A DNA stretch of 64,000 bases from an uncultured Alphaproteobacteria bacterium (GTDB lineage: Bacteria > Pseudomonadota > Alphaproteobacteria > Rhizobiales > Xanthobacteraceae). The stretch covers positions 2,539 through 66,538 of the forward strand of contig CAWFCM010000008.1 in NCBI GenBank assembly GCA_963814215.1, in the 5' to 3' direction. Position 1 is the stretch's first letter, and the number at the start of each line of letters is the position of its first letter. A model generated the notes under the pieces. That model was not told where the DNA came from. It did no database searches and was given only the letters and a program-made list of their open reading frames with translations. The position numbers and the translations under genes were made by a program. Below are positions 1 through 64,000 of the stretch, piece by piece.

Positions 1-279
1 GCGATCATGCCGGACATCCCCGCGATCGCCGAGCAGGTGCCGGGCTACGAGGCGATCCAGTGGTATGGACTCTTTGCGCCCGCGGGCACCCCGGCTCCGA
101 TCATTGCAAAGCTGCACAAGGAGATCGCCGCCGCGCTGAAAACGCCGGAGATGCAGAAGCGCATGGCGGCGGACGGCGCGGAAGCGGTCGGCAACTCGCC
201 GACCGAGTTCAGCGCGCAGGTGAAATCCGAATTGGAAAAGTGGGCGAAGGTCGCGCAGACGGCCAAGGCCGCGAAATAG
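1..279 (+). CDS. Bug/TctC-family tripartite tricarboxylate transporter substrate-binding protein, C-terminal fragment (5' end outside window)
   Basis: ORF 7..279 is open to base 1. Its C-terminal sequence WYGLFAPAGTPAPIIAKLHKEI...EFSAQVKSELEKWAKV parallels the C-terminus of the complete paralog at 290..1270. Confidence 0.8.
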   Translation, partial: AIMPDIPAIAEQVPGYEAIQWYGLFAPAGTPAPIIAKLHKEIAAALKTPEMQKRMAADGAEAVGNSPTEFSAQVKSELEKWAKVAQTAKAAK

Positions 280-289
280 GGAGAGTTCG

Positions 290-1270
290 ATGCTCAAGGC
301 TGCATTCGCGGGCGTTGCCGTTGCCTGCCTGATCGCGGGCGGTGTGCAAGCTCAGTCGTCTCAAGCCCAGTCTTGGCCGAACAAGCCGGTGAAAATCCTG
401 GTGCCGACCGCGGCCGGCGGCATGGCCGACACGCTCGCGCGCATGTACGCCGCGCACCTGAGCAAGGTGCTTGGCCAGCAGTTCTACATCGAAAACCGGG
501 GCGGCGCCGGCAACACGCTGGGGATCGAATCCGTGGCCCGTTCACCGGCCGACGGCTACACGCTGCTGCTTGGCGCCGGCACCATCACCATGAACCACGT
601 GGTGTACAAGAAGCTGCCCTACGATGTGATCAAGGACTTCACTCCGGTCACCCAGATGGTCTCGGTGCCGAACGTCCTGGTGGTGCATCCCTCCCAGCCG
701 TTCAATTCGTTGGCCGATTACATCGCCGCAGCCAAGGCGAAGCCTGGCACGATCAACTTTGCGTCGGCCGGCGTCGGCAGCAACCTTCATCTGTCGATGG
801 AGCTGCTCAAGACCATGACCGGCATCGACGTGGTGCACGTCCCTTACAAGGGTGTCGGCCCCGCGATGTCCGATACGCTCGCCGGACACGTCATGTCGAT
901 GGTGTCGAACGTCGCCTCCGCGAAGGCGCACGTGGAATCGGGCAAGCTTCGTGCGCTCGCGGTGACGTCAAGCAACCGTGCGCCCGCGCTCCCCAACACG
1001 CCTTCGGTTTCGGAAGCCGGAGTGAAAGGCTACGAGGTGCTCAACTGGTTCGGGCTTTTTGCGCCTGCGGGTACACCCACGCCGATCATCGACCGCCTGC
1101 ACGCCGAGGCCGAGGCGATGTTCGCCACGCCCGAAGCCAAGACGCGGATCGCCGGCGAAGGCGCCGAGCCCGTTGCCAGCAAGCCGGCCGATTTCGCGGT
1201 GTTCGTGAAGAACGAAATCGACAAATGGACCGAGGTCGGCAAGGCGGCGAAGATCCAGCCGGCGGACTGA
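290..1270 (+). CDS. Bug/TctC-family periplasmic substrate-binding protein
   Basis: 326-aa ORF with a signal peptide (AGGVQAQ). Family hallmarks are WPNKPVKILVPTAAGGMAD, ENRGGAGN, SPADGYTLLL and NWFGLFAPAGTP. Confidence 0.9.
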   Translation: MLKAAFAGVAVACLIAGGVQAQSSQAQSWPNKPVKILVPTAAGGMADTLARMYAAHLSKVLGQQFYIENRGGAGNTLGIESVARSPADGYTLLLGAGTITMNHVVYKKLPYDVIKDFTPVTQMVSVPNVLVVHPSQPFNSLADYIAAAKAKPGTINFASAGVGSNLHLSMELLKTMTGIDVVHVPYKGVGPAMSDTLAGHVMSMVSNVASAKAHVESGKLRALAVTSSNRAPALPNTPSVSEAGVKGYEVLNWFGLFAPAGTPTPIIDRLHAEAEAMFATPEAKTRIAGEGAEPVASKPADFAVFVKNEIDKWTEVGKAAKIQPAD

Positions 1271-1275
1271 CGCAC

Positions 1276-1316
1276 TGTCGTTCCGGGACGCGCCGATAGG
1301 CGCAGGCCCGGAATCC
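1276..1316. repeat. Half copy of the GTCATTCCGGGGCGCG...CCCGGAATC palindromic repeat family
   Basis: tgtcgttccgggacgcgccgataggcgcaggcccggaatcc matches the arms of the elements at 3874-4037 and 7585-7682. Confidence 0.7.
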
Positions 1317-1876
1317 AGACGCACGGCGGAAGCGTCCAATATGTTTCTGGATGCGCAATTGTGTAGCGTCCGATTCAAATTTCAAACAGCCAAGCAAAAT
1401 CGTCCGCGTTTTTGAGGCAGGCGCGCGGACGCCTTCAGTCCTCTTCCCCTCGGACAAAGTCCGAGGGGGTGAAGCGCCGACAGGCGCTGGTGCGGATCGC
1501 CGCACCCCGTGGCCCGCCTTGCGGATGGGCCGATCCCTTCACCGGGAGGGACCGCCGGCCCATGACGCGGGCCGGCGCGCCTATCGGCGCTTCACCGCGG
1601 CGTTTTCGTGCGGGGCGTTACGCTTGTCCGCACTGGCGCTCGGGCCGCGCTTGCGAACCGGAAACTTGTCCGGCAGTCCAGCAGGCTCCCTGCGCACGGA
1701 TCGTAGTGTCCGTAGGGCGGGGCCCCGAGGCCTCCCGGGAGCCCGGCTGACGAGGCTGAACCCGCAGGCGCCGCATCCCGCCCCGCTTTCATGCGTCTCA
1801 TGACAACGCCCTCGGGTGGGTGGGATGGGACTAAGAATATAGTCCTTGGGAATAAAGTCAAGCCCAAAACCAAGCC

Positions 1877-2869
1877 TTACTCGATCACCTCGTCGGCACG
1901 GGCGAGCAGGGTTGGCGGCACGGTGATGCCGAGCGCCTTGGCGGTCTTCAGATTGATCGCCAACTCGTACTTGGTCGGCGCCTGCACCGGCAGGTTAGCG
2001 GGCTTCTCGCTTTTGAGGATGCGGTCGACGTAGCCGGCGGCAAGTCGGTACTGGCCGATCAGTTCGGGGCCATAAGAGATTAGGCCGCCGGCGGCGACGA
2101 AGGAGCGGTAGGGATAAACCGCGGGCCAACTATGCCGCGCTGCGAGCGAGATGATCAGCTCGCGGTGAATCATCACCTGCGCGCTCACCACCACGATCAG
2201 GCCGCTGTTCGGCGAGCGCGCGAGCGCCGTCACGCCGCGCTCGATGTCGGCCGCGGTGTGCGGATCAATGGGGCTCAACTCCACCCCGGCCGCACGCGAG
2301 AAGGCTTGGATGACAGCCCATTGCCCCGCCCCGCCGCTGCTGGCGGCTGTCCGTATCACGCCGACGCGCTTGACCTGCGGCGCGACCTCCTTGAGCAGCT
2401 CAAGCCATTTTGCGCTCAGGTCGTAGTCGAACTGGAGGAAGCCAGTGGCGTTGCCGCCCGGCCGCGACAGACTATCGACAAAACCGGCGCCGACCGGATC
2501 GATGGCCTGCGCGAATACGACCGGAACGGTGCGGCTCGCCTGCAGCAGCGCCGGCATGGTCGGGCCGGCACCGGCCAGGACAACGTCCGGATTGAGCGCG
2601 ACCAGCTCGGCCGCATTCTTGCGCAGGCGCGCGACGTCGCCGGCGCTCCAACGAGTTTCCACCCGCACATTGCCGCCGACCTCCCAGCCCGCCCCCTGCA
2701 GCCCTTGTAGGAACGCCGCCATCCAGGCCTGTCCTTCCGGATCGTCGGCCGGAAGGTGCATCAGCACGCCGACGCGGCGCACCCGTTCCTGCGCGCGCGC
2801 AGCGAACGGCCAAGCAACCGAAGATGCCGCCGCGCCGCCAAGCCCTGCGATGAATTCGCGCCGCTTCAT
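1877..2869 (-). CDS. Orphan ABC-transporter substrate-binding protein (PF04392-like), Tat-type signal; paralog 1 of 3
   Basis: MKRREFIAGLGGAAASSVAWPFAARAQ signal, then PVGAGFVDSLSRPGGNATGF and C-terminal KPANLPVQAPTKYELAINLKTAKALGITVPPTLLARADEVIE. Its ATG overlaps the stop of the upstream paralog (ATGA). Confidence 0.85.
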   Translation of the reverse strand: MKRREFIAGLGGAAASSVAWPFAARAQERVRRVGVLMHLPADDPEGQAWMAAFLQGLQGAGWEVGGNVRVETRWSAGDVARLRKNAAELVALNPDVVLAGAGPTMPALLQASRTVPVVFAQAIDPVGAGFVDSLSRPGGNATGFLQFDYDLSAKWLELLKEVAPQVKRVGVIRTAASSGGAGQWAVIQAFSRAAGVELSPIDPHTAADIERGVTALARSPNSGLIVVVSAQVMIHRELIISLAARHSWPAVYPYRSFVAAGGLISYGPELIGQYRLAAGYVDRILKSEKPANLPVQAPTKYELAINLKTAKALGITVPPTLLARADEVIE

Positions 2870-4050
2870 TCGATTACCTCGTCGGCGCGGGCGAGCAGCG
2901 TCGGCGGCACGGTGATGCCTTGTGCTTTGGCGGTCTTGAGGTTGATCGCCAATTCCAACTTGGTCGCCGCCTGCACCGGCAGGTCGGCTGGCTTCTCGCC
3001 CTTAAGGATGCGATCAACATATCCGGCGGCTTGCCGGTAGGGATCGACGCGATCGGGCCCGTACGAGATTAGGCCACCGGCAGCAACAAAGAAGTAAGCA
3101 GGATATACAGCAGGCAACCTGTGCTGCGTTGTTACCCCGGCGATCAATTCGCGATGGTGCGACGTTCGCTGGCCGGCCGTCACGATCAGTCCGCCGTTGG
3201 GATTGCGCGCAAAACTCGCAACTGCGCGCTTGATTTCGTCCTCGCCGTCCACGCCGAGCGGGATCAACTCGACGCCAAAGCTGGTGGCAGCGCCTTGCAT
3301 CGCGCCGAACTGACCGATGCCTGATGGCGTGTTTGGATCGCGCAACACTGCCACGCGTGTAACGCCGGGCGCGATCTGCTTCAACAGCTCGATCCATTTA
3401 ACGCTGGTGCCGTACTCGAATTGAGTAAACCCGGTAACGTTGCCGCCGGGCCGCGCCAGGCTGTCCACGTATCCGGCGCCAACCGGGTCGGGCGCATTGC
3501 AAAATACGATCGGCACGGTGCGGGTTGCCAACAACAGTGGCCTGATCGCAACGCCTCCGGTCGCCAGCAGCGCATCCGGCCCAAGCGCGACCAATTCGGC
3601 GGCTTGCTTGCGCATGATGTCGGGATCGCCGCCCGCCCACCAGCGCTGATCGATCCGCAGGTTGCCTCCGAGGGTCCATCCGGCCTGCTTGAGCTCTTGC
3701 AGGAACACGCCGATGCGTTCCTGTCCATGCGCGTCTTCGGCTGCAAGTGTATTGAGGATGCCGATCCGCCGGGGCCGCACACGCTCGCCTTGCTGCGCGC
3801 GCGCGCCGCTCGGCCAAGGAACGGAAAGCGCCGCCACACCGCCAAGCCCCGCGATGAACTCCCGCCGCGATTTGTCATTCCGGGACGCGCGAAGCGCGGA
3901 CCCGGAATCGATACTCCCGGTGGTGGTTATGGGTTCCGGGTTCGCTCGCCATAGCGCGTCCTTCAGGGCGTTTACGCCCGTCTTCGACGGGCTATGGACG
4001 CGCGTACACGCGCTTATGGCTCGCGCCCCGGAATGACGGAGGATGGTCAT
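2866..4050 (-). CDS. PF04392-like substrate-binding protein, paralog 2; the first 59 codons are encoded by a repeat element, so the true start and functionality are uncertain
   Basis: The body from SRREFIAGLGGVAALSVPWPSGARAQ onward is homologous to paralog 1. The only in-frame start is the ATG at 4050 (ATGA overlap with paralog 3). No ATG/GTG/TTG lies in frame close to the signal peptide. Confidence 0.6.
   Translation of the reverse strand: MTILRHSGARAISACTRVHSPSKTGVNALKDALWRANPEPITTTGSIDSGSALRASRNDKSRREFIAGLGGVAALSVPWPSGARAQQGERVRPRRIGILNTLAAEDAHGQERIGVFLQELKQAGWTLGGNLRIDQRWWAGGDPDIMRKQAAELVALGPDALLATGGVAIRPLLLATRTVPIVFCNAPDPVGAGYVDSLARPGGNVTGFTQFEYGTSVKWIELLKQIAPGVTRVAVLRDPNTPSGIGQFGAMQGAATSFGVELIPLGVDGEDEIKRAVASFARNPNGGLIVTAGQRTSHHRELIAGVTTQHRLPAVYPAYFFVAAGGLISYGPDRVDPYRQAAGYVDRILKGEKPADLPVQAATKLELAINLKTAKAQGITVPPTLLARADEVIE
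3874..4037. repeat. MITE/REP-like element (164 bp) with terminal inverted repeats GTCATTCCGGG(A/G)CGCG ... CGCGCCCCGGAATGAC
   Basis: The terminal inverted repeats are read directly. The internal part shares GGAATC..ATAACCACCACCGGGAGTAT with 7585-7682 and ccatagcgcgtc...acgcgct.atgg with 5229-5270. Confidence 0.75.
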
Positions 4051-5035
4051 TCGATCACCTCGTCGGCGCGGGCAAGCACGGTCGCCGGGATGTCGAGGCC
4101 GAGCGCCTTGGCGGTCTTGAGGTTGATCGCGAGCCCGTACTTGGTCGGCGCCTGCACCGGCAGGTCGGCCGGCTTCTCGCCCTTGAGGATGCGATCGACG
4201 TACCCGGCTGCCTTCCGGAACTGGTCGATGTAATCAGGCCCGTAGGAGATCAAGCCGGCGGCGGCGACGAAGGAGCGGTCGGTGTAGACCGCGGGCAGCT
4301 TGTGCCGCGCCGCCAGCGTGATGATCAGATCGCGATGAAGCGTCGTGGCCCCGCTCGCCGTCACGATCAGACCGCCATTCGGAGTGCGCGCGAAGGCCGC
4401 GACGGCGCGCTCGATCTCGCCGGCGTCGCGCACGTTGACCGGGTTCACCTCCACCCGCAGCGACGGCGCCACGGCCTGGATGACGGCAAACTCGCTGGTT
4501 CCGGAGCCTTGGGTGGGATCCCGAAGGACCGCCGCTCGCGTCACGCCGGCGCGATCTGCTTGAGCAGTTCCAGCCGTTTCCCGGCCAGGCTGTATTCGAA
4601 CGACATGAAACCGGTGACGTTGCCGCCCGGCCGCGCCAAGCTGTCGACGAAGCCGGCGCCGACCGGATCGCTGGCGACCGGGAACACGATCGGCACGGTG
4701 CGGGTCGCCTGCAGCATCGCCCCCACGGCCGAGGCGCCATGGGCCAGAATGACGTCCGGCGCGAGCGCGGCCAATTCCGCCGCGTGTCTGCGAATCTCGG
4801 CGGCACTGGCCGTGGCCCAGCGCGTATCGATCCGCACGTTGCGGCCAATGGTCCAGCCCGATTGCCCCAGCCCCTGCAGGAACGCCCCGATGCGGGCGTG
4901 AAATTCCGGGTCGTCGGCGGCGGCGGGCAGAAGTATGCCGATGCGCCGCATGCGCTCGCCCTGCTGCGCACGTGCAACAAGCGGCCACGTCGCCGCCACC
5001 CCGGCAAGCAAAGTAATGAACGTGCGCCGCTTCAT
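4047..5035 (-). pseudogene. PF04392-like substrate-binding protein, paralog 3, disrupted by a 1-nt frameshift
   Basis: The N-terminal half is in frame 4541..5035 (MKRRTFITLLAG...LELLKQIAPA*). The C-terminal half is in frame 4047..~4560 (GVTRAAVLRDP...RADEVIE). Paralogs read IAPGVTR here, whereas this copy reads GCGCCGGCGTGA where GCGCCCGGCGTG would be expected. Confidence 0.8.
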
Positions 5036-5149
5036 GTCTGCCCCGGGCGGGGTATCGCCCGGTTCAAACTAGCACATTGGAAGCAATCGCAGGGTGGGCA
5101 AAGGCGGGAAGCGCAATACTACCAGCCTGCACAAAAACTCTCAATCGGC

Positions 5150-5280
5150 CTCATGCTGAGGAGCCCGCCAAGCGCAGCGCAGGCGGGCGTCTCGAAGCAC
5201 GAGGCCGCCCCCCATCCTTCGAGACGCGGGCCATAGCGCGTCAAAGACGCGCGTAAACGCGCTGATGGACCGCTCCTCAG
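5150..5280. repeat. Composite REP-like cluster (left part, interrupted by the IS)
   Basis: A perfect 11-bp inverted repeat gcgtctcgaag (5187-5197) / cttcgagacgc (5217-5227) is followed by a ccatagcgcgtc...acgcgctgatgg module. The repeat continues at 6776-6813 on the other side of the IS. Confidence 0.65.
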
Positions 5281-6770
5281 AGCTTGTGAAGCTTTAGGCT
5301 CGCGCGGGGCGGGGTTGGCCGCGCTTGTCTGAACGTCCGTCTGCCGAGAGCTTTGCCTTTGTGTTTACGCACTGGCAAGCCGATGTCCTTGCAGGATATT
5401 GTTGGTGAGGGCGTAGAGGAGCGTGACAGCACGGACCTTTTCGATGCCGCGTACGAGCAATTGTCGGAAGCCCCAATTGCGCCAGCGGGCATGGATGCAT
5501 TCGCAGATCGAGCGGGATTTGTATTGCGCCTGACCCGCTTCGCTGCCCATCCGGGCGCGCCAGGCCAATATGCCGGGGCCGTCGCCGGGGCGCGGTCGAT
5601 AGGGGTCGGTCCCGTGCTTGGACTGGGTCGGAGGACAGTAGACCTCGATCCCGTTGTCATGCGCCCATTCGATGTCTTGGGCGCTGGTAAAACCGCCATC
5701 GGCCAGATGGCGTCCTGGAAACTGACCGATGCGCCCGCCCAACCGCTCTAACATCGGCCGCATCAGGCCACGGTCGGAGCCGGTGTTGCAGACCTCGACC
5801 GCGATCACGATCTGCTCGTCTGCAACGCTGGCCACCTGCACATTATAGGCCGGGCGGAAGCCGCCATCGGCCATCTTCATGACACGCGCTTGGGGGTCGG
5901 AGGTGGAGGCGCGCGGCTCTTTCTGAGGCTTCCCGTTGCTGCGCTTTTGATCGCGCTCTTTGCGCTGCTGCTTGATCTCTTCGAGCGCTTGCTGTGCCGC
6001 CTTGACCCGTTCGCTGCGCTCGCGCGCGGCTCGTTCGCGGGCGGCCTTGATGCGCTGGTTGCTGGCATCCGAACGCACATCGACCTCGCGCTTGAGCTCA
6101 TCCACCACGGCCTGGGCGGTCGCCAGATGCCGGTCAAGCGTCGCCCCACGCCGGAACGACGAGGCCCCCGCACTCGCCCGGATCCGCACGCCGTCCTGCG
6201 AAAGCGTATCGAAATCGATCAGCTTGGCCTTGGCCAGCGCTGCCAGATGCTCGGCGAGCAGCCGGTCGAGCAGATCGGCGCAGCCGACCCGAAAGTCCGC
6301 CAGCGTGTGGTAGTTCACCGACACGCCTCCGCACAGCCAGCGATAGACATCGTGGCTGTTGCACAGCCGCTCAAGAGCGCGCGCACTGCCGACGCCCTCA
6401 CTGGTGGCGACAAGCCACAGCGCCAGCAGCAGCCGCGGCGAAATAGCCGGATGTCCGGGCCTGTCCTCCCGCGCCTTGATCCGATCTTCAAGTTCGCTCA
6501 GATCAAGTCCGGCCACATAGGTCCAGATCACTCGGACCGGATGGTCCTCCCCGACCAGGCTCTCGATATCCACCGCCCGCAGTTCGATCTGATCGCGCCT
6601 GGGCTCGCGCAAGCGGGGCGCGCCCTGCGGAGACCTCTCGGATTGCGGCTGCGAGGCTGGAAGTTCACCAAACAGTTCGTCCTCAGTCATAGCTCCCTCC
6701 CGCAACTCGGCCATCGTAGGGAATCATGATTGACCCGCTATCCGCTACCTTCGCGGAAGATTCACAGCCT
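5281..6770 (-). mobile_element. IS5/IS1182-family insertion sequence, 1490 bp, apparently intact
   Basis: Imperfect terminal inverted repeats AGCTTGTGAAGCTT... and ...AAGATTCACAGCCT are flanked by the direct repeat CTCAG (5276-5280 and 6771-6775). There is a single transposase ORF. Confidence 0.8.
5365..6714 (-). CDS. IS5/IS1182-family DDE transposase
   Basis: 449 aa. The N-terminal InsH-like region reads HPVRVIWTYVAGLDLSELEDRIKAREDRPGHPAISPRLLLALWLVATSEGVGSAR. A coiled-coil Lys/Arg-rich middle is followed by a C-terminal DDE region ending LLYALTNNILQG. Confidence 0.85.
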   Translation of the reverse strand: MAELREGAMTEDELFGELPASQPQSERSPQGAPRLREPRRDQIELRAVDIESLVGEDHPVRVIWTYVAGLDLSELEDRIKAREDRPGHPAISPRLLLALWLVATSEGVGSARALERLCNSHDVYRWLCGGVSVNYHTLADFRVGCADLLDRLLAEHLAALAKAKLIDFDTLSQDGVRIRASAGASSFRRGATLDRHLATAQAVVDELKREVDVRSDASNQRIKAARERAARERSERVKAAQQALEEIKQQRKERDQKRSNGKPQKEPRASTSDPQARVMKMADGGFRPAYNVQVASVADEQIVIAVEVCNTGSDRGLMRPMLERLGGRIGQFPGRHLADGGFTSAQDIEWAHDNGIEVYCPPTQSKHGTDPYRPRPGDGPGILAWRARMGSEAGQAQYKSRSICECIHARWRNWGFRQLLVRGIEKVRAVTLLYALTNNILQGHRLASA

Positions 6771-6775
6771 CTCAG

Positions 6776-6813
6776 GATGAGGCGGAGCAGGCGTAGGCGC
6801 GCCCCGGAATGAC
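6776..6813. repeat. Right part of the REP/MITE cluster interrupted by the IS
   Basis: gatgaggcggagcaggcgtaggcgcgccccggaatgac ends with the family arm GCGCCCCGGAATGAC. Confidence 0.65.
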
Positions 6814-6826
6814 AGCTTCGCTGTTA

Positions 6827-7564
6827 CTACCCCTTGCCGTAAAACACCGACACCGGAACGCCCTTCGAGATCGCCTCGACGCGCTCGTCCTCGCCCTTCT
6901 TCTTTTTCTCGCACATCTCTAGCACCGCCATGATGCTTTCGCGCGGGATAAACACCACGCCGGTGTCGTCGGCCACCACCAGATCGCCCGGATTGACACG
7001 CACGTCACCCATCTGGATCTCGCCGTTGATCTCGACCGTTTGCAGTCGCCACTTGCCGGTGATCGGCGTGATCTCGCTCGCCCACACCGGATAGCCGATC
7101 GAGCGCGAGTGCCGCACGTCGCGCACGCCACCCATCACGATCGCGCCGCGCTCGCCCTGACGCTGCGCCGTGTAGGCTGAAATCCCGCCCATGTTGGACA
7201 CACCCGACACGCCGGAAATCACAAGCACGTCGCCGTCCTCGGCGAGGTTGTGCGCCTCGAACTCTGCCATGCCGTTCTTGTTCTGCTGCGCGGCGACGCG
7301 CGGATCGTCGCGCCGCCGGATGTTGCGCACCGTAAGCGCCGGGCCAACCACCATCTTGCCAGGCAGTGTGGGTTTCAGCACATGCGCGCCGATCGCGCCC
7401 TCGGCGATGCCGAGCTCGTCCATCACATCCGAAATGAGGCTGGTGCATTCGCCGAGCGCGATGAATCGCTCCACCGCGCCCCCGGGCGGCTTCGGCGTCG
7501 AGGTCATGCGGATGCGCTCGGCGGCGATGCGGCCGGTCAGCTTTTTTCCATTGAGTTCGGTCAT
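6827..7564 (-). CDS. RraA-like / HMG-CHA aldolase family protein
   Basis: 245 aa with DVLVISGVSGVSNMGGISAYTAQRQGERGAIVMGGVRDV and VVADDTGVVFIP, typical of the RraA/dimethylmenaquinone-methyltransferase-like fold. Confidence 0.75.
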   Translation of the reverse strand: MTELNGKKLTGRIAAERIRMTSTPKPPGGAVERFIALGECTSLISDVMDELGIAEGAIGAHVLKPTLPGKMVVGPALTVRNIRRRDDPRVAAQQNKNGMAEFEAHNLAEDGDVLVISGVSGVSNMGGISAYTAQRQGERGAIVMGGVRDVRHSRSIGYPVWASEITPITGKWRLQTVEINGEIQMGDVRVNPGDLVVADDTGVVFIPRESIMAVLEMCEKKKKGEDERVEAISKGVPVSVFYGKG

Positions 7565-7584
7565 GGCATTCCCCGTGTTCGATT

Positions 7585-7682
7585 GTCATTCCGGGGCGCG
7601 CCGAAGGCGCGAACCCGGAATCCATAACCACCACCGGGAGTATGGATTCCGGCTCTCGCGCTTCGCGCTCGGCCGGAATGAC
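7585..7682. repeat. MITE/REP-like element (98 bp) of the GTCATTCCGGGGCGCG family
   Basis: gtcattccggggcgcgccgaaggcgcgaacccggaatccataaccaccaccgggagtatggattccgg...ggccggaatgac. The inverted termini are read directly and the element is intergenic. Confidence 0.8.
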
Positions 7683-7697
7683 ATTGAGAGATTTTCC

Positions 7698-8639
7698 TCA
7701 GCGGGCCAGCGCGCGCGCCATCACCTGCTCGCAGCGCAGGTTCTCTTCGTCGACCAGCTCGCCGCTCATCGCCTTGCGAGCGAGCTCGGACGGTGCGCCC
7801 GCCATCTTCCAGCGGCACGGGAACAGCTTGGTCTCCAGCCACCATTGCGCATCGTGCGCGACATACGAGTCGTCGACCTGATCGACTTCGGTGGTGTACT
7901 CGGTGACAAAACCGTTCGGCTCGATGAAATAGGAGAACACGTTGTTGCCGGGACCGTGCCGGCCGACGCCCCACATGAGCTCGTAGCCATTACCGCGCAC
8001 GCGGCCCGCGCCCCGCATCAGGCCGTCGATGTTCGGCATCTCGTAGGCCATGTGGTTGAGGCAGGGACCGTTGCCGCGCGCGATCGCAACGCTGTGATGG
8101 TCCGTGCAGCAGCGCACGAAGTCCATCATCACCGTGCTGTCGCTCCACTTGAAACCGAGCACGTCGAGGAAGAACGCGGTCTGCTTCTCGACCTCGGCGC
8201 TGTTGATGACGACGTGGGTGAGCTTGGTCGGGCGGGTGGCATCGTCGACCGCATCGGCGTACTCGGCGACGTCGGCCGAGATAGCGATCGGATGGCCTTC
8301 CGGCGAGCTGACGCGGAAGCCATAGCCGCCGCCTGCACTCTTTTCCAGCGCCTGTGGGGCGTGCACCACCTTGGCGCCGAGCGCGACGGCCTGAGCGTGC
8401 AAGGCGTCGACGGTAGCGCGGTCAGGCGCCGACAGGTGCACGCCAAGCAACGCCGCGCGCGGGCGGGCGCGCAAGGTCAGCACGTGATGATCGCGGCCGG
8501 TGCCGCGCATATGCAGCGTGTCGCCATCGCCGGCGACATCCTCCAGCGCCCAGACCTTGCGGTAGAAATCGGCCGATTTTTTCAGGTCATGGACGCCCAG
8601 TTCGATGCTGCGCAGGCCGTTGATCCGGGGGGTGGTCAT
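7698..8639 (-). CDS. Two-domain VOC-superfamily extradiol ring-cleavage dioxygenase
   Basis: 313 aa. Glyoxalase-type repeats are present (IELGVHDLKKSADFYRKVWAL; THVVINSAEVEKQTAFFLDVLGF). Candidate metal ligands are CTDHHSVA, LNHMAYE and VTEYT. Confidence 0.8.
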   Translation of the reverse strand: MTTPRINGLRSIELGVHDLKKSADFYRKVWALEDVAGDGDTLHMRGTGRDHHVLTLRARPRAALLGVHLSAPDRATVDALHAQAVALGAKVVHAPQALEKSAGGGYGFRVSSPEGHPIAISADVAEYADAVDDATRPTKLTHVVINSAEVEKQTAFFLDVLGFKWSDSTVMMDFVRCCTDHHSVAIARGNGPCLNHMAYEMPNIDGLMRGAGRVRGNGYELMWGVGRHGPGNNVFSYFIEPNGFVTEYTTEVDQVDDSYVAHDAQWWLETKLFPCRWKMAGAPSELARKAMSGELVDEENLRCEQVMARALAR

Positions 8640-8886
8640 GGGTCGCCTCCACGAAGCAGGACAATCCGCCGTCTTATAGCATCGGCCGGCGGTTCCGCCG
8701 ATGTTGCAGGCAGTTTAGCGCAGATTTGCCGACGGCAAACGCTCGAACCGCGCCGCCCACGCATTCCTGACACGCCGCACCCGCCGGTTGCTTTAGCAAC
8801 CCGGAGAAGGCAAATTCACATTTCAGAGCCGGTCTAAACCGGCCAATTCCAGGGAGTGGCCCGCTTGGGCCGTCGAAAGGCACTGC

Positions 8887-9252
8887 ATGGCCGAAAAATT
8901 CGTCGCGAAAGCCTCGGAATTCAAGGACGGCGACCGCCGTATCGTGTTCATCGGTGAGCATGAGATTGGCGTGTTCCGCCACGAAGGCCAGATCTACGCC
9001 TACAGCAATTTTTGCCTGCACCAGGGCGGCCCGGCGTGCGAAGGCTTGACCATCGCTGCGGTCGAGGAGCGCCTGCGCCCCGACCAGACTTCCCAGGGCT
9101 TATACTTCTCGGAAACCGAGATGCATTTCGTCTGCCCCTGGCACGGCATGGAATACGACATGAAGACCGGCGAGTGTGTCAGCGACCGCAAGATGAAGCT
9201 GCGCAGCTACAAGGTGCTCGAAAAGGGAGACGAAATTTATGTCGTCGCGTAA
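8887..9252 (+). CDS. Rieske [2Fe-2S] domain protein
   Basis: 121 aa with the Rieske motifs CLHQGGP (C-x-H) and CPWHGMEY (C-x-x-H). Confidence 0.85.
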   Translation: MAEKFVAKASEFKDGDRRIVFIGEHEIGVFRHEGQIYAYSNFCLHQGGPACEGLTIAAVEERLRPDQTSQGLYFSETEMHFVCPWHGMEYDMKTGECVSDRKMKLRSYKVLEKGDEIYVVA

Positions 9253-9649
9253 GGCCGCAGCCGCCAAGGCACGCCCCGCTTCGAGCGCGAAGCCGAAGGG
9301 CAAGCCTGCCGTTGCAAAGCCTGTCGCCATCAAGGCTTCTCTCAGCAAGCCTCGGGTCGTCGCCAGCAACAGCGGCGTATCGGCCGATGCAATTCGTCTC
9401 GCCGCCGACATCGAGCGCGAGTTCGCCAAGAACGATCAGGCGCTGTCGCCGGATGCGATGCAAAAGCTGATGACCGCGCTGTGCCGGGTTTACGCCGCGC
9501 AGGTCGAGAACGGCGCCAATCACACACCGATTCCGGAAGGGCAAGTGGTGAGCCCGACCGGCGTGATGCTGACGGCGAGCGGATTGTTGCGCGCCGCCAA
9601 TCTTGCAGTGTTCGAATTGGGGATGTGGCAAAGCTGGACTGGGCGCTAA
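9239..9649 (+). CDS. Hypothetical protein with a Lys/Ala/Pro-rich N-terminal tail
   Basis: 136-aa ORF. Its ATG overlaps the Rieske gene by 14 nt and sits between operon partners. No family was recognised. Confidence 0.5.
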   Translation: MSSRKAAAAKARPASSAKPKGKPAVAKPVAIKASLSKPRVVASNSGVSADAIRLAADIEREFAKNDQALSPDAMQKLMTALCRVYAAQVENGANHTPIPEGQVVSPTGVMLTASGLLRAANLAVFELGMWQSWTGR

Positions 9650-9688
9650 GAGCGTCGTTCGAGAAATCGGATTTCGGGAGATGACGTC

Positions 9689-10933
9689 ATGGACCTTATT
9701 GCTGATCGCGGCCGGCGCGTAACAGTTGAGGAACTGAACACCAGCCAGCTGCTCGCACACGCGCGCAAACAGGCGGTGCAGCGCAAGCTCGACGACATGC
9801 TGATCGTCGACGTCGACGCCCACCACTACGAGAACGAGCACTTCGGCGAAATCCTGCCGTTCATGGAGAACGATGTCTTCAAGCAGCTCGCCATGTCGGG
9901 CACCAGCAAGACCCGGGGACGCGGCGCCATCACGCCGCAGACCATGGGCTACCAGGACATGGGCGGCCGCGTGACGCGCTATCCAATGCGCGGCACCGAG
10001 AAGACGCCGGACGGCAAGTTCCGCGACGTCGAGCTCGGTCACCGCTGGATGGACGCGATGAGCGTCGACTACTCGTGCCTGTTCCCGACCGGCATGCTTT
10101 CAATCGGCCTGCACCCGCAGGCCGAGATGGAGGTCGAGCTGTGCTGGGCCTACAACCGCTGGCTCACCGAGAAGGTGCTGCCGGATTCGGCGGGCCGCTT
10201 TTTCTCGATGCTGACGCTGCCGTTCTCCGATCCCGATGCCTGCCTGCGCGCGGTGGAGGAGTTCGGCCACCGCAAGCACGTCGGCGGCTTCATGGTCACG
10301 ACCGTCCGTAACAACCTGGCGGTCAACGACAACCGCTACATGAAGGTCTATCGCGCGATCGAGGAGCGCGGCCTGGTGCTGTCGTTCCACTCCGGTCCGA
10401 ACTGGGGCGAGCCGATCTTCAAGAGCTGCAACCGCTTCCTCACCGCGCATGCGCTCGGCTTCACCTGGTACAACATCGTCAACCTGTCGAACTGGGTCAT
10501 CAACGGCATGGGCGAGCGCTTCCCGAAGCTGCCGGTGGTGTGGATCGAGTCCGGCCTCGCGTGGGTCCCGTTCCTGATGCAGAAGCTCGACCACGAGTAC
10601 ATGCTGCGCCCGTCGGAGGCGCCGCTGCTGAAGAAGAAGCCGTCGGACTATATGCGCGACATGTACTACTCGTCGCAGCCGATGGAGATCCAGGACATGG
10701 GAGCGCTGGAGACGACGTTCCGCATGATCAACGCGGAAACCCAGCTCATGTACTCCTCGGACTATCCGCACTGGGACTTCGACCTGCCGGCGACGATCAC
10801 GGATCTGAAGTTCCTGTCCGAGAAGGGCAAGCACAACATTCTCGGCGGCACCGCAGCGCGGCTGTTCAAGCTCAATCCGCGCAACGCGAAGCAGAAAGAG
10901 AACCTGATCAAGTTCGGCAACGCCGCGGCCTAA
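9689..10933 (+). CDS. Amidohydrolase_2 (ACMSD/LigW-type metal-dependent hydrolase/decarboxylase) family protein
   Basis: 414 aa. GGGAG lies upstream of the ATG. Motifs are VDVDAHHYE and YSSDYPHWDFD. Confidence 0.8.
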   Translation: MDLIADRGRRVTVEELNTSQLLAHARKQAVQRKLDDMLIVDVDAHHYENEHFGEILPFMENDVFKQLAMSGTSKTRGRGAITPQTMGYQDMGGRVTRYPMRGTEKTPDGKFRDVELGHRWMDAMSVDYSCLFPTGMLSIGLHPQAEMEVELCWAYNRWLTEKVLPDSAGRFFSMLTLPFSDPDACLRAVEEFGHRKHVGGFMVTTVRNNLAVNDNRYMKVYRAIEERGLVLSFHSGPNWGEPIFKSCNRFLTAHALGFTWYNIVNLSNWVINGMGERFPKLPVVWIESGLAWVPFLMQKLDHEYMLRPSEAPLLKKKPSDYMRDMYYSSQPMEIQDMGALETTFRMINAETQLMYSSDYPHWDFDLPATITDLKFLSEKGKHNILGGTAARLFKLNPRNAKQKENLIKFGNAAA

Positions 10934-10955
10934 CCGCTTCGGTCTCGCGTGTTGC

Positions 10956-10989
10956 GACGGGCGGCACTTGGGCCGCCCGTCTTGCTTTT
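10956..10989 (+). terminator. Rho-independent-terminator-like hairpin downstream of the amidohydrolase gene
   Basis: A perfect 10-bp stem gacgggcggc / gccgcccgtc with loop acttgg is followed by ttgctttt. Confidence 0.55.
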
Positions 10990-11019
10990 GGGGCGGCGTT
11001 CTGGGCACGCTTTGCGCTC

Positions 11020-12189
11020 ATGCACCGCGACACCGACCGCATCCTGACCACCCACACCGGCAGCCTGCCGCGGCCGGAGGCGCTGACGCAGCTTTACGTC
11101 AAGCGCTCGCGCGGCGAGCCGGTCAACGAGGCAGAGATCGAGCGGATCGGCCGCGACGCGGTGCGTGACGTCGTCGCCAGGCAGCGCGAGGCCGGCATCG
11201 ACATCGGCAACAACGGCGAGCAGCAGCGCGACTCGTTCTTTCTCTATCTGCGCTCGCGGCTGTCCGGCCTCGGCGGAAGCTGGACGCGGCCGACTCGCGG
11301 CGACGTCGATCGCTACCCCGAATTCCAGAAGCTGTGGGCCAGGCAATATGGCGGTACGGTCGGTGTTTCCAACCTGATGGGAATCCCGAAAACAATCGGC
11401 GCCATCAGCTATCTCGACGACGCCGCGATCAACGACGAGTGCCGGCACTTCAAGTCGGTGCTCGACAGCGCGCCACACAAGTTCGCCGAGCCCTTCATGT
11501 GTGCGCCCTCACCGGGCATCGTCGCGCTCGCTTGCAAGAACGAGCATTACGACACGCTCGACAATTACCTCGCCGCGCTCGGCCGCGCCTTGCAGGTCGA
11601 GTACGACGCCATCGTTAAGCACGGCTATCTGTTGCAGATCGATGCGCCCGATCTCGCGCTGGAGCGGCACATCACCTACAAGGACCAGCCGGTGTCGGCG
11701 TTCCAGGATTTCGTGGAGAAGACGATCGCGACGATCAATACCGCGCTGGCCAACGTGCCGCGCGACCGCGTCCGCCTGCATGTCTGCTGGGGCAATTCGG
11801 AATCGCCGCACGACCGCGACGTGCCGCTTGAGGACATCCTGCCGATCCTGCGCAAGGCCAAGGTCGGTGGCTTCGTGCTGCCGTTCGCCAATCCGCGCCA
11901 TGCCCACGAGTTCAAGCTGTTCGGGAAGATGCCACTCGACGACGATCAGATCCTTGTCGCCGGCGTGATCGACAGCCTGACCAATTTTGTCGAGCACCCG
12001 GAGGTGGTGGCGGACCGCATCGAGCGGGTTGCCGCCGTGGTCGGCGATCCATCCCGTGTGCAGGCCGGCACCGACTGCGGCTTCGACACCTCGGCGGGCT
12101 GGGGCCGCGTCGCCGGTGATGTGGTGTGGACCAAGCTCAAGAGCCTGAGCGAAGGCGCACGGATCGCATCGAAGCGGCTGTTTGCCTGA
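11020..12189 (+). CDS. MetE-C-terminal-like (cobalamin-independent methionine synthase / CIMS-URO-D superfamily) zinc protein, copy 1
   Basis: An internal ATG of ORF 10540..12189 is taken as the start (MHRDTDRILTTHTGSLPRP). Motifs are RLHVCWGN (H-x-C) and AGTDCGF. The portion upstream of 11020 overlaps the amidohydrolase gene and the terminator. Confidence 0.8.
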   Translation: MHRDTDRILTTHTGSLPRPEALTQLYVKRSRGEPVNEAEIERIGRDAVRDVVARQREAGIDIGNNGEQQRDSFFLYLRSRLSGLGGSWTRPTRGDVDRYPEFQKLWARQYGGTVGVSNLMGIPKTIGAISYLDDAAINDECRHFKSVLDSAPHKFAEPFMCAPSPGIVALACKNEHYDTLDNYLAALGRALQVEYDAIVKHGYLLQIDAPDLALERHITYKDQPVSAFQDFVEKTIATINTALANVPRDRVRLHVCWGNSESPHDRDVPLEDILPILRKAKVGGFVLPFANPRHAHEFKLFGKMPLDDDQILVAGVIDSLTNFVEHPEVVADRIERVAAVVGDPSRVQAGTDCGFDTSAGWGRVAGDVVWTKLKSLSEGARIASKRLFA

Positions 12190-12197
12190 CTTGTTGC

Positions 12198-13397
12198 TCA
12201 GCGTGCCGCTGTGGCAGCGGCCCGATCGCTCGCGCCCGAGACCAGCGTGTCGGGGTAGAACTCCTTGAGCCGTGGATAGACCTCGCGTGCGAACATGCGA
12301 ATGCCGTGCACCGTGTCGTCGTGCTCGAGGAAGCCGGCCTGGCCCATGATCAGCAGTTGGCCGTAACCGCCGACGTGATCGTAGTGCTTCTTGATCTGCA
12401 CCAACACCTGGTCGGGCGTGCCGGCGAACATGATGCCGCTCTCGATCGCGACATCGACGTTCATGCCGCCACGCCGGAACGCACTGAGCGGATTTTCCGC
12501 GCCGCGCAGCATCTGCACGTTGGCGGCGACCGGTACATAGCCGGGCGGGTTGGCAAAATGCGGCGGCACCTTGTTCGAGGTGACGTACCACAAGAGCTTC
12601 TCGGCGCCGGCGCGCGCCCGCGCTTCGTTGTCGCCCACATAGATCAGCGCCGCATAGGCCAGTCGGTCGATCGGCACGTTGTCGCCACGACCGGCCTCGC
12701 GCCAGCCGCGGCGATAACCTTCATAGACCCGCTTGGTGGCGTCGAAGCCGGTCAGGAACGTGGCCTGGATAAAGCCGCGCCTGCCGACCTCGGCGGCGCC
12801 GCCCGGGCTCGTGGTGCTCACCCACACCGGCGGGTGGGGCTGCTGGTAGCAGCGCGGCCAGATGTTGATGGCGCGGTGATGGAAGAACCGGCCCTCGTGG
12901 CTGAACGGCCCGTCGTGCGTGGTCCACGCTTTGACGATCAGGTCGAGCGCCTCCCAATGCCGCTCGTTCATCCGCACCGGATTGCTGTTGGCAGGCAGGA
13001 TTTCGTACGGTACGCCGCGCACGAAGCCGGCCTCCAGCCGCCCGTGCGACAGCACGTCGATCATCGCCATCTCCTCGGCGACGCGCACCGGCTGGCGGCG
13101 GTTGGCGATCGGGTTGCCGAGGATCAGGAGCCGCGCCTTCTTGGAGAGGCGCGCCAGCGCCGCCAGCATCAGCGGCGCCGCCGGATCGACGCAGGTCGCG
13201 GTCTGATGATGCTCGTTGAGCATGATCTCGACGCCCTCGTCCTCGGCGATCAGCCATTCGTCGATGTAGCGATCGTAGAGCGTGGCGCCCTTTTCCGGAT
13301 CGTAGATGCGGTTGGGCAGCGAGACGCGGATCGATGGATAGGTTTCGGCTGGCGGCAAGTACGGATACGCCGTCTCACTGAAGTGCCAGGCTCTCAT
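12198..13397 (-). CDS. Luciferase-like (LLM class) flavin-dependent oxidoreductase
   Basis: Start is at MRAWHFSETAYPYLP (residue 81 of ORF 12198..13637), with an ATGA overlap with the upstream hydrolase. Motifs are MLNEHHQT and GRLEAGFVRG. Confidence 0.8.
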   Translation of the reverse strand: MRAWHFSETAYPYLPPAETYPSIRVSLPNRIYDPEKGATLYDRYIDEWLIAEDEGVEIMLNEHHQTATCVDPAAPLMLAALARLSKKARLLILGNPIANRRQPVRVAEEMAMIDVLSHGRLEAGFVRGVPYEILPANSNPVRMNERHWEALDLIVKAWTTHDGPFSHEGRFFHHRAINIWPRCYQQPHPPVWVSTTSPGGAAEVGRRGFIQATFLTGFDATKRVYEGYRRGWREAGRGDNVPIDRLAYAALIYVGDNEARARAGAEKLLWYVTSNKVPPHFANPPGYVPVAANVQMLRGAENPLSAFRRGGMNVDVAIESGIMFAGTPDQVLVQIKKHYDHVGGYGQLLIMGQAGFLEHDDTVHGIRMFAREVYPRLKEFYPDTLVSGASDRAAATAAR

Positions 13398-14200
13398 GTC
13401 GCGTCTCCGTCCAGGAATTCGAGGACTACCTTGACCAGCGCCTGCGGCTGCTCGAGATGCGGCGCGTGTCCGGCGGCCGGGATAACGACGGTGCGCGCGT
13501 TCGGCAGCAGTTTGGCATAGGCCTGCAGATAGTCCGCCGACACCAGGCCGTCGCTCTCGCCGCGCACGAACAGCGACGGCATCCGGGCTCGATGGAGCCG
13601 ATGCTTGAGCTTGGGATTGTGCATCCACGGCTCCCAAACCATCAGCGCCAGCGTCTCGCGGCTGCGAAACAGCGCGGCTAGCTCCTCGTCCGACATTTTC
13701 GTGATGTCGGGCTTCATTTTCTCAGGATCGTGGAACAGAAGCTTCGCGGCGTCGTCCTGCGACATGGCGAAAATGTCGGGAATATCGAGTTTGTCGGGGC
13801 CGCCAACCTTCACGCCAACCGGCCCGATCATAACCAGCCGGCGGATGCGCTCCGGCACCATGGTCGCCAGCTCAGCGGCGATCCAGCCGCCGATCGAGGC
13901 GCCGACGATGTCCGCCGCGCCGCCAAGATCGAGCCGGTCGAGCAACTCCAGATAGACGTGCGCGACATCGTCCATGCGGTCGAGCCAGTCCGGCAAGCTC
14001 GATTTGCCGAAGCCAGGATGCAGCGGCACGATCAGCCGGCGCTTCGCGGCAAGCAACGAAACGAACGGCTGGGCCGGGTTGAATCCCTGTCCGCCATGCA
14101 ACCAGATCAGCGGAGCGCCGCTTCCCGCCTCGAACAATTCGAGGTCGATTTCTCCGATCTTGATCGTGGTGGTCGGCAAGTGCGGCGTCTCCCCGTTCAT
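13394..14200 (-). CDS. Alpha/beta hydrolase (meta-cleavage-product-hydrolase-like)
   Basis: 268 aa with LHGGQGF, the nucleophile elbow GASIGGW and a C-terminal AGHAPHLEQP. Confidence 0.85.
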   Translation of the reverse strand: MNGETPHLPTTTIKIGEIDLELFEAGSGAPLIWLHGGQGFNPAQPFVSLLAAKRRLIVPLHPGFGKSSLPDWLDRMDDVAHVYLELLDRLDLGGAADIVGASIGGWIAAELATMVPERIRRLVMIGPVGVKVGGPDKLDIPDIFAMSQDDAAKLLFHDPEKMKPDITKMSDEELAALFRSRETLALMVWEPWMHNPKLKHRLHRARMPSLFVRGESDGLVSADYLQAYAKLLPNARTVVIPAAGHAPHLEQPQALVKVVLEFLDGDAT

Positions 14201-14288
14201 CGTTCAGAGCTTCGCCTGGTTTGTCAATTTCCGAACGCGGCGATAGGCTATGCTGAAACCAAGCTATTCATTGGGTGGGGAGGCACGC

Positions 14289-15266
14289 ATGTCACGACCA
14301 CAACTGGCTTTCGTTTTTGCTACGTCGCTGGCCTTTGTGTCCGGCGCAAACGCGGCTGACGTGCGCTTGCTGTCGAGTTGGGACAAGACCAATCCCGCGG
14401 TCGCCGCGCTCGCCGATAACTTCACCAAGGGCGTGGAGACAGCGACGAAGGGCAATACCAAGTTCATCGTCAGCGGTCCGGAGACCGTTCCGCCGTTCGA
14501 GCAGTTGCAGCCGGTAGCGTCCGGCGTCTTCCAGATGCTGTTCACCCACGGTGTCTATCACTATGGCACAACCGGCATGGCGATCCCGATGGACGCCACG
14601 CGCGGCGATATAGAAGCGCGTCGCAAGTCGGGAATGTACGAGGCGATCGACAAGCACTACAACAAGCTTGGCCTGAAGGTCGTCGCGATCGCGATCTCGG
14701 CGACCAAGGGCTACCACATGGTGCTGCGCGCGCCGGTCAGTCCTGCAGGCGACCTGCAGGGCCGCAAGATCCGTGGCACGCCGACCTATCACAATGTGAT
14801 CAATATGCTCGGCGCGTCGCCCGTCGTCCTGCCGGGCGGTGAGGTCTATGCCGCGCTGGAGAAAGGCGTGGTCGACGGCGCCTCATGGCCGGCGTCCGGC
14901 GTGCTCGGTATGCGTTGGTACGAGGTTGCCAAGCACATGCTGCGGCCGACGTTCGGGCTCAGCCACTATTTGTTCCTGATGAACCTCAACGCCTGGAATC
15001 GTCTCACTGAAGCCGAGCGCAACATTTTCCTCGCCGAGGGCCGCAAGGTCGAAGATATCTGGTTCAAAGAGTACGATCGGATGGTTGCTGAGGAAGAGGT
15101 CGAGTTGATCAAGCGCGGCATGCAGATCAGCGAAATGGGACCGGCGCAGAGGGAAAAGCTGCAAGCGGCGTGGGCAAGCTCGCAATGGGAACTCGCCGAG
15201 AAGAAGAACGGCCAGGAGGCCAAGGACCTGCGCGCGATGCTCAAGAGCAAAGGCCTGACCGACTAG
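14289..15266 (+). CDS. TRAP transporter substrate-binding protein (DctP family)
   Basis: The ATG at 14289 is preceded by GGGGAGG and followed by the signal peptide MSRPQLAFVFATSLAFVSGANA. It lies directly upstream of small and large TRAP permease genes. Confidence 0.8.
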   Translation: MSRPQLAFVFATSLAFVSGANAADVRLLSSWDKTNPAVAALADNFTKGVETATKGNTKFIVSGPETVPPFEQLQPVASGVFQMLFTHGVYHYGTTGMAIPMDATRGDIEARRKSGMYEAIDKHYNKLGLKVVAIAISATKGYHMVLRAPVSPAGDLQGRKIRGTPTYHNVINMLGASPVVLPGGEVYAALEKGVVDGASWPASGVLGMRWYEVAKHMLRPTFGLSHYLFLMNLNAWNRLTEAERNIFLAEGRKVEDIWFKEYDRMVAEEEVELIKRGMQISEMGPAQREKLQAAWASSQWELAEKKNGQEAKDLRAMLKSKGLTD

Positions 15267-15282
15267 CGCACGCCTGACCCCT

Positions 15283-15810
15283 GTGGCTTCCGTCATGCGA
15301 CGGCTCTGGCGGACGCTCGCCGATTTGCACGACAAGCTCACGGCGGCAAGCTTCGCCGGCTCTGCCGCCGTGCTGGCCGCGATCGCATTCTCGTTCTGTT
15401 ACGAAGTCGTAGCGCGCTATTTCTTCGCCGCGCCGACAAGCTGGGCCAACGCTTTCGTTTCGTACTTCCTATGCGCCGCGATCTTCCTCGCTGTCCCGGA
15501 GCTGACGCGGCGGCGCGTTCACGTCGCGATCAACCTTCTGCTTGAGCGATTGCCGACCAGGCCGGCGCTCGCACTCACGCGCCTGATCCGCGCCGCCGGC
15601 GCCGTGGCCTGCCTGCTGGCAACTTGGATCACCGCCAATGCCACGCTGGAGCAGATCAACCTCGGCATCGATACGATCTCGGCTTATCCAGTGCCGAAGT
15701 GGTGGGTATCGATCTTCATTCCTTACGGGATGCTGAGCGCGGGCCTCTACTTCCTGCGTGACCTCATCGCCGACGAAACTGTGCGCGGCCCTGCGAGTCT
15801 GATGCCATGA
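15283..15810 (+). CDS. TRAP transporter small permease (DctQ family)
   Basis: 175-aa hydrophobic protein with 4 predicted helices. The start codon is uncertain (GTG 15283 or ATG 15295). Its stop overlaps the next gene. Confidence 0.8.
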   Translation: MASVMRRLWRTLADLHDKLTAASFAGSAAVLAAIAFSFCYEVVARYFFAAPTSWANAFVSYFLCAAIFLAVPELTRRRVHVAINLLLERLPTRPALALTRLIRAAGAVACLLATWITANATLEQINLGIDTISAYPVPKWWVSIFIPYGMLSAGLYFLRDLIADETVRGPASLMP

Positions 15811-17129
15811 TGACCTGGTGGGTCGCACTGTCAGGCGGTATCGGCCTTCTGCTGGCGCTACTGTTTCTCGGCATCCCAGTGTTCGTGGCGTTCCTGCTGC
15901 TCAACGTGGCTGGCATTTTGGTGCTGATGGGTCCTGCCGGCTTCGGCCTGTTCGCCAACAGCATCTTCACCACCGCGACCATCACCGCGCTCGCCACCGT
16001 GCCGCTATTCATCGTGATGGGCGAAATTCTGTTCCGCTCCGGAGCCATGGAAGCGGTGTTCGATTCGCTCGACCGTTTGGTGGGCCGGATCAGAGGACGC
16101 CAATACGTGCTGTGCATTCTGCTGTCGGCAATCCTCGGTGCGCTGTCGGGCGCCGCCATGGCGGTCGCCGGTCTGCTCGGACGCTCACTGTTTCCCGAGA
16201 TGCGCCGGCGCGGCTACGACACGCGGCTCTCCGCCGGCACGATACTCGGCGGCGCCTGCCTCGACCCGATCATTCCGCCGAGCGTGCTTGCCATTCTGAT
16301 TGCGACACTCGCGGAAATCTCGACGGCGGGGCTGCTGATTGCTGGCATCATCCCCGGCCTTCTGCTGATGAGCCTGTTCCTGGTCTATGTGCTCTACCGG
16401 GTCTGGCGCAATCCGTCGCTTGCGCCCGACATTGCGGCCGACACCGACGTGGGTAAGACGAAAACCAATGTCGCATTCGCGGTGCTTCGCATCCTGCCCT
16501 GCGCCTTCGTGTTCTTCATGGTGATGGGTCTGATCATGTTCGGCGTCGCCACGCCCACGGAAGCGGCGGCGACGGGCGTGGCCGGAGCGATCGTCGTGGC
16601 GCTGATCTACCGCAAATTCTCGTGGCGGATGCTGGTCGATGCCTTCACCACCGCGGCGACGGTGTCGGCGCTGCTGCTGGTCATCATGTGCTGCGCGGTG
16701 ATGTTCAGCCAGCTCCTGACTTTCACCGGTGCGACACGCGCGGTCGCCGAGGTCGTCGCTGGTCTCAATCTGCCGGCCATCGCCATGCTGTTCTGCATGC
16801 TGGCGCTGCCGTTCGTGCTGTTCATGTTCCTGGACCAGCTCGCGCTGATGCTGGTGCTGATCCCGATCTACCAGCCGCTGCTCAAGCTCTACGCCTTCGA
16901 CCCGATCTGGTTCTGGACCTTGTTCCTGATCGTGGCGACCGTAGGCGGGCTGACACCGCCGTTCGGCTACGTTCTATTTGCCCTCAAGAGTGCGGCGCCC
17001 GACCTGCCGACCACGGAAATCTACCGCGCCTCCTGGCCGTTCGTCTGGTTAATCGTGCTTGGCATGGTGATCCTGGTGATGTTCCCGAGCCTGGTGACGA
17101 TGCTGCCGAACCTCACCAAGCCGTCGTGA
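15807..17129 (+). CDS. TRAP transporter large permease (DctM family)
   Basis: 440-aa polytopic membrane protein with an ATGATGA overlap with the small permease. Confidence 0.9.
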   Translation: MMTWWVALSGGIGLLLALLFLGIPVFVAFLLLNVAGILVLMGPAGFGLFANSIFTTATITALATVPLFIVMGEILFRSGAMEAVFDSLDRLVGRIRGRQYVLCILLSAILGALSGAAMAVAGLLGRSLFPEMRRRGYDTRLSAGTILGGACLDPIIPPSVLAILIATLAEISTAGLLIAGIIPGLLLMSLFLVYVLYRVWRNPSLAPDIAADTDVGKTKTNVAFAVLRILPCAFVFFMVMGLIMFGVATPTEAAATGVAGAIVVALIYRKFSWRMLVDAFTTAATVSALLLVIMCCAVMFSQLLTFTGATRAVAEVVAGLNLPAIAMLFCMLALPFVLFMFLDQLALMLVLIPIYQPLLKLYAFDPIWFWTLFLIVATVGGLTPPFGYVLFALKSAAPDLPTTEIYRASWPFVWLIVLGMVILVMFPSLVTMLPNLTKPS

Positions 17130-17307
17130 AGTTTGGGAAGCCTGAATCACGGCAAAGACAATGACAATAGCGGTCATGCGGATATCGCGTCAGCTAAGAA
17201 GTTAGATTCTTCTGTTTGCCGGTACGTATTGGACCGAGGCTCGTGTCCTGCCGCCGACGCTACTCGCTCGCGCCGACAAGGTGGTGGAATAGTCCCGATG
17301 TCGTTAT

Positions 17308-17414
17308 TGGCACATCGCGTCATTACGCGGCAACGCAGCAATTCGGTCGCTTTGGGAGCGAAGCGGACATTGAGCAAGCCGCCCTTGCTGAATGGAATTT
17401 ATGAGCGCGCGCCC
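17308..17414 (+). repeat. Dispersed ~107-bp repeat, copy A (TGGCAC..CGCGTCATT..GGTCGCT.TTGG..GC..AGCGGACAT..TATGAG..CGCGCCC)
   Basis: Aligns by eye over its full length with 32537-32644, and over parts with 20524-20625 (reverse), 23655-23733 and 60655-60720. Confidence 0.7.
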
Positions 17415-17424
17415 TAAGCGACCC

Positions 17425-18399
17425 TCACTCGATCTTGATCTTTGCCGCCTCGATCACGGTCTTCCAGCGTTTCGTTTCCGCCACGACATAACCGCGGAAT
17501 TCCTCCGGCGAAACGTCCCAGTGAACCGCGCCCTCGGTGTTCAGGCGCTTGCCGATGTCGGGCGATGCCATCGCCGTGCGGATTTCGTCGTGCAGCCGCC
17601 GCACGACCGGTTCCGGCAAGCCGGCAGGACCGACGATGCCGTACCACGCCGACAGATCGAAGCCAGGCAAGGTCTCGGCGATCGCCGGAATATCCGGCGC
17701 GATCGACAGCCGACTTTTGGTCGAGACGCCGAGCGCGCGCAGCGTGCCGGCGCGCACGTGCGGCAGCAGCGATACGCCACTGGTGAACGTGGCTTGGACC
17801 TGTCCCGAGATCACGTCGCCGACCGATTGTGGCGTGCCGCGATAGGGCACGTGTGTCATGACGGTGCCGGAGGCGACGTTGAACGCCGCCATCGCGATGT
17901 GCGCGGCGCCGCCGGTGCCGGCGCTGCTGAAGTTCAGCTTGCCGGGGTTGGCCTTGGCGTAATCGATCAACTCCTTGATGGACTGCACCGGCACCGAAGG
18001 ATTGACCACGATCACGTTGGGCACGATCGCGAGCGGCGCGATGTAGGAGAACGCCAGCGGATCGTATTGCAGGTTGGCGTAGAGGCTCGGATTGACCGCC
18101 AGGATGCCGATGTGGCCGAGCAGAAGCGTGTGGCCGTCTGGTGCGGAGCGCGCGACAGTGGTCGCGCCGATGCCGCCGCCGGCCCCCGGCCGATTGTCGA
18201 CGATCACAGGCCGGCCGAGGCCAGGCGCGATCTTTTCTCCGACCGAGCGCGCCAGGATGTCGGTCAGTCCGCCCGGCGTGAACGGCACGACGACGGTGAT
18301 GTTCGCGGACGGCCAGGCCGATTGCGCCCGCGCGAAGCGCGGCATGAAAGACGCCGCGGCGGCGGCGGGAATAAAGCCAAGGACATCGCGTCGGCGCAC
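17425..18399 (-). CDS. Bug/TctC-family periplasmic substrate-binding protein
   Basis: 324 aa with a Tat-like signal MRRRDVLGFIPAAAAASFMPRFARAQ, then VVVPFTPGGLTD, DNRPGAGG and SAPDGHTLLL. Confidence 0.9.
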   Translation of the reverse strand: MRRRDVLGFIPAAAAASFMPRFARAQSAWPSANITVVVPFTPGGLTDILARSVGEKIAPGLGRPVIVDNRPGAGGGIGATTVARSAPDGHTLLLGHIGILAVNPSLYANLQYDPLAFSYIAPLAIVPNVIVVNPSVPVQSIKELIDYAKANPGKLNFSSAGTGGAAHIAMAAFNVASGTVMTHVPYRGTPQSVGDVISGQVQATFTSGVSLLPHVRAGTLRALGVSTKSRLSIAPDIPAIAETLPGFDLSAWYGIVGPAGLPEPVVRRLHDEIRTAMASPDIGKRLNTEGAVHWDVSPEEFRGYVVAETKRWKTVIEAAKIKIE

Positions 18400-18558
18400 G
18401 CCGTTCCCTCCCTTGAAGACGCTGACAGCGTTTTAGACCGCCGCAGTGGGCAAGTGGGCAGCGTCTGTATCTTACCGTCTCACACTTCCGAGCAATCTGG
18501 AAAAGTTGCTATCGTTTTGCCCCGGCTGCCTGGCGCCGGAGAACAACGGACCAAACGA

Positions 18559-19741
18559 ATGCAGCGCAGCACGCGCCGGATCCTCACCACCCACACCGGC
18601 AGCCTGCCGCGGCCCGGCGATCTCGTCGCGATGCTCAACGCCAAGGAATTGGGTGAACCCTACGACGCCAAGGCGTTCGCGGCGCGTGTCAGCCGGGCCG
18701 TCTCCGAGGTGGTCCAGCAGCAGGTCGACACCAAGATCGACGTCGTCGGCGACGGCGAGCACAGCAAGTTCAACTGGATGGCCTATGCACGGGCGCGCCT
18801 CACCGGGCTGGAGGAGATCGACAGTCCGGTGCGGTTTCGCGGCGCAACCCGCGACTCGATCGAATTTGCCGGCGCCTACGAAGACCTGAAGATCATGCAC
18901 GCCGCGCGCTCCGGCGGGCTGGTCGCCAAGCGCACCGCGCGGCCAAAGGCGCTGGTGTGCGCGGGACCGATCAAATACGTCGGGCATGACGAACTCCGCG
19001 CCGATATCGAAAATCTGAAGAGATCGATAGCGGGGAAGAACTTCGAGGAAGCCTTCATCACCGCGATTTCACCTTCCAATCTGGAGCTCTATTACGAGAA
19101 CCGGCACTACGGTTCTGACGAGGAGTACCTCGAAGCGCTCGGCGAAGCGATGCGGGTGGAATATCTCGCGATCATCGAGGCTGGTTTTCTGCTGCAGATC
19201 GACGATCCGCGCATGGCGACGCACTACAACCGCGCCACCGACGCGACGATCGAGAACTGCCGCGAAGTTCATCACGCTGCGTGTCGAAGCGCTCAACCAT
19301 GCGCTGCGCGGCATCCCGGAGGAGAAAATCCGCTTCCACACCTGCTACAGCACCAACATCGCGCCACGGGTGCACGATTTCGAGCTGAAGCACTTCGCCG
19401 ATCTCATGCTTCAGGTCCGCGCCGCGGCCTACCTGATCGAGGCCGCCAACCCGCGCCACGAGCACGAGTGGGCGGTGTGGCAGGACGTGAAGCTGCCGGA
19501 CGACAAGATCGTCATACCCGGCGTGGTCTCGCACTGCGTCCATCTCGTGGAGCATCCGGAACTGGTGGCGCAACGCATCATCCGCTTCGCCGATGTCGTT
19601 GGGCGCGAGCGCGTCATCGCCGGCACCGATTGCGGCTTCGGCACTTCGGGCGCGGGCGACGAGGTGCACCCGGACGTGGCATGGGCCAAGCTGCGCGCCA
19701 TGGTCGAGGGCGCACGGATCGCGTCGAAGCGGCTATTCTGA
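18559..19741 (+). pseudogene. MetE-C-terminal-like (CIMS) protein, copy 2, frameshifted
   Basis: MQRSTRRILTTHTGSLPRP... runs in the frame of ORF 17392..19773 up to DATIENCR. Homology then continues in another frame (KFITLRVEALNHALRGIPEEKIRFHTCYST...GTDCGFGTSG...ASKRLF, ending at 19741). The shift is at about 19261-19266. Confidence 0.8.
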
Positions 19742-19759
19742 CCGGGCAAGGGGAAGACG

Positions 19760-20521
19760 ATGACGACTTATAGGAAAATTACGACAACGCTGCTGGGCGC
19801 ACTGAGCGCGCTCATGATGAGCACCGCTGTTCACGCCGCTGACATCACGCTGCTGGGCTCGACCGCGATGCGCGAGCCGCTCGAAGAGCTGATCCCGATG
19901 TTCGAAAAGGCGACCGGTCACAAGGTGACAATGACGCTCTTTCCGGCCGCCACGCTGATGATCAAGGTCAGGGAGGGATCGCCCTCGGACCTGGTGATGA
20001 CCACGCCGGACAACATCGACGCGCTGACAAAGGACGGTAGGCTGATCGCGGGCACGCGCGTCGATTTCGTCCACGCCCGCGTCGGCATCGCGGTGAAAAG
20101 CGGCGCGCCGAAGCCCAACATCAGCACGCCGGAGACGTTGAAGACCGCGCTCCTCGCCGCCAGGTCGATCGGCGTCAGCCGCGGACCGAGCGGCGTGCAT
20201 CTGCTGAATGCGATGGCTAAGATCGGCATCGCCGATCAGGTCAAGGCCAAGATGATCCAGCCGGACCTCGGCGTGCGGGTCGGCACGCTGGTGGCTGACG
20301 GCAAGGCCGAAATCGGCGTGCAACAGATCGGCGAGCTGCTGCCGATCAGGGGCATCGACTACGTCGGTCCACTGCCGAAGGAGTTGCAGACCGTGATCGT
20401 GTACGGCATCACGCGGCCGGTGAACGCCAAGGACTGGGCGACCGCGGAGGCACTGGTGAAATTCCTCACCGCGCCGGACAAGGCGCCGCTGCTGCGCAAG
20501 ATCGGGCTTGATCCGGCCTGA
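19760..20521 (+). CDS. ModA-like periplasmic solute-binding protein (molybdate/tungstate-binding-fold family)
   Basis: 253 aa with signal peptide LMMSTAVHAADITLLGSTAM. Size and pattern (ADLVMTTPDNIDAL, YVGPLPKELQ) are typical of SBP_bac_11-type proteins. No cognate permease is adjacent. Confidence 0.65.
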   Translation: MTTYRKITTTLLGALSALMMSTAVHAADITLLGSTAMREPLEELIPMFEKATGHKVTMTLFPAATLMIKVREGSPSDLVMTTPDNIDALTKDGRLIAGTRVDFVHARVGIAVKSGAPKPNISTPETLKTALLAARSIGVSRGPSGVHLLNAMAKIGIADQVKAKMIQPDLGVRVGTLVADGKAEIGVQQIGELLPIRGIDYVGPLPKELQTVIVYGITRPVNAKDWATAEALVKFLTAPDKAPLLRKIGLDPA

Positions 20522-20523
20522 GC

Positions 20524-20625
20524 CAGGCGTGTACTCATAAACACGCAATCGGCACATGGGCTTTATGTCCGCTACGCGCCCAAAAGACATTCAGCGGCAA
20601 CCTTTCGATGTCCGTTTAGTGCCCA
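20524..20625 (-). repeat. Dispersed ~107-bp repeat, copy B (reverse orientation), abutting the left edge of the AT-richer island
   Basis: The reverse complement reads ...gtcttttgggcgcgtagcggacataaagccc...gtttatgagtacacgcc, matching copies A and D. Confidence 0.6.
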
Positions 20626-20817
20626 GCAGCGGACTTACTCCCATTGGGCCCAAAAGGCTAGCGGCGGACGCGTCGGTGAGGATCGTTGGCGGGCGACCAA
20701 TGCTGACGACCGGTGCGATGGTCGGTTCGTAGTCTCTCGACTGGCGAACCTCGCGGGCAATCTTCTGCCGCTTTCCGATATAGCTTTTTGTCAGCCCGCA
20801 ACTCGTTGGAGGCGCGT

Positions 20818-23289
20818 GTGACTATTTCCGAATTGCTTGAAGCGTATTTAGCATGCCCTATGAAATGTTACCTGCAATCGACTGGAGAGAAATGCTCGGA
20901 AAACAAATATGCAGATTGGTACCGGACGAAAAATGACTCGTACCGTCGTGCTGGAATCAGGAGATTGACAACGGTCTTTTCGCGCGCGTTGGCAGATGGT
21001 CAAATCGAACCGCGGCAATTGAAGACGGCGCGAAGGCAACTTGCCTACGATCAAGCGTTCGAAGCGGATGGGCTCTCGGCCAGTATTCATGCTGTCGAGC
21101 GAGTTACATCGAAAGCAGGGTCGCCAGAAGTCACACCCATTCGGTTTGTTCATTCGAATAGGCCATCTCGTTCAGATCGAATGATAGCTGCCTTCGACGC
21201 ACTCGTACTCTCAAAGGCTACGCGTCAGGGTATTCCTTACGCAAAAATTATCTATGGTGATTCCTGCGCAACCATGAAAGTCCAGTTCGTAGCTCACCTT
21301 CGTGAGCTTACAGGAGTTATTAAAAAGCTGAAAAAGTCCTTGGCTGCGGCGACTCCACCAGAGTTGGTGCTGAATCGGCATTGCCCAGCGTGCGAATATC
21401 GTGATCGCTGTCGAGCCAAGGCAATCGAAAAAGATGATCTGAGCCTCCTCGCAGGTTTGAGCGACAAAGAACGAGCCAGGCTAAATCGGAGGGGCATTTT
21501 CACTGTAAACCAACTCTCCCACACATTTCGACCGCGCCGACGCCCGAAGCGGCTCGCGGCCGGGCCCGAAAAATATCATCACTCACTGCGAGCCCTTGCG
21601 ATTCGTGAGAGAAAGATACACCTCGTTGGGCAGTTGCAGCTTACAGTTGATGGAACGCCTGTCTTCTTCGACGTGGAGTCACTTCCCGACCGAGATTTCT
21701 ATTATTTGATTGGCGTTCGTATCGAGGTCAACGGGCATTACACGTTTCACAGTTTTTGGGCGAACTCACTTTCGGACGAGCGGATGATTTGGAACGAGTT
21801 CCTTGCAGTACTGTCGGCCATCGACAGGCCGGTCCTCATTCACTACGGCAGTTTCGAAGCGAAGTTTCTGAAGAAGATGTGCGCCCGCCATGGTTCGCCG
21901 CCCGACGGATCGATTGCGGCGGGAGCGATAGCTTCGCCTCTTAACCTGCTGTCCTGCATATTTGCGAGGGTGTATTTTCCGTCCTATTCAAACGGCCTCA
22001 AAGAGAATGCACGCTTTCTGGGTTTTGAATGGAGCGACAAGACCGCAGATGGACTTCAGGCGATTGCCGGGCGCCATTTGTGGGAAGAGTCGTCCGACCC
22101 GGACGTCCGTGAAAAATTGATCACGTACAACAAAGAGGACTGTGCCGCCCTTAGTGTGATGACTCGCGCGATTGGTCAATTATCTGAGGACGCTTGCTCG
22201 AACGAAACACGACTATCCAGGACTGACGTTGTCTGTACAGATACGATCCGACCTCGTGCGAAGTGGCGGCCGTTTAAGAGTCCGATTTTGGACATGGAGA
22301 AAATCAACTCAGCAGCTCGTTGGGATTATCAGAGGGATCGCGTCTTCGTGCGGTCCGCAGCGGCACGGCGGCGGATAGCGCAGCAATCAACGCGGCGCGT
22401 GCAAGCCAAGAGAGCTCAAAAGGTCGTTTTTCTGCATACACCGACCGCTTGCCCCTGCTGTCAGAAGGTGTGGCGTAAGAAGGGCCGCTTACTATCGAGG
22501 ACCGTACACGATTTGATTTTTGGTAGGGACAGTATCAAGCGAAGGGTCATTCAGTACGAAACTCAAACATACATCTGCCGGAGCTGCGGACATGAATGGG
22601 GTCTGAGCGATTTGCGTTTGCACGGTCGAAATTGGGGCTGGAACATCGTTTCTTATTTTGTTTACAACGTCATCGAGTTGTGCATTCCGCAGCTCACATT
22701 GCAGCATAGTATCAATCGGCTGTTTGGTGGACATCTGGTTCGAAGCTCACTGAATGAATTCAAGGCTAGGGCATCTAGAATCTATTGTGACACTAGGGAA
22801 GAGATATTAAAGCGGATCATTGACGGAAGTGTAATTCACGCAGACGAGACCAATGCTAACATCAAGGGGCACCTAGGCTACGTGTGGGTTTTGACGAATC
22901 TGACGGATGTTGTCTACATTCTCACTGAGAGCCGTGAGGGCGAAACAGTTCAACAATTGCTGAAAGGATTTAGAGGAGTGCTTGTGACGGATTTCTACGC
23001 CGCTTACGAATTGATCGAATGCCCTCAACAGAAATGCCTTATACATTTGATGCGAGATTTGAACGACGAAATCTTGAATAATCCGTTTGATGATGAGGCG
23101 AAGTCGATAGCTCTTCAATTCGCCGCTTTGCTTAGGTCCATTGTGAATACCATCGATCGTCGTGGACTGAAGGCACATTTCCTTCGGAAGCATTTGAGAG
23201 AAGTTGACAAGTTCTTCGGCTTTCTCGGCAAGAGTAACTTTGGGAGCGAAGTCGCCGACAAACTCAAGCAACGATTTGAGAAGAATTGA
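20818..23289 (+). CDS. Fusion protein: Cas4/RecB-like nuclease + RNase-H-fold (TM0106-type) region + zinc ribbon + IS66-type DDE transposase; terminated by an in-frame TGA
   Basis: The GTG at 20818 is preceded by GGAGG. Nuclease-side motifs are ACPMKC plus CPACEYRDRC (C-x2-C-x5-C), then FFDVES and YNKEDC. Transposase-side motifs are CPCC...CRSC, HADETN, LVTDFYAAY and CLIHLMRDL. The region is visibly AT-richer than its flanks. Confidence 0.8.
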   Translation: MTISELLEAYLACPMKCYLQSTGEKCSENKYADWYRTKNDSYRRAGIRRLTTVFSRALADGQIEPRQLKTARRQLAYDQAFEADGLSASIHAVERVTSKAGSPEVTPIRFVHSNRPSRSDRMIAAFDALVLSKATRQGIPYAKIIYGDSCATMKVQFVAHLRELTGVIKKLKKSLAAATPPELVLNRHCPACEYRDRCRAKAIEKDDLSLLAGLSDKERARLNRRGIFTVNQLSHTFRPRRRPKRLAAGPEKYHHSLRALAIRERKIHLVGQLQLTVDGTPVFFDVESLPDRDFYYLIGVRIEVNGHYTFHSFWANSLSDERMIWNEFLAVLSAIDRPVLIHYGSFEAKFLKKMCARHGSPPDGSIAAGAIASPLNLLSCIFARVYFPSYSNGLKENARFLGFEWSDKTADGLQAIAGRHLWEESSDPDVREKLITYNKEDCAALSVMTRAIGQLSEDACSNETRLSRTDVVCTDTIRPRAKWRPFKSPILDMEKINSAARWDYQRDRVFVRSAAARRRIAQQSTRRVQAKRAQKVVFLHTPTACPCCQKVWRKKGRLLSRTVHDLIFGRDSIKRRVIQYETQTYICRSCGHEWGLSDLRLHGRNWGWNIVSYFVYNVIELCIPQLTLQHSINRLFGGHLVRSSLNEFKARASRIYCDTREEILKRIIDGSVIHADETNANIKGHLGYVWVLTNLTDVVYILTESREGETVQQLLKGFRGVLVTDFYAAYELIECPQQKCLIHLMRDLNDEILNNPFDDEAKSIALQFAALLRSIVNTIDRRGLKAHFLRKHLREVDKFFGFLGKSNFGSEVADKLKQRFEKN

Positions 23290-23544
23290 GAGAAGCTATT
23301 CACCTTCCTCCGCTACGATGGAGTGCCTTGGAACAATAACAATGCTGAACATGCTATCAAGTCGTTCGCAAGGCTTCGAGACGTCATTGCAGGGTCTTCT
23401 ACGAAGAAAGGCATTGAAGAATATCTCACGCTCCTAAGCGTTTCAGAGAGTTGCAAGTACCGAGGTATCGATTTTCTGGATTTCCTTCGCTCTGGGCAAA
23501 GGGACATCGCGACGTTTGCGCAGGCCCGCTCCAAAGTTGTGTAG
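23290..23544 (+). pseudogene. C-terminal IS66-transposase segment, in the same frame as 20818..23289 but separated from it by the TGA at 23287-23289
   Basis: EKLFTFLRYDGVPWNNNNAEHAIKSFARLRDVIAGSSTKKGIEEYL...YRGIDFLDFL resembles the IS66 TnpC C-terminal region. Frame identity was checked: 23323-23290 = 33 nt. Confidence 0.75.
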
Positions 23545-23654
23545 TTGATGGGCAACTCTCGGTCTCGCCGAAATTGGGGCCTCAGGGGTAGCGCGGGTGT
23601 GGGTCGCTGTTGGTCTACCTCGGGGCAGAAACGGCCGTGCGGCTTTTAGTTCAC

Positions 23655-23733
23655 ATCTGGTTTCTCTGAAGCGGACGTCGGACGAATGGATGAGGCAGGT
23701 CGGCTTTTGGCTGCGCGCTTATAAGCCCACGCC
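23655..23733 (+). repeat. Dispersed repeat, partial copy C, right of the island
   Basis: tctgaagcggacgtcgg...cgcgcttataagcccacgcc matches the AGCGGAC(A/G)T core and the TATGAG..CGCC tail of copies A and D. It ends at the stop codon of the next gene. Confidence 0.5.
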
Positions 23734-25087
23734 TTACCCCGACGCCTTGCGCCGGCCGATCTCCGCGGCAGCGGCGGCCTGGAGATTCTCCGGACGCGCC
23801 AGCCCGAGATTTTCACGCAGCGTGCGGCCTTCGTACTGCGTGCGAAACAGGCCGCGGCGTTGCAGTTCCGGCACGACCTGCTCGACAAAGGCTTCGAAGC
23901 CATCAGGCAGCGTCGGCGTCAGGATGTTGAAGCCGTCGGCGGCGCCGCTCTTGTACCAATGCTCAAGCGAGTCGGCGATGTCGCTGGCGGTGCCATAGAC
24001 CGCGCGGTGCGCCCGCGTTCCCGCCACCTTCCGGTAAAGCTGCCGGATCGTCAGGCCCTCGCGCCGCGCCATCTCGACGATGACCTTCTGCCGGCCTTGT
24101 TGCGAATTGGTCAGCGGCACGTCCGGCATCGGTCCGTCGAGCGGATACGGCGAAAGATCCATCGCCACCATCTCGGACAGATACGCCACGCCAAGCTCGG
24201 GATGGATAAGCGACTGGATCTGGTCGTACTTGTCTTCGGCTTCGGCCTTGCTGCGTCCGATCACGGCCAGCACGCCCGGCATGATCTTGATCGAGTCCGG
24301 CGGGCGGCCGTGCTTGGCGGCACGGCTCTTCATATCGGCGTAGAATTCGCGCGCCTTCTCGATGTCCTGCTCGACCGAGAACACCACATCGGCGGCCTGC
24401 GCGGCGAGCGAGCGCCCCGCCTCCGATTGGCCGGCGTGGACGATCACCGGGCGGCCCTGCGGCGAGCGCTGGATCATCAGCGGACCGCGCACCGAGAAGT
24501 GCTTGCCCTTGTGATTGAGCATGTGCAGCTTGGCCGGGTCGAAGAACAGCCCTTCCGCCTTGTCCAGCACGAAGGCGTCGTCTTCCCAGGTGTCCCATAG
24601 TCCGAGCACGACCTGCACGAACTCGGCCGCGCGCTCGTAACGCTCGCCGTGCGGCGCATGCGCGGCATGGCTGAAGTTGAGCGCCTCGGCAGGCAGCCGA
24701 CGAGGTGACGACATTCCAGCCGGTGCGGCCTTCGCTGAGCTGGTCGAGCGACGCGAACATGCGCGCCACATGAAACGGCTCGAGATAGGTCGTGGTCGCG
24801 GTTGCGACCAGGCCGATGTGTTGCGTGACGGCGGCGAGCGCGCCGAGCAGGGTGATCGGCTCGATACGGTGCGCCACCGTGGTGCGCTTCCAGACGTCGA
24901 TGTCGTCGGGACCGAAGGTGGCCTGGGTGTCGGCGTTGAACACGAAATCGAACAGCCCACGCTCGGCGAGCTGCGCGAGGTGCACGTAGTGGCCGAGCTT
25001 CTGGCCCGCGGCCGGATCGACCGCCGGATCGCGCCAGGCGGCGATGTTGTGCCCGGGTCCATGCAGGAAGAGGCCAAGCTTCATCAT
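23734..25087 (-). pseudogene. NtaA/SnaA/DszA-type luciferase-like monooxygenase, frameshifted
   Basis: The N-terminus MMKLGLFLHGPGHNIAAWRDP...GRTGWNVVTSS is in frame 23963..25087. The remainder AEALNFSHAAHAPHGERYERAAEFV...TPTLPDGFEAFVEQVVPELQRRGLFR is in frame 23734..25077. The shift is at about 24685-24700. Confidence 0.8.
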
Positions 25088-25122
25088 GCGCTAATGCCCT
25101 CAATGGGCTTGCAGCGCCAAGC

Positions 25123-25827
25123 CTACGACGAACCGAGGTGCTTTTTGAAGAAATCCACCGTCAGCCCCAGCGCGCGGTCGGCCTCCGGCTTCGAATAGGT
25201 CCGCCCGCCGTGGCGTGCGAAGGCGTGGTCGGCGCCGGGATATTTGTGGATCGTCACCAGCGGATTGGGTGACAGCCGCCGCTCCAGCATGTCGTTCACC
25301 TCGGCCTGCACCCAGCGATCCTTCATCGCCATGTGCAGCACGAACGGCCGGTGCAGGTTCTTCACCTCCTTGATGCGGTGCTCGATGTAGGTGCCGTAGT
25401 AGGCCACCGCGCAGTCGATGTCGGTGCGGCAGCACATCAGGTAGCAGAGCTTGCCGCCGAGGCAGTAACCGACCGCACCGACCTTGCCGTTGCAGCCCGG
25501 CAACGTTTGCAGGTAGTGCCAGGTGTCCTCCATGTCGCGCACGCCGAGGTCGTAGTCGAACTCGTAGTAGAGATCGAACGCCTTCGGGATGTCGGCCGGA
25601 TTCTTGTCGGACAGTTCGACGCCCGGCTCCTGCCGCCAGAACAGGTCAGGCACCAGGCAGATGAAGCCGGCCTCCGCGAACTCGTGCGCGTGGTGGCGCA
25701 TGGTGTCGTTGACGCCCCAGATTTCCATGATCGCGATGATCGCACCTGCCGGTGTCTTGTCGGGATAGGCGATGTAGGCGCCCATCTCGCCGTCGCGCAG
25801 CTTCACGCGGATGTTTTCGGTTCGCAT
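25123..25827 (-). CDS. Dienelactone hydrolase family protein
   Basis: 234 aa with the nucleophile motif GYCLGG and PGADHAF near the C-terminus. Confidence 0.85.
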   Translation of the reverse strand: MRTENIRVKLRDGEMGAYIAYPDKTPAGAIIAIMEIWGVNDTMRHHAHEFAEAGFICLVPDLFWRQEPGVELSDKNPADIPKAFDLYYEFDYDLGVRDMEDTWHYLQTLPGCNGKVGAVGYCLGGKLCYLMCCRTDIDCAVAYYGTYIEHRIKEVKNLHRPFVLHMAMKDRWVQAEVNDMLERRLSPNPLVTIHKYPGADHAFARHGGRTYSKPEADRALGLTVDFFKKHLGSS

Positions 25828-25837
25828 TCCTGCCCCT

Positions 25838-26836
25838 CTACAACTTCAACAACGTCCTCGCATTCCCCTCGAAAATCTGCCGCTTCTCATCCTGCGATAT
25901 CTCCAGCGCTTCGACCGCCGCGATGCTACGCCGCAACAAGCCCCTGCCCTGCTCGGAATCGAACGGCGCGTCGCTGGCAAACAGGCATTGCTTGGTACCG
26001 AAGAATGCGTGGCCGCAGCGCGTCGGCGCGACCTCGCCCAGCGCGGTGTCGGCGTAGAGCATCTTGAAATACTCGACCGGCGGCTTCTTCAGTCCGGCCT
26101 CGGCCGCGACCGGATTCTTCTCCGGCGCGCCGAAGAAAATCTGCCGGAAGCCGAGCTGAATCTTGCCGGTGAAATACGGGATCATGCCGCCCATGTGATG
26201 GCTGACGATCTTCAGCGCCGGCATCTCGTCGAAAATCCCGGAGTAGATCAGCCGTGTCATGCAGGCGGTGGTCTCATAGGGCCAGCCGAAGCTGAACCAG
26301 ATTTCGTTCTGCGATTCCTTCTCGGTGGCGTAGTCCGAGAACTGCGCCGCCCGCATCGGATGCACCCAGACCGGCAGGTCGTGCTGCACCATGCGCGCGA
26401 ACAACGGCCGATACTCCGGCGTCGACAACGGCTTGCCCGCGACATTGGTGAACATCTGAACACCGCGGGCGCCAAGCGTCTTCACCGCGCGGTCGATCTC
26501 GGCGAGCGAGGCCTCGACATTGTTCATCGGCAGCGACGCGATGAACGCCGGAAACCGGTCGGGATGCTTGCGGCAGACCTCGGCCAGCGCGTCGTTGGCG
26601 AACCGCACCAAATCCGGCGACTTGTCCGGTCCTGCGATCAACTCCGGCGGCGGATTGGCCAGCGAGATGACGTGCTGCATCTCGCCGAACTCGTCCATCA
26701 GCCGCAGCCGTGCCTCAAGATCCACCAAGGGCTGCAGCCGCGGAAACGCTGTGAGCACCGGGTGGCCGGGAATGAAATCGCCCAGGCGATCGAAATACGC
26801 CTTCGGCATGAAGTGATTGAAGATATCGATGATCAT
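25838..26836 (-). CDS. Amidohydrolase_2 (ACMSD/LigW/resorcylate-decarboxylase-like) family protein
   Basis: 332 aa with MIIDIFNHFMP, VWVHP, SHHMGGMIPY and FASDAPFD. Confidence 0.8.
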   Translation of the reverse strand: MIIDIFNHFMPKAYFDRLGDFIPGHPVLTAFPRLQPLVDLEARLRLMDEFGEMQHVISLANPPPELIAGPDKSPDLVRFANDALAEVCRKHPDRFPAFIASLPMNNVEASLAEIDRAVKTLGARGVQMFTNVAGKPLSTPEYRPLFARMVQHDLPVWVHPMRAAQFSDYATEKESQNEIWFSFGWPYETTACMTRLIYSGIFDEMPALKIVSHHMGGMIPYFTGKIQLGFRQIFFGAPEKNPVAAEAGLKKPPVEYFKMLYADTALGEVAPTRCGHAFFGTKQCLFASDAPFDSEQGRGLLRRSIAAVEALEISQDEKRQIFEGNARTLLKL

Positions 26837-26842
26837 TGTCGG

Positions 26843-27874
26843 CTACGTCAACTCCCGGCGCACGATGGCAGCCCCGGCGGCGAGCGCCAAGAGCTTGCCG
26901 TATGCCACTTCGCGCGACAGGTATTTCATGCCGCAATCCGGCGCCGGAACAAGCCGCTCGGCCGGCACGTGCTCCAGCGCCGCGCGGATGCGCTCCGCCA
27001 CCGTGTCCGCCGTTTCCACCGTGCGGTCGCCGAGATCAATCACGCCGAGCACGATGGTCTTGCCGGAAAGATCCTTCAGCATGCCGAGGTCGAGCTTGGG
27101 CTGCGCCGCCTCGATGGAAATCTGATCCGCCGTGCTGTCGGCGAGCTGCGGCAGGAACGCGTAACCCAACGGCTTCTGGCCCGGCACCACCGCCGCATAG
27201 CCGAAGCACAGGTGCACCACGGTCGGCACCTTCAAGCCTTGCAGCGCGCGGTTGAGCGCCGGCACCGCGATGCGCTTGGCCGCATCCGGATCGTTGCGCA
27301 GCCAGGGATCGTCGAGCTGGATGACATCGGCGCCGGCCGCTTCGAGGTCGCGCACCTCCTCGTTCACCGCGGCGGCGAAGTCCATCACCATCTCGTCGTT
27401 GTCCTTGTAGAATTCGTTGTGCGCCTGCTGCGCCATGGTGAAGGGCCCGGGCAACGTGATCTTCGCCTTGCGCTCGGTATTGCGGCGCAGGAATTTCATA
27501 TCCTCGACTTCGACCGGACCTTTGCGTGCGATCCTGCCGACCACGCGCGGCACGCTGACCGAGCGGCCGGCACGGTTGGTGATGGTGGCCGGATTTTCGT
27601 TGTCGACGCCGTCGAGCGCGGTGGCGAAGCGGTTGGAATAGCTTTCGCGGCGCATCTCACCGTCGGTGATGATGTCGATGCCGGCGCGCTCCATGTCGCG
27701 GATCGCCAGGATGGTGGCGTCGTCCTGCGCCTGCGCGAGATAGGGCTCTGCGACGCGCCACAGTTCGTGCACGCGCACGCGCGGCACCATGGTCTTGAGC
27801 AACTCGCGATCGACCAGCCAGTCCGGTTGTGGGTAGCTGCCCACAACGGTGGTCGGAAGCAATGGGTCCGCCAT
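26843..27874 (-). CDS. MetE-C-terminal-like (CIMS) zinc protein, copy 3
   Basis: 343 aa with LLPTTVVGSYPQPDWL, VHLCFGY (H-x-C) and PAPDCGMKY. It lies 6 nt upstream of the amidohydrolase_2 gene. Confidence 0.85.
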   Translation of the reverse strand: MADPLLPTTVVGSYPQPDWLVDRELLKTMVPRVRVHELWRVAEPYLAQAQDDATILAIRDMERAGIDIITDGEMRRESYSNRFATALDGVDNENPATITNRAGRSVSVPRVVGRIARKGPVEVEDMKFLRRNTERKAKITLPGPFTMAQQAHNEFYKDNDEMVMDFAAAVNEEVRDLEAAGADVIQLDDPWLRNDPDAAKRIAVPALNRALQGLKVPTVVHLCFGYAAVVPGQKPLGYAFLPQLADSTADQISIEAAQPKLDLGMLKDLSGKTIVLGVIDLGDRTVETADTVAERIRAALEHVPAERLVPAPDCGMKYLSREVAYGKLLALAAGAAIVRRELT

Positions 27875-27988
27875 GCCAAGCTCCTCGGCTTGATCTCACG
27901 ATAGGACTTGAACCTGTTGGACGACATCAAGCATGCTTTCAAGGCGCAGGAAAAGCGCCACAACGAATAAACCGGCAGGGAGGATTTC

Positions 27989-28978
27989 ATGGCCACGCGG
28001 CGGCAATTCATCGCAAGCGTCGCGGCTGCGGCCGCGACCGGCCTGGCGCCGGCCCGCGCGCAGACCCGGATCGGCGACTGGCCGTCACGCCCCGTGCGCG
28101 TGATCTCGCCGACCGCGACCGGCGGGCCGGGCCAGAATTTCCGCATGTACGCCGACGTCATGAAAGACGCCTTCGGCCAGAACTTCGTGCTCGAGAACAT
28201 GCCGGGCGGCTCCGGCTCGGTCGGCTGCATGGCGGTCGCGCGCTCGGCGCCGGACGGTCACACCCTGCTGCTCGCCTCCAACAGCCACATCGTGCTGGCG
28301 CCGCTGGTGCTGACCGGCTCGCCGGTCAACGTAAAGCGCGACTTCGCCCCGATCGCGCTGATGTTCACGTTCCCGTTCCTGCTGGTCGTCAACGCCGAGC
28401 TTGGGCCCAAGACGCTGAAGGAGCTGGTCGACTATGCGAAGGCGCGGCCGGGCCAGCTCAACTGGGGCTCGCCGGGCGTCGGCACCGGCGGGCACCTGGT
28501 GACGGAGCTGCTGCTCAAGCGCACCGGAATCCAGGGCCAGCACATTCCGTACCCCGGAACCACGCAGCAGCTCATGGCCGCCGCGGCGGGCACGTTGCAG
28601 TTCACGTTTGACACACCCGGCAATTCGAAAGGCGTGCGCGAGGCCGGCAAGGTGATCGCGCTGGCGGTGACCGGAGCGAAGCGTTCGATCTCCGCGCCAG
28701 AGGTGCCGACCTTCCGCGAGCTCGGCTATGACGGCTTCGACGATCTCCACGTCGCCAACGGACTTCTGGCACCTGTTGGAACACCACCGGGCATCATTCA
28801 GGCGATCAACCGCGAGATGGTGAAGCTCAACACCAGCGGAAAAATCCGCGACACGCTGGTCAACGCATCTTACGACCCGGGCATGATCTCGGTGGAGCAA
28901 TACGGCGCAATGATCGACCGCGAACTGGCGCAATGGGGCGCGATCGTCAAAGAAACCGGCGTGCAGGTGAAGACGTGA
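27989..28978 (+). CDS. Bug/TctC-family periplasmic substrate-binding protein
   Basis: 329 aa with a Tat-like signal MATRRQFIASVAAAAATGLAPARAQ, then ENMPGGSG and SAPDGHTLLL. Confidence 0.9.
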   Translation: MATRRQFIASVAAAAATGLAPARAQTRIGDWPSRPVRVISPTATGGPGQNFRMYADVMKDAFGQNFVLENMPGGSGSVGCMAVARSAPDGHTLLLASNSHIVLAPLVLTGSPVNVKRDFAPIALMFTFPFLLVVNAELGPKTLKELVDYAKARPGQLNWGSPGVGTGGHLVTELLLKRTGIQGQHIPYPGTTQQLMAAAAGTLQFTFDTPGNSKGVREAGKVIALAVTGAKRSISAPEVPTFRELGYDGFDDLHVANGLLAPVGTPPGIIQAINREMVKLNTSGKIRDTLVNASYDPGMISVEQYGAMIDRELAQWGAIVKETGVQVKT

Positions 28979-30015
28979 CCGAACTGCCCCAAGCTCAACT
29001 ACCGAAGACCAACTTCAATCCGCCGTTCAACATCACCCGCGCCAGCCACCTGATCTTCACCGCGCGCGATCTCGCCCGCAGCCGCGAGTTCTACACCGAG
29101 GTGTTGGGCCTGATCGTCAGCGACGAGGACGCCGATACCATCTGGCTGCGTGGCGTCGAGGAGATCGGCCATCACAGCCTCACATTGAAGCGCACCACCG
29201 ACCAGCCGATGTGCGAGCGCGTCGGAATGCGTGTCTTCACCGATGAGGAGCTGGACAAGGCCAAGGCGCACTTCGACCGCACCGGCATCAAAGCCGCGTT
29301 CGTCGAGGTGCCGCGCCAGGGCCGCACGCTGCACTTCAACGATCCTGCCGGCACGCCGATCGAATTGGTCGCCACCATGCCGACCAAGCCGCGTATGTAC
29401 ACCAAGATCCATCAGCACAAGGGCGCCGGCGCGCTGCGGATGGATCACTACCAGGTGCTGGTGCCGGACGTGCTGGCCAATGCCAGGTTCTGGATGGACC
29501 TCGGCTTCCGCATTTCCGACTACCTTTATGTCGAAGCTGCCGGTGTCGTGGTCGGCACCTTCCTACACCGCAAGAACAACCCGTGGGACATCGTGTTCCT
29601 GACGCGCTCTGGCCCGCGCTTCCATCATGGCGGCTACGTGGTCGAGGCGTTCGAGGACATCGTGCGGGCTTGCGACGTCGCGGGGAACCTCGGCTTCAGC
29701 GACCGCATCGAGCACGGCCCCGGCCGCCACGGCCACCAGCACTCCTACTATCTCTATGTCCGCGACCCCGACGGCCACCGCACCGAGCTACTGCTGCCCG
29801 GCATCCAGCTCATCGACATCGACGAAGCGCCGGTGATGTGCCCGGTGAATGCCAACGCCAATTCCAATCTGTGGGGCCTGCCAGCGCCGAGGAGCTGGGT
29901 CGAAGAAGCGACAAACTTTGCCGGCGTCGAGATCAAGAAGCCGCCGGTCGAGGGTTCGCCGATGACCGCGGAACGGTACCTCTCCGAGAAGAAACCTGAA
30001 GCGGTGATGGATTAG
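28975..30015 (+). CDS. Two-domain VOC-superfamily extradiol dioxygenase (HpaD/MndD-like)
   Basis: A GTG at 28975 overlaps the stop of the Bug gene (GTGA). Motifs are SHLIFTARDLARSREFYTEVLGL, RMDHYQV, FHHGGY and GHRTELL. Confidence 0.8.
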   Translation: MTELPQAQLPKTNFNPPFNITRASHLIFTARDLARSREFYTEVLGLIVSDEDADTIWLRGVEEIGHHSLTLKRTTDQPMCERVGMRVFTDEELDKAKAHFDRTGIKAAFVEVPRQGRTLHFNDPAGTPIELVATMPTKPRMYTKIHQHKGAGALRMDHYQVLVPDVLANARFWMDLGFRISDYLYVEAAGVVVGTFLHRKNNPWDIVFLTRSGPRFHHGGYVVEAFEDIVRACDVAGNLGFSDRIEHGPGRHGHQHSYYLYVRDPDGHRTELLLPGIQLIDIDEAPVMCPVNANANSNLWGLPAPRSWVEEATNFAGVEIKKPPVEGSPMTAERYLSEKKPEAVMD

Positions 30016-30603
30016 GGCGTGGACTCATGGACGCGCAGCCAAAGCCGGCTTGATGCAAGCCTGATGAAGGCGAGGTCGTTGGCCCGGGCTTGTCGCAGCG
30101 CGTTGCGACCCGACGACTGCTAGATCTTATTGAATTTTACGTCCTATTGGGGGTAAAGCCTACCAAAGCCACAGGAATGAGCTTGGCGTGGCGCGTCTTT
30201 GGCCTGTGATTGAACGAATGAGCCTTGAGGTTGTTGCCTTAGTGAAAGGCTTCTGCCGATGAGAATTAAACCCGAGTTCGCTTTGCGCGCGATGCTGCGC
30301 GCAATGAAGACACCTAGGGGCGTGCCGGAATATCCCGCTGGCCCTGTTGGCCGATTCAACGATAGTGAGGCCGGAGAATTACGGACGCTGCTCCGGCTTC
30401 CGCCGATGCTGTTTTACGGCGAATTGGAGCTCCACGCTTCCAAGAAGCGCACCGTTCGCGACAAGCGAAAGCCGATCAGCCACCAAGACAACGAGTAGCG
30501 AACCGAGCCGCACTGCGCCTCCAGCCAACGACTGCGATCCGGAATATCAGTTCACGTCGGTTGTCGTCCCAACCCCTGCAACAAAGTGTCGGAAGGAAGG
30601 CCC

Positions 30604-31023
30604 ATGACTACGAGCACCAAACCAAAATCCACCAGCCACACGGTACAGTTCCGCGACACGATAGAAGCTGGCGCCGAGCGCTCCAAGGAAGCGCTTGGAA
30701 CATTCAGCACTGCTACGAATGAAGCGGCGCACGCCGTGCAAGACTGCTGCTCGACTGCGCTCAAGGGAATGCAAGATTATAGCGGTAAGGTCGCCGAATT
30801 CACTCAGGCAAATATCAAATCGTACGTCGAATTTGTCCAAAAGCTGGCTGGCGTGAAGTCGCCTTCGGAATTCGTCGAGTTGTCAACTAGCCATACGCGA
30901 TATCAACTGAAGACGCTGGCCGAGCAGAGCAAGCAGCTTGCCGCGCTCGCCCAGCAAGTCACCCTAGATGCCGTCGAGCCACTCAAGACGGGTTTTGCGA
31001 AGGCGCCAATCGCGCCGCGCTGA
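30604..31023 (+). CDS. Phasin-family (PHA granule-associated) protein
   Basis: The ATG at 30604 is preceded by GGAAGGAAGG. The 139-aa helical protein carries FVQKLAGVKSPSEFVELSTSHTRYQLKTLAEQSKQLAALAQQ, typical of Phasin_2. Confidence 0.7.
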   Translation: MTTSTKPKSTSHTVQFRDTIEAGAERSKEALGTFSTATNEAAHAVQDCCSTALKGMQDYSGKVAEFTQANIKSYVEFVQKLAGVKSPSEFVELSTSHTRYQLKTLAEQSKQLAALAQQVTLDAVEPLKTGFAKAPIAPR

Positions 31024-31046
31024 TCCCCTATCTTGAACCTTTGTGC

Positions 31047-31238
31047 GGTCGGTGTGAGCCCCTGCTTCAAGCGGCTCGGGTGTTGCGCGATCTCGTGCCC
31101 AGTGACGGCCAGTGCTCCTGGCACAAAGCCCACATCCTGCATGTCGGCTATTGATGCTGTGGACGGCTCCTCCACCCGGCACGTGAGTGCCATGGATGTG
31201 GGCGCTGTTAAGGCTCCCACGATTGAGAGGAGCTCCCC
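31047..31238 (+). ncRNA. Candidate IS110 bridge/seek RNA in the left non-coding end (hypothesis)
   Basis: A 10-bp perfect stem (31128-31137 / 31194-31203) encloses a GGCAC-GTGA-GTGCC hairpin. Two 8-nt segments are complementary to the inferred element end and to the flanking target. Confidence 0.3.
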
Positions 31239-32270
31239 ATGCAGACAGTCACGACAATCGGTCTCGACATCGCCAAGTCAGTCTTCCAGGTGCACGGCGT
31301 TGATGCCGCCGACCAGGTGGTTATCCGCCGCCAGTTGAAGCGTCGCGCCGTCCTGGCGTTCTTCCAGAAGCTGTCACCATGTCTGGTTGGCATCGAGGCC
31401 TGCGCCTCGTCGCACTACTGGTCGCGCGAGCTCCAGGCACTCGGCCATACCGTTCGGCTGATGCCGCCGGCTTACGTGAAGCCCTACGTCAAACGGCAGA
31501 AGAACGACATGGCTGACGCTGAGGCGATTTGCGAAGCCGTCACCAGAGCCAACATGCGGTTCGTACCAACCAAGACGCCTGAGCAGCAGAGTTGCCTGAT
31601 GCTTCACCGCACACGCCATCTATTCATCCGCCAGCAGACTGCCGTGATTAATTCGATCCGGGCTCACCTTGCCGAGTTGGGCATTGTTGCTCCAGTCGGG
31701 CGCAAAGGGGTCACGGAGCTTCTGCATGTTGTTGCCGACCCGAGCGACAAACGGGTGCCGGAGGTTGCCCGCGCGTGCCTTGCCGCGCTCGGCACTCAAC
31801 TGCTCAGCCTCAAGGAGCAGATTGGGGAGTTCGACCGGATGATCATGGCTTGGCATCGGTCCGACGAGACGAGCAAACGGCTTCGTTACATTCCTGGGGT
31901 TGGTCCGATGCTGGCAACCGCCCTGGTTGCGAGTGTTGCCGACCCCAAGACCTTCCGATCCGGTCGCAATTTCTCGGCCTGGATCGGGCTCGTGCCGAAA
32001 CAGCATTCGAGTGGGGGCAAGGACAGGCTCGGCAGTATCAGCAAAAAGGGTGACCGCTATCTGCGCGGCCTGTTCGTGGCCGGCGCGCTCGCGGTCATCC
32101 GCTATGCCAAGATCCACGGCACCAAGCATCGGCCCTGGCTCACGGCACTGCTGGCTCGAAAGCCAACCAAGGTTGCGGCCATCGCGCTTGCCAACAAGCT
32201 CGCGCGGATGGCCTGGGCCATGATGGCGAGGGGTGAGCGCTACAGGAATCCCGTCGCGTTGGCGGCGTAA
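31239..32270 (+). CDS. IS110-family transposase
   Basis: 343 aa. GAGAGGAG lies upstream of the ATG. Motifs are IGLDIAKSVFQVHGVD, CLVGIEACASSHYW, YIPGVGPMLATALVASVADPKTFRSGRNFSAWIGLVPKQHSSGGKDRLGSISKKGDRYLR. Confidence 0.95.
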   Translation: MQTVTTIGLDIAKSVFQVHGVDAADQVVIRRQLKRRAVLAFFQKLSPCLVGIEACASSHYWSRELQALGHTVRLMPPAYVKPYVKRQKNDMADAEAICEAVTRANMRFVPTKTPEQQSCLMLHRTRHLFIRQQTAVINSIRAHLAELGIVAPVGRKGVTELLHVVADPSDKRVPEVARACLAALGTQLLSLKEQIGEFDRMIMAWHRSDETSKRLRYIPGVGPMLATALVASVADPKTFRSGRNFSAWIGLVPKQHSSGGKDRLGSISKKGDRYLRGLFVAGALAVIRYAKIHGTKHRPWLTALLARKPTKVAAIALANKLARMAWAMMARGERYRNPVALAA

Positions 32271-32536
32271 CGAGATCGCGCCGGACACCCGGCGTGATGT
32301 GAAGGTTGGGAGGGGCGAACAGCACGTAATGCAGAGCCGGTCGATCCGGCGGTCAGGACAACCCACATGTGCCATCGCATTGTTATCGAATGCGTGCTTT
32401 TGACCGGGACCTGATCCGCGGAGGGCATTATGGCCAGCGGTCATGTGAACCGCATCTAAAGGCCGAACACATGGCTGCACCGACCAATGCTGTAAAACGT
32501 GAAGAAAGCTCTTGCCAACTCGGAGCCGTCCACACA

Positions 32537-32644
32537 TGGCACTTCGCGTCATTTCGGACCCATGCCTTGAAAGGTCGCTATTGGAGGCACAGCGGACATT
32601 CAGCGAGCCGCGATGACAGAATCCGATGTATGAGTACGCGCCCC
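32537..32644 (+). repeat. Dispersed ~107-bp repeat, copy D
   Basis: tggcacttcgcgtcatttcgg...ggtcgctattggaggcacagcggacattcagcgagccgc...gtatgagtacgcgcccc is collinear with copy A (17308-17414). Confidence 0.7.
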
Positions 32645-32691
32645 AGGCTATCAGCCATCATGCCCGGCCATGACAGCAGCCAACTCATCAG

Positions 32692-32721
32692 AAAAACGGG
32701 CGCGCCGTCACCGGCGCGCCC
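32692..32721 (-). terminator. Rho-independent terminator downstream of the IorB-like gene
   Basis: On the minus strand a perfect 10-bp stem GGGCGCGCCG-GTGA-CGGCGCGCCC is followed by TTTTTC. Confidence 0.75.
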
Positions 32722-32741
32722 GCAATATTCTTCGAGCGGGC

Positions 32742-34959
32742 CTAACCCAGCGCCTTCTTTACCCGATCAGGCAAGAACGGCGTATGACGCAGCCGCACGC
32801 CGGTGAGCTCCGCCACCGCGCCCGCGATGGCAGGCGCAACCAGCGGTGTCGCCATCTGACCGGCGCCGGTCGGGTGGTTGTCGGTCTGGATCACCTCGAT
32901 GTGCATCGGCGGCACGTCCTTCATGCGCGGCACGTGGTAGTCGTAGAAGTTGCTCTGCTCGACCACGCCGTTCTTGACGGTGATGAGCTCGGTCAGGGCC
33001 ACGCCCAGGCCGTAGACGATGCTGCTCTCCTGCTGCGCGATCACGTTGTCGGGCTGCACCGCCACGCCGCAGTCGATGGTGCACCAGAAGTTATGCACCT
33101 TGATCTCGCCGCTGGAGCGGTTGAGCGAAATCTCGGCGATGCCGGCAACCTGCGAGCCGGAGTAGTCGAGATAGGCGAAGCCGAGCGCACGGCCGTCGCG
33201 CTTCCTGCCCCATTCGGCCATCTGCGCCACTCGCTCGACCACCTTGATGGCGCGTGGTGTGCCCTTCAGGAGTTCGAGATGGTAGGCGAGCGGGTCCTTG
33301 CCCTGTTTGCGCGCGATCTCGTCGACGAACGATTCGGTGGCAAACCGGTTGGCGATGAAGCTGATGCCGCGCAGCGGATTGGTGCGCACCCCGGTGTCGC
33401 GATAGAGCTGCTCCACCAGTTGATGCGGCACGTCGTAGCCGCGCAGGTCGGCACCCAGCATGGCGATGAAGTCCTTGCCGCCCGCCGCCTGGTAGCGCAC
33501 CGGGTCCATATAGGCCCCGACACGGTCGACGGCGATGCGGTGCTGCCAGGTGGTGAGCTTGCCGGAGTGGTCGAACCCCGCCTTCAGAGCATGGGCGGAG
33601 ATCGGACGGAACCGGCCGTTGGCGAAGTCGTCCTCACGCGTCCACATCACCTTCACCGGCCGGCCGGCTTCCTTCGACATCAGCACCGCGTCGATGATGA
33701 AATCGACGTCGCGGTTGCCGCGCCGGCCGAAGCCGCCGCCCATCAGCATGTCGTTGAGCTTCACCTTGTCCTTCGGGATGCCGAGGATCTTGGCAGGCGC
33801 CTCGGTCGCGGTGGTCTGGCTTTGCGTGCCAGCCCAGATTTCGACCGCATCGCCCGCCGGTGACACCGACGCGATGGCGTTCAGCGGCTCCATCTGCGCG
33901 TGATAGGCATAGTCGCAGCGGTATTCCGCCTCCATGCTGGAAGCCGCCTTCGGCATTTGCGCGCGGGGATCGCCGATCCGGCTCCACTCGGTGGACATGC
34001 GCATGCGGGTTCTTGGCGTCGGCGGCAAACCGCTCGATGCCCTTGTCGCTGTCGAAGCCCCAGGCCGTGCCGGTTCTGCTCCAGGTCACCGATTGCGTGA
34101 GCGCCCGGCGCGCGTCGAACGCCGCCCACGGCGTGTCGGCCAAGCACGCCGACGCCATACGGCAGGCGCACCACGCGAACCACCCCGCCAATCGCCTTGG
34201 CCTTGGCCTCGTCGATCTTGTCGGGGACCGAGCCTTCCACCGGCGCACGCAGCACGGTGCCGTACAGCATGTTCGGCACCTGCACGTCGATGCTGTAGCG
34301 GGCGGTGCCGTTGACCTTGCCCGGCAGCTCGACGCGCATCACGTCCTTGGTGATCAGCCGGAAGTCTTTTGCCTTCTTGAGCTGATCGGGCTTGATCTCC
34401 GGCGCCTTGGCCGGCACTTCCGCGATGGCGGCGATCTCGCCGTAGCTCAGCTTTCGGCCGGATTTCGCGTGCACCACCACGCTCGGCTCGGTGGTGAGTT
34501 CGTCGACCGGCACGCCCAGCGTCTTCGCCGCGTTGTCGAGCAGCACGCGTCGCACCTGCGCACCGAAGATGCGCAAGTGGCGTGTAGTAGCTCGTCACCG
34601 CGTTGGAGCCGGCGGTGTACATCATGCCCTGGAAGCCAGGATTGCCGTAGATCGCCTCGATCGGCGGCGCCGTCACGATCTTCACCTTCGACCAGTCGGC
34701 ATCGAGCTCCTCGGCGAGGATCAGCGGCAGCGAGGTCATCGACCCCTGCCCCATCTCGGTCGCCGCCGACATGATGATGATGGTGCCGTCGCTGCGCGAT
34801 GCTAACCCACGGACTGAGCGCCTTGCCGGTGCGGACGCTTGCCAGCACCGCGGCGCCGGCGCGGCCGCCAAGCGCGATCGCGAACGAGAGACCGGCGGCG
34901 CCGATCATCACCTGACGGCGGGAAACGTTCGCTTCGAGATGCTTGAGAGGCTTGTTCAT
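32742..34959 (-). pseudogene. Molybdopterin-binding large subunit of an IorB/aldehyde-oxidase-type oxidoreductase, disrupted by at least 4 frameshifts
   Basis: Homologous sequence is spread over five frames: 34447..34959, 34086..34871, 33881..34576, 33634..34248 and 32742..34028. Junctions lie near 34795, 34578, 34142 and 34000. Motifs include SAATEMGQGSMTSLPLILAEELD and HAQMEPLN. Confidence 0.85.
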
Positions 34960-34960
34960 G

Positions 34961-35416
34961 TCACGCCTCCTGCGCCGCGCGCTCGACCGCGCGCACGATG
35001 CGCTGATAGGTGCCGCAGCGGCAGATGTTGGTGTTCATGTGCTCGACGATCTCGGCGCGGGTCGGCTTCGGCTTCTGCTTGAGCAGATCGGCCGCGCTCA
35101 TGATCTGGCCGGACTGGCAGTAGCCGCATTGCGGCACGCCCTCGGCCAGCCACGCCTTCTGCAGCGGATGGCTTGAATCGGGCGACAGCCCTTCGATCGT
35201 GGTGATCGACTTGCCGGCGACCTCGGAAACCTGGGTCTGACACGAGTACGCGCGCTTGCCGTCGATGTGAATCATGCAGGCGCCGCACAATCCGGTGCCG
35301 CAGCCGAACTTGGTGCCGGTGAGCTTGAGGCCCTCGCGGATCACCCACAGCAAGGGTGTGGCAGGCGGTGCATCCGTCGATGCGGCCTTGCCATTGACAG
35401 TGAAGTTGGTGGCCAT
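34961..35416 (-). CDS. (2Fe-2S)-binding small subunit of an IorA/CoxS-type oxidoreductase
   Basis: Start is at [10 protein letters not shown] (GGGAGG upstream). Cluster motifs are [12 protein letters not shown] and CGYCQSG...CRCGTY. Confidence 0.9.
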
Positions 35417-35713
35417 TGCTTTCCTCCCTATAGCCGTTCGAAGAACGGCGTCGCTTTGCTCGCCTATGCCGTCGTCAGGACGGCCTCGTTGGCCTATGGG
35501 CCCGTTGGAGCCGAAGTCGGCACGGGCTTCTTCTCTGGACATATTCCAGTTCTAAAATGCTGCGCCTTTTCCGATGTAGCGACAAGGCGGGCTCAGGCTG
35601 ATCGAAGAAATGTGATGACGGCCCACCGGCGGGCGCGCCGCCAGGGTTGGGCGTGGACTAATCCACCAGCAGGTAACGATTTTCCGCCGCGCGCTGGGCC
35701 GGCGGTTCCGCCC

Positions 35714-36922
35714 TCAGAACGCCGGATAAGCCGGGTTCAGCCCGAGGCCGAACTCCATCCGGCCGAAATTCTCCGCCGGCACGTCCCAGTTCATCACCAC
35801 ATGCGATGAAATAGCGTGCACGTCGCGCCAGCAGCGTTGCACCGGATTGGACTGCATCAAGCCGCTTGAGCCGCTGATCTTGATCAGCGCGTCCATCGCG
35901 TCGCGAAGCAGCTTCATCGCATAGGTCCAGTCGCGCCGCAGCAGCGCGCGCGTCTCAAGCGTCATGCCGGTGTAGTCCTGCCGCGCGGTGGCAAGGCAAC
36001 GCCGCGCCAGCAGTTCCGCCGCATCGATCTGCGCACCGATCTCGGCGAGCCGGATCTGCACCGGGACGTGCTGCGCGATCGCGAGTTGCGTATAGGTCAG
36101 GTATCGCTGCTTGGTCCACTGCACGAATTCGGCATAGGCACCACGCGCGAGGCCGAGCGCCGGACCGAACAAGGCATAGGAATGCACCGCAATGAACGGC
36201 GTGCGGTAGATCGGATTGGTGTTGATCTTCGAACCCGGCGAATGCGCGTCGCGCAGCGTCGAGAACGACACGCTGCGGTGCTCTGGCACGAAAACATCGT
36301 CGAGCGCCACCGTGTTCGAGCCGGTAGCGCTCAGGCCGGCGCAGAACCAGGTGTCCTCCTGCTTCACCTCGGAGGTCGGAACCAGATGGAGCCGCATGTC
36401 GGGATGATGATCGCCGCCGCGGAACACCAGTCCGCCGATCACGATCCATTGCGAATGCCGCAGCCCGCTGCACCACGACCAGCGGCCGTCGAGCCGGTAG
36501 CCGCCGGACGCCACCGCCGACTTGCCGGTCGGCGCCGCTGACGTCGCGATGCAGGCCGCCGTGTCGCGGCTCCAGACGTCATGCTGCGCTTCTTCGGGAA
36601 AGTGCGCCAGGATGCAGGCGTGGTCGCCGAGATAGTTCAGGCACCAAGCCGACGAGCCGCAGGTCGATTTCCCCAGCTCGATCGCGATGTTGAACATCGT
36701 CTCATGGTCATGCTCGTAGCCGCCCCAGCGTTTGGGCTGCAGCGTGTGGATGAGCCCTGCCGCGATGTACTCGTCGACCAACTCGCGCGGAATGTTGCGG
36801 TCGCGCTCCGCCTTGGTCGCGCGCTCTCGCAGCTTCGGCGCCAGCGCGCGGGCTCGTGCAATGAGATCGTCGGCGCTGGGGATGGCCACGGACGCGGCTG
36901 ACCGCGTTTCGGCGACGCTCAT
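35714..36922 (-). CDS. Acyl-CoA-dehydrogenase-fold flavin-dependent monooxygenase (HsaA/HpaH-C2/DszC-like)
   Basis: Start is at MSVAETRS (GGAGG upstream), 402 aa. Features are PRELVDEYIAAGLIHTLQPKRWGGYE, LDGRWSWCSG and C-terminal helical bundle motifs. Confidence 0.7.
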   Translation of the reverse strand: MSVAETRSAASVAIPSADDLIARARALAPKLRERATKAERDRNIPRELVDEYIAAGLIHTLQPKRWGGYEHDHETMFNIAIELGKSTCGSSAWCLNYLGDHACILAHFPEEAQHDVWSRDTAACIATSAAPTGKSAVASGGYRLDGRWSWCSGLRHSQWIVIGGLVFRGGDHHPDMRLHLVPTSEVKQEDTWFCAGLSATGSNTVALDDVFVPEHRSVSFSTLRDAHSPGSKINTNPIYRTPFIAVHSYALFGPALGLARGAYAEFVQWTKQRYLTYTQLAIAQHVPVQIRLAEIGAQIDAAELLARRCLATARQDYTGMTLETRALLRRDWTYAMKLLRDAMDALIKISGSSGLMQSNPVQRCWRDVHAISSHVVMNWDVPAENFGRMEFGLGLNPAYPAF

Positions 36923-37000
36923 GGCATTCCTCCGGCTATTTTCGGAGGATGCTAGTGCAGGCCAATGCAGCACGCCAGTCGAAGACGTCCAGCGTTTTTG

Positions 37001-38488
37001 CTAGTTGGCGCGGGCGTCAGCGTTCGTGTCTGCTTGCGCGGTGACCGCCCGCTCCTCGACAGCTTTGAACACCTTGCCGATCATGACCAGCACCGGGCCC
37101 GGCAATTCCGCCACCTCCACCCGCGCCGCCAGCAGCGAAACCGGCGCGCTGATCGAAGCCTGGTCGGCGCGGGTCGCTCGCGACACCGCGACCGCCGGCG
37201 TCGCCGGATCGAGCCCGTGTTCGATGGCCCTCGCGATCAGGGCGTCGAGCGTCTTCACCGGCATGTAAACCACGGTGGTGGCCGACGGGTCGGCCAGGCT
37301 GCGCCAGTCCAGATCGTGCGGCAGCTCGCCGTCGCCGGCATGGCCCGTGACATATTGCACGCGCCGCGCGTCGCGCCGCTGCGTTAGCGAAACGCCGAGC
37401 CGGCTGGCCGCGCCCTGCGCCGCCGTGATGCCGGGCACCACCTCGATCGCGATGCCCGCCTTGCGGCAAGCTTCGATCTCCTCGCCGGCACGGCCGAAGA
37501 TCATCGGGTCGCCCCCCTTGAGCCGCACCACGCGCTTGCCGGAGCGCGCCAGCTCGACGGTCAACACGTTGATGTCTGATTGCTTGCAGGACGGCCCGTG
37601 TCCGGTCTTGCCGACCAGCATCTTCCTGGCCTCGCGGCGGGCGAAGTCGAGCACCTCCGATGAAACCAGGTCGTCGAACAGGATGATGTCGGCGGATTGC
37701 AAGGCGCGCACTGCACGGAGCGTCAGCAACTCGGCGTCGCCCGGCCCGGCGCCGACCAGCGTGACCGAGCCCTGCTCCACGTCGGGCCCTTCCGCCCTCG
37801 CCGTCTCCAGCAAACGGCTGAGGTCGGAGTCGTCCGGCTCACGATCCGGGTGGCGCACCGCGTCGTTGGTCAAAAGCTGCCAGAACCGCCGCCGTCCGTT
37901 GAACGACAGGCCGGAGGCTTTCACGCTATCGCGCCAGCGCCGTGCCGCGTCGACCCACGCAGAGAAACCGCGCGGGATCATCGCTTCCAACTTGGCGCGG
38001 ATCATCTGCCCGAAGATCGGCGCCGCCCCATCGGTCGAAATCCCGATCACCAGCGGCGAGCGGTTGACAATGGCGCCGAAGTTGAAGTCGCAGAACTTCG
38101 GTTTGTCGATCACGTTGACGGAAGCGCCGGCGGCGCGCGCCGCGCCGGCAAAGCACGTCGCTTGGGCATTATCGTCGAAAGCGCCAACCGCGATGGCCGC
38201 ACCGATGCAGTCGGCGTTGCGCCATTCGCGGCGATAGAGTGTTGCGCTGCCGCGCTGCCCCTCCTCGATGACGGCAAGCAGGTCCGGCGACGGCTCGGCG
38301 GCATAAACATCGACATTCGCGCCCGCCGCCAGCAGCAATTCCACCTTCCATGCCGCGGCCGGCGTGCCGCCCGCCACCAGCACGCGCTTGCCCTCGAGCG
38401 CGAGGAACACCGGCAATCGCGCCAGTGCGCCCATGCGCGGCGAGCGGACTTCCGAAGGGCTTCGCGTTTCAACCGGCGTGAGATTCAT
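37001..38488 (-). CDS. cysG: Siroheme synthase (precorrin-2 dehydrogenase/ferrochelatase + uroporphyrinogen-III methyltransferase)
   Basis: An N-terminal Rossmann motif KRVLVAGGTPAAAWKVELLL is followed by the methyltransferase motif VTLVGAGPGDAELLTLRAV...ADIILFDDLV. The start is uncertain (38488 overlaps nasA by 20 nt; the alternative is ATG 38434). Confidence 0.9.
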   Translation of the reverse strand: MNLTPVETRSPSEVRSPRMGALARLPVFLALEGKRVLVAGGTPAAAWKVELLLAAGANVDVYAAEPSPDLLAVIEEGQRGSATLYRREWRNADCIGAAIAVGAFDDNAQATCFAGAARAAGASVNVIDKPKFCDFNFGAIVNRSPLVIGISTDGAAPIFGQMIRAKLEAMIPRGFSAWVDAARRWRDSVKASGLSFNGRRRFWQLLTNDAVRHPDREPDDSDLSRLLETARAEGPDVEQGSVTLVGAGPGDAELLTLRAVRALQSADIILFDDLVSSEVLDFARREARKMLVGKTGHGPSCKQSDINVLTVELARSGKRVVRLKGGDPMIFGRAGEEIEACRKAGIAIEVVPGITAAQGAASRLGVSLTQRRDARRVQYVTGHAGDGELPHDLDWRSLADPSATTVVYMPVKTLDALIARAIEHGLDPATPAVAVSRATRADQASISAPVSLLAARVEVAELPGPVLVMIGKVFKAVEERAVTAQADTNADARAN

Positions 38489-41204
38489 GGACCATGCTCC
38501 TCAATTCCGGCAGGCAGCTTCCACATTTGGTTCCGGCGCGCAGCGCGAGACCGATCTCCTCGGCGCTCGCCGCCTTGCGCGAGGTCAGCGCCTCGCGGAT
38601 CGCGTCGATGCCGACGCCGAAGCAGGCGCAGACCACGGGACCGCTGAATGCGATGCCCGGCTTGCCGGCCACGGCGCCGAGATCGCTCCATTGTGGCGGC
38701 GCATCCGAGGAGCCGACGAACAGCGCGCCGTCCAGCCGATCCTCGATGAATGCCGCGACGCGATAGATGCCGCGCCGCCGGTCGACATATTCGGTCAACA
38801 CTGCATCGGGGAACAGTTGCGGCGCGAGGTCGTGCCAGCTCATCAGGTTTTCGTTGCTGGCAAATGTGCAGCCGGAGGCGTCCGGGATCGCGACCCGCGC
38901 CCACCAGGTGCCGGACGGCAGAGCAAGCGGACGGCGCGACAGCGCGAAGCCGCGCCAGGCGAGATCGACAGGCGCGATCGCGGCCGGTGTCGCTTTCGCT
39001 TCGGGCTGGCCGGAGAACGGATCGGTGGCGGGCGACACCAGATCGCCGATGCGCGCCGACGAGGCGTTGAGACCGCTCCAATGGATCGGCGCGAAGATCG
39101 AGTCGCGCCGCTGCGCGGCTGTCACCACAACCTTGAGGATGCAACTGCCGTGGGCCGTGCTGACGTTGGCGAAGCCATTGTGGCGGAGATTGTACGTTTC
39201 GGCGTCGGCCGGATGAACTTCGACGAACGGCTCGGGCCTGTGCGCTCCGAGCGTCGGACTGAGGCCCGATCGCGTCATGGTGTGCCACTGATCGCGCAGC
39301 CGCCCGGTGTTGAGGCGCAGCGGAAATCCCTCGCTAACCGGCTCCGCCAGCTTGGGAGGTTCCGGCGCGACGAAGCGCGCCTTGCGGTCGGGAGTATAGA
39401 AGCGGCCATCGCCCAGGAGGCGTTGTGAGCTATCGCCATTCGGGTGGTGTGCTCCCTCCCCCTGCAAGGGGGAGGGTTGGGGTGGGGGTCCGAACTCCGC
39501 TGAACTATTGACCCCCGCCCGGCGCATTTCAGGGGGAGGTAGGGCTGCGGCCCGTTGCGGCCATTGTACCGGCTCCAGCACCTCGTAGTCGCGATCCGGG
39601 ATCGCTGCCAGCGCGCCAAGATCGAACGCGCGCGCGCCATCGTTCTCGAACGCGGACAGAGCGGCATGCTCGCGGAATACGTCGGCGACCGTGCGATAGG
39701 CGAATGCTTCGGCAAATCCCATGCGCTGCGCCACGTCGGCGACGATCCGCCAGTCCGGCCGCACCTCGCCCGGCAGGGGCAGGAATTTGCGCTGCCGCGA
39801 GATGCGACGCTCCGAATTGGTGACGGTGCCGTCCTTCTCGCCCCAGGCCGCAGCCGGCAACAGCACATGCGGGCCGGCGCCAATGGTATCGTTGGAGAGC
39901 ACGTTGTCAGAGACGACGAACAGCTTCAGCTTTTTCAGCGCCGCGCGCATCGCGGCGGCGCGCGGCAGCGAGGTCGCCGGATTGGTCGCCATCACCCACA
40001 GCGCCTTGATCTCCCCGCGCTCGATCGCCTCGAACATCTGCACGGCCTTGAGGCCCTCGCGCTGCGCCATGTCCGGCGCGTTCCAGAACCGGCGCACGCG
40101 GTCGATCTCGACCGGCAGGAAATACATGTGCGCGGCAAGTTGATTGGCGAGACCACCCACCTCACGCCCGCCCATCGCGTTGGGCTGGCCGGTCAGCGAC
40201 AGCGGCCCCATGCCGGGCTTGCCGATCCGGCTGGTCGCAAGATGGACGTTGATGATGGCGTTGACCTTGTCGGTGCCCTGCGCCGACTGGTTCACGCCCT
40301 GCGAATAACACGTGACGCTGCGCGGCTTCGCAACAAACAGATTGAAGAATTGCGCGACATCGGCCTCGGTGAGGCCGGTCGCGGCGGCGGTCGCCGCGAT
40401 GTCTGGCGCGATCTGCCGCGCACGTGCGAGGGCTTCGGCAAAGCCCGTGGTGTTCATTTCGATATACGTGCTATCGAGCCGGCCGGTATCGGCCAGATGC
40501 ACCAGCAAGCCGCTGAACAGCGCCGTGTCGGTGCCGGGCGCGATGGGAAGAAAGAGATCGGCGTCGTCAGCCGTCGCGGTGCGGCGAGGATCGATGACGA
40601 CGAGCTTGGCGCCGCGGTCGCGCCGGTTGCGGATCGCGCGCTGGAACAGGATCGGATGGCACCACGCGGCGTTCGAGCCGACCAGCACGACGAGATCGGC
40701 GAGATCGAGGTCCTCGTAGTTGCCCGGCACGATGTCCTCGCCGAACGCGCGGCGGTGCCCCGCCACGCTCGACGCCATGCAGAGCCGCGAGTTGGTATCG
40801 ACGTTCGCCGAGCCGAGGAAGCCCTTCATCAGCTTGTTGGCGACGTAGTAGTCCTCGGTCAGCAACTGTCCCGAGAGGTAGAACGCGATGCTGGCCGGCC
40901 CATGCTGCTTGGCGATACGCTTGAAGCCGTCCGCCACCACGCCGAGCGCGGTGTCCCAATCGGTGCGCGCGTGCGAGCCGTTCGTCTGGCGCAGCATGGG
41001 ATAGAGCAGCCGGTTCTCCAGACCCAGCGTCTCGCCGAGCGCGAAACCCTTGGAGCACAGCCTGCCGAAATTCGCCGGATGATCGGGATCGCCGGTGACG
41101 ATCGCGCCGCCCTCGGCATTCGGCCGCGCCAGCACGCCGCAGCCAACACCGCAGTACGGGCAAGCGGACCGCACGGCTGCCGGGATGTGGGCGGGCGCGT
41201 TCAT
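38469..41204 (-). CDS. nasA: Assimilatory nitrate reductase catalytic subunit with a C-terminal BFD-like [2Fe-2S] domain
   Basis: 911 aa with an N-terminal 4Fe-4S motif CPYCGVGCG, molybdopterin oxidoreductase body and C-terminal CACFGV...CGSCLPE. It contains an in-frame repeat-derived insertion (see 39453-39519). Confidence 0.9.
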   Translation of the reverse strand: MNAPAHIPAAVRSACPYCGVGCGVLARPNAEGGAIVTGDPDHPANFGRLCSKGFALGETLGLENRLLYPMLRQTNGSHARTDWDTALGVVADGFKRIAKQHGPASIAFYLSGQLLTEDYYVANKLMKGFLGSANVDTNSRLCMASSVAGHRRAFGEDIVPGNYEDLDLADLVVLVGSNAAWCHPILFQRAIRNRRDRGAKLVVIDPRRTATADDADLFLPIAPGTDTALFSGLLVHLADTGRLDSTYIEMNTTGFAEALARARQIAPDIAATAAATGLTEADVAQFFNLFVAKPRSVTCYSQGVNQSAQGTDKVNAIINVHLATSRIGKPGMGPLSLTGQPNAMGGREVGGLANQLAAHMYFLPVEIDRVRRFWNAPDMAQREGLKAVQMFEAIERGEIKALWVMATNPATSLPRAAAMRAALKKLKLFVVSDNVLSNDTIGAGPHVLLPAAAWGEKDGTVTNSERRISRQRKFLPLPGEVRPDWRIVADVAQRMGFAEAFAYRTVADVFREHAALSAFENDGARAFDLGALAAIPDRDYEVLEPVQWPQRAAALPPPEMRRAGVNSSAEFGPPPQPSPLQGEGAHHPNGDSSQRLLGDGRFYTPDRKARFVAPEPPKLAEPVSEGFPLRLNTGRLRDQWHTMTRSGLSPTLGAHRPEPFVEVHPADAETYNLRHNGFANVSTAHGSCILKVVVTAAQRRDSIFAPIHWSGLNASSARIGDLVSPATDPFSGQPEAKATPAAIAPVDLAWRGFALSRRPLALPSGTWWARVAIPDASGCTFASNENLMSWHDLAPQLFPDAVLTEYVDRRRGIYRVAAFIEDRLDGALFVGSSDAPPQWSDLGAVAGKPGIAFSGPVVCACFGVGIDAIREALTSRKAASAEEIGLALRAGTKCGSCLPELRSMVHESHAG
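39453..39519. repeat. REP-like double palindrome inside the nasA coding sequence
   Basis: ccctccccct-gca-agggggaggg is a perfect 10-bp stem. It is followed by ggggtgggggtc...gacccccgccc. On the coding strand this translates to FGPPPQPSPLQGEGAHH. Confidence 0.7.
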
Positions 41205-41213
41205 CGCCGCATC

Positions 41214-42815
41214 TCAATACACATCGGTCTGGTAGCGGCCCGCCTTCTTCAGGTCGGCGACAAACGTGACCGCCTCGTTGACCGAGCGCGCGCCATGTAT
41301 GGCGACAATGTCGACCAGCGCGCGCTCGACGTCCTTCGCCATGCGCTGCGCGTCGCCGCAGACATAGATGTGCGCGCCGTCGGCGATCCACGACCACAGA
41401 TCGCGGCCGACCTCGGCCATGCGGTTCTGCACGTAGAACTTCTCGTGGCCATCGCGCGACCAGGCGAGCGAGAGGCGCGTCAGCAGGCCGGTCGCCTTCA
41501 TGCCGGTGAGTTCGTCCTCATAGAAGAAGTCGCAATCGCGACGCTGATGGCCGAAGAACAGCCAGTTGCGGCCCGGCGCCTTGGTCGCCATGCGCTCGTG
41601 CAGAAAGGCGCGGAACGGCGCAACGCCGGTGCCGGGGCCGACCATGATGATCGGCACGGCGGGATCGGCCGGAAGACCGAAGGCGTGCGCCTTCTGGACA
41701 TAGACCCTGATCTTGTCGCCCAGCTTGACGCGGTCGGCGAGGAACGTGGAGGCAACGCCGGACCGCGCACGCTTGTTGATCGCGTAGCGCACGGCATCGA
41801 CGGTCAGCGAGACACGGCCGATGTTGACCTTCGGCGACGACGAGATCGAATAGAGCCGCGGCTGCAGCGGATCGAGCGCCTCGATGAACGCTTCCGGATC
41901 GGGCCGCACGCCGGGGAACTTCTCGATCGCGGCGAGCACGTCGAGGGTCGCTGCGTCGCCGTCCGGATCCTCGCCGTTGCCGAGCGCTTTGGCTTTCTTC
42001 CTGCGCTCACCACCGGTGATGTAGGAGTAGAGCTGGAACAGCATGTCCGGCGCGGGAGACAGCGACACGCCGTCGGTGAGCACATCGCGAAGCATGCGGC
42101 CGCCGATCGGGAATTCGGCGGGCGCGTCGAGCGCCTTCAGGATCGCATCGACGAGAACCGGATCGTTGGTCGGATAGAGACCGAACGCATCGCCGACATT
42201 GTAGTCGAGCGCGCATTCGGTGAGATCGAACTCGATGTGCCAGGTCTGCTTTTCCGAGCCCGGCTTGTTGAGCAGGGTGCGGGACACGAAAACCGCCTCG
42301 ACTGGGTTGTCGCGGCTGCGGCCGGCCTCGCCCTTCGGCGAGGAAACAGCGGCAAGGGGGAAGGTCGCCGGAATAGCCCCAGAAGAAACGTCGGAAGAGG
42401 TGCTGAGGAGCTTGAGCATCCGGGCTGTATCCTTGCCGCCCGGCACGCAGAGGTTGAGTCGCTCTTCTTTTTTTTCGCACAGCGCGTTGGCGTATTGCTC
42501 GCAGTTGTAGCCGCACTGCCCGCAATCCTGCTGGCCCATCGCCGCCATCATCTTGCGGCGTAAGGGTTTTCCGTCCGCGAGCTTCATGCGATCGGCAAGC
42601 GGCAGCGTCTGATCGTGCCACGGCGCGCCGTCGTCGGCCGCGCCGCCGACGTTGACGCCCGGCATCAGCGCCGACGCATCCTGCGGCGACAGCGCCGACA
42701 CGTCGCCATCAAGCAGCCCGGCGAAAAACCCGTTCAGCCAGACGCGCTGATCCGGGGTGAACGGCGCGTTCTCCGGCACGATCGAGGCAAACGGCGTGCG
42801 CAGCGGCGAGTTCAT
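41214..42815 (-). CDS. CysJ-like FAD/NAD(P)H oxidoreductase without a flavodoxin domain (Flp-type electron donor for nitrate/nitrite reduction)
   Basis: The ATG at 42815 overlaps the nirA stop (ATGA). An N-terminal CGQCGYNCEQY motif is followed by RLYSISSS, GPGTGVAPFRAF and a C-terminal YQTDVY. Confidence 0.85.
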   Translation of the reverse strand: MNSPLRTPFASIVPENAPFTPDQRVWLNGFFAGLLDGDVSALSPQDASALMPGVNVGGAADDGAPWHDQTLPLADRMKLADGKPLRRKMMAAMGQQDCGQCGYNCEQYANALCEKKEERLNLCVPGGKDTARMLKLLSTSSDVSSGAIPATFPLAAVSSPKGEAGRSRDNPVEAVFVSRTLLNKPGSEKQTWHIEFDLTECALDYNVGDAFGLYPTNDPVLVDAILKALDAPAEFPIGGRMLRDVLTDGVSLSPAPDMLFQLYSYITGGERRKKAKALGNGEDPDGDAATLDVLAAIEKFPGVRPDPEAFIEALDPLQPRLYSISSSPKVNIGRVSLTVDAVRYAINKRARSGVASTFLADRVKLGDKIRVYVQKAHAFGLPADPAVPIIMVGPGTGVAPFRAFLHERMATKAPGRNWLFFGHQRRDCDFFYEDELTGMKATGLLTRLSLAWSRDGHEKFYVQNRMAEVGRDLWSWIADGAHIYVCGDAQRMAKDVERALVDIVAIHGARSVNEAVTFVADLKKAGRYQTDVY

Positions 42816-44560
42816 GAGCGACACTCCGCGAACAATGTGTTGAGCGCAGCATCGTCGTGACGCTTGGTGAAGACGTGGAATGTCTCCTCCGGCGCGGCAC
42901 GGCGCGAGAGATACGTCTTGAGCATGTTCTCAACAATGTGCGGCGCGTCGTCGGCCTTGACGTCGCGGAACAACTCGCGCGCCAGCGTTGCCTCCGGACC
43001 GGAGCCGCCGCCGACCAGGATGTGATAGCCCTCGACCGTATCCTCTTCCGACACTGGCACCTTGCAGGCGATCAGGCCGATGTCGCCGATGTAGTGCTGC
43101 GCGCACGAATGATGGCAGCCGGTGAGGTGGATATTCACCGGGGTGTCCAGCTCGACGCGAGCCTCGCACCATTGCGCGATCTGTTCGGCATGACCCTTGG
43201 TGTTGGACGCCGCAAAGCGGCAGCCGGTGTTGCCGGTGCAGGCCACCAGTCCGGTACGGATCGCGCTCGCCCTGGTCGCGAGTCCGAGCGCCTCGATCGC
43301 CGCTTCGGCCAGCGCAACCTTGTCCGCCGGCACGCCGGAGATCAGCAGGTTCTGCCACACCGTGAGCCGGATATCGCCGTCGCCCAGGTCCTGCGCGACC
43401 TTGGCCAACCCGCGCATCTGGTCGCCGGTCAGCTTGCCGACCGGCAACACCACGCCGATCCAGTTCAAACCCTCCTGTTTCTGCGCATGCACGCCGATGT
43501 GAGCGGCGCGATCCACCTTCAGGCGCGCTGCAACCGCTTCAGCCGGTACGCGAATGAGTTTTGCACCGAGTTTCTCCTCCACCAACCCCAGGAACTTCTC
43601 GAAGCCCATCGCATCGAGCACGTATTTCAAACGCGCCTTGTTGCGGTCGGTGCGGTCGCCATGCGCGGTGAACACGCGCACGATGGCGTCCGCGACCTTG
43701 GTTGCGTCCGCGGGTTTGAGCACCACGCCGGTGTCGCGCGCGAAATCCCTGTGGCCGGTGATGCCGCCGAGCGCGAGACGGAACCAGACGCCCGGCTCGA
43801 CGCCGAAACCGTGCTTCACCTCGACCGCCTGGAAGCCGATGTCGTTGGTGTCCTCCAGCGCGGCGATGCGCCCCGCCCCGTCAAACGCGACGTTGAACTT
43901 GCGCGGCAGGCCGTACAGCGCGCGCTCGTTGAGGATGTGGTGGTGCCACGCCCGCGCATACGGCCGCGTGTCGAGCAATTCCTGCGGGTCGATGCCAGCG
44001 GTCGGCGCCCCGGTGACGTTTCGGATGTTGTCGGCGCCGGTGCCCTTCGAGCAGAGGCCCAGATCAACGATCGCTTCCAGCAGGCTGATTGCGCTCTTCG
44101 GCTCGATCTCGCGGATCTGGAAATTCGCTCGTGTGGTGACGTGCGAGTAGCCACCGCCGTAGCGCTCGGCGAGGTCCGCAAGCCCCGTGAGTTGCCAGTG
44201 CTTGACGATGCCGTTCGGGATGCGCAGCCGGCACATGTAGGAGTTCTGCGCCGGCGCGACATAGAACAGGCCGTAGTAACGCCAGCGGAAGTTGTCCGCG
44301 GGCTTTGGAAACTCGTTCTGCGCCGCCTGATCCTGCAGGCGATGGTAGGCATCGAACGGATGTTCGTCGCGCTTGAACTTTTCCTGGTCGGACAGTTTCT
44401 TGCCGGCCGCGAGCACGCGATCCTGCGCCGCGATGTGCTCGGCGTCGGGTCCGTTCGGCTTGGCCGGCGCAGTGGGTCCACGCCCGAGCCGCGCAATCTG
44501 AAGGCCGGAGCTAAAGCCTTCCAGATAGCGTTTCTGCTCGGGCGTGAAGTCGCTGGACAT
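42812..44560 (-). CDS. nirA: Ferredoxin-type nitrite/sulfite reductase (siroheme 4Fe-4S)
   Basis: Start is taken at MSSDFTPEQKRYLEGF (44560; the ORF opens at 44608). Nitrite/sulfite reductase repeats and the Cys cluster CTGNTGCRFA...TGCHHSC are present. Confidence 0.85.
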   Translation of the reverse strand: MSSDFTPEQKRYLEGFSSGLQIARLGRGPTAPAKPNGPDAEHIAAQDRVLAAGKKLSDQEKFKRDEHPFDAYHRLQDQAAQNEFPKPADNFRWRYYGLFYVAPAQNSYMCRLRIPNGIVKHWQLTGLADLAERYGGGYSHVTTRANFQIREIEPKSAISLLEAIVDLGLCSKGTGADNIRNVTGAPTAGIDPQELLDTRPYARAWHHHILNERALYGLPRKFNVAFDGAGRIAALEDTNDIGFQAVEVKHGFGVEPGVWFRLALGGITGHRDFARDTGVVLKPADATKVADAIVRVFTAHGDRTDRNKARLKYVLDAMGFEKFLGLVEEKLGAKLIRVPAEAVAARLKVDRAAHIGVHAQKQEGLNWIGVVLPVGKLTGDQMRGLAKVAQDLGDGDIRLTVWQNLLISGVPADKVALAEAAIEALGLATRASAIRTGLVACTGNTGCRFAASNTKGHAEQIAQWCEARVELDTPVNIHLTGCHHSCAQHYIGDIGLIACKVPVSEEDTVEGYHILVGGGSGPEATLARELFRDVKADDAPHIVENMLKTYLSRRAAPEETFHVFTKRHDDAALNTLFAECRS

Positions 44561-44570
44561 TGCTATTCCG

Positions 44571-44996
44571 TTATTCTGCAGCCACCGGAGAACCGTAGGC
44601 TTCGCCAATCATGAAACCGGACAGCGTCGTGTAGGCGCCCGTCCATGCCGCCGCGAGCTGCGGCGTCCAGGTGGCCCCAAGCCCGCGCTCCAGGGTCCAG
44701 AGCAGCGCCGCGCCGACAGGCGCGTAATGGCCGGGCTTTACGCCGTAGCTGACGTGCTTCTTCGCGAGCGCGCTCGCCGCCGGCAGGATCGACGGCAGGT
44801 TGTCGAGCCCGTTCACCACCGCGGCCAACGTCGTCATCAGCTTCTTGCCCTGCTCCTTGATGTCGCCCTTGAACAGCGGCTTCACCTCCGGCGCGATCTC
44901 GAACAACCGCCCGTAAAACAGCGCGGCCGCGTCGGCAGCGATCGGCTTCACCTTCTCGAACGACGATTTCACCAACGCGACGTCGGCGGGAGTCAT
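44571..44996 (-). CDS. Single-domain globin
   Basis: 141 aa. MTPADVALVKSSFEKVKPIAADAAALFYGRLFEIAPEVKPLF...LAKKHVSYGV is a bacterial haemoglobin pattern, embedded in the nitrate-assimilation operon. Confidence 0.85.
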   Translation of the reverse strand: MTPADVALVKSSFEKVKPIAADAAALFYGRLFEIAPEVKPLFKGDIKEQGKKLMTTLAAVVNGLDNLPSILPAASALAKKHVSYGVKPGHYAPVGAALLWTLERGLGATWTPQLAAAWTGAYTTLSGFMIGEAYGSPVAAE

Positions 44997-45005
44997 GACC
45001 GCCTC

Positions 45006-45803
45006 CTACGCCGCTTCGACAAAGCGGTGCCGTTCATAGAGGAATTCGAGCACGCGCTGGCGGCACTTGAGGTAGATGGGATCGGCCGCGAGCGCGAGCC
45101 GCTTGCGCGGCCGCACCAGCGGCACGTCGAGCACTTCGCCGATCCGCGCCGCCGGCCCGTTGGTCATCATCACGATGCGGTCGGACAGCAGCACCGCCTC
45201 GTCCACGTCATGCGTGATCATCAGCACGGTGTTGCCGAGCTTGCTGTGAATCTGCATCACCGAGTCCTGCAAATGCGCCCGGGTCAGCGCATCGAGCGCG
45301 CCAAACGGCTCGTCGAGCAGCAGCACCTTGGGTTCCATGGCAAGCGCGCGGGCCAGGCCGACGCGCTGCTTCATGCCGCCGGAAATCTCCGCCGGCCGCT
45401 TGTCCTTGGCGTGGCCCATCTGCACCAGATCGAGATTGTTCATGACCCAGGCATGGCGCTCGGCGCGCGACTTGGTGCCGGAGAACACCTTGTCCACGGC
45501 AAGCCGGACGTTGTTGTAGACGGTGAGCCACGGCAGCAGCGAATGGTTCTGGAACACGACGGCGCGATCCGGGCCCGGATCGTTGACCTCCTTGTTCTCC
45601 AAGAGCACGCAGCCCGCCGACACCGGCAGCAGCCCGGCGACGAGATTAAGCAGCGTGCTCTTACCGCAGCCGGAATGGCCGATGATCGAGACATATTCGC
45701 CCTTCTCGATGCCGAGCGTGATGTCCTTGAGGACTTCGGTCTCGGTGGTGCCGCGGATAAACGACTTATCGACGTGGTCGATCTTCAAATACGGATAGTG
45801 CAT
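45006..45803 (-). CDS. nrtC: Nitrate ABC transporter ATP-binding protein
   Basis: Start is the internal ATG (MHYPYLKIDHV; GAGGAG upstream). Walker A is GHSGCGKST, the signature is ISGGMKQR and Walker B is LLLDEPF. Confidence 0.9.
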   Translation of the reverse strand: MHYPYLKIDHVDKSFIRGTTETEVLKDITLGIEKGEYVSIIGHSGCGKSTLLNLVAGLLPVSAGCVLLENKEVNDPGPDRAVVFQNHSLLPWLTVYNNVRLAVDKVFSGTKSRAERHAWVMNNLDLVQMGHAKDKRPAEISGGMKQRVGLARALAMEPKVLLLDEPFGALDALTRAHLQDSVMQIHSKLGNTVLMITHDVDEAVLLSDRIVMMTNGPAARIGEVLDVPLVRPRKRLALAADPIYLKCRQRVLEFLYERHRFVEAA

Positions 45804-45814
45804 CACCGTTCTCC

Positions 45815-46708
45815 TCAGTTCGCCGCGGTGCCGCGGGTGACGATCGTGGCGGCAGCGGCGACAATGCGGTCGAGGATGAAGCCGACCAGGCCGACGTAAA
45901 CCAGCGCCAGGATGATTTCGCTGATGCGTGAGGAATTCCACGCATCCCAGATGAAGAAGCCGATGCCGACGCCGCCGATCAACATCTCGGCTGCGACGAT
46001 GGCGAGCCACGACAGGCCGATGCCGATACGCAGGCCGGTGAAGATGTAAGGCGCTGCGGCGGGCACCATGATCTTGAAGAAGAACTCGAGATGGTTGAGC
46101 CGCAGCACTTGCGCGACGTTGCGATAGTCCTGCGGGATGTTGCGGATGCCGACCGCGGTGTTGATGATGATCGGCCAGATCGCGGTAATGAAGATCACGA
46201 AGATCGCCGACGGCTGACCGTTGCGGAACGCCGCGAGCGACAACGGCAGCCAGGCGAGCGGCGGCACGGTGCGCAGCACCTGGAAGATCGGATCGAGACC
46301 GCGCATCGCCCAGGTCGACTGGCCGACCAGCGTGCCGAGCGCGACGCCAGCGATGGCCGCAAGAGCATAGCCAAACGCCACGCGCTGCAAGCTCGCCGAC
46401 ATGTGCCAGAACAACCCCTTGTCGAGGCCGCCGCGGTCGAAGAACGGATCGATGATCAATTCCCACGTGTCGTCGAGCACCTTCAGGGGCGGCGGCAACG
46501 AAGCGCCGGGTTTGCTGCACAGCACCTGCCAGACCACCAGAACGAGCGCGATGACCAGCACGGGCGGAATGACGTTGACCGCGATATTCTGCGCGTGTGT
46601 GCGAAGCCGTGTCCCGAAAGGCACCTGCTTGGTCGGGATCGCCACCACCGTGGCACTGCTTGCGGGCAGCGCCATCACGGTCTCGGTTGTGCGAAGCGGC
46701 ATGTTCAT
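45815..46708 (-). CDS. nrtB: Nitrate ABC transporter permease
   Basis: 297-aa polytopic protein with an EAA-type loop (RNIPQDYRNVAQVLRLNHLEFFFKIMVPAAAP). Confidence 0.9.
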   Translation of the reverse strand: MNMPLRTTETVMALPASSATVVAIPTKQVPFGTRLRTHAQNIAVNVIPPVLVIALVLVVWQVLCSKPGASLPPPLKVLDDTWELIIDPFFDRGGLDKGLFWHMSASLQRVAFGYALAAIAGVALGTLVGQSTWAMRGLDPIFQVLRTVPPLAWLPLSLAAFRNGQPSAIFVIFITAIWPIIINTAVGIRNIPQDYRNVAQVLRLNHLEFFFKIMVPAAAPYIFTGLRIGIGLSWLAIVAAEMLIGGVGIGFFIWDAWNSSRISEIILALVYVGLVGFILDRIVAAAATIVTRGTAAN

Positions 46709-46761
46709 TGCGATTTGCTCCAGTGGAAGGGAGCGGGCCGCCCGAAGGCGACCCGCTGAGG

Positions 46762-48078
46762 TCAGCCGATTTCCGCGCGCTTGATCGCGAGGCTCTTGAG
46801 GTAGGCGGCCGGATTTTCAGGATCGAACACCTTGCCGTCGAAGAACGTTTCCTTGCCGCGAGAGGTCGATGCCGGGATGTCGGAAGCCTTGACGCCGAGC
46901 GTCTTCGCCGACTCGCGCCAGATGTCTTCGCGGTTGACCTTCTTGATCAGGCCCTTGGCGTCGACCGTCGCCTCGAACTTGGCCCAGCGGATGTCTTCCA
47001 TGATGAACCAGAGGTCGTGGCTCTGGAACGGATACGATGCGTGGTTCATCCAGTACTTCATGATGTGCGGCGAGTTTTCGACCACCTTGTCGGGAATGCC
47101 GTAGTTGAACTTGCCCTTGGTGCGATCGATGATGTCCTCGTACGGCGCGTTGATCCATTGACGCTTGGACATGATGCGCGCGAGCTCTTCGTGGTTCTCG
47201 GGCTTGTCGGCCCATTGCTGCGCTTCCATCACCGCCATCAGCATCGCTTTCGATGCATTCGGATATTTGTCGACCCAAGCGGCGCGCATGCCGAGCGACT
47301 TCTCCGGATGCTTGTTCCAGAGCTCGCCCGTGGTGATCGCGGTGTAACCGATGTTCTGGTTGACAAGCTGCAGGTTCCACGGCTCGCAAACGCAGAAGCA
47401 ATCCATGGTGCCGACCTTCATGTTCGCCACCATCTGCGGAGGCGGAACGGTGATGGTCTCGATGTCCTTATCGGGATCGATGCCGCCGGCGGCGAGCCAG
47501 TAGCGGATCCAGAGGTCGTGCGTGCCACCCGGGAATGTGTTGGCGGCCTTCACCGCCTTGCCCGAGGCTTTCTTCTTTTCCAGCGCCTCCTTGAACGGCT
47601 TGGTGTCGAGGCCGATGCGAAGGTCCGCGTATTCCTTGGCGACCGAGATGCTCTGGCTGTCGAGATTGAGGCGCGCCAGGATGTACATCGGCGTCGGTAC
47701 GTTGTTCTGCGTCACCTTGCCGGCCGAGATCAGGTACGGCATCGGCGTCAGGATGTGCGCGCCATCGATGCCGTTGCCTTCCGAGCCGAGCACGAGATTG
47801 TCGCGCGTCGCACCCCACGACGCCTGCTTGAGAACTTCGGTGTCGGGCATGCCATGCTTGGCGAAGAAGCCCTTGTCCTTGGCGACGAACAGAGCACCGG
47901 CATCGGTGAGCGCGATAAAGCCGAGCTTGGCGCCCTTGACCTCGGGACCGGCGCCTTGCGCGAACGCGCCGCCGGGAAATTGCGTCTGCACCGCGCCGAG
48001 CAGTGCAGCGGTGCTGGCGGTGCCCTTGAGGAATTTGCGGCGGTCGATCGACTTCCGTCCGATGTCCTTCGTCGTCAT
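46762..48078 (-). CDS. nrtA: Nitrate ABC transporter periplasmic binding protein
   Basis: Start is at MTTKDIGRKSIDRRKFLKG (Tat signal; GAGAGGA upstream). The NrtA-like body includes LGFIALTDAGALFVAKDKGFFAKHG. Confidence 0.9.
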   Translation of the reverse strand: MTTKDIGRKSIDRRKFLKGTASTAALLGAVQTQFPGGAFAQGAGPEVKGAKLGFIALTDAGALFVAKDKGFFAKHGMPDTEVLKQASWGATRDNLVLGSEGNGIDGAHILTPMPYLISAGKVTQNNVPTPMYILARLNLDSQSISVAKEYADLRIGLDTKPFKEALEKKKASGKAVKAANTFPGGTHDLWIRYWLAAGGIDPDKDIETITVPPPQMVANMKVGTMDCFCVCEPWNLQLVNQNIGYTAITTGELWNKHPEKSLGMRAAWVDKYPNASKAMLMAVMEAQQWADKPENHEELARIMSKRQWINAPYEDIIDRTKGKFNYGIPDKVVENSPHIMKYWMNHASYPFQSHDLWFIMEDIRWAKFEATVDAKGLIKKVNREDIWRESAKTLGVKASDIPASTSRGKETFFDGKVFDPENPAAYLKSLAIKRAEIG

Positions 48079-48118
48079 TGTGTTTGTCCTCTCTGGTCTC
48101 TGGTTTCGTTCCGCCAGC

Positions 48119-48172
48119 AAAAAAGCCGCAGCCTGCAGTGGGCCTTCATTGGCCTCCCTCCAGGTCAGCGGC
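48119..48172 (-). terminator. Leader terminator upstream of nrtA
   Basis: The minus-strand RNA GCCGC-UGA-CCUG-GAGGGA-GGCC-AAUGAA-GGCC-CACUG-CAGG-CU-GCGGC is followed by UUUUUU. Confidence 0.7.
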
Positions 48173-48198
48173 GTTGCTTGTCGGCCCGTCGTTGGACC
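48141..48198 (-). promoter_or_regulatory. Candidate ANTAR (NasT) dual-hairpin RNA target
   Basis: Hairpin 1 is GGUCC-AACGAC-GGGCC (48183-48198). Hairpin 2 is GGCC-AAUGAA-GGCC (48141-48154), which forms the tip of the terminator. Both hexaloops have A at position 1 and G at position 4. Confidence 0.55.
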
Positions 48199-48245
48199 GC
48201 GATGCCGTCACTGACGGCCCCGTCTCGGTTTAGATCAGATCAATT

Positions 48246-48259
48246 CAAGCTTCGTGCCA
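48246..48259 (-). promoter_or_regulatory. Sigma54 (-24/-12)-type promoter for the nrtA operon
   Basis: The minus strand reads TGGCACGAAGCTTGA, against the consensus TGGCAC-N5-TTGC. Confidence 0.65.
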
Positions 48260-48373
48260 GATCGCCGTTCGGTAATTTTATTGAGATACGGCAGAGGCTT
48301 ATGCGGAAATCAGAAACCGTTAACGAATCATAAATTGATACCGCCATGCCCATCGTGGCCGCACCCTGCGGAT

Positions 48374-48392
48374 ATTTTGTGCAGCGCAAAAA
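48374..48392. promoter_or_regulatory. 19-bp imperfect palindrome, candidate enhancer-binding-protein (NtrC-like) site
   Basis: ATTTTGTGCAGCGCAAAAA is centred about 125 nt upstream of the -24 GG. A near-identical copy lies at 50291-50309. Confidence 0.55.
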
Positions 48393-48404
48393 ACAGGCAA
48401 TCTA

Positions 48405-49571
48405 CTATCGCCGGATCCGCAACGCCGCAATGTGACTGTCAATGTCGTTCGGATCGAACGGCGGTCCGGTGAACGCACCGACGCCGTCGACCGGTTCGCC
48501 CGCCATATCGAGAGCCTCGCCCGGCAGCGCCGCGTCGTAGAGATCGGGGCGAAACACCGACTTCGCGGCCGCGAGCATCTCGCTCGAATACGGCGCTTGA
48601 CCCCAGCGCACCATCTGTGCGTAGAGCCAGGCCGCTTGGGTCGGTTCGGGCCGCCCTGCTGCCTTGCGGCCAACCAGCAGATAGCGGTCGCTGGTGCGCA
48701 TGGTGCCGTCGGGCGTCACCTTCAAGCGGCCATCAAGCGTCCTGCGGATGACTTCCGCGGAAGCGCCGATCCGGTTCGGCGCCGCGAGGATTGCTGTCAC
48801 GTCGTCGCGGTTGGCCGGGTTCTCGACAAAGGCGGCGGCACGACCGAGCGCGCGGACGAGCCGCCGCAGCTTGTCGGGATTTTCAGCCGACCAGTTCGCG
48901 CGGACGGCGAGCACCTTCTCGGCGGCGCGAGAGAGAATCTCGGACACGAAGTGAAGGATGTAGCCAATGCCGAGATCGACCGCGACCGAGTTCCACGGCG
49001 CGCCGACGCAGAACCCATCGACGTGCTTGTTTGCCAGGCTTTCCACCATGTAGGGCGGCGGCAGCACGATCATGCGCACGTCCTCATCCGGATCGACGCC
49101 GCCCGCCGCCATCCAGAACCGTAGATGATAGTTGTGGGTCGAGAACGGGAAGGTCATACCGAAGGTGAGCGGGTCCTGCCCCCTCGCCTTGCGGTTCGCC
49201 GCCACGCGGGCGAGCGCGCGGCCTGACACGACGGGATCGGCGATATTGCCGTCGGCCGCGGCGGCAAGCGCTGCATAGAGTTCCGGCGACACGGTGATGG
49301 CGTTGCCGTTCACGCCGAGACCGAATGGCGCCACGATTGGCACCTTGACGTGACCGAGCCCAAGGCTCGATGCGATCGCCACCGGCGCAATCAGGTGCGC
49401 AGCGTCGAACAGTCCGATGTTGAGCTTGTCGCGCACGTTGGACCACGACACTTCGCGCACCAACTCGACATCGAGCCCCTGGGCCGCGGCGAAACCCTTG
49501 TCGGCCGCGACGATCAGCGCAGTCGCGTCGCACAACGGGATGAAACCTATGCGCAGGCGCTTGTCGCTCAT
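48405..49571 (-). CDS. nasS: NrtA-like cytoplasmic nitrate/nitrite sensor
   Basis: Start is at MSDKRLRIGFIPLCDATALIVAADKGF with no signal peptide. Its ATG overlaps the nasT stop (ATGA). Confidence 0.85.
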   Translation of the reverse strand: MSDKRLRIGFIPLCDATALIVAADKGFAAAQGLDVELVREVSWSNVRDKLNIGLFDAAHLIAPVAIASSLGLGHVKVPIVAPFGLGVNGNAITVSPELYAALAAAADGNIADPVVSGRALARVAANRKARGQDPLTFGMTFPFSTHNYHLRFWMAAGGVDPDEDVRMIVLPPPYMVESLANKHVDGFCVGAPWNSVAVDLGIGYILHFVSEILSRAAEKVLAVRANWSAENPDKLRRLVRALGRAAAFVENPANRDDVTAILAAPNRIGASAEVIRRTLDGRLKVTPDGTMRTSDRYLLVGRKAAGRPEPTQAAWLYAQMVRWGQAPYSSEMLAAAKSVFRPDLYDAALPGEALDMAGEPVDGVGAFTGPPFDPNDIDSHIAALRIRR

Positions 49572-50152
49572 TTGAACAGCTCCGCGGCGGTGATGACCGA
49601 TTGCGCGACCTCGGCGATCTTCTTGTTCTCGTTCATCGCGGTCTTGCGCAGCAGCGCATAGGCTGCGTCCTCCGACAGGTTTTTTGCTTTCATGAGAATG
49701 CCCTTGGCGCGGTCGATCACCTTGCGTTCCTCCAGCGCGGAGCGGGTGCGATCGAGTTCGTTCTGCAGGCGCGAGAAGGCGTTGAAGCGGGAGATGCACA
49801 GATCGAGGATGGTCTTGATGCGCTCTTTCTGCAGGTTGCCGACGATGTAGGCCGATACGCCGGCATCGACCGAGGCCTGGATCGAGGCGGTGTCGCTCTG
49901 GTCGACGAACATCGCAATCGGCCGTTTCACCGCGCGGCTGACCTGGAACATCTGCTCGAGCACGTCGCGGCTCGGGTTCTCGAGGTCGATCAGGATGACG
50001 TCGGGGTCGATGGCGTAGATGCGCGCCAGCAGGTGCGACACTTCATCAATACGAACGACATGAACATGACCGGCCTCGCGCAGCCCCTCCTCCAGGATGG
50101 CGGCCCGCACCGGGTTCTCGTCGACAATGACAATTTTGAACGTAGGATCCAT
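49568..50152 (-). CDS. nasT: ANTAR-domain response-regulator-type antiterminator
   Basis: A receiver-like N-terminus (KIVIVDENPVRAAILEEGL) is followed by a C-terminal ANTAR domain (LEERKVIDRAKGILMKAKNLSEDAAYALLRKTAMNENKKI). The start is taken at MDPTFK. Confidence 0.85.
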   Translation of the reverse strand: MDPTFKIVIVDENPVRAAILEEGLREAGHVHVVRIDEVSHLLARIYAIDPDVILIDLENPSRDVLEQMFQVSRAVKRPIAMFVDQSDTASIQASVDAGVSAYIVGNLQKERIKTILDLCISRFNAFSRLQNELDRTRSALEERKVIDRAKGILMKAKNLSEDAAYALLRKTAMNENKKIAEVAQSVITAAELFK

Positions 50153-50170
50153 GGGCCGCTGACCAATCAT

Positions 50171-50184
50171 CAAGCAGCGTGCCA
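50171..50184 (-). promoter_or_regulatory. Sigma54-type promoter immediately upstream of nasT
   Basis: The minus strand reads TGGCACGCTGCTTGA, matching the nrtA promoter at 13 of 15 positions. Confidence 0.55.
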
Positions 50185-50290
50185 ATGATCTGGTTGAGGC
50201 AAATTCTACAATAAAAACAACGTATTATACGCAATGCCGCGCCAGGTCGTGCTGCGCAGCATGTGCCTGCTATCGGCGCAGCGCGCCGGA

Positions 50291-50309
50291 ATTTTGTGCA
50301 GCGCAAAAT
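50291..50309. promoter_or_regulatory. Second copy of the 19-bp palindrome (candidate NtrC-like UAS)
   Basis: ATTTTGTGCAGCGCAAAAT is centred about 118 nt upstream of the nasT -24 GG. Confidence 0.55.
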
Positions 50310-50589
50310 TAGACGACACTGTGTCGATGGACACAAGATCGCCAAAATTTCCGCTGCGGCGCGGAACCCGAACCGCTGGCAGGAATTGTCTGCTTGGGTT
50401 GTAGTTCGAGCTGACCTTCAACCGGATCGACCGGGGGGTTTCAAATGGTGGATGGCCTGTCGTTATACGGGGTTGCGCGGTCGCCGCGCAATCCCAGCGA
50501 CTCTGTCTGCGCCGTCCCGCCATTTCTACGCCTTACATCCGCTTGCTGAAGAGAGGATTCCGCGCCCACGGCGCGGATGGGAGACCGCT

Positions 50590-53500
50590 ATGTCGAGCAC
50601 CGAAGAAGTCAGGCCAAAAGGAAGCCGGGGCGCACGTCTTGCAGTGCCGACCCAGCCCGCCATGAACGGTGAAACAGCGTTCCATCCGCACGAACTTCTT
50701 GCCGCGCTGCAGGCGATGCGCAGCGGCGACTTCTCGGTCCGAATGGCGGGCGACCGGCTCGGCATCGAAGGCAAAATCGCCGACACCTTCAACGAAATCG
50801 CCGCCGCTAACCAGCGCATGGCGCAGCAGCTTGAGCGCGTCGGGCAGCGCGTCGGCCGCGAAGGCAAAGCGAAGGACCGCGTCAAGTTCAGCCTGTCGCA
50901 AGGCGCCTGGGGCGAGATGGAAGGCTCCGTCAACACGCTGATCGATGATCTGCTCTGGCCGACCCGCGAAGTGACCCGCGCGGTCGCCGCGGTGGCGCAG
51001 GGCGATCTTATTCAGACTGTCCGGCTCGACGTCGACGGCCGGCCGCTGCAGGGCGAGTTCTTGCAATCAGCGACCATCGTCAACACCATGATCCGGCAAC
51101 TCGGCGTGTTCACCTCCGAAGTGACCCGCGTCGCGCGCGAAGTGGGCACCGAAGGCAAGCTCGGCGGCCAGGCGCAGGTGCCGGAGGTGACAGGCGTGTG
51201 GAAAGACCTCACCGAGAGCGTCAACTCGATGGCGTCGAACTTGACCGGTCAGGTGCGCAATCTAGCCGAGGTAACGATCGCAGTGGCGAATGGCGATTTG
51301 TCGAAGAAAATCACCGTGGACGTGCGCGGTGAAATCCTGCAACTCAAAGAAGCCATCAACACGATGGTGGACCAACTCCGTTCGTTCGCCTCGGAAGTGA
51401 CGCGCGTCGCGCGCGAGGTCGGCACCGACGGCAAACTCGGCGGTCAGGCGATCGTGCCCGGCGTCGCCGGAACCTGGAAGGATCTGACCGACAACGTCAA
51501 CCTGCTGGCGGGCAATCTGACCACGCAGGTCCGCAATATCGCGCAGGTGACGACCGCCGTCGCGCGCGGCGACCTGTCGCGCAAGATCACGGTGGACGTG
51601 AAAGGTGAAGTGCTGGAATTGAAGGACACCATTAACACGATGGTGGACCAGCTCAACGGCTTCGCCTCGGAAGTGACTCGCGTCGCCCGCGAGGTCGGAA
51701 CTGAAGGCAAACTCGGCGGCCAGGCCGCGGTGCCCGGCGTGGCCGGCACCTGGAAGGATCTGACCGACAGCGTGAACTTCATGGCCGGCAACTTGACATC
51801 GCAAGTCCGCAACATCGCGGACGTGGCGACCGCTATCGCCGGCGGCGATTTGTCGAAGAAGATTACCGTGACAGCCAGCGGCGAAATCCTGCAACTCAAG
51901 GAAACCGTCAACACGATGGTGGATCAGCTCAACGCCTTCGCCGGCGAAGTAACGCGCGTCGCGCGCGAGGTCGGCACCGAAGGCCGGCTGGGCGGCCAGG
52001 CCAACGTGCTCGGCGTCGCCGGCACCTGGAAGGATTTGACCGACTCGGTCAACTCGATGGCCTCGAACCTGACCGCCCAGGTCCGAAACATCGCGGAAGT
52101 GACGACGGCCGTCGCCGGCGGCGACCTGTCGAAAAAGATCACAGTCGACGTGCGCGGCGAAATCGCCGAGCTCAAGGACACCATCAACACCATGGTGGAC
52201 CAGCTCAACGCCTTCGCCGGCGAAGTGACGCGCGTGGCGCGCGAAGTCGGCACCGAAGGCAAGCTCGGCGGCCAGGCGCTGGTGCGCGGCGTGGCTGGCA
52301 CCTGGAAGGATTTGACCGACTCGGTGAACTCAATGGCCTCGAACCTCACCGGTCAGGTCCGCAACATCGCCGAAGTGGCGACCGCGGTCGCGCTGGGCGA
52401 CCTGTCGAAGAAGATCACCGTGAACGTGTCGGGCGAAATCCTTCAGCTCAAGGAAACGCTCAACACCATGGTGGACCAGCTCAACGCCTTCGCCGGCGAA
52501 GTGACCCGCGTCGCGCGCGAGGTCGGCACAGAAGGCAGGCTCGGCGGCCAGGCCGCGGTGCCGGGCGTCGCCGGCACCTGGAAGGATTTGACCGACAGCG
52601 TCAACTCGATGGCCGGCAACCTGACCGGCCAGGTCCGCAACATCGCCGAGGTGGCAACCGCCATCGCCGGCGGCGACCTGTCGCGCAAGATCACGGTCGA
52701 CGTGCGCGGCGAAATCCTTCAGCTCAAGGAAACGCTGAACACGATGGTGGACCAGCTCAACCGGTTCGCCGGCGAAGTGACGCGCGTCGCGCGCGAGGTC
52801 GGCACAGAAGGACGTCTTGGCGGCCAGGCCAACGTGCCGGGTGTCGCGGGCACCTGGAAGGACCTGACCGACAGCGTCAATTCGATGGCCGGCAACCTGA
52901 CCGCCCAAGTCCGCAACATCGCCGAAGTAACGACCGCCGTGGCGCGCGGCGACCTGTCGCGCAAGATCACCGTCGACGTGAAGGGCGAAATTCTCGAGCT
53001 CAAGAACACCATCAACACCATGGTGGACCAGCTCAACTCGTTCGCCTCCGAAGTGACGCGCGTTGCACGCGAGGTCGGCACCGAAGGCAAGCTCGGCGGC
53101 CAGGCGCAAGTGCCGGAAGTCGCAGGCACCTGGAAAGACTTGACCGACAACGTCAACTTCATGGCGTCGAACCTCACCGCCCAGGTCCGCAACATCGCCG
53201 AGGTCGCGACCGCCATCGCCGGCGGCGACCTGTCCAAGAAGATCACCGTCGACGTGCGCGGCGAGCTCCTGTTGCTCAAGGACACGCTCAACACCACGAC
53301 GGAGCAGCTCCGCTCGTTCGCCGCCGAAGTGACCCGCGTCGCGCGCGAGGTCGGCACCGAAGGCCGGCTCGGCGGTCAGGCGGTGGTGCCCGGCGCGGCC
53401 GGCACGTGGAAGGATCTCACCGACAACGTCAACCTGCTGGCCGCAAACCTCACCACGCAGGTCCGCAACATCGCCGAAGTGACCACCGCCGTCGCGCGCG

Positions 53501-56500
53501 GCGACCTTTCGCGCAAGATCTCGGTGGACGTGAAGGGCGAAATTCTGGAGCTCAAGAACACCATCAACACGATGGTGGACCAGCTCAACGCCTTCGCCGG
53601 CGAAGTGACCCGCGTCGCGCGCGAGGTCGGCACCGAAGGCCTGCTCGGCGGCCAGGCCGCGGTGCCCGGCGTCGCCGGCACGTGGAAAGACTTGACCGAC
53701 ACGGTGAACGTCATGGCCGCCAACCTCACCGAACAGGTGCGCGGCATCGTGAAGGTCGTGACCGCGGTCGCAAACGGCGACCTCAAGCAGAACCTCACCG
53801 TGAAGTCGAAGGGTGAAGTGGCCGCGCTCGCCGATACCATCAACAACATGACCGACACGCTGGCGACCTTCGCCGATCAGGTGACGTCGGTGGCGCGCGA
53901 GGTCGGCGTGGAAGGCCGGCTCGGCGGCCAGGCCAACGTGCCCGGCGCGGCCGGCACCTGGAAGGACTTGACCGGTAACGTGAACCTGCTGGCGACGAAC
54001 CTGACCACGCAGGTGCGCGCCATCGCCGAGGTGGCGACCGCAGTCACCAAGGGTGACCTGACGCGATCAATTCAGGCCGAGGCGCGCGGCGAGGTGGCCG
54101 AGCTCAAAGACAACATCAACACGATGATCGACAACCTGCGGCTCACCACCGACCGCAACACCGAGCAGGACTGGCTGAAGACGAACCTTGCCAAGTTCAC
54201 CAACATGCTCCAAGGCCAACGCGACATGGGGACCGTCGGCCGGCTGCTGCTGCACGAACTGACCCCGCTCGTCAACGCGCAGCTCGGCGTCATCTACCAG
54301 GTGGAAGGCACCGACAGCCTGCGGCTATTGTCCGGCTATGCGGACGACGGCGTGACCGGCCATCCGCAGCGGCTCCAATTCGGCGAAGGCTTGATCGGAC
54401 AATGCGCGGTGGACAAGCGACATCTCCTGATCACGGAAATGCCGACCAACGCGGTGCCAATCGGTTCGGCGCTGTTCAAGGTGGTTCCACGCAACATTAT
54501 CGTGCTGCCGGTGTTGTTCGAGGGCGAGGTTAAGGCCGTCATCGAGCTCGCCTCGGTATCCGCTTTTACCACGCTGCAAACAATGTTCCTGGAGCAACTC
54601 ACCGACAGCATCGGCATCGTGCTGAACAGCATCGAGGCCACGATGCAGACCGAAGGCCTGCTGAAGCAATCTCAGCAGCTCGCCGGCGAGCTTCAGACTC
54701 AGCAGAAAGAGCTGCAGCAGACTAACGAGCAGGTCGAGCAGAAGGCGCAACAGCTCGCCGAACGCAACGTGGAAGTTGAAAGGAAGAACCAGGAAATCGA
54801 GCAGGCACGCCGAGCGGTCGAGGAGAAGGCCTCGGAATTGGCGCTGACATCGAAGTACAAGTCCGAATTCCTGGCGAACATGTCCCACGAGCTGCGCACC
54901 CCACTCAACTCGATTCTTATTCTGGGTCAACAGCTTACCGAAAATCCGGACGGCAACCTGTCGGCCAAGCAGGTGGAATTCGCCCGCACCATCCACGGCG
55001 CCGGCACCGACCTGCTCAACCTAATCAGCGACATTCTCGACCTGTCGAAGATCGAGTCCGGCACCGTCACGGTCGACGTCCAGGAGGTGTACGTTACCAA
55101 CCTGGTCGAAGCGATCGCGCGTCCGTTCCGCCACGAGGCGGACAACCGCCAGCTCGCGTTCGACGTCGAGATTGATCCGCATCTCGGCCGCAGCATCCAC
55201 ACCGACACCAAGCGTTTGCAGCAGATCCTCAAGAACCTGCTGTCCAACGCCTTCAAGTTCACAGAGCAAGGCGGCGTCCGCCTCAAAGTGTCGGCCGTGG
55301 TCAGCGGCTGGAGCGCCGAGCATCCGGTGCTAAGCCAGTCGCCGGCGGTCGTTGCTTTCCAGGTGTCGGACTCCGGCATCGGCATTCCGCTGGAGAAGCA
55401 AAAGATAATCTTCGAGGCGTTCCAGCAGGCCGACGCCAGCACGAGCCGCAAATACGGCGGTACCGGCCTAGGCCTCGCGATCAGCCGCGAGCTGTCGCAA
55501 CTGCTCGGCGGCGAGATCCAACTGCACAGCACCCCCGGCTCGGGCAGCACGTTCACGATGTATCTGCCGCTTAAGTATGTCGGCTCCACCGCGTCGCAGC
55601 GTGCGCAAAACGAACCGTCCCAGCACAGGTCGCCGACAGTTCCCGCGCTCGTGGCGAGCGTGCCGGAGCGCGTCATCGAGCAAATCCCGGACGACAGGCT
55701 GGAGATCGAACCCGGCGACAGCATCCTGCTGATCGTCGAGGACGACCCGCACTACGCGCGGGTGATCATGGATCTCGCCCGCGAGAAGGGCTTCAAGGTT
55801 CTGGTTTCGACGCGGGGCGCCGACGCGCTCGACCTCGCCAAGCAGTTCCAGCCTTCGGCGGTTTCGCTCGACGTATTCCTGCCCGACATGCTCGGCTGGT
55901 CAGTGCTGAGCCAGCTCAAGCAGAACCCTCTGACCCGGCACATCCCGGTCCAGATCATCACGCTCGACGAGGACAGGCAGCACGCTTTGGCCAGCGGCGC
56001 CTTCTCGTTCGTCACCAAGCCGACCACGACCGAAGGCGTCGATGCCGCGTTGTCGCGCATCAAGGAATACGCGCAGCCGCGCCGCAAGCGCCTGCTGGTG
56101 GTGGAGGACAACGCCGCGGAGCGGGTGAGCATCACCGAGCTGCTCGGCCACGATGACATCGAGATCGTTACGGTGGGCACCGGCGGCGACGCACTGTCCA
56201 CATTGCGTAACGACCCGTGCGACTGCGTCGTGCTCGATCTCCGGCTGCCCGACATGTCCGGCTTCGAAGTGCTGGAGAAGATCCGCGAAGACGTCTCGCT
56301 GTCTGAAGTCCCGGTGATCGTGTTCACCGGACGCGAGCTGTCGGCGGAAGAAGACGCGCAACTTCACACCATGGCGCGCAGCATCGTGGTCAAGGGCGTG
56401 GAATCTCCGGAGCGTCTGCTCGACGAGACCGCGCTGTTCCTGCATCGCGTGGTGACCGACCTGCCGGCCGAGAAACAGCGCATGCTGGAACGCCTCAACA

Positions 56501-56889
56501 GCTCCGACGAGGATCTGGTGGGCCGCACCGCGCTGCTGGTCGACGATGACGCACGCAACATCTTTGCGCTCTCCAGCGTGCTGGAGCGCCGCGGCATGCA
56601 TGTGCTCACGGCGACAACCGGCAGCGAAGCGATCACGCTGGTCGAATCAACTCCTGACCTCGCGATCGTCCTGATGGACATCATGATGCCGGAAATGGAC
56701 GGCTACCAGACGATGGAGCTGATACGCCAGAAGCCGGCATTCCGCCGCCTGCCGATCATCGCGCTGACCGCGAAAGCGATGAAAGGCGACCGCGAGAAGT
56801 GCCTCGAGGCCGGCGCCTCCGACTATCTGGCAAAGCCGGTGAACACCGAACAACTGCTGACAGCGTTGCGCATGTGGCTGCACCGCTAG
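50590..56889 (+). CDS. Soluble poly-HAMP hybrid sensor histidine kinase (HAMP array - GAF - HisKA - HATPase - 3 receiver domains)
   Basis: Start is at ATG 50590 ([10 protein letters not shown]) within ORF 50263..56889. There are eleven 92-aa repeats, then a GAF-like region, the H-box [14 protein letters not shown], the G-boxes DSGIGIP and GGTGLGLAI, and three D-containing REC domains. No hydrophobic segments are seen. Confidence 0.9.
51109..54144 (+). repeat. Eleven tandem in-frame 276-bp (92-codon) repeats encoding paired HAMP domains
   Basis: Each unit begins F(A/T)(S/G)[13 protein letters not shown](K/R)LGGQA and ends NTMVDQL(N/R)x. 11 x 276 = 3036 bp, which fits 51109-54144 exactly. Confidence 0.9.
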
Positions 56890-56905
56890 AGTTGAGGCAC
56901 GAACG

Positions 56906-58804
56906 ATGTCCGCAGACGACAAGATCAACATTCTGCTGGTCGACGATCAGGCAGGGAAACTGCTGAGCTACGAGGTGATCCTGAGGCAACTCGGCGAGAA
57001 CCTCATCAAGGCGTCGTCCGGCCGCGAGGCACTGGAATACCTGCTGAAGACGGAGATCGCCGTCGTTCTGGTCGACGTCTGCATGCCAGATCTTGACGGG
57101 TTCCAGCTCGCCGCGATGATCCGCGAGCATCCGCGTTTCAAGAAGACGGCGATGATCTTCATCTCGGCTATCCACCTGTCGGACATGGACCGGCTGCGCG
57201 GCTACGAGATGGGTGCGGTGGACTATGTCCCGGTTCCGGTGATCCCCGAGGTGCTGCGTGCCAAGGTCAAGGTGTTCGCAGAGCTATACCGAAAGACACG
57301 AGAGCTAGAGAAGCTCAATGCCGAGCTAGAGCAGCGCGTCGCCGCGCGGACCGCTGAATTGCAGGCTTCGACCGGCCGTTTATTGCAAAGCGAGCAGCGC
57401 CGCTCCCTCGCCCTCGCCGCAGGCAATATGGGCGCTTGGGACTGGGACCGCGTCAACGGGGACTGCCTTTGGGACGACGGCCAGTGCCGGATTTTCGGCG
57501 TGGAGCGTGAATCGTTTGCGGTCACGCCGGAAAACATGCGTGTCCTATTGCATCCCGACGACTGGAACAATCTGCAAGCCGCCACCAACAAACTTCTGGA
57601 AAATCGCCAAGCCTATCAAGGTGAGTTCCGCGTGCGGCGCCCAAATGGCGAAGTGCGGTGGTGCTTCGGCTCCGCCGCACCGACCGTCGACGAAGCCGGC
57701 AACGTGATGCGCATCAGCGGCGTGACAGTCGACATCACCGACCGCAAGGAGGCCGAGGAGCGGCAGGCGCTGCTGTCGCGCGAAGTCGACCATCGCGCCA
57801 AGAATGCCTTGGCGCTGGTGCAGTCGATCATCCGGCTGACGCGGGCAGGCAGCGTCGCCGCCTACACTGCGGCGGTCGAAGGACGCATCCAGGCGCTGTC
57901 GCGTGCTCACACCGTACTCGCGCAATCTCGCTGGCAAGGCGCGGACCTCGGCGGGCTGGTGGAAGAGGAGGTGGCGCCATTCCGCACCGGCGATATCAGT
58001 CAGATATCGCTTCAAGGCCCGCGCGTGCTGCTGCAACCGACGCCGGCGCAGACGCTTGCTCTGGCACTCCACGAGCTTGCCACCAACGCGGCGAAATACG
58101 GCGCGCTGTCCCGGGGCACAGGAACGGTGGAGCTGTCGTGGGCGGTCGAAGCTGGCACGCTGGTCATCTCCTGGAACGAAGCCGGCGGCCCCCCGGCCTG
58201 CAAACCCGCCTCGCAAGGCTTCGGCACACGACTGATACTTGCCAGTGTCGAGGGACAATTGGGCGGCAAGGTGCTGTTCGACTGGCGTTCCGAGGGCCTC
58301 AAGTGCACTCTATGCGTGCCGCTGAGCGACAGGCTCGCGCATCCCGACGCCGCTGAATTTAGCCATCACGAGCGTATCCAGCGCGACGCACCGTTCGAGA
58401 CCGGCGTCGCAATGCCGGGCGACCGTGTGATGATCGTCGAAGACGAGCCGCTTGTGGCGATGGCAATGAGCGAACTGATGGCCGAGTTGGGCATGATCGT
58501 GATCGGCCCGTTCGGCAGAGTTGGCCAGGCGATCGCGGCGCTCAAGGACAACCCCGTCAACGTGGCGCTGCTCGACATCAACCTGGCGGGCGAACTGGTC
58601 TATCCGCTCGCGGACAGGCTGATGGCGAACAACGTGCCATTCGTGTTCGTGACCGGCTACGGCAGCGAGAGCATCGATCGGCGCTACGCCAACGTTCGCG
58701 TTCTACAGAAACCTATCAAGCGCGACGTGTTGCAGACCATGTTTTCACAATCTCCGGTAACGGCCGATGCTTCGGACCAGCGTCGAGCGGCGGGGGCGCT
58801 GTAA
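56906..58804 (+). CDS. REC - PAS - HWE/HisKA_2 histidine kinase - REC protein
   Basis: 632 aa. Domains are an N-terminal receiver (ILLVDDQ...VLVDVCMPDLDG), a PAS region (GAWDWD...FRVRRPNGEVRW), the H-box EVDHRAKNALALVQSI, HELATNAAKYGA and a C-terminal receiver. Confidence 0.85.
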   Translation: MSADDKINILLVDDQAGKLLSYEVILRQLGENLIKASSGREALEYLLKTEIAVVLVDVCMPDLDGFQLAAMIREHPRFKKTAMIFISAIHLSDMDRLRGYEMGAVDYVPVPVIPEVLRAKVKVFAELYRKTRELEKLNAELEQRVAARTAELQASTGRLLQSEQRRSLALAAGNMGAWDWDRVNGDCLWDDGQCRIFGVERESFAVTPENMRVLLHPDDWNNLQAATNKLLENRQAYQGEFRVRRPNGEVRWCFGSAAPTVDEAGNVMRISGVTVDITDRKEAEERQALLSREVDHRAKNALALVQSIIRLTRAGSVAAYTAAVEGRIQALSRAHTVLAQSRWQGADLGGLVEEEVAPFRTGDISQISLQGPRVLLQPTPAQTLALALHELATNAAKYGALSRGTGTVELSWAVEAGTLVISWNEAGGPPACKPASQGFGTRLILASVEGQLGGKVLFDWRSEGLKCTLCVPLSDRLAHPDAAEFSHHERIQRDAPFETGVAMPGDRVMIVEDEPLVAMAMSELMAELGMIVIGPFGRVGQAIAALKDNPVNVALLDINLAGELVYPLADRLMANNVPFVFVTGYGSESIDRRYANVRVLQKPIKRDVLQTMFSQSPVTADASDQRRAAGAL

Positions 58805-58857
58805 GCGCAAGTAGACAAGGCTGCGGCCAAATCCAGCGTCTTCACCCCAAGGAGCGC

Positions 58858-58896
58858 AGAGTTGCGTCGTTTGCAATCGACGCAGCTCGCTTTTCC
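58858..58896 (+). terminator. Terminator-like hairpin after the kinase operon
   Basis: tgcgtcg (58863-58869) pairs with cgacgca (58878-58884), with extended pairing, followed by gcttttcc. Confidence 0.45.
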
Positions 58897-58931
58897 GATA
58901 GAATTCCAATCTGCAGAAAGCTAATGTCCCG

Positions 58932-59156
58932 TTGGGTTCCCGTCGAGTGCTGGAGGGTGCGTTGTCGGAGTACCGCTTCACCTTCAAGACATCAGCCGTC
59001 GCGCCACCGGTCGTCGAACGTCCGAAATGTGAGGAGTGCCAACTCGACATGTGGCTGCTGGATATCAAGCCATCCCAGCCCGGTCAGGATGTCCGCACCT
59101 TCGAATGCGCGCGATGTGGGGCGAGCAAGACCATTCTGTGCCGCAGCGAGCGTTGA
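58932..59156 (+). CDS. Small zinc-ribbon protein (hypothetical)
   Basis: CEECQ ... CARCG (two CxxC pairs). The start is uncertain; a TTG at 58962 preceded by GGAGGG is plausible. Confidence 0.4.
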   Translation: MGSRRVLEGALSEYRFTFKTSAVAPPVVERPKCEECQLDMWLLDIKPSQPGQDVRTFECARCGASKTILCRSER

Positions 59157-59521
59157 AATTCACCGTAGAGCGAAGTCTGTTGCCGCCAACGCCGTCTTGA
59201 GCGGTGCGATTTGGTTCAGTCCGCGATGCCCGTGCCGGCGAAAGCGGCGCTTCCCGTCCTTACGTTGCGGCGCGGCCTTCCTCTGAAACGCCGCGTGCCT
59301 CCTGAATGCTTCGCCTAATTTCTGTTCGGCGGGATCGTGCAGATGGGCGGCGGCGAGGTTCGCGGCTTCCATGCCGAATTGCTCGGAACTGTGATGGTTT
59401 CAAGGGCTTGGCTTGTCCCGGGCCGCTCGCTGTCACTCCGCAATCACTTACCGCCGCAAGCTGCCGTACGAACATTTTTTGTCGCGATGGCCGTTGATTG
59501 TGACAGAAATACTACGATTAG

Positions 59522-60466
59522 ATGTCAGTTCGGTTTCACGCGGAGCGGTCCATGAGTTTGGAATGGCGGGGGCGGTCAAGTTTTCTGGCATTGTCAAATC
59601 CCCTGGCCCTGTGGTGGGGCGTGTTGACGCTGGTCAGCGGAGCAAATATCGCGGTTTGGTTCTTGCTCTTCCACCAGCTCCAGGAACAGCGGACAGGCAG
59701 CCCCGGCAGCACGTCCGGCACCGAGCTTATGCTGCTCCTCTGTGCGGCCTATGTTTTTGGCTGCGCATTCAGGTCGTTTCTTCCGCGCGCGGATGTTCAG
59801 CGGATCTGCTTGTTCGACACGTGGCTGTCGAGCGTTGCCGTCGGCCGGTCGGTAGCAACCGTGGCCGAGGTCTGCTTCGCGGTGCAGTGGGCGATTATCC
59901 TGCACCAGCTGGGCACGATGACGGGAGCGGACACCACCTTGAACGCCGCGCGGGTGATCGTGCCGTTGATCCTCATTGCGCAATGCTTCTCATGGCAGGC
60001 GGTGCTGACCAAAAACTATTTGGGTCATGCGATCGAAAATTCGATATGGGCCGTTGCCTTCTTCGTCGTTGGGATTGGCCTGTGCCGGTTGCTGCCGGAG
60101 TTCGATGGTCCGGCTCGCGTGGTCCTCGCCGTCGCGATCATCGGGATTGCCTGCTATCTGGCGTTTCTCATGACCATCGATGTCCCGATGTACCTGAGCC
60201 GATGGCGGGCCGACGTTGCCGCGGGCAGCAAGCTTCTGAGACCCCTTGAGGGTCTCCGTGATGTCAGCACGCGTTGGGTTGTGACGCACGACCCTGCTGA
60301 GTGGAAGGGCGAGATTGCTTGGATGTCGCTCTATTTCAGTGCGGCGGTCTGGGCCAGCCTTGCATTGTGCGTTTTCTACTCGCTCGAGGATCATCTCCCC
60401 CGCTATCGTAGCGAAGCGACGGTCATAAGCTTGCCATTGGACGCGTCGGCGGCAGCTAGGAAGTAG
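59522..60466 (+). CDS. Hypothetical polytopic membrane protein
   Basis: 314-aa ORF with several long hydrophobic segments (ALWWGVLTLVSGANIAVWFLLF, IWAVAFFVVGIGLCRLL, VVLAVAIIGIACYLAFLM). No family was recognised. Confidence 0.55.
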   Translation: MSVRFHAERSMSLEWRGRSSFLALSNPLALWWGVLTLVSGANIAVWFLLFHQLQEQRTGSPGSTSGTELMLLLCAAYVFGCAFRSFLPRADVQRICLFDTWLSSVAVGRSVATVAEVCFAVQWAIILHQLGTMTGADTTLNAARVIVPLILIAQCFSWQAVLTKNYLGHAIENSIWAVAFFVVGIGLCRLLPEFDGPARVVLAVAIIGIACYLAFLMTIDVPMYLSRWRADVAAGSKLLRPLEGLRDVSTRWVVTHDPAEWKGEIAWMSLYFSAAVWASLALCVFYSLEDHLPRYRSEATVISLPLDASAAARK

Positions 60467-60654
60467 CGCGCCGCAATGGCGCGTCACAGCGTCTAGGCGC
60501 ACGCCGGCGGATTGGCCGGGGTCAGTGCCGCCCGCGAGGTTTCCGCTTACCGAACCCGAGTTGCTCTGTCGTTCAAGTACGATCCTGAATAAGCGGTCGG
60601 CACACGCTCATGTCCCGGATACGATGCGGCGCGACAACGAATGCGCCGCAGCTT

Positions 60655-60720
60655 CGGTGATGTCCGGTTTTTGATGAAAGCGGACGTCGGTCCACGACCC
60701 GTTACGCCAATCTGGCTCTG
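60655..60720 (+). repeat. Dispersed repeat, partial copy E
   Basis: gatgtccggtttttgatgaaagcggacgtcgg shares the AAGCGGACGTCGG core with copy C. Confidence 0.45.
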
Positions 60721-60768
60721 CTGGGATTTGGCAAACTTTTTTTGCTCCGATTTTGCTCCGCTCCCGCG

Positions 60769-61767
60769 TCACAAAGTACGTGTCACCTTGCTCAAGTGGG
60801 GTGGATTGTCGGGATCGAAGCCTCGCCGACGTGCCGCCTCTTCGATGGCGCGATAGGCCGGAATTAGCATGACGACCGGGTCGCAAGCGGGGTGACCTTC
60901 GCCGATCCAGGGTAGCGTTCCGTCGGCGCCTCCGGCGGTAAACACTCTTTCGCCGGCAGCATTCAGGTCACGGACAAGGTCGTCGACCGCAGCAGTAGCT
61001 TGGTCGCTTTGTCGTAGCGCCAGAACGGGCGTTGCTGGCGTGATCGACGCACGCGGCCCGTGCCGCAGCTCTGCCGCGCTGTAGCCAAGAGTCGGGACGC
61101 GCAAGATTTCAGCGACCTTCAGCGCTATCTCGCGCACGCTACCGAGGCCATATCCGCGTCCCACGACAAAGGCTGCCGCTGCGCCCGCCGCACAATCTGC
61201 CCAGACCGACCAGTCGCACGCCATGGCGCGCGACAGTCGGAGCGGCAAACGTCGGAGGCCGTCGCTGAGGTCTTCGTCTCCGGCCAGCGCCGCCACCAAT
61301 TGGGCCCCGGCGATCATCGACAGAGCAACGGTCTTGGTCGCCGCCACGGAATTTTCCTTCCCTGCTCCAATCGGCAGGATCAGCTCAGACGCAGCGGCTG
61401 CGGGAGAGTTTTCGTCATTGACGATAGCAAGCGTCAGCGCGCCAAACTTGCGCGCCGCCTGCGTGGCAGTGACAAGGTCGGGACTACGGCCGGACTGTGA
61501 CACTACGATCCACAGCGCGTCGCGCATATCCGGAGGACGCTGATAGGCCGTTACGACGGAAGGTGCGGCGGCTGATACCAACAGGCCGAGACGCGCTTCG
61601 AAAAGGTAGCGCAGATAAACGCCGACATGACCGGAGCTTCCGCGTCCGCAGAAAACGACCACACGAGGTTTGGCCCGCTCTATCCGTGCTCTAATCGGTG
61701 CGAACATATCGGTGCGCGCCAAGAGACGTTCGGCCGCCGCCGGGATTTCGGCGATCTCGCATGCCAT
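60769..61767 (-). CDS. SIS-domain sugar-phosphate isomerase/deaminase (GlmS isomerase-domain-like, NagB-II type)
   Basis: Start is taken at MACEIAEIPAAAERLL (the ORF opens at 61812, overlapping murQ). Two SIS motifs are CGRGSSGH...VSQSGRSPD and a C-terminal EEAARRRGFDPDNPPHLSKVTRTL. Confidence 0.75.
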   Translation of the reverse strand: MACEIAEIPAAAERLLARTDMFAPIRARIERAKPRVVVFCGRGSSGHVGVYLRYLFEARLGLLVSAAAPSVVTAYQRPPDMRDALWIVVSQSGRSPDLVTATQAARKFGALTLAIVNDENSPAAAASELILPIGAGKENSVAATKTVALSMIAGAQLVAALAGDEDLSDGLRRLPLRLSRAMACDWSVWADCAAGAAAAFVVGRGYGLGSVREIALKVAEILRVPTLGYSAAELRHGPRASITPATPVLALRQSDQATAAVDDLVRDLNAAGERVFTAGGADGTLPWIGEGHPACDPVVMLIPAYRAIEEAARRRGFDPDNPPHLSKVTRTL

Positions 61768-61786
61768 TGCACTGCCGCTCTGCAGT

Positions 61787-62680
61787 TCAGCCATGGTCGC
61801 GGGCGGATTCATTTATGGCGGATCGCAAATTTCCATTGTGGCGCTGCAGCAGTTGATCGGCCTCGCTGCGGCTTAGTCCGAACCCCAGCAAGACCGCTGT
61901 CTTCACGTCTCCGTTGGCTTGTTCCAGGTAGCGCGCGGCGTCGCCTTCTGGACAGCGGACGATTTCGCTGACCATGCTTTCCGCGCGGCGGCGCAATTTC
62001 GCGTTCCGCGCTCGCATGTCCACCATCAGCCCGCGATAAACACGGCCCATCCTCACCATCACAGCAGTCGAAAAAAGGTTGAGAACGATTTTCTGTGCAG
62101 TGCCGGCCTTCATGCGAGTGGATCCGGCAATGACCTCGCTCCCCGTGTCAGCCAGGATGCGATGGCGCGCGACGTCAAAGAGCGGAGCTCCGGGGTTATT
62201 GGCGATGGCGATCGTGACCGCGCCTGAGCTACTCGCCGCTCTTAAGGCGCCAATCGTAAAGGGTGTCGCGCCACTTGCCGCGATGCCAATGACGACATCG
62301 CTGGCTCCAATCGACGCGCTCAGCATGGCCTCGGCGCCGGCGGCCTCGTTGTCCTCTGCCTGCTCGGCACTCCGGACGAGCGCCCCAATTCCCCCCGCCA
62401 TGGCAAACACCAGACGGTCGGGGGGCCAGTCAAAGGTTGGCGTCAGCTCGGTTCCGTCCTGGACTCCAATGCGCCCCGACGTGCCAGCCCCAGCATAGAC
62501 AATCCGTCCGCCTCGTTGCAGCGCCGGTACCGCGTCCTCGACGGCCGCCGCGATCGGGCCGAGGGCGCCGCGAACCGCAGCGGCCGCAGCAAGCTGCCCC
62601 TCGTACATCGCGGCTATCATCTCAACTGCTGACCAGGAATCGAGCTCGATGTAGCGTGGGTCGATTTGCTCGGTAGGCAT
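61787..62680 (-). CDS. murQ: N-acetylmuramic acid 6-phosphate etherase
   Basis: 297 aa with RIVYAGAGTSGRIG, GIAASGATPF, GSTRMKAGTAQKIVLN and MVDMRARNAKL. Confidence 0.9.
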   Translation of the reverse strand: MPTEQIDPRYIELDSWSAVEMIAAMYEGQLAAAAAVRGALGPIAAAVEDAVPALQRGGRIVYAGAGTSGRIGVQDGTELTPTFDWPPDRLVFAMAGGIGALVRSAEQAEDNEAAGAEAMLSASIGASDVVIGIAASGATPFTIGALRAASSSGAVTIAIANNPGAPLFDVARHRILADTGSEVIAGSTRMKAGTAQKIVLNLFSTAVMVRMGRVYRGLMVDMRARNAKLRRRAESMVSEIVRCPEGDAARYLEQANGDVKTAVLLGFGLSRSEADQLLQRHNGNLRSAINESARDHG

Positions 62681-62744
62681 GGCTTATCTCGGTTTACGCC
62701 GCAACCGCGGCTGCATTCGCTCCATGCAAGTACGTCGGCACTAA

Positions 62745-64000
<1,256 letters not shown>

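What the first reader, a model, noticed from the sequence alone, without database searches (positions are those of the whole stretch)
31039..32536. IS110-family element with long structured non-coding ends: candidate bridge (seek) RNA with matches to its own end and to the flank
The transposase (31239-32270) is unambiguous IS110 family. Established knowledge: IS110-family recombinases were recently shown to use an element-encoded non-coding bridge RNA whose two loops pair with the donor ends and with the target.

Seen here: about 200 nt upstream and about 266 nt downstream of the ORF are non-coding.
- The upstream part has a perfect 10-bp stem (31128-31137 gcccacatcc / 31194-31203 ggatgtgggc) enclosing a GGCAC-GTGA-GTGCC hairpin.
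- GCACAAAG (31121-31128) is complementary to CTTTGTGC (31039-31046), at the inferred left terminus.
- AGTGCCAT (31186-31193) is complementary to ATGGCACT (32536-32543), at the inferred right junction.
- ACACATGGC occurs at 32467-32475 and again across the right junction (32532-32540).

The boundaries are inferred. The right flank begins a copy of the ~107-bp repeat (TGGCAC...), and the left flank resembles what precedes TGGCAC in copy A.

Caveat: single 8-mer complementarities in a search space of this size are expected by chance about once. Only their positions make them suggestive.
Basis: partly seen in the sequence, partly recalled or inferred. Interest (0 to 1): 0.65.

Follow-up and report, generated by a model that had tools for sequence, protein, structure and literature searches.

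The report
IS1111-type insertion sequence with 3' bridge RNA

Summary
The inferred boundaries are wrong. Seventy-one related copies place the element at 31152-32536 (1385 bp), with a shared TG on each side and 13-bp subterminal inverted repeats. The left non-coding end is 87 nt and the right is 266 nt, which is the IS1111 layout.

The guide RNA is in the 3' end (core 32340-32484). Its fold has 98% of cells paired and 11 pairs with compensatory changes. In one loop, ACATGTGCCA is complementary to the right flank TGGCAC.., and TGCTTTTG has the same sense as the left flank plus TG. Both segments co-vary with the flanks across 57 independent insertions (z = 8.9 and 10.4; 0 of 5000 permutations reach the observed value).

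A second, multi-branch loop carries GCATTA and AACACATG, which match the two element ends.

A covariance model built here finds the same RNA in five independent plasmid elements, and the guides predict the flanks of the three whose junctions were read cleanly. The verdict is a new member of a known kind. RNA expression was not tested.

The parts
31024..31151 (+). Host intergenic DNA downstream of a phasin gene (30586/30604-31023). It contains REP-like units (TGGCAC AAAGCCCACAT ... ATGTCGGCTAT). The last 5-6 bases (31146-31151) are the left half of the target. This stretch is not part of the element.
   Evidence: Pfam PF09361 for the upstream ORF. Homology with 80 loci stops at about 31141-31152. 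The left flanks differ between copies but share the consensus (A)TGTCCGCTTt.
31152..32536 (+). The insertion sequence, 1385 bp. The TG at 31152-31153 and the TG at 32537-32538 are the core dinucleotide shared by donor and target. One copy is counted in the element and one in the flank.
   Evidence: Termini come from 71 complete copies. Joining 31151 to 32537 gives a sequence collinear with the uninterrupted repeat copy at 17270-17410. There is no other copy in the window.
31158..31170 (+). Left subterminal inverted repeat TGTGGACGGCTCC, 6 nt from the left end.
   Evidence: Read directly from the sequence. Nearly invariant in the related copies.
31178..31191 (+). Its function is unknown. It does not co-vary with the target.
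   Evidence: RNAalifold on 35 left ends: 5 pairs; pair 31/40 changes AU to GC in 10 sequences. The hairpin is unchanged in copies with TGGCCC or GGGGG targets.
31167..31173 (+). GCTCCTC, complementary to the Shine-Dalgarno region GAGGAGC at 31227-31233. This is a possible translation-masking pairing (tentative).
   Evidence: Read directly from the sequence. In one search, L070 has GGCTCCCC together with GGGGAGCC, a change on both sides. The pairing was not tested further.
31239..32270 (+). Transposase/recombinase, 343 aa. It has DEDD residues D10, E53, D90, D93 and the motif G250-L-x-P-x4-S258-G259.
   Evidence: PF01548 and PF02371. NF033542 'IS110 family RNA-guided transposase', 352.6 bits against a cut-off of 140. 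The C-terminal domain aligns with the ISCro4 and IS621 recombinases in the PDB, with the SG aligned. The identical protein is found at 8 or more distinct genomic sites.
32277..32296 (+). Hairpin CGCGCCGG-ACAC-CCGGCGTG just after the stop codon. Its role is unknown: it could be the 5' part of a longer RNA or a processing or termination element.
   Evidence: Helix 1: 6 pairs, 3 of them with compensatory changes, 92.9% of cells paired.
32340..32484 (+). Core of the bridge/seek RNA. The outer stem GUCG/CGAC (32340-43 / 32481-84) encloses the target-binding arm and the donor-binding multi-branch loop.
   Evidence: RNAalifold. Pair counts: 37 pairs, 98.1% paired against 25-39% when the partners are slid, 11 pairs with changes on both sides, 0 of 500 shuffles reach the observed value. 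Covariance model R1 scores 178 bits here.
32346..32421 (+). Target-binding arm. The stem is 32346-57 / 32410-21, followed by CCC/GGG at 32362-64 / 32406-08. An internal loop carries the two guides, and the arm is capped by the hairpin 32377-32393.
   Evidence: Helices 3-5, with compensatory changes in 5 pairs.
32365..32374 (+). 5' target guide ACATGTGCCA. It is complementary to the top strand of core plus right target (TG GCAC at 32537-32542, with weaker matches beyond).
   Evidence: Co-varies with the right flank across 57 insertions: 6.86 matches against 5.83 when permuted, z = 8.9, 0 of 5000 permutations reach it. At position +5 the match rate is 0.96 against 0.42 expected. GUGCCA goes with TGGCAC, GGGCCA with TGGCCC, and CCCCCA with xGGGGG.
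32395..32402 (+). 3' target guide TGCTTTTG. It has the same sense as left target plus core, so it would pair with the bottom strand. The window target is GGCTAT+TG, with one mismatch at -2.
   Evidence: 6.72 matches against 5.57 when permuted, z = 10.4, 0 of 5000 permutations reach it. At position -4 the match rate is 0.72 against 0.35, and the first core base matches in 57 of 57.
32425..32430 (+). 5' donor guide GCAUUA. It is complementary to the left end TGATGC (31152-31157), with one G-U wobble at the second core base.
   Evidence: Invariant in 61 copies. An independent Croceicoccus element has GCAUCA, a perfect complement. The geometry parallels the 5' target guide.
32432..32464 (+). Donor-loop hairpin GGCC[GCGGU-CAUGUGA-ACCGC]..GGCC.
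   Evidence: Helices 6-7. Pair 219/232 changes UA to CG in 16 sequences.
32466..32475 (+). 3' donor guide AACACAUG, which has the same sense as the right end ACACA (32532-36) plus core TG. It is followed by GC (32474-75), which matches the first two bases of the right target and may be a handshake-like extension (tentative).
   Evidence: Invariant except in L037, L044 and L046, which have ACACACG and also a CG core at the right junction and in the 3' target guide. The two bases after the core are GC with a GC target in 54 of 61 copies. They are GG only in the two copies whose targets are GG or GA.
32512..32517 (+). TTGCCA, a candidate -35 box. After circularisation it would lie 17 nt upstream of CATGAT (32535-36 plus 31152-55), forming a junction promoter for the transposase gene (inferred).
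   Evidence: A scan of the joined ends gives TTGCCA-17-CATGAT, 9 of 12 matches, spanning the junction. TTGCCA or TTGACA is conserved in all copies. No sigma-70-like promoter is found in the linear element.
32522..32534 (+). Right subterminal inverted repeat GGAGCCGTCCACA, 2 nt from the right end.
   Evidence: Read directly from the sequence. Positions 255-266 of the first row of the alignment are invariant.
32537..32643 (+). Right flank: the core TG, the right target GCAC.., and a copy of the host's ~107-bp REP-like repeat.
   Evidence: 71% identical to 17308-17414. Aligned.

Best explanation
Window 31152-32536 is an intact IS1111-group member of the IS110 family. It has inserted, in a fixed orientation and without a target duplication beyond a shared TG, into a REP-like host repeat, between ...GGCTAT and GCAC....

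Its 3' non-coding end encodes a bridge (seek) RNA of about 145 nt or more. One arm is a stem with an internal loop that carries two target guides:
- GUGCCA (with a weaker extension) would pair with the top strand of core plus right target.
- UGCUUUUG would pair with the bottom strand of left target plus core.

A second, multi-branch loop carries GCAUUA and AACACAUG. These would pair in the same way with the joined ends of the excised circle (...ACACA-TG-ATGC...).

By analogy with IS621, ISEc11 and ISPa11, the DEDD/Ser recombinase bound to this RNA would align circle and target and exchange strands across the TG core.

What is shown here: the termini, the subterminal repeats, the fold with its covariation, the guide-flank covariation, the multi-copy status and the target consensus.

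What is inferred: that the RNA is made, its ends, the donor-loop pairing, the circular intermediate and the junction promoter.
For: - Family: PF01548 and PF02371; NF033542 at 352.6 bits; the SG motif aligns with ISCro4 and IS621.
- Termini: 71 copies; contig breaks at both ends of the element; the reconstructed empty site is collinear with repeat copy A.
- Fold: 98.1% of cells paired against 25-39% in slid controls; 11 pairs with compensatory changes; 0 of 500 shuffles reach the observed value.
- Guide-flank covariation across 57 independent insertions: z = 8.9 and 10.4; 0 of 5000 permutations reach the observed value.
[quoted passage not shown] Their guides predict their own flanks. In L095, TGGCGCAT is predicted and found. 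In L097, AGCAAA+CG is predicted on the left and CGGCCCC on the right, and both are found. In L099, TGGCCCAT is found.
- Activity: the same element (at least 99.7% identical, with identical guides) sits at 8 or more different sites, all GCT(A/T)T|TG|GCAC or close to it.
- Fit to the literature: the order of the guides (top-strand match 5' of bottom-strand match) and the 3' location match the IS1111 seekRNA description (bioRxiv 10.1101/2024.04.26.591405). Donor-binding bases in a multi-loop match Durrant et al. (PMC11208160).
Against: - There is no expression data. No promoter-like site for the RNA was found in the linear element, and the RNA ends are unknown.
- The donor ends are almost invariant, so the donor-loop pairing rests on complementarity, on one wobble-free variant (L098) and on one lineage in which the core base changes in concert. 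It does not rest on broad covariation.
- The window's own 3' target guide has a mismatch at -2 (U opposite a target A), and so do most sister copies.
- Rfam 15 gave no hit. Whether Rfam 15 holds a bridge-RNA family could not be checked, so this is uninformative rather than negative.
- As a single sequence, the fold is only modestly more stable than shuffles (z = -2.1).
Confidence: 0.88

Rival explanations
1. One reading: the bridge RNA is encoded in about 200 nt upstream of the ORF. It would be built on the 10-bp stem 31128-37/31194-203 and the GGCAC hairpin, with guides GCACAAAG and AGTGCCAT pairing with the element's ends at 31039 and 32536.
For: The strings exist. A perfect 10-bp stem is uncommon by chance, occurring in 1.45% of shuffles. 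The GGCAC hairpin is conserved, with compensatory changes.
Against: The element starts at 31152, so 31039-31151 is host DNA. Sister copies with at least 99.7% identity have unrelated left flanks that lack GCCCACATCC. The hairpin arm GTGCC stays the same, or becomes GCGCC, regardless of whether the target is TGGCAC, TGGCCC or GGGGG. The segments that do track the flanks are in the 3' end.
Confidence: 0.02
2. The 3' RNA guides target choice only, as a short seekRNA. The element ends would be recognised by the protein through the 13-bp subterminal inverted repeats. On this view the GCAUUA and AACACAUG matches to the ends are conserved for structural or other reasons.
For: The donor guides and donor ends are nearly invariant, so pairing cannot be shown by covariation. 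IS1111 members have long subterminal repeats, and Siddiquee et al. suggest that end recognition may differ from the IS110 group; their predominant seekRNAs are only 82-96 nt.
Against: The two donor segments sit in the same geometry as the two target guides: 5' segment, 1-2 nt, hairpin, 1 nt, then 6 nt plus core. In L037, L044 and L046 the core base in AACACA(C)G changes together with the core in the 3' target guide and at the right junction. L098 has a wobble-free GCAUCA. Durrant et al. report donor-binding bases in a multi-loop for many IS1111 orthologues.
Confidence: 0.1
3. The conserved 3' end acts as DNA rather than RNA, for example as transposase-binding sites or a terminator. On this view the match to the flanks reflects sequence carried over from the target, or homologous recombination with repeats.
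For: The target-arm hairpin followed by UGCUUUUG scores as a terminator-like site. The element lives in repeats, where recombination could shuffle flanks.
Against: Eleven helix pairs change on both sides while keeping their pairing, which is a signature of RNA or single-strand structure. One guide is an antisense match and the other a sense match to adjacent halves of the target, as in experimentally characterised seek and bridge RNAs. The guides lie 135-170 nt inside the element, so they are not carried-over flank.
Confidence: 0.02

Closest known systems
IS1111-group insertion sequences with a downstream seekRNA (ISEc11, ISPa11, ISKpn4, ISPst6; Siddiquee et al. 2024, bioRxiv 10.1101/2024.04.26.591405 / Nat Commun 15:5235)
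   Same: - A transposase of 330-350 aa with a GL-P----SG motif.
- Subterminal inverted repeats with short terminal extensions.
- A short left end and a long right end.
- A guide RNA downstream of the transposase gene.
- The top-strand match lies 5' of the bottom-strand match, and the two overlap at the crossover.
- Orientation-specific insertion into a conserved site; ISPa11 also targets REP elements.
   Different: - The host is different (soil Xanthobacteraceae/Bradyrhizobium-like bacteria), and so is the target (GCTTT|TG|GCAC in a local REP-like repeat).
- Relatedness to those named elements was not measured here.
- There is no experimental evidence for the RNA.
IS621 bridge RNA (IS110 group; Durrant et al. 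2024 PMC11208160; Hiraizumi et al. 2024 PMC11208158)
   Same: - A DEDD plus Ser recombinase.
- One RNA with a target loop and a donor loop, each with one guide per strand that overlaps a 2-nt core.
- Insertion into a REP-type target.
- Possible handshake bases next to the core.
   Different: - Only distant protein similarity (PDB E = 1e-6, C-terminal domain only).
- The RNA is in the right end rather than the left end.
- The order of the guides within a loop is reversed.
- The donor guides sit in a multi-branch junction rather than a simple internal loop.
- The subterminal repeats are long (13 bp) rather than 2-3 bp.
- The core is TG rather than CT.
ISPpu9/ISPpu10 of Pseudomonas putida (IS110 family, inserted in REP; PMC12288879)
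   Same: Multi-copy IS110-family elements that insert into repetitive extragenic palindromes. A small RNA gene lies downstream of the transposase gene.
   Different: ISPpu9 has extra orphan copies of its RNA gene. No orphan copy was found in this window with model R1. Sequence relatedness was not tested.

Membership tests
IS110 family (DEDD RNA-guided transposases) | N-terminal RuvC-like DEDD domain plus C-terminal Transposase_20 domain | tested here: met
   PF01548 (E = 3e-14) and PF02371 (E = 1e-24). NF033542 at 352.6 bits against a cut-off of 140.
IS110 family (DEDD RNA-guided transposases) | Catalytic D, E, D, D and the Ser of the conserved SG motif | tested here: met
   D10, E53, D90, D93 and S258-G259 were read from the translation. 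The SG aligns with the SG of ISCro4. The DEDD assignment is by motif position, not by a structural alignment.
IS110 family (DEDD RNA-guided transposases) | Site- and orientation-specific insertion with no target duplication other than a core shared by donor and target | tested here: met
   Flank consensus from 57-71 insertions. The same element occurs at 8 or more sites. The empty-site reconstruction is collinear with a paralogous repeat. No orthologous empty site was found.
IS1111 group | Subterminal inverted repeats of 7-17 bp with short terminal extensions | tested here: met
   13 bp: 31158-31170 and 32522-32534. The extensions are 6 and 2 nt including or excluding the core. The repeats are conserved in all copies.
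IS1111 group | The longer non-coding region lies downstream of the transposase gene | tested here: met
   87 nt upstream against 266 nt downstream, using the termini.
IS1111 group | Transposase of 330-350 aa with the GL-P----S(T)G motif | tested here: met
   343 aa; G250-L-V-P-K-Q-H-S-S258-G259. The motif is as described.
IS1111 group | Transposase clusters phylogenetically with named IS1111 members | not tested
Bridge/seek RNA | Conserved structured RNA in the long non-coding end | tested here: met
   (covariation and slid controls). Model R1 recovers the RNA in 5 independent elements.
Bridge/seek RNA | [quoted passage not shown] | tested here: met
   (z = 8.9 and 10.4). Independent predictions were verified in L095, L097 and L099.
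Bridge/seek RNA | A second pair of segments matching the joined donor ends | tested here: inconclusive
   Complementarity is present: GCAUUA with TGATGC (one wobble) and ACACAUG equal to the right end plus core. Variation is too small for a covariation test. Support comes from L098 and from the L037/L044/L046 lineage.
Bridge/seek RNA | The RNA is expressed, binds the transposase and is required for transposition; a circular intermediate forms | not testable with these tools
   Needs RNA sequencing, co-purification, outward PCR and transposition assays.
Bridge/seek RNA | Match to a curated or published covariance model | tested here: inconclusive
   Rfam 15 gave no hit at gathering score over the window and only noise at E < 10 in 30800-32800. 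The published IS110/IS1111 models were not available.

The most novel reading that the evidence does not exclude
In this IS1111-type RNA, the bottom-strand (3') guide of each loop appears to run one or two bases past the core into the sequence of the other partner. The two guides would then spell the two post-insertion junctions: target loop ..GCUUU-UG-A(U), and donor loop ACACA-UG-GC.

This would be a 'handshake' placed on the opposite guide from IS621. It would imply that IS1111 enzymes exchange the two strands in the reverse order.

The set of closely related natural elements with different guides (GCAC, GCCC, GGGG, GCGC; cores TG and CG) would be a ready-made series for testing this.
Probability: 0.15. 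Interest if true: 0.45.

Novelty: new member of a known kind. Interest (0 to 1): 0.3.

Why it matters
The practical result is a correct annotation: exact termini, core, subterminal repeats, the guide RNA with its four guide segments, and the host repeat that serves as the landing site.

The family of relatives collected here shows natural retargeting among closely related recombinases (65-93% amino-acid identity to this one). Four right-target classes and two core variants occur, each mirrored in the RNA. This is a compact comparative data set for the less-studied IS1111 branch of bridge/seek recombinases.

It does not reveal a new kind of system.

Tried and rejected
- Rfam 15 at gathering score over the whole window, and at E < 10 over 30800-32800, gave nothing relevant.
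- I looked for an orthologous empty site through contigs that carry the neighbouring phasin gene. Every contig either carries the element at the same place or breaks at its edge, so no empty site was found. Two look-ups failed for technical reasons.
- I tested whether the 5'-UTR hairpin (31178-91) acts as a guide. This was rejected because it does not co-vary with the target.
- I tested a long-range helix, 32305-15 with 32509-19, that would close a longer RNA. It is compatible (98.5% paired), but only one cell changes on both sides and the shuffles do about as well. It is left as tentative.
- RNAalifold's small pairings inside the donor loop (203/212 and 247-251/258-262) were replaced by GGCC/GGCC (32432-35 / 32461-64). 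Neither version has covariation support.
- I searched the window for orphan copies of the RNA with model R1 and with blastn, and found none.
- The pattern GCTTTTGGCAC with up to 2 mismatches is not enriched in the window: 16 matches against 19.6 expected. The short target alone does not mark the repeat family.
- No sigma-70-like promoter for the RNA was found in the linear element.
Full report
Every quoted string is in the sequence at the stated coordinates. The ORF 31239-32270 is an IS110-family transposase. It matches PF01548 and PF02371 and NCBIfam NF033542, 'IS110 family RNA-guided transposase', at 352.6 bits against a cut-off of 140. Its C-terminal domain aligns weakly with the solved ISCro4 and IS621 recombinases, with the SG motif in register. 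Reading the translation gives D10, E53, D90, D93 and G250-L-x-P-x4-S258-G259. The last motif is the one described for IS1111-type transposases.

**Where the element really ends.** A scan of one genome per species returned 80 loci encoding relatives with 65-93% amino-acid identity, mostly soil alphaproteobacterial MAGs and Bradyrhizobium.
- DNA homology with the window begins at 31137-31152 and ends near 32540.
- In the junction listings, 69 of the 77 left junctions that could be listed begin TGATGCTGTGGACGGCTCC (window 31152), and the copies end GCCGTCCACACA (window 32536). What lies outside differs from locus to locus.
- Three contigs start exactly at the equivalent of 31152.
- A contig carrying the neighbouring phasin gene stops exactly at the equivalent of 31151. 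These are typical assembly breaks at a repeat.

The element is therefore 31152-32536 (1385 bp). TG follows the left flank (31152-53) and TG follows the right end (32537-38), so TG is the core shared by donor and target. Thirteen-base subterminal inverted repeats lie at 31158-31170 and 32522-32534. The left non-coding end is 87 nt and the right is 266 nt. A short left end, a long right end and long subterminal repeats define the IS1111 group.

**Consequences for the four complementarities.**
- The 10-bp stem pairs host DNA (31128-37) with element DNA (31194-203). By shuffling, such a stem arises in 1.45% of trials. Sister copies of the same element sit in unrelated flanks without it, so it is a local coincidence.
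- CTTTGTGC/GCACAAAG is wholly host DNA. GCACAAAG is part of a REP-like unit (TGGCAC AAAG...).
- AGTGCCAT is the 3' arm of a real, conserved hairpin in the transposase 5' UTR (31178-91), where pair 31/40 changes AU to GC in 10 of 35 sequences. That hairpin stays GTGCC or GCGCC whether the target is TGGCAC, TGGCCC or GGGGG, so it is not a guide.
- Only the ACACATGGC repeat survives, and it is explained below.

**The 3' end is a structured RNA.** I aligned 61 distinct 3' ends. RNAalifold, with one manual change in the donor loop, gives the following fold:
- a hairpin after the stop codon (32277-96);
- an outer stem GUCG/CGAC (32340-43 / 32481-84);
- a long arm with stem 32346-57 / 32410-21, then CCC/GGG, then a large internal loop capped by hairpin 32377-93;
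- a second hairpin (32432-64).

On this structure 98.1% of the 2254 cells form standard pairs, against 25-39% when the partners are slid by 1-3 columns. Eleven pairs show changes on both sides, and none of 500 shuffles reaches the observed values. As a single sequence the fold is only modestly more stable than shuffles (z = -2.1).

**The loop segments track the flanks.** In the internal loop, the 5' segment (32365-74, ACATGTGCCA) is the reverse complement of core plus right flank (TGGCAC..). The 3' segment (32395-402, TGCTTTTG) has the same sense as left flank plus core.

The 5' segment follows the right flank across relatives:
- It reads GUGCCA where the flank is TGGCAC.
- It reads GGGCCA where the flank is TGGCCC.
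- It reads CCCCCA where the flank is xGGGGG.

The 3' segment follows the left flank in the same way. L013 has TGCTTTTG with flank TGCTTT|TG. L018 has TGCTTCTG with flank CGCTTC|TG. L037 has ..CTTTCG with a CG core.

Over 57 distinct insertions the mean number of matches is 6.86 against 5.83 for permuted pairings (z = 8.9) for the 5' segment, and 6.72 against 5.57 (z = 10.4) for the 3' segment. None of 5000 permutations reaches either value. The most variable positions carry the signal: +5 matches in 96% against 42% expected, and -4 in 72% against 35%. Because each insertion is an independent site, shared ancestry of the elements does not explain this.

A top-strand match lying 5' of a bottom-strand match is the order reported for IS1111 seekRNAs. 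It is the reverse of the IS110 group (abstract).

**The donor loop.** Two invariant segments flank the second hairpin.
- GCAUUA (32425-30) is complementary to the left end TGATGC, with one G-U wobble.
- AACACAUG (32466-73) has the same sense as the right end ACACA plus TG.

Their spacing relative to the hairpin mirrors that of the target guides. The donor ends hardly vary, so covariation cannot be tested broadly. There are two supporting cases. In L037, L044 and L046 the core base changes to C in this guide, in the 3' target guide and at the right junction together. An independent Croceicoccus element has a wobble-free GCAUCA. The guides lie in a multi-branch junction rather than a plain internal loop, as Durrant et al. 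note for many IS1111 orthologues.

The two bases after the core (GC, 32474-75) equal the first two bases of the right target in 54 of 61 copies. They are GG only in the two copies whose targets begin GG or GA. It resembles the handshake guides described for IS621. The evidence amounts to a single lineage, so I treat this reading as tentative.

**Independent test.** I built a covariance model from the 150-position core (R1). In the window it hits only 32336-32488, at 178 bits. [quoted passage not shown]

Guides read from those hits predict the flanks of the three elements whose junctions were read cleanly:
- L095: TGGCGCAT is predicted and found.
- L097: AGCAAA plus CG is predicted on the left and CGGCCCC on the right, and both are found.
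- L099: TGGCCCAT is found.

The other two agree in part. L096 matches 8 of 11 predicted right-flank positions. In L098 the right flank CGGCCC matches, while the left guide matches 4 of 6 flank bases and one of the two core bases.

**Copy number and target.** The identical transposase is encoded at many places in a set of ENA assemblies. Ten places were read. They give eight distinct insertion sites, including the window's own, with elements at least 99.7% identical and identical guides. The sites read GCT(A/T)T|TG|GCAC or close variants, inside REP-like units of the form TGGCAC-(A/T)(A/T)AGCGGACAT ... ATGTCCGCT.

Joining 31151 to 32537 gives a sequence collinear with the uninterrupted repeat at 17270-17410. 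The window's own site and most sister sites have A at -2 where the guide has U, so that position seems tolerant. No orthologous empty site was recovered.

**Other inferred features.** After circularisation, TTGCCA (32512-17) would lie 17 nt upstream of CATGAT, which spans the junction. This would form a junction promoter of the kind described for ISEc11 (reference seen). No comparable promoter exists in the linear element.

GCTCCTC (31167-73) can pair with the Shine-Dalgarno region (31227-33). One relative changes both sides. These points are inferences.

**Verdict.** This is an intact and probably active IS1111-group insertion sequence with a canonical 3' bridge/seek RNA, lodged in a host REP-like repeat between convergent genes. 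It is a new member of a known kind. RNA expression, the RNA ends, the circular intermediate and the donor-loop pairing remain to be shown experimentally.

Noticed in passing
window 50263-56889 (+), repeats at 51072-54141: Eleven tandem 276-nt repeats (64-77% identical to the first copy) lie inside a 2208-aa ORF. They encode an array of 11 HAMP domains in a hybrid histidine kinase that also has GAF, HisKA, HATPase_c and three receiver domains. This is a poly-HAMP sensor.
   Followed up: partly
window 17308-17414 and 32537-32643; also 31114-31151: The host carries a ~107-bp REP-like repeat, with two copies in the window that are 71% identical. It is built from units TGGCAC-..AGCGGACAT...ATGTCCGCT... 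The same kind of unit flanks most related elements in other genomes, so this repeat family is the landing pad for the whole IS lineage.
   Followed up: partly
L037, L044, L045, L046, L097, L098 (junctions): Where the core differs between the two junctions, five of these six copies pair TG with CG: TG left and CG right in four copies, and CG left and TG right in one. The sixth copy, L046, has CG at both junctions. In L097 the target-loop guides read CG and the donor-loop guide reads TG. This is the pattern expected if a mismatched 2-nt core forms a heteroduplex that segregates at replication. The sample is small.
   Followed up: partly
window 3899-3945 and 7609-7655: A 47-nt inverted repeat, 94% complementary, with its arms 3.7 kb apart (GACCCGGAATCGATACTCCCGGTGGTGG...). 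It may be another dispersed repeat or the ends of a mobile unit.
   Followed up: no
window 1881-4846: Three roughly 1-kb direct repeats (63-80% identical), spaced 989-1181 nt apart. They are probably tandem paralogous genes (families D6-D9).
   Followed up: no
L084 (JGI contig, 2379 nt): This contig has the same left flank and element as the window but a different right flank (tggcacaaagcggaca). It is either a second arrangement or a chimeric assembly across the repeated element.
   Followed up: no
window 32277-32296: A hairpin with compensatory changes lies 6 nt after the transposase stop codon, upstream of the guide-RNA core. Its role is unknown; it could be a processing site, a terminator or part of a longer RNA form (helix 1).
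   Followed up: partly
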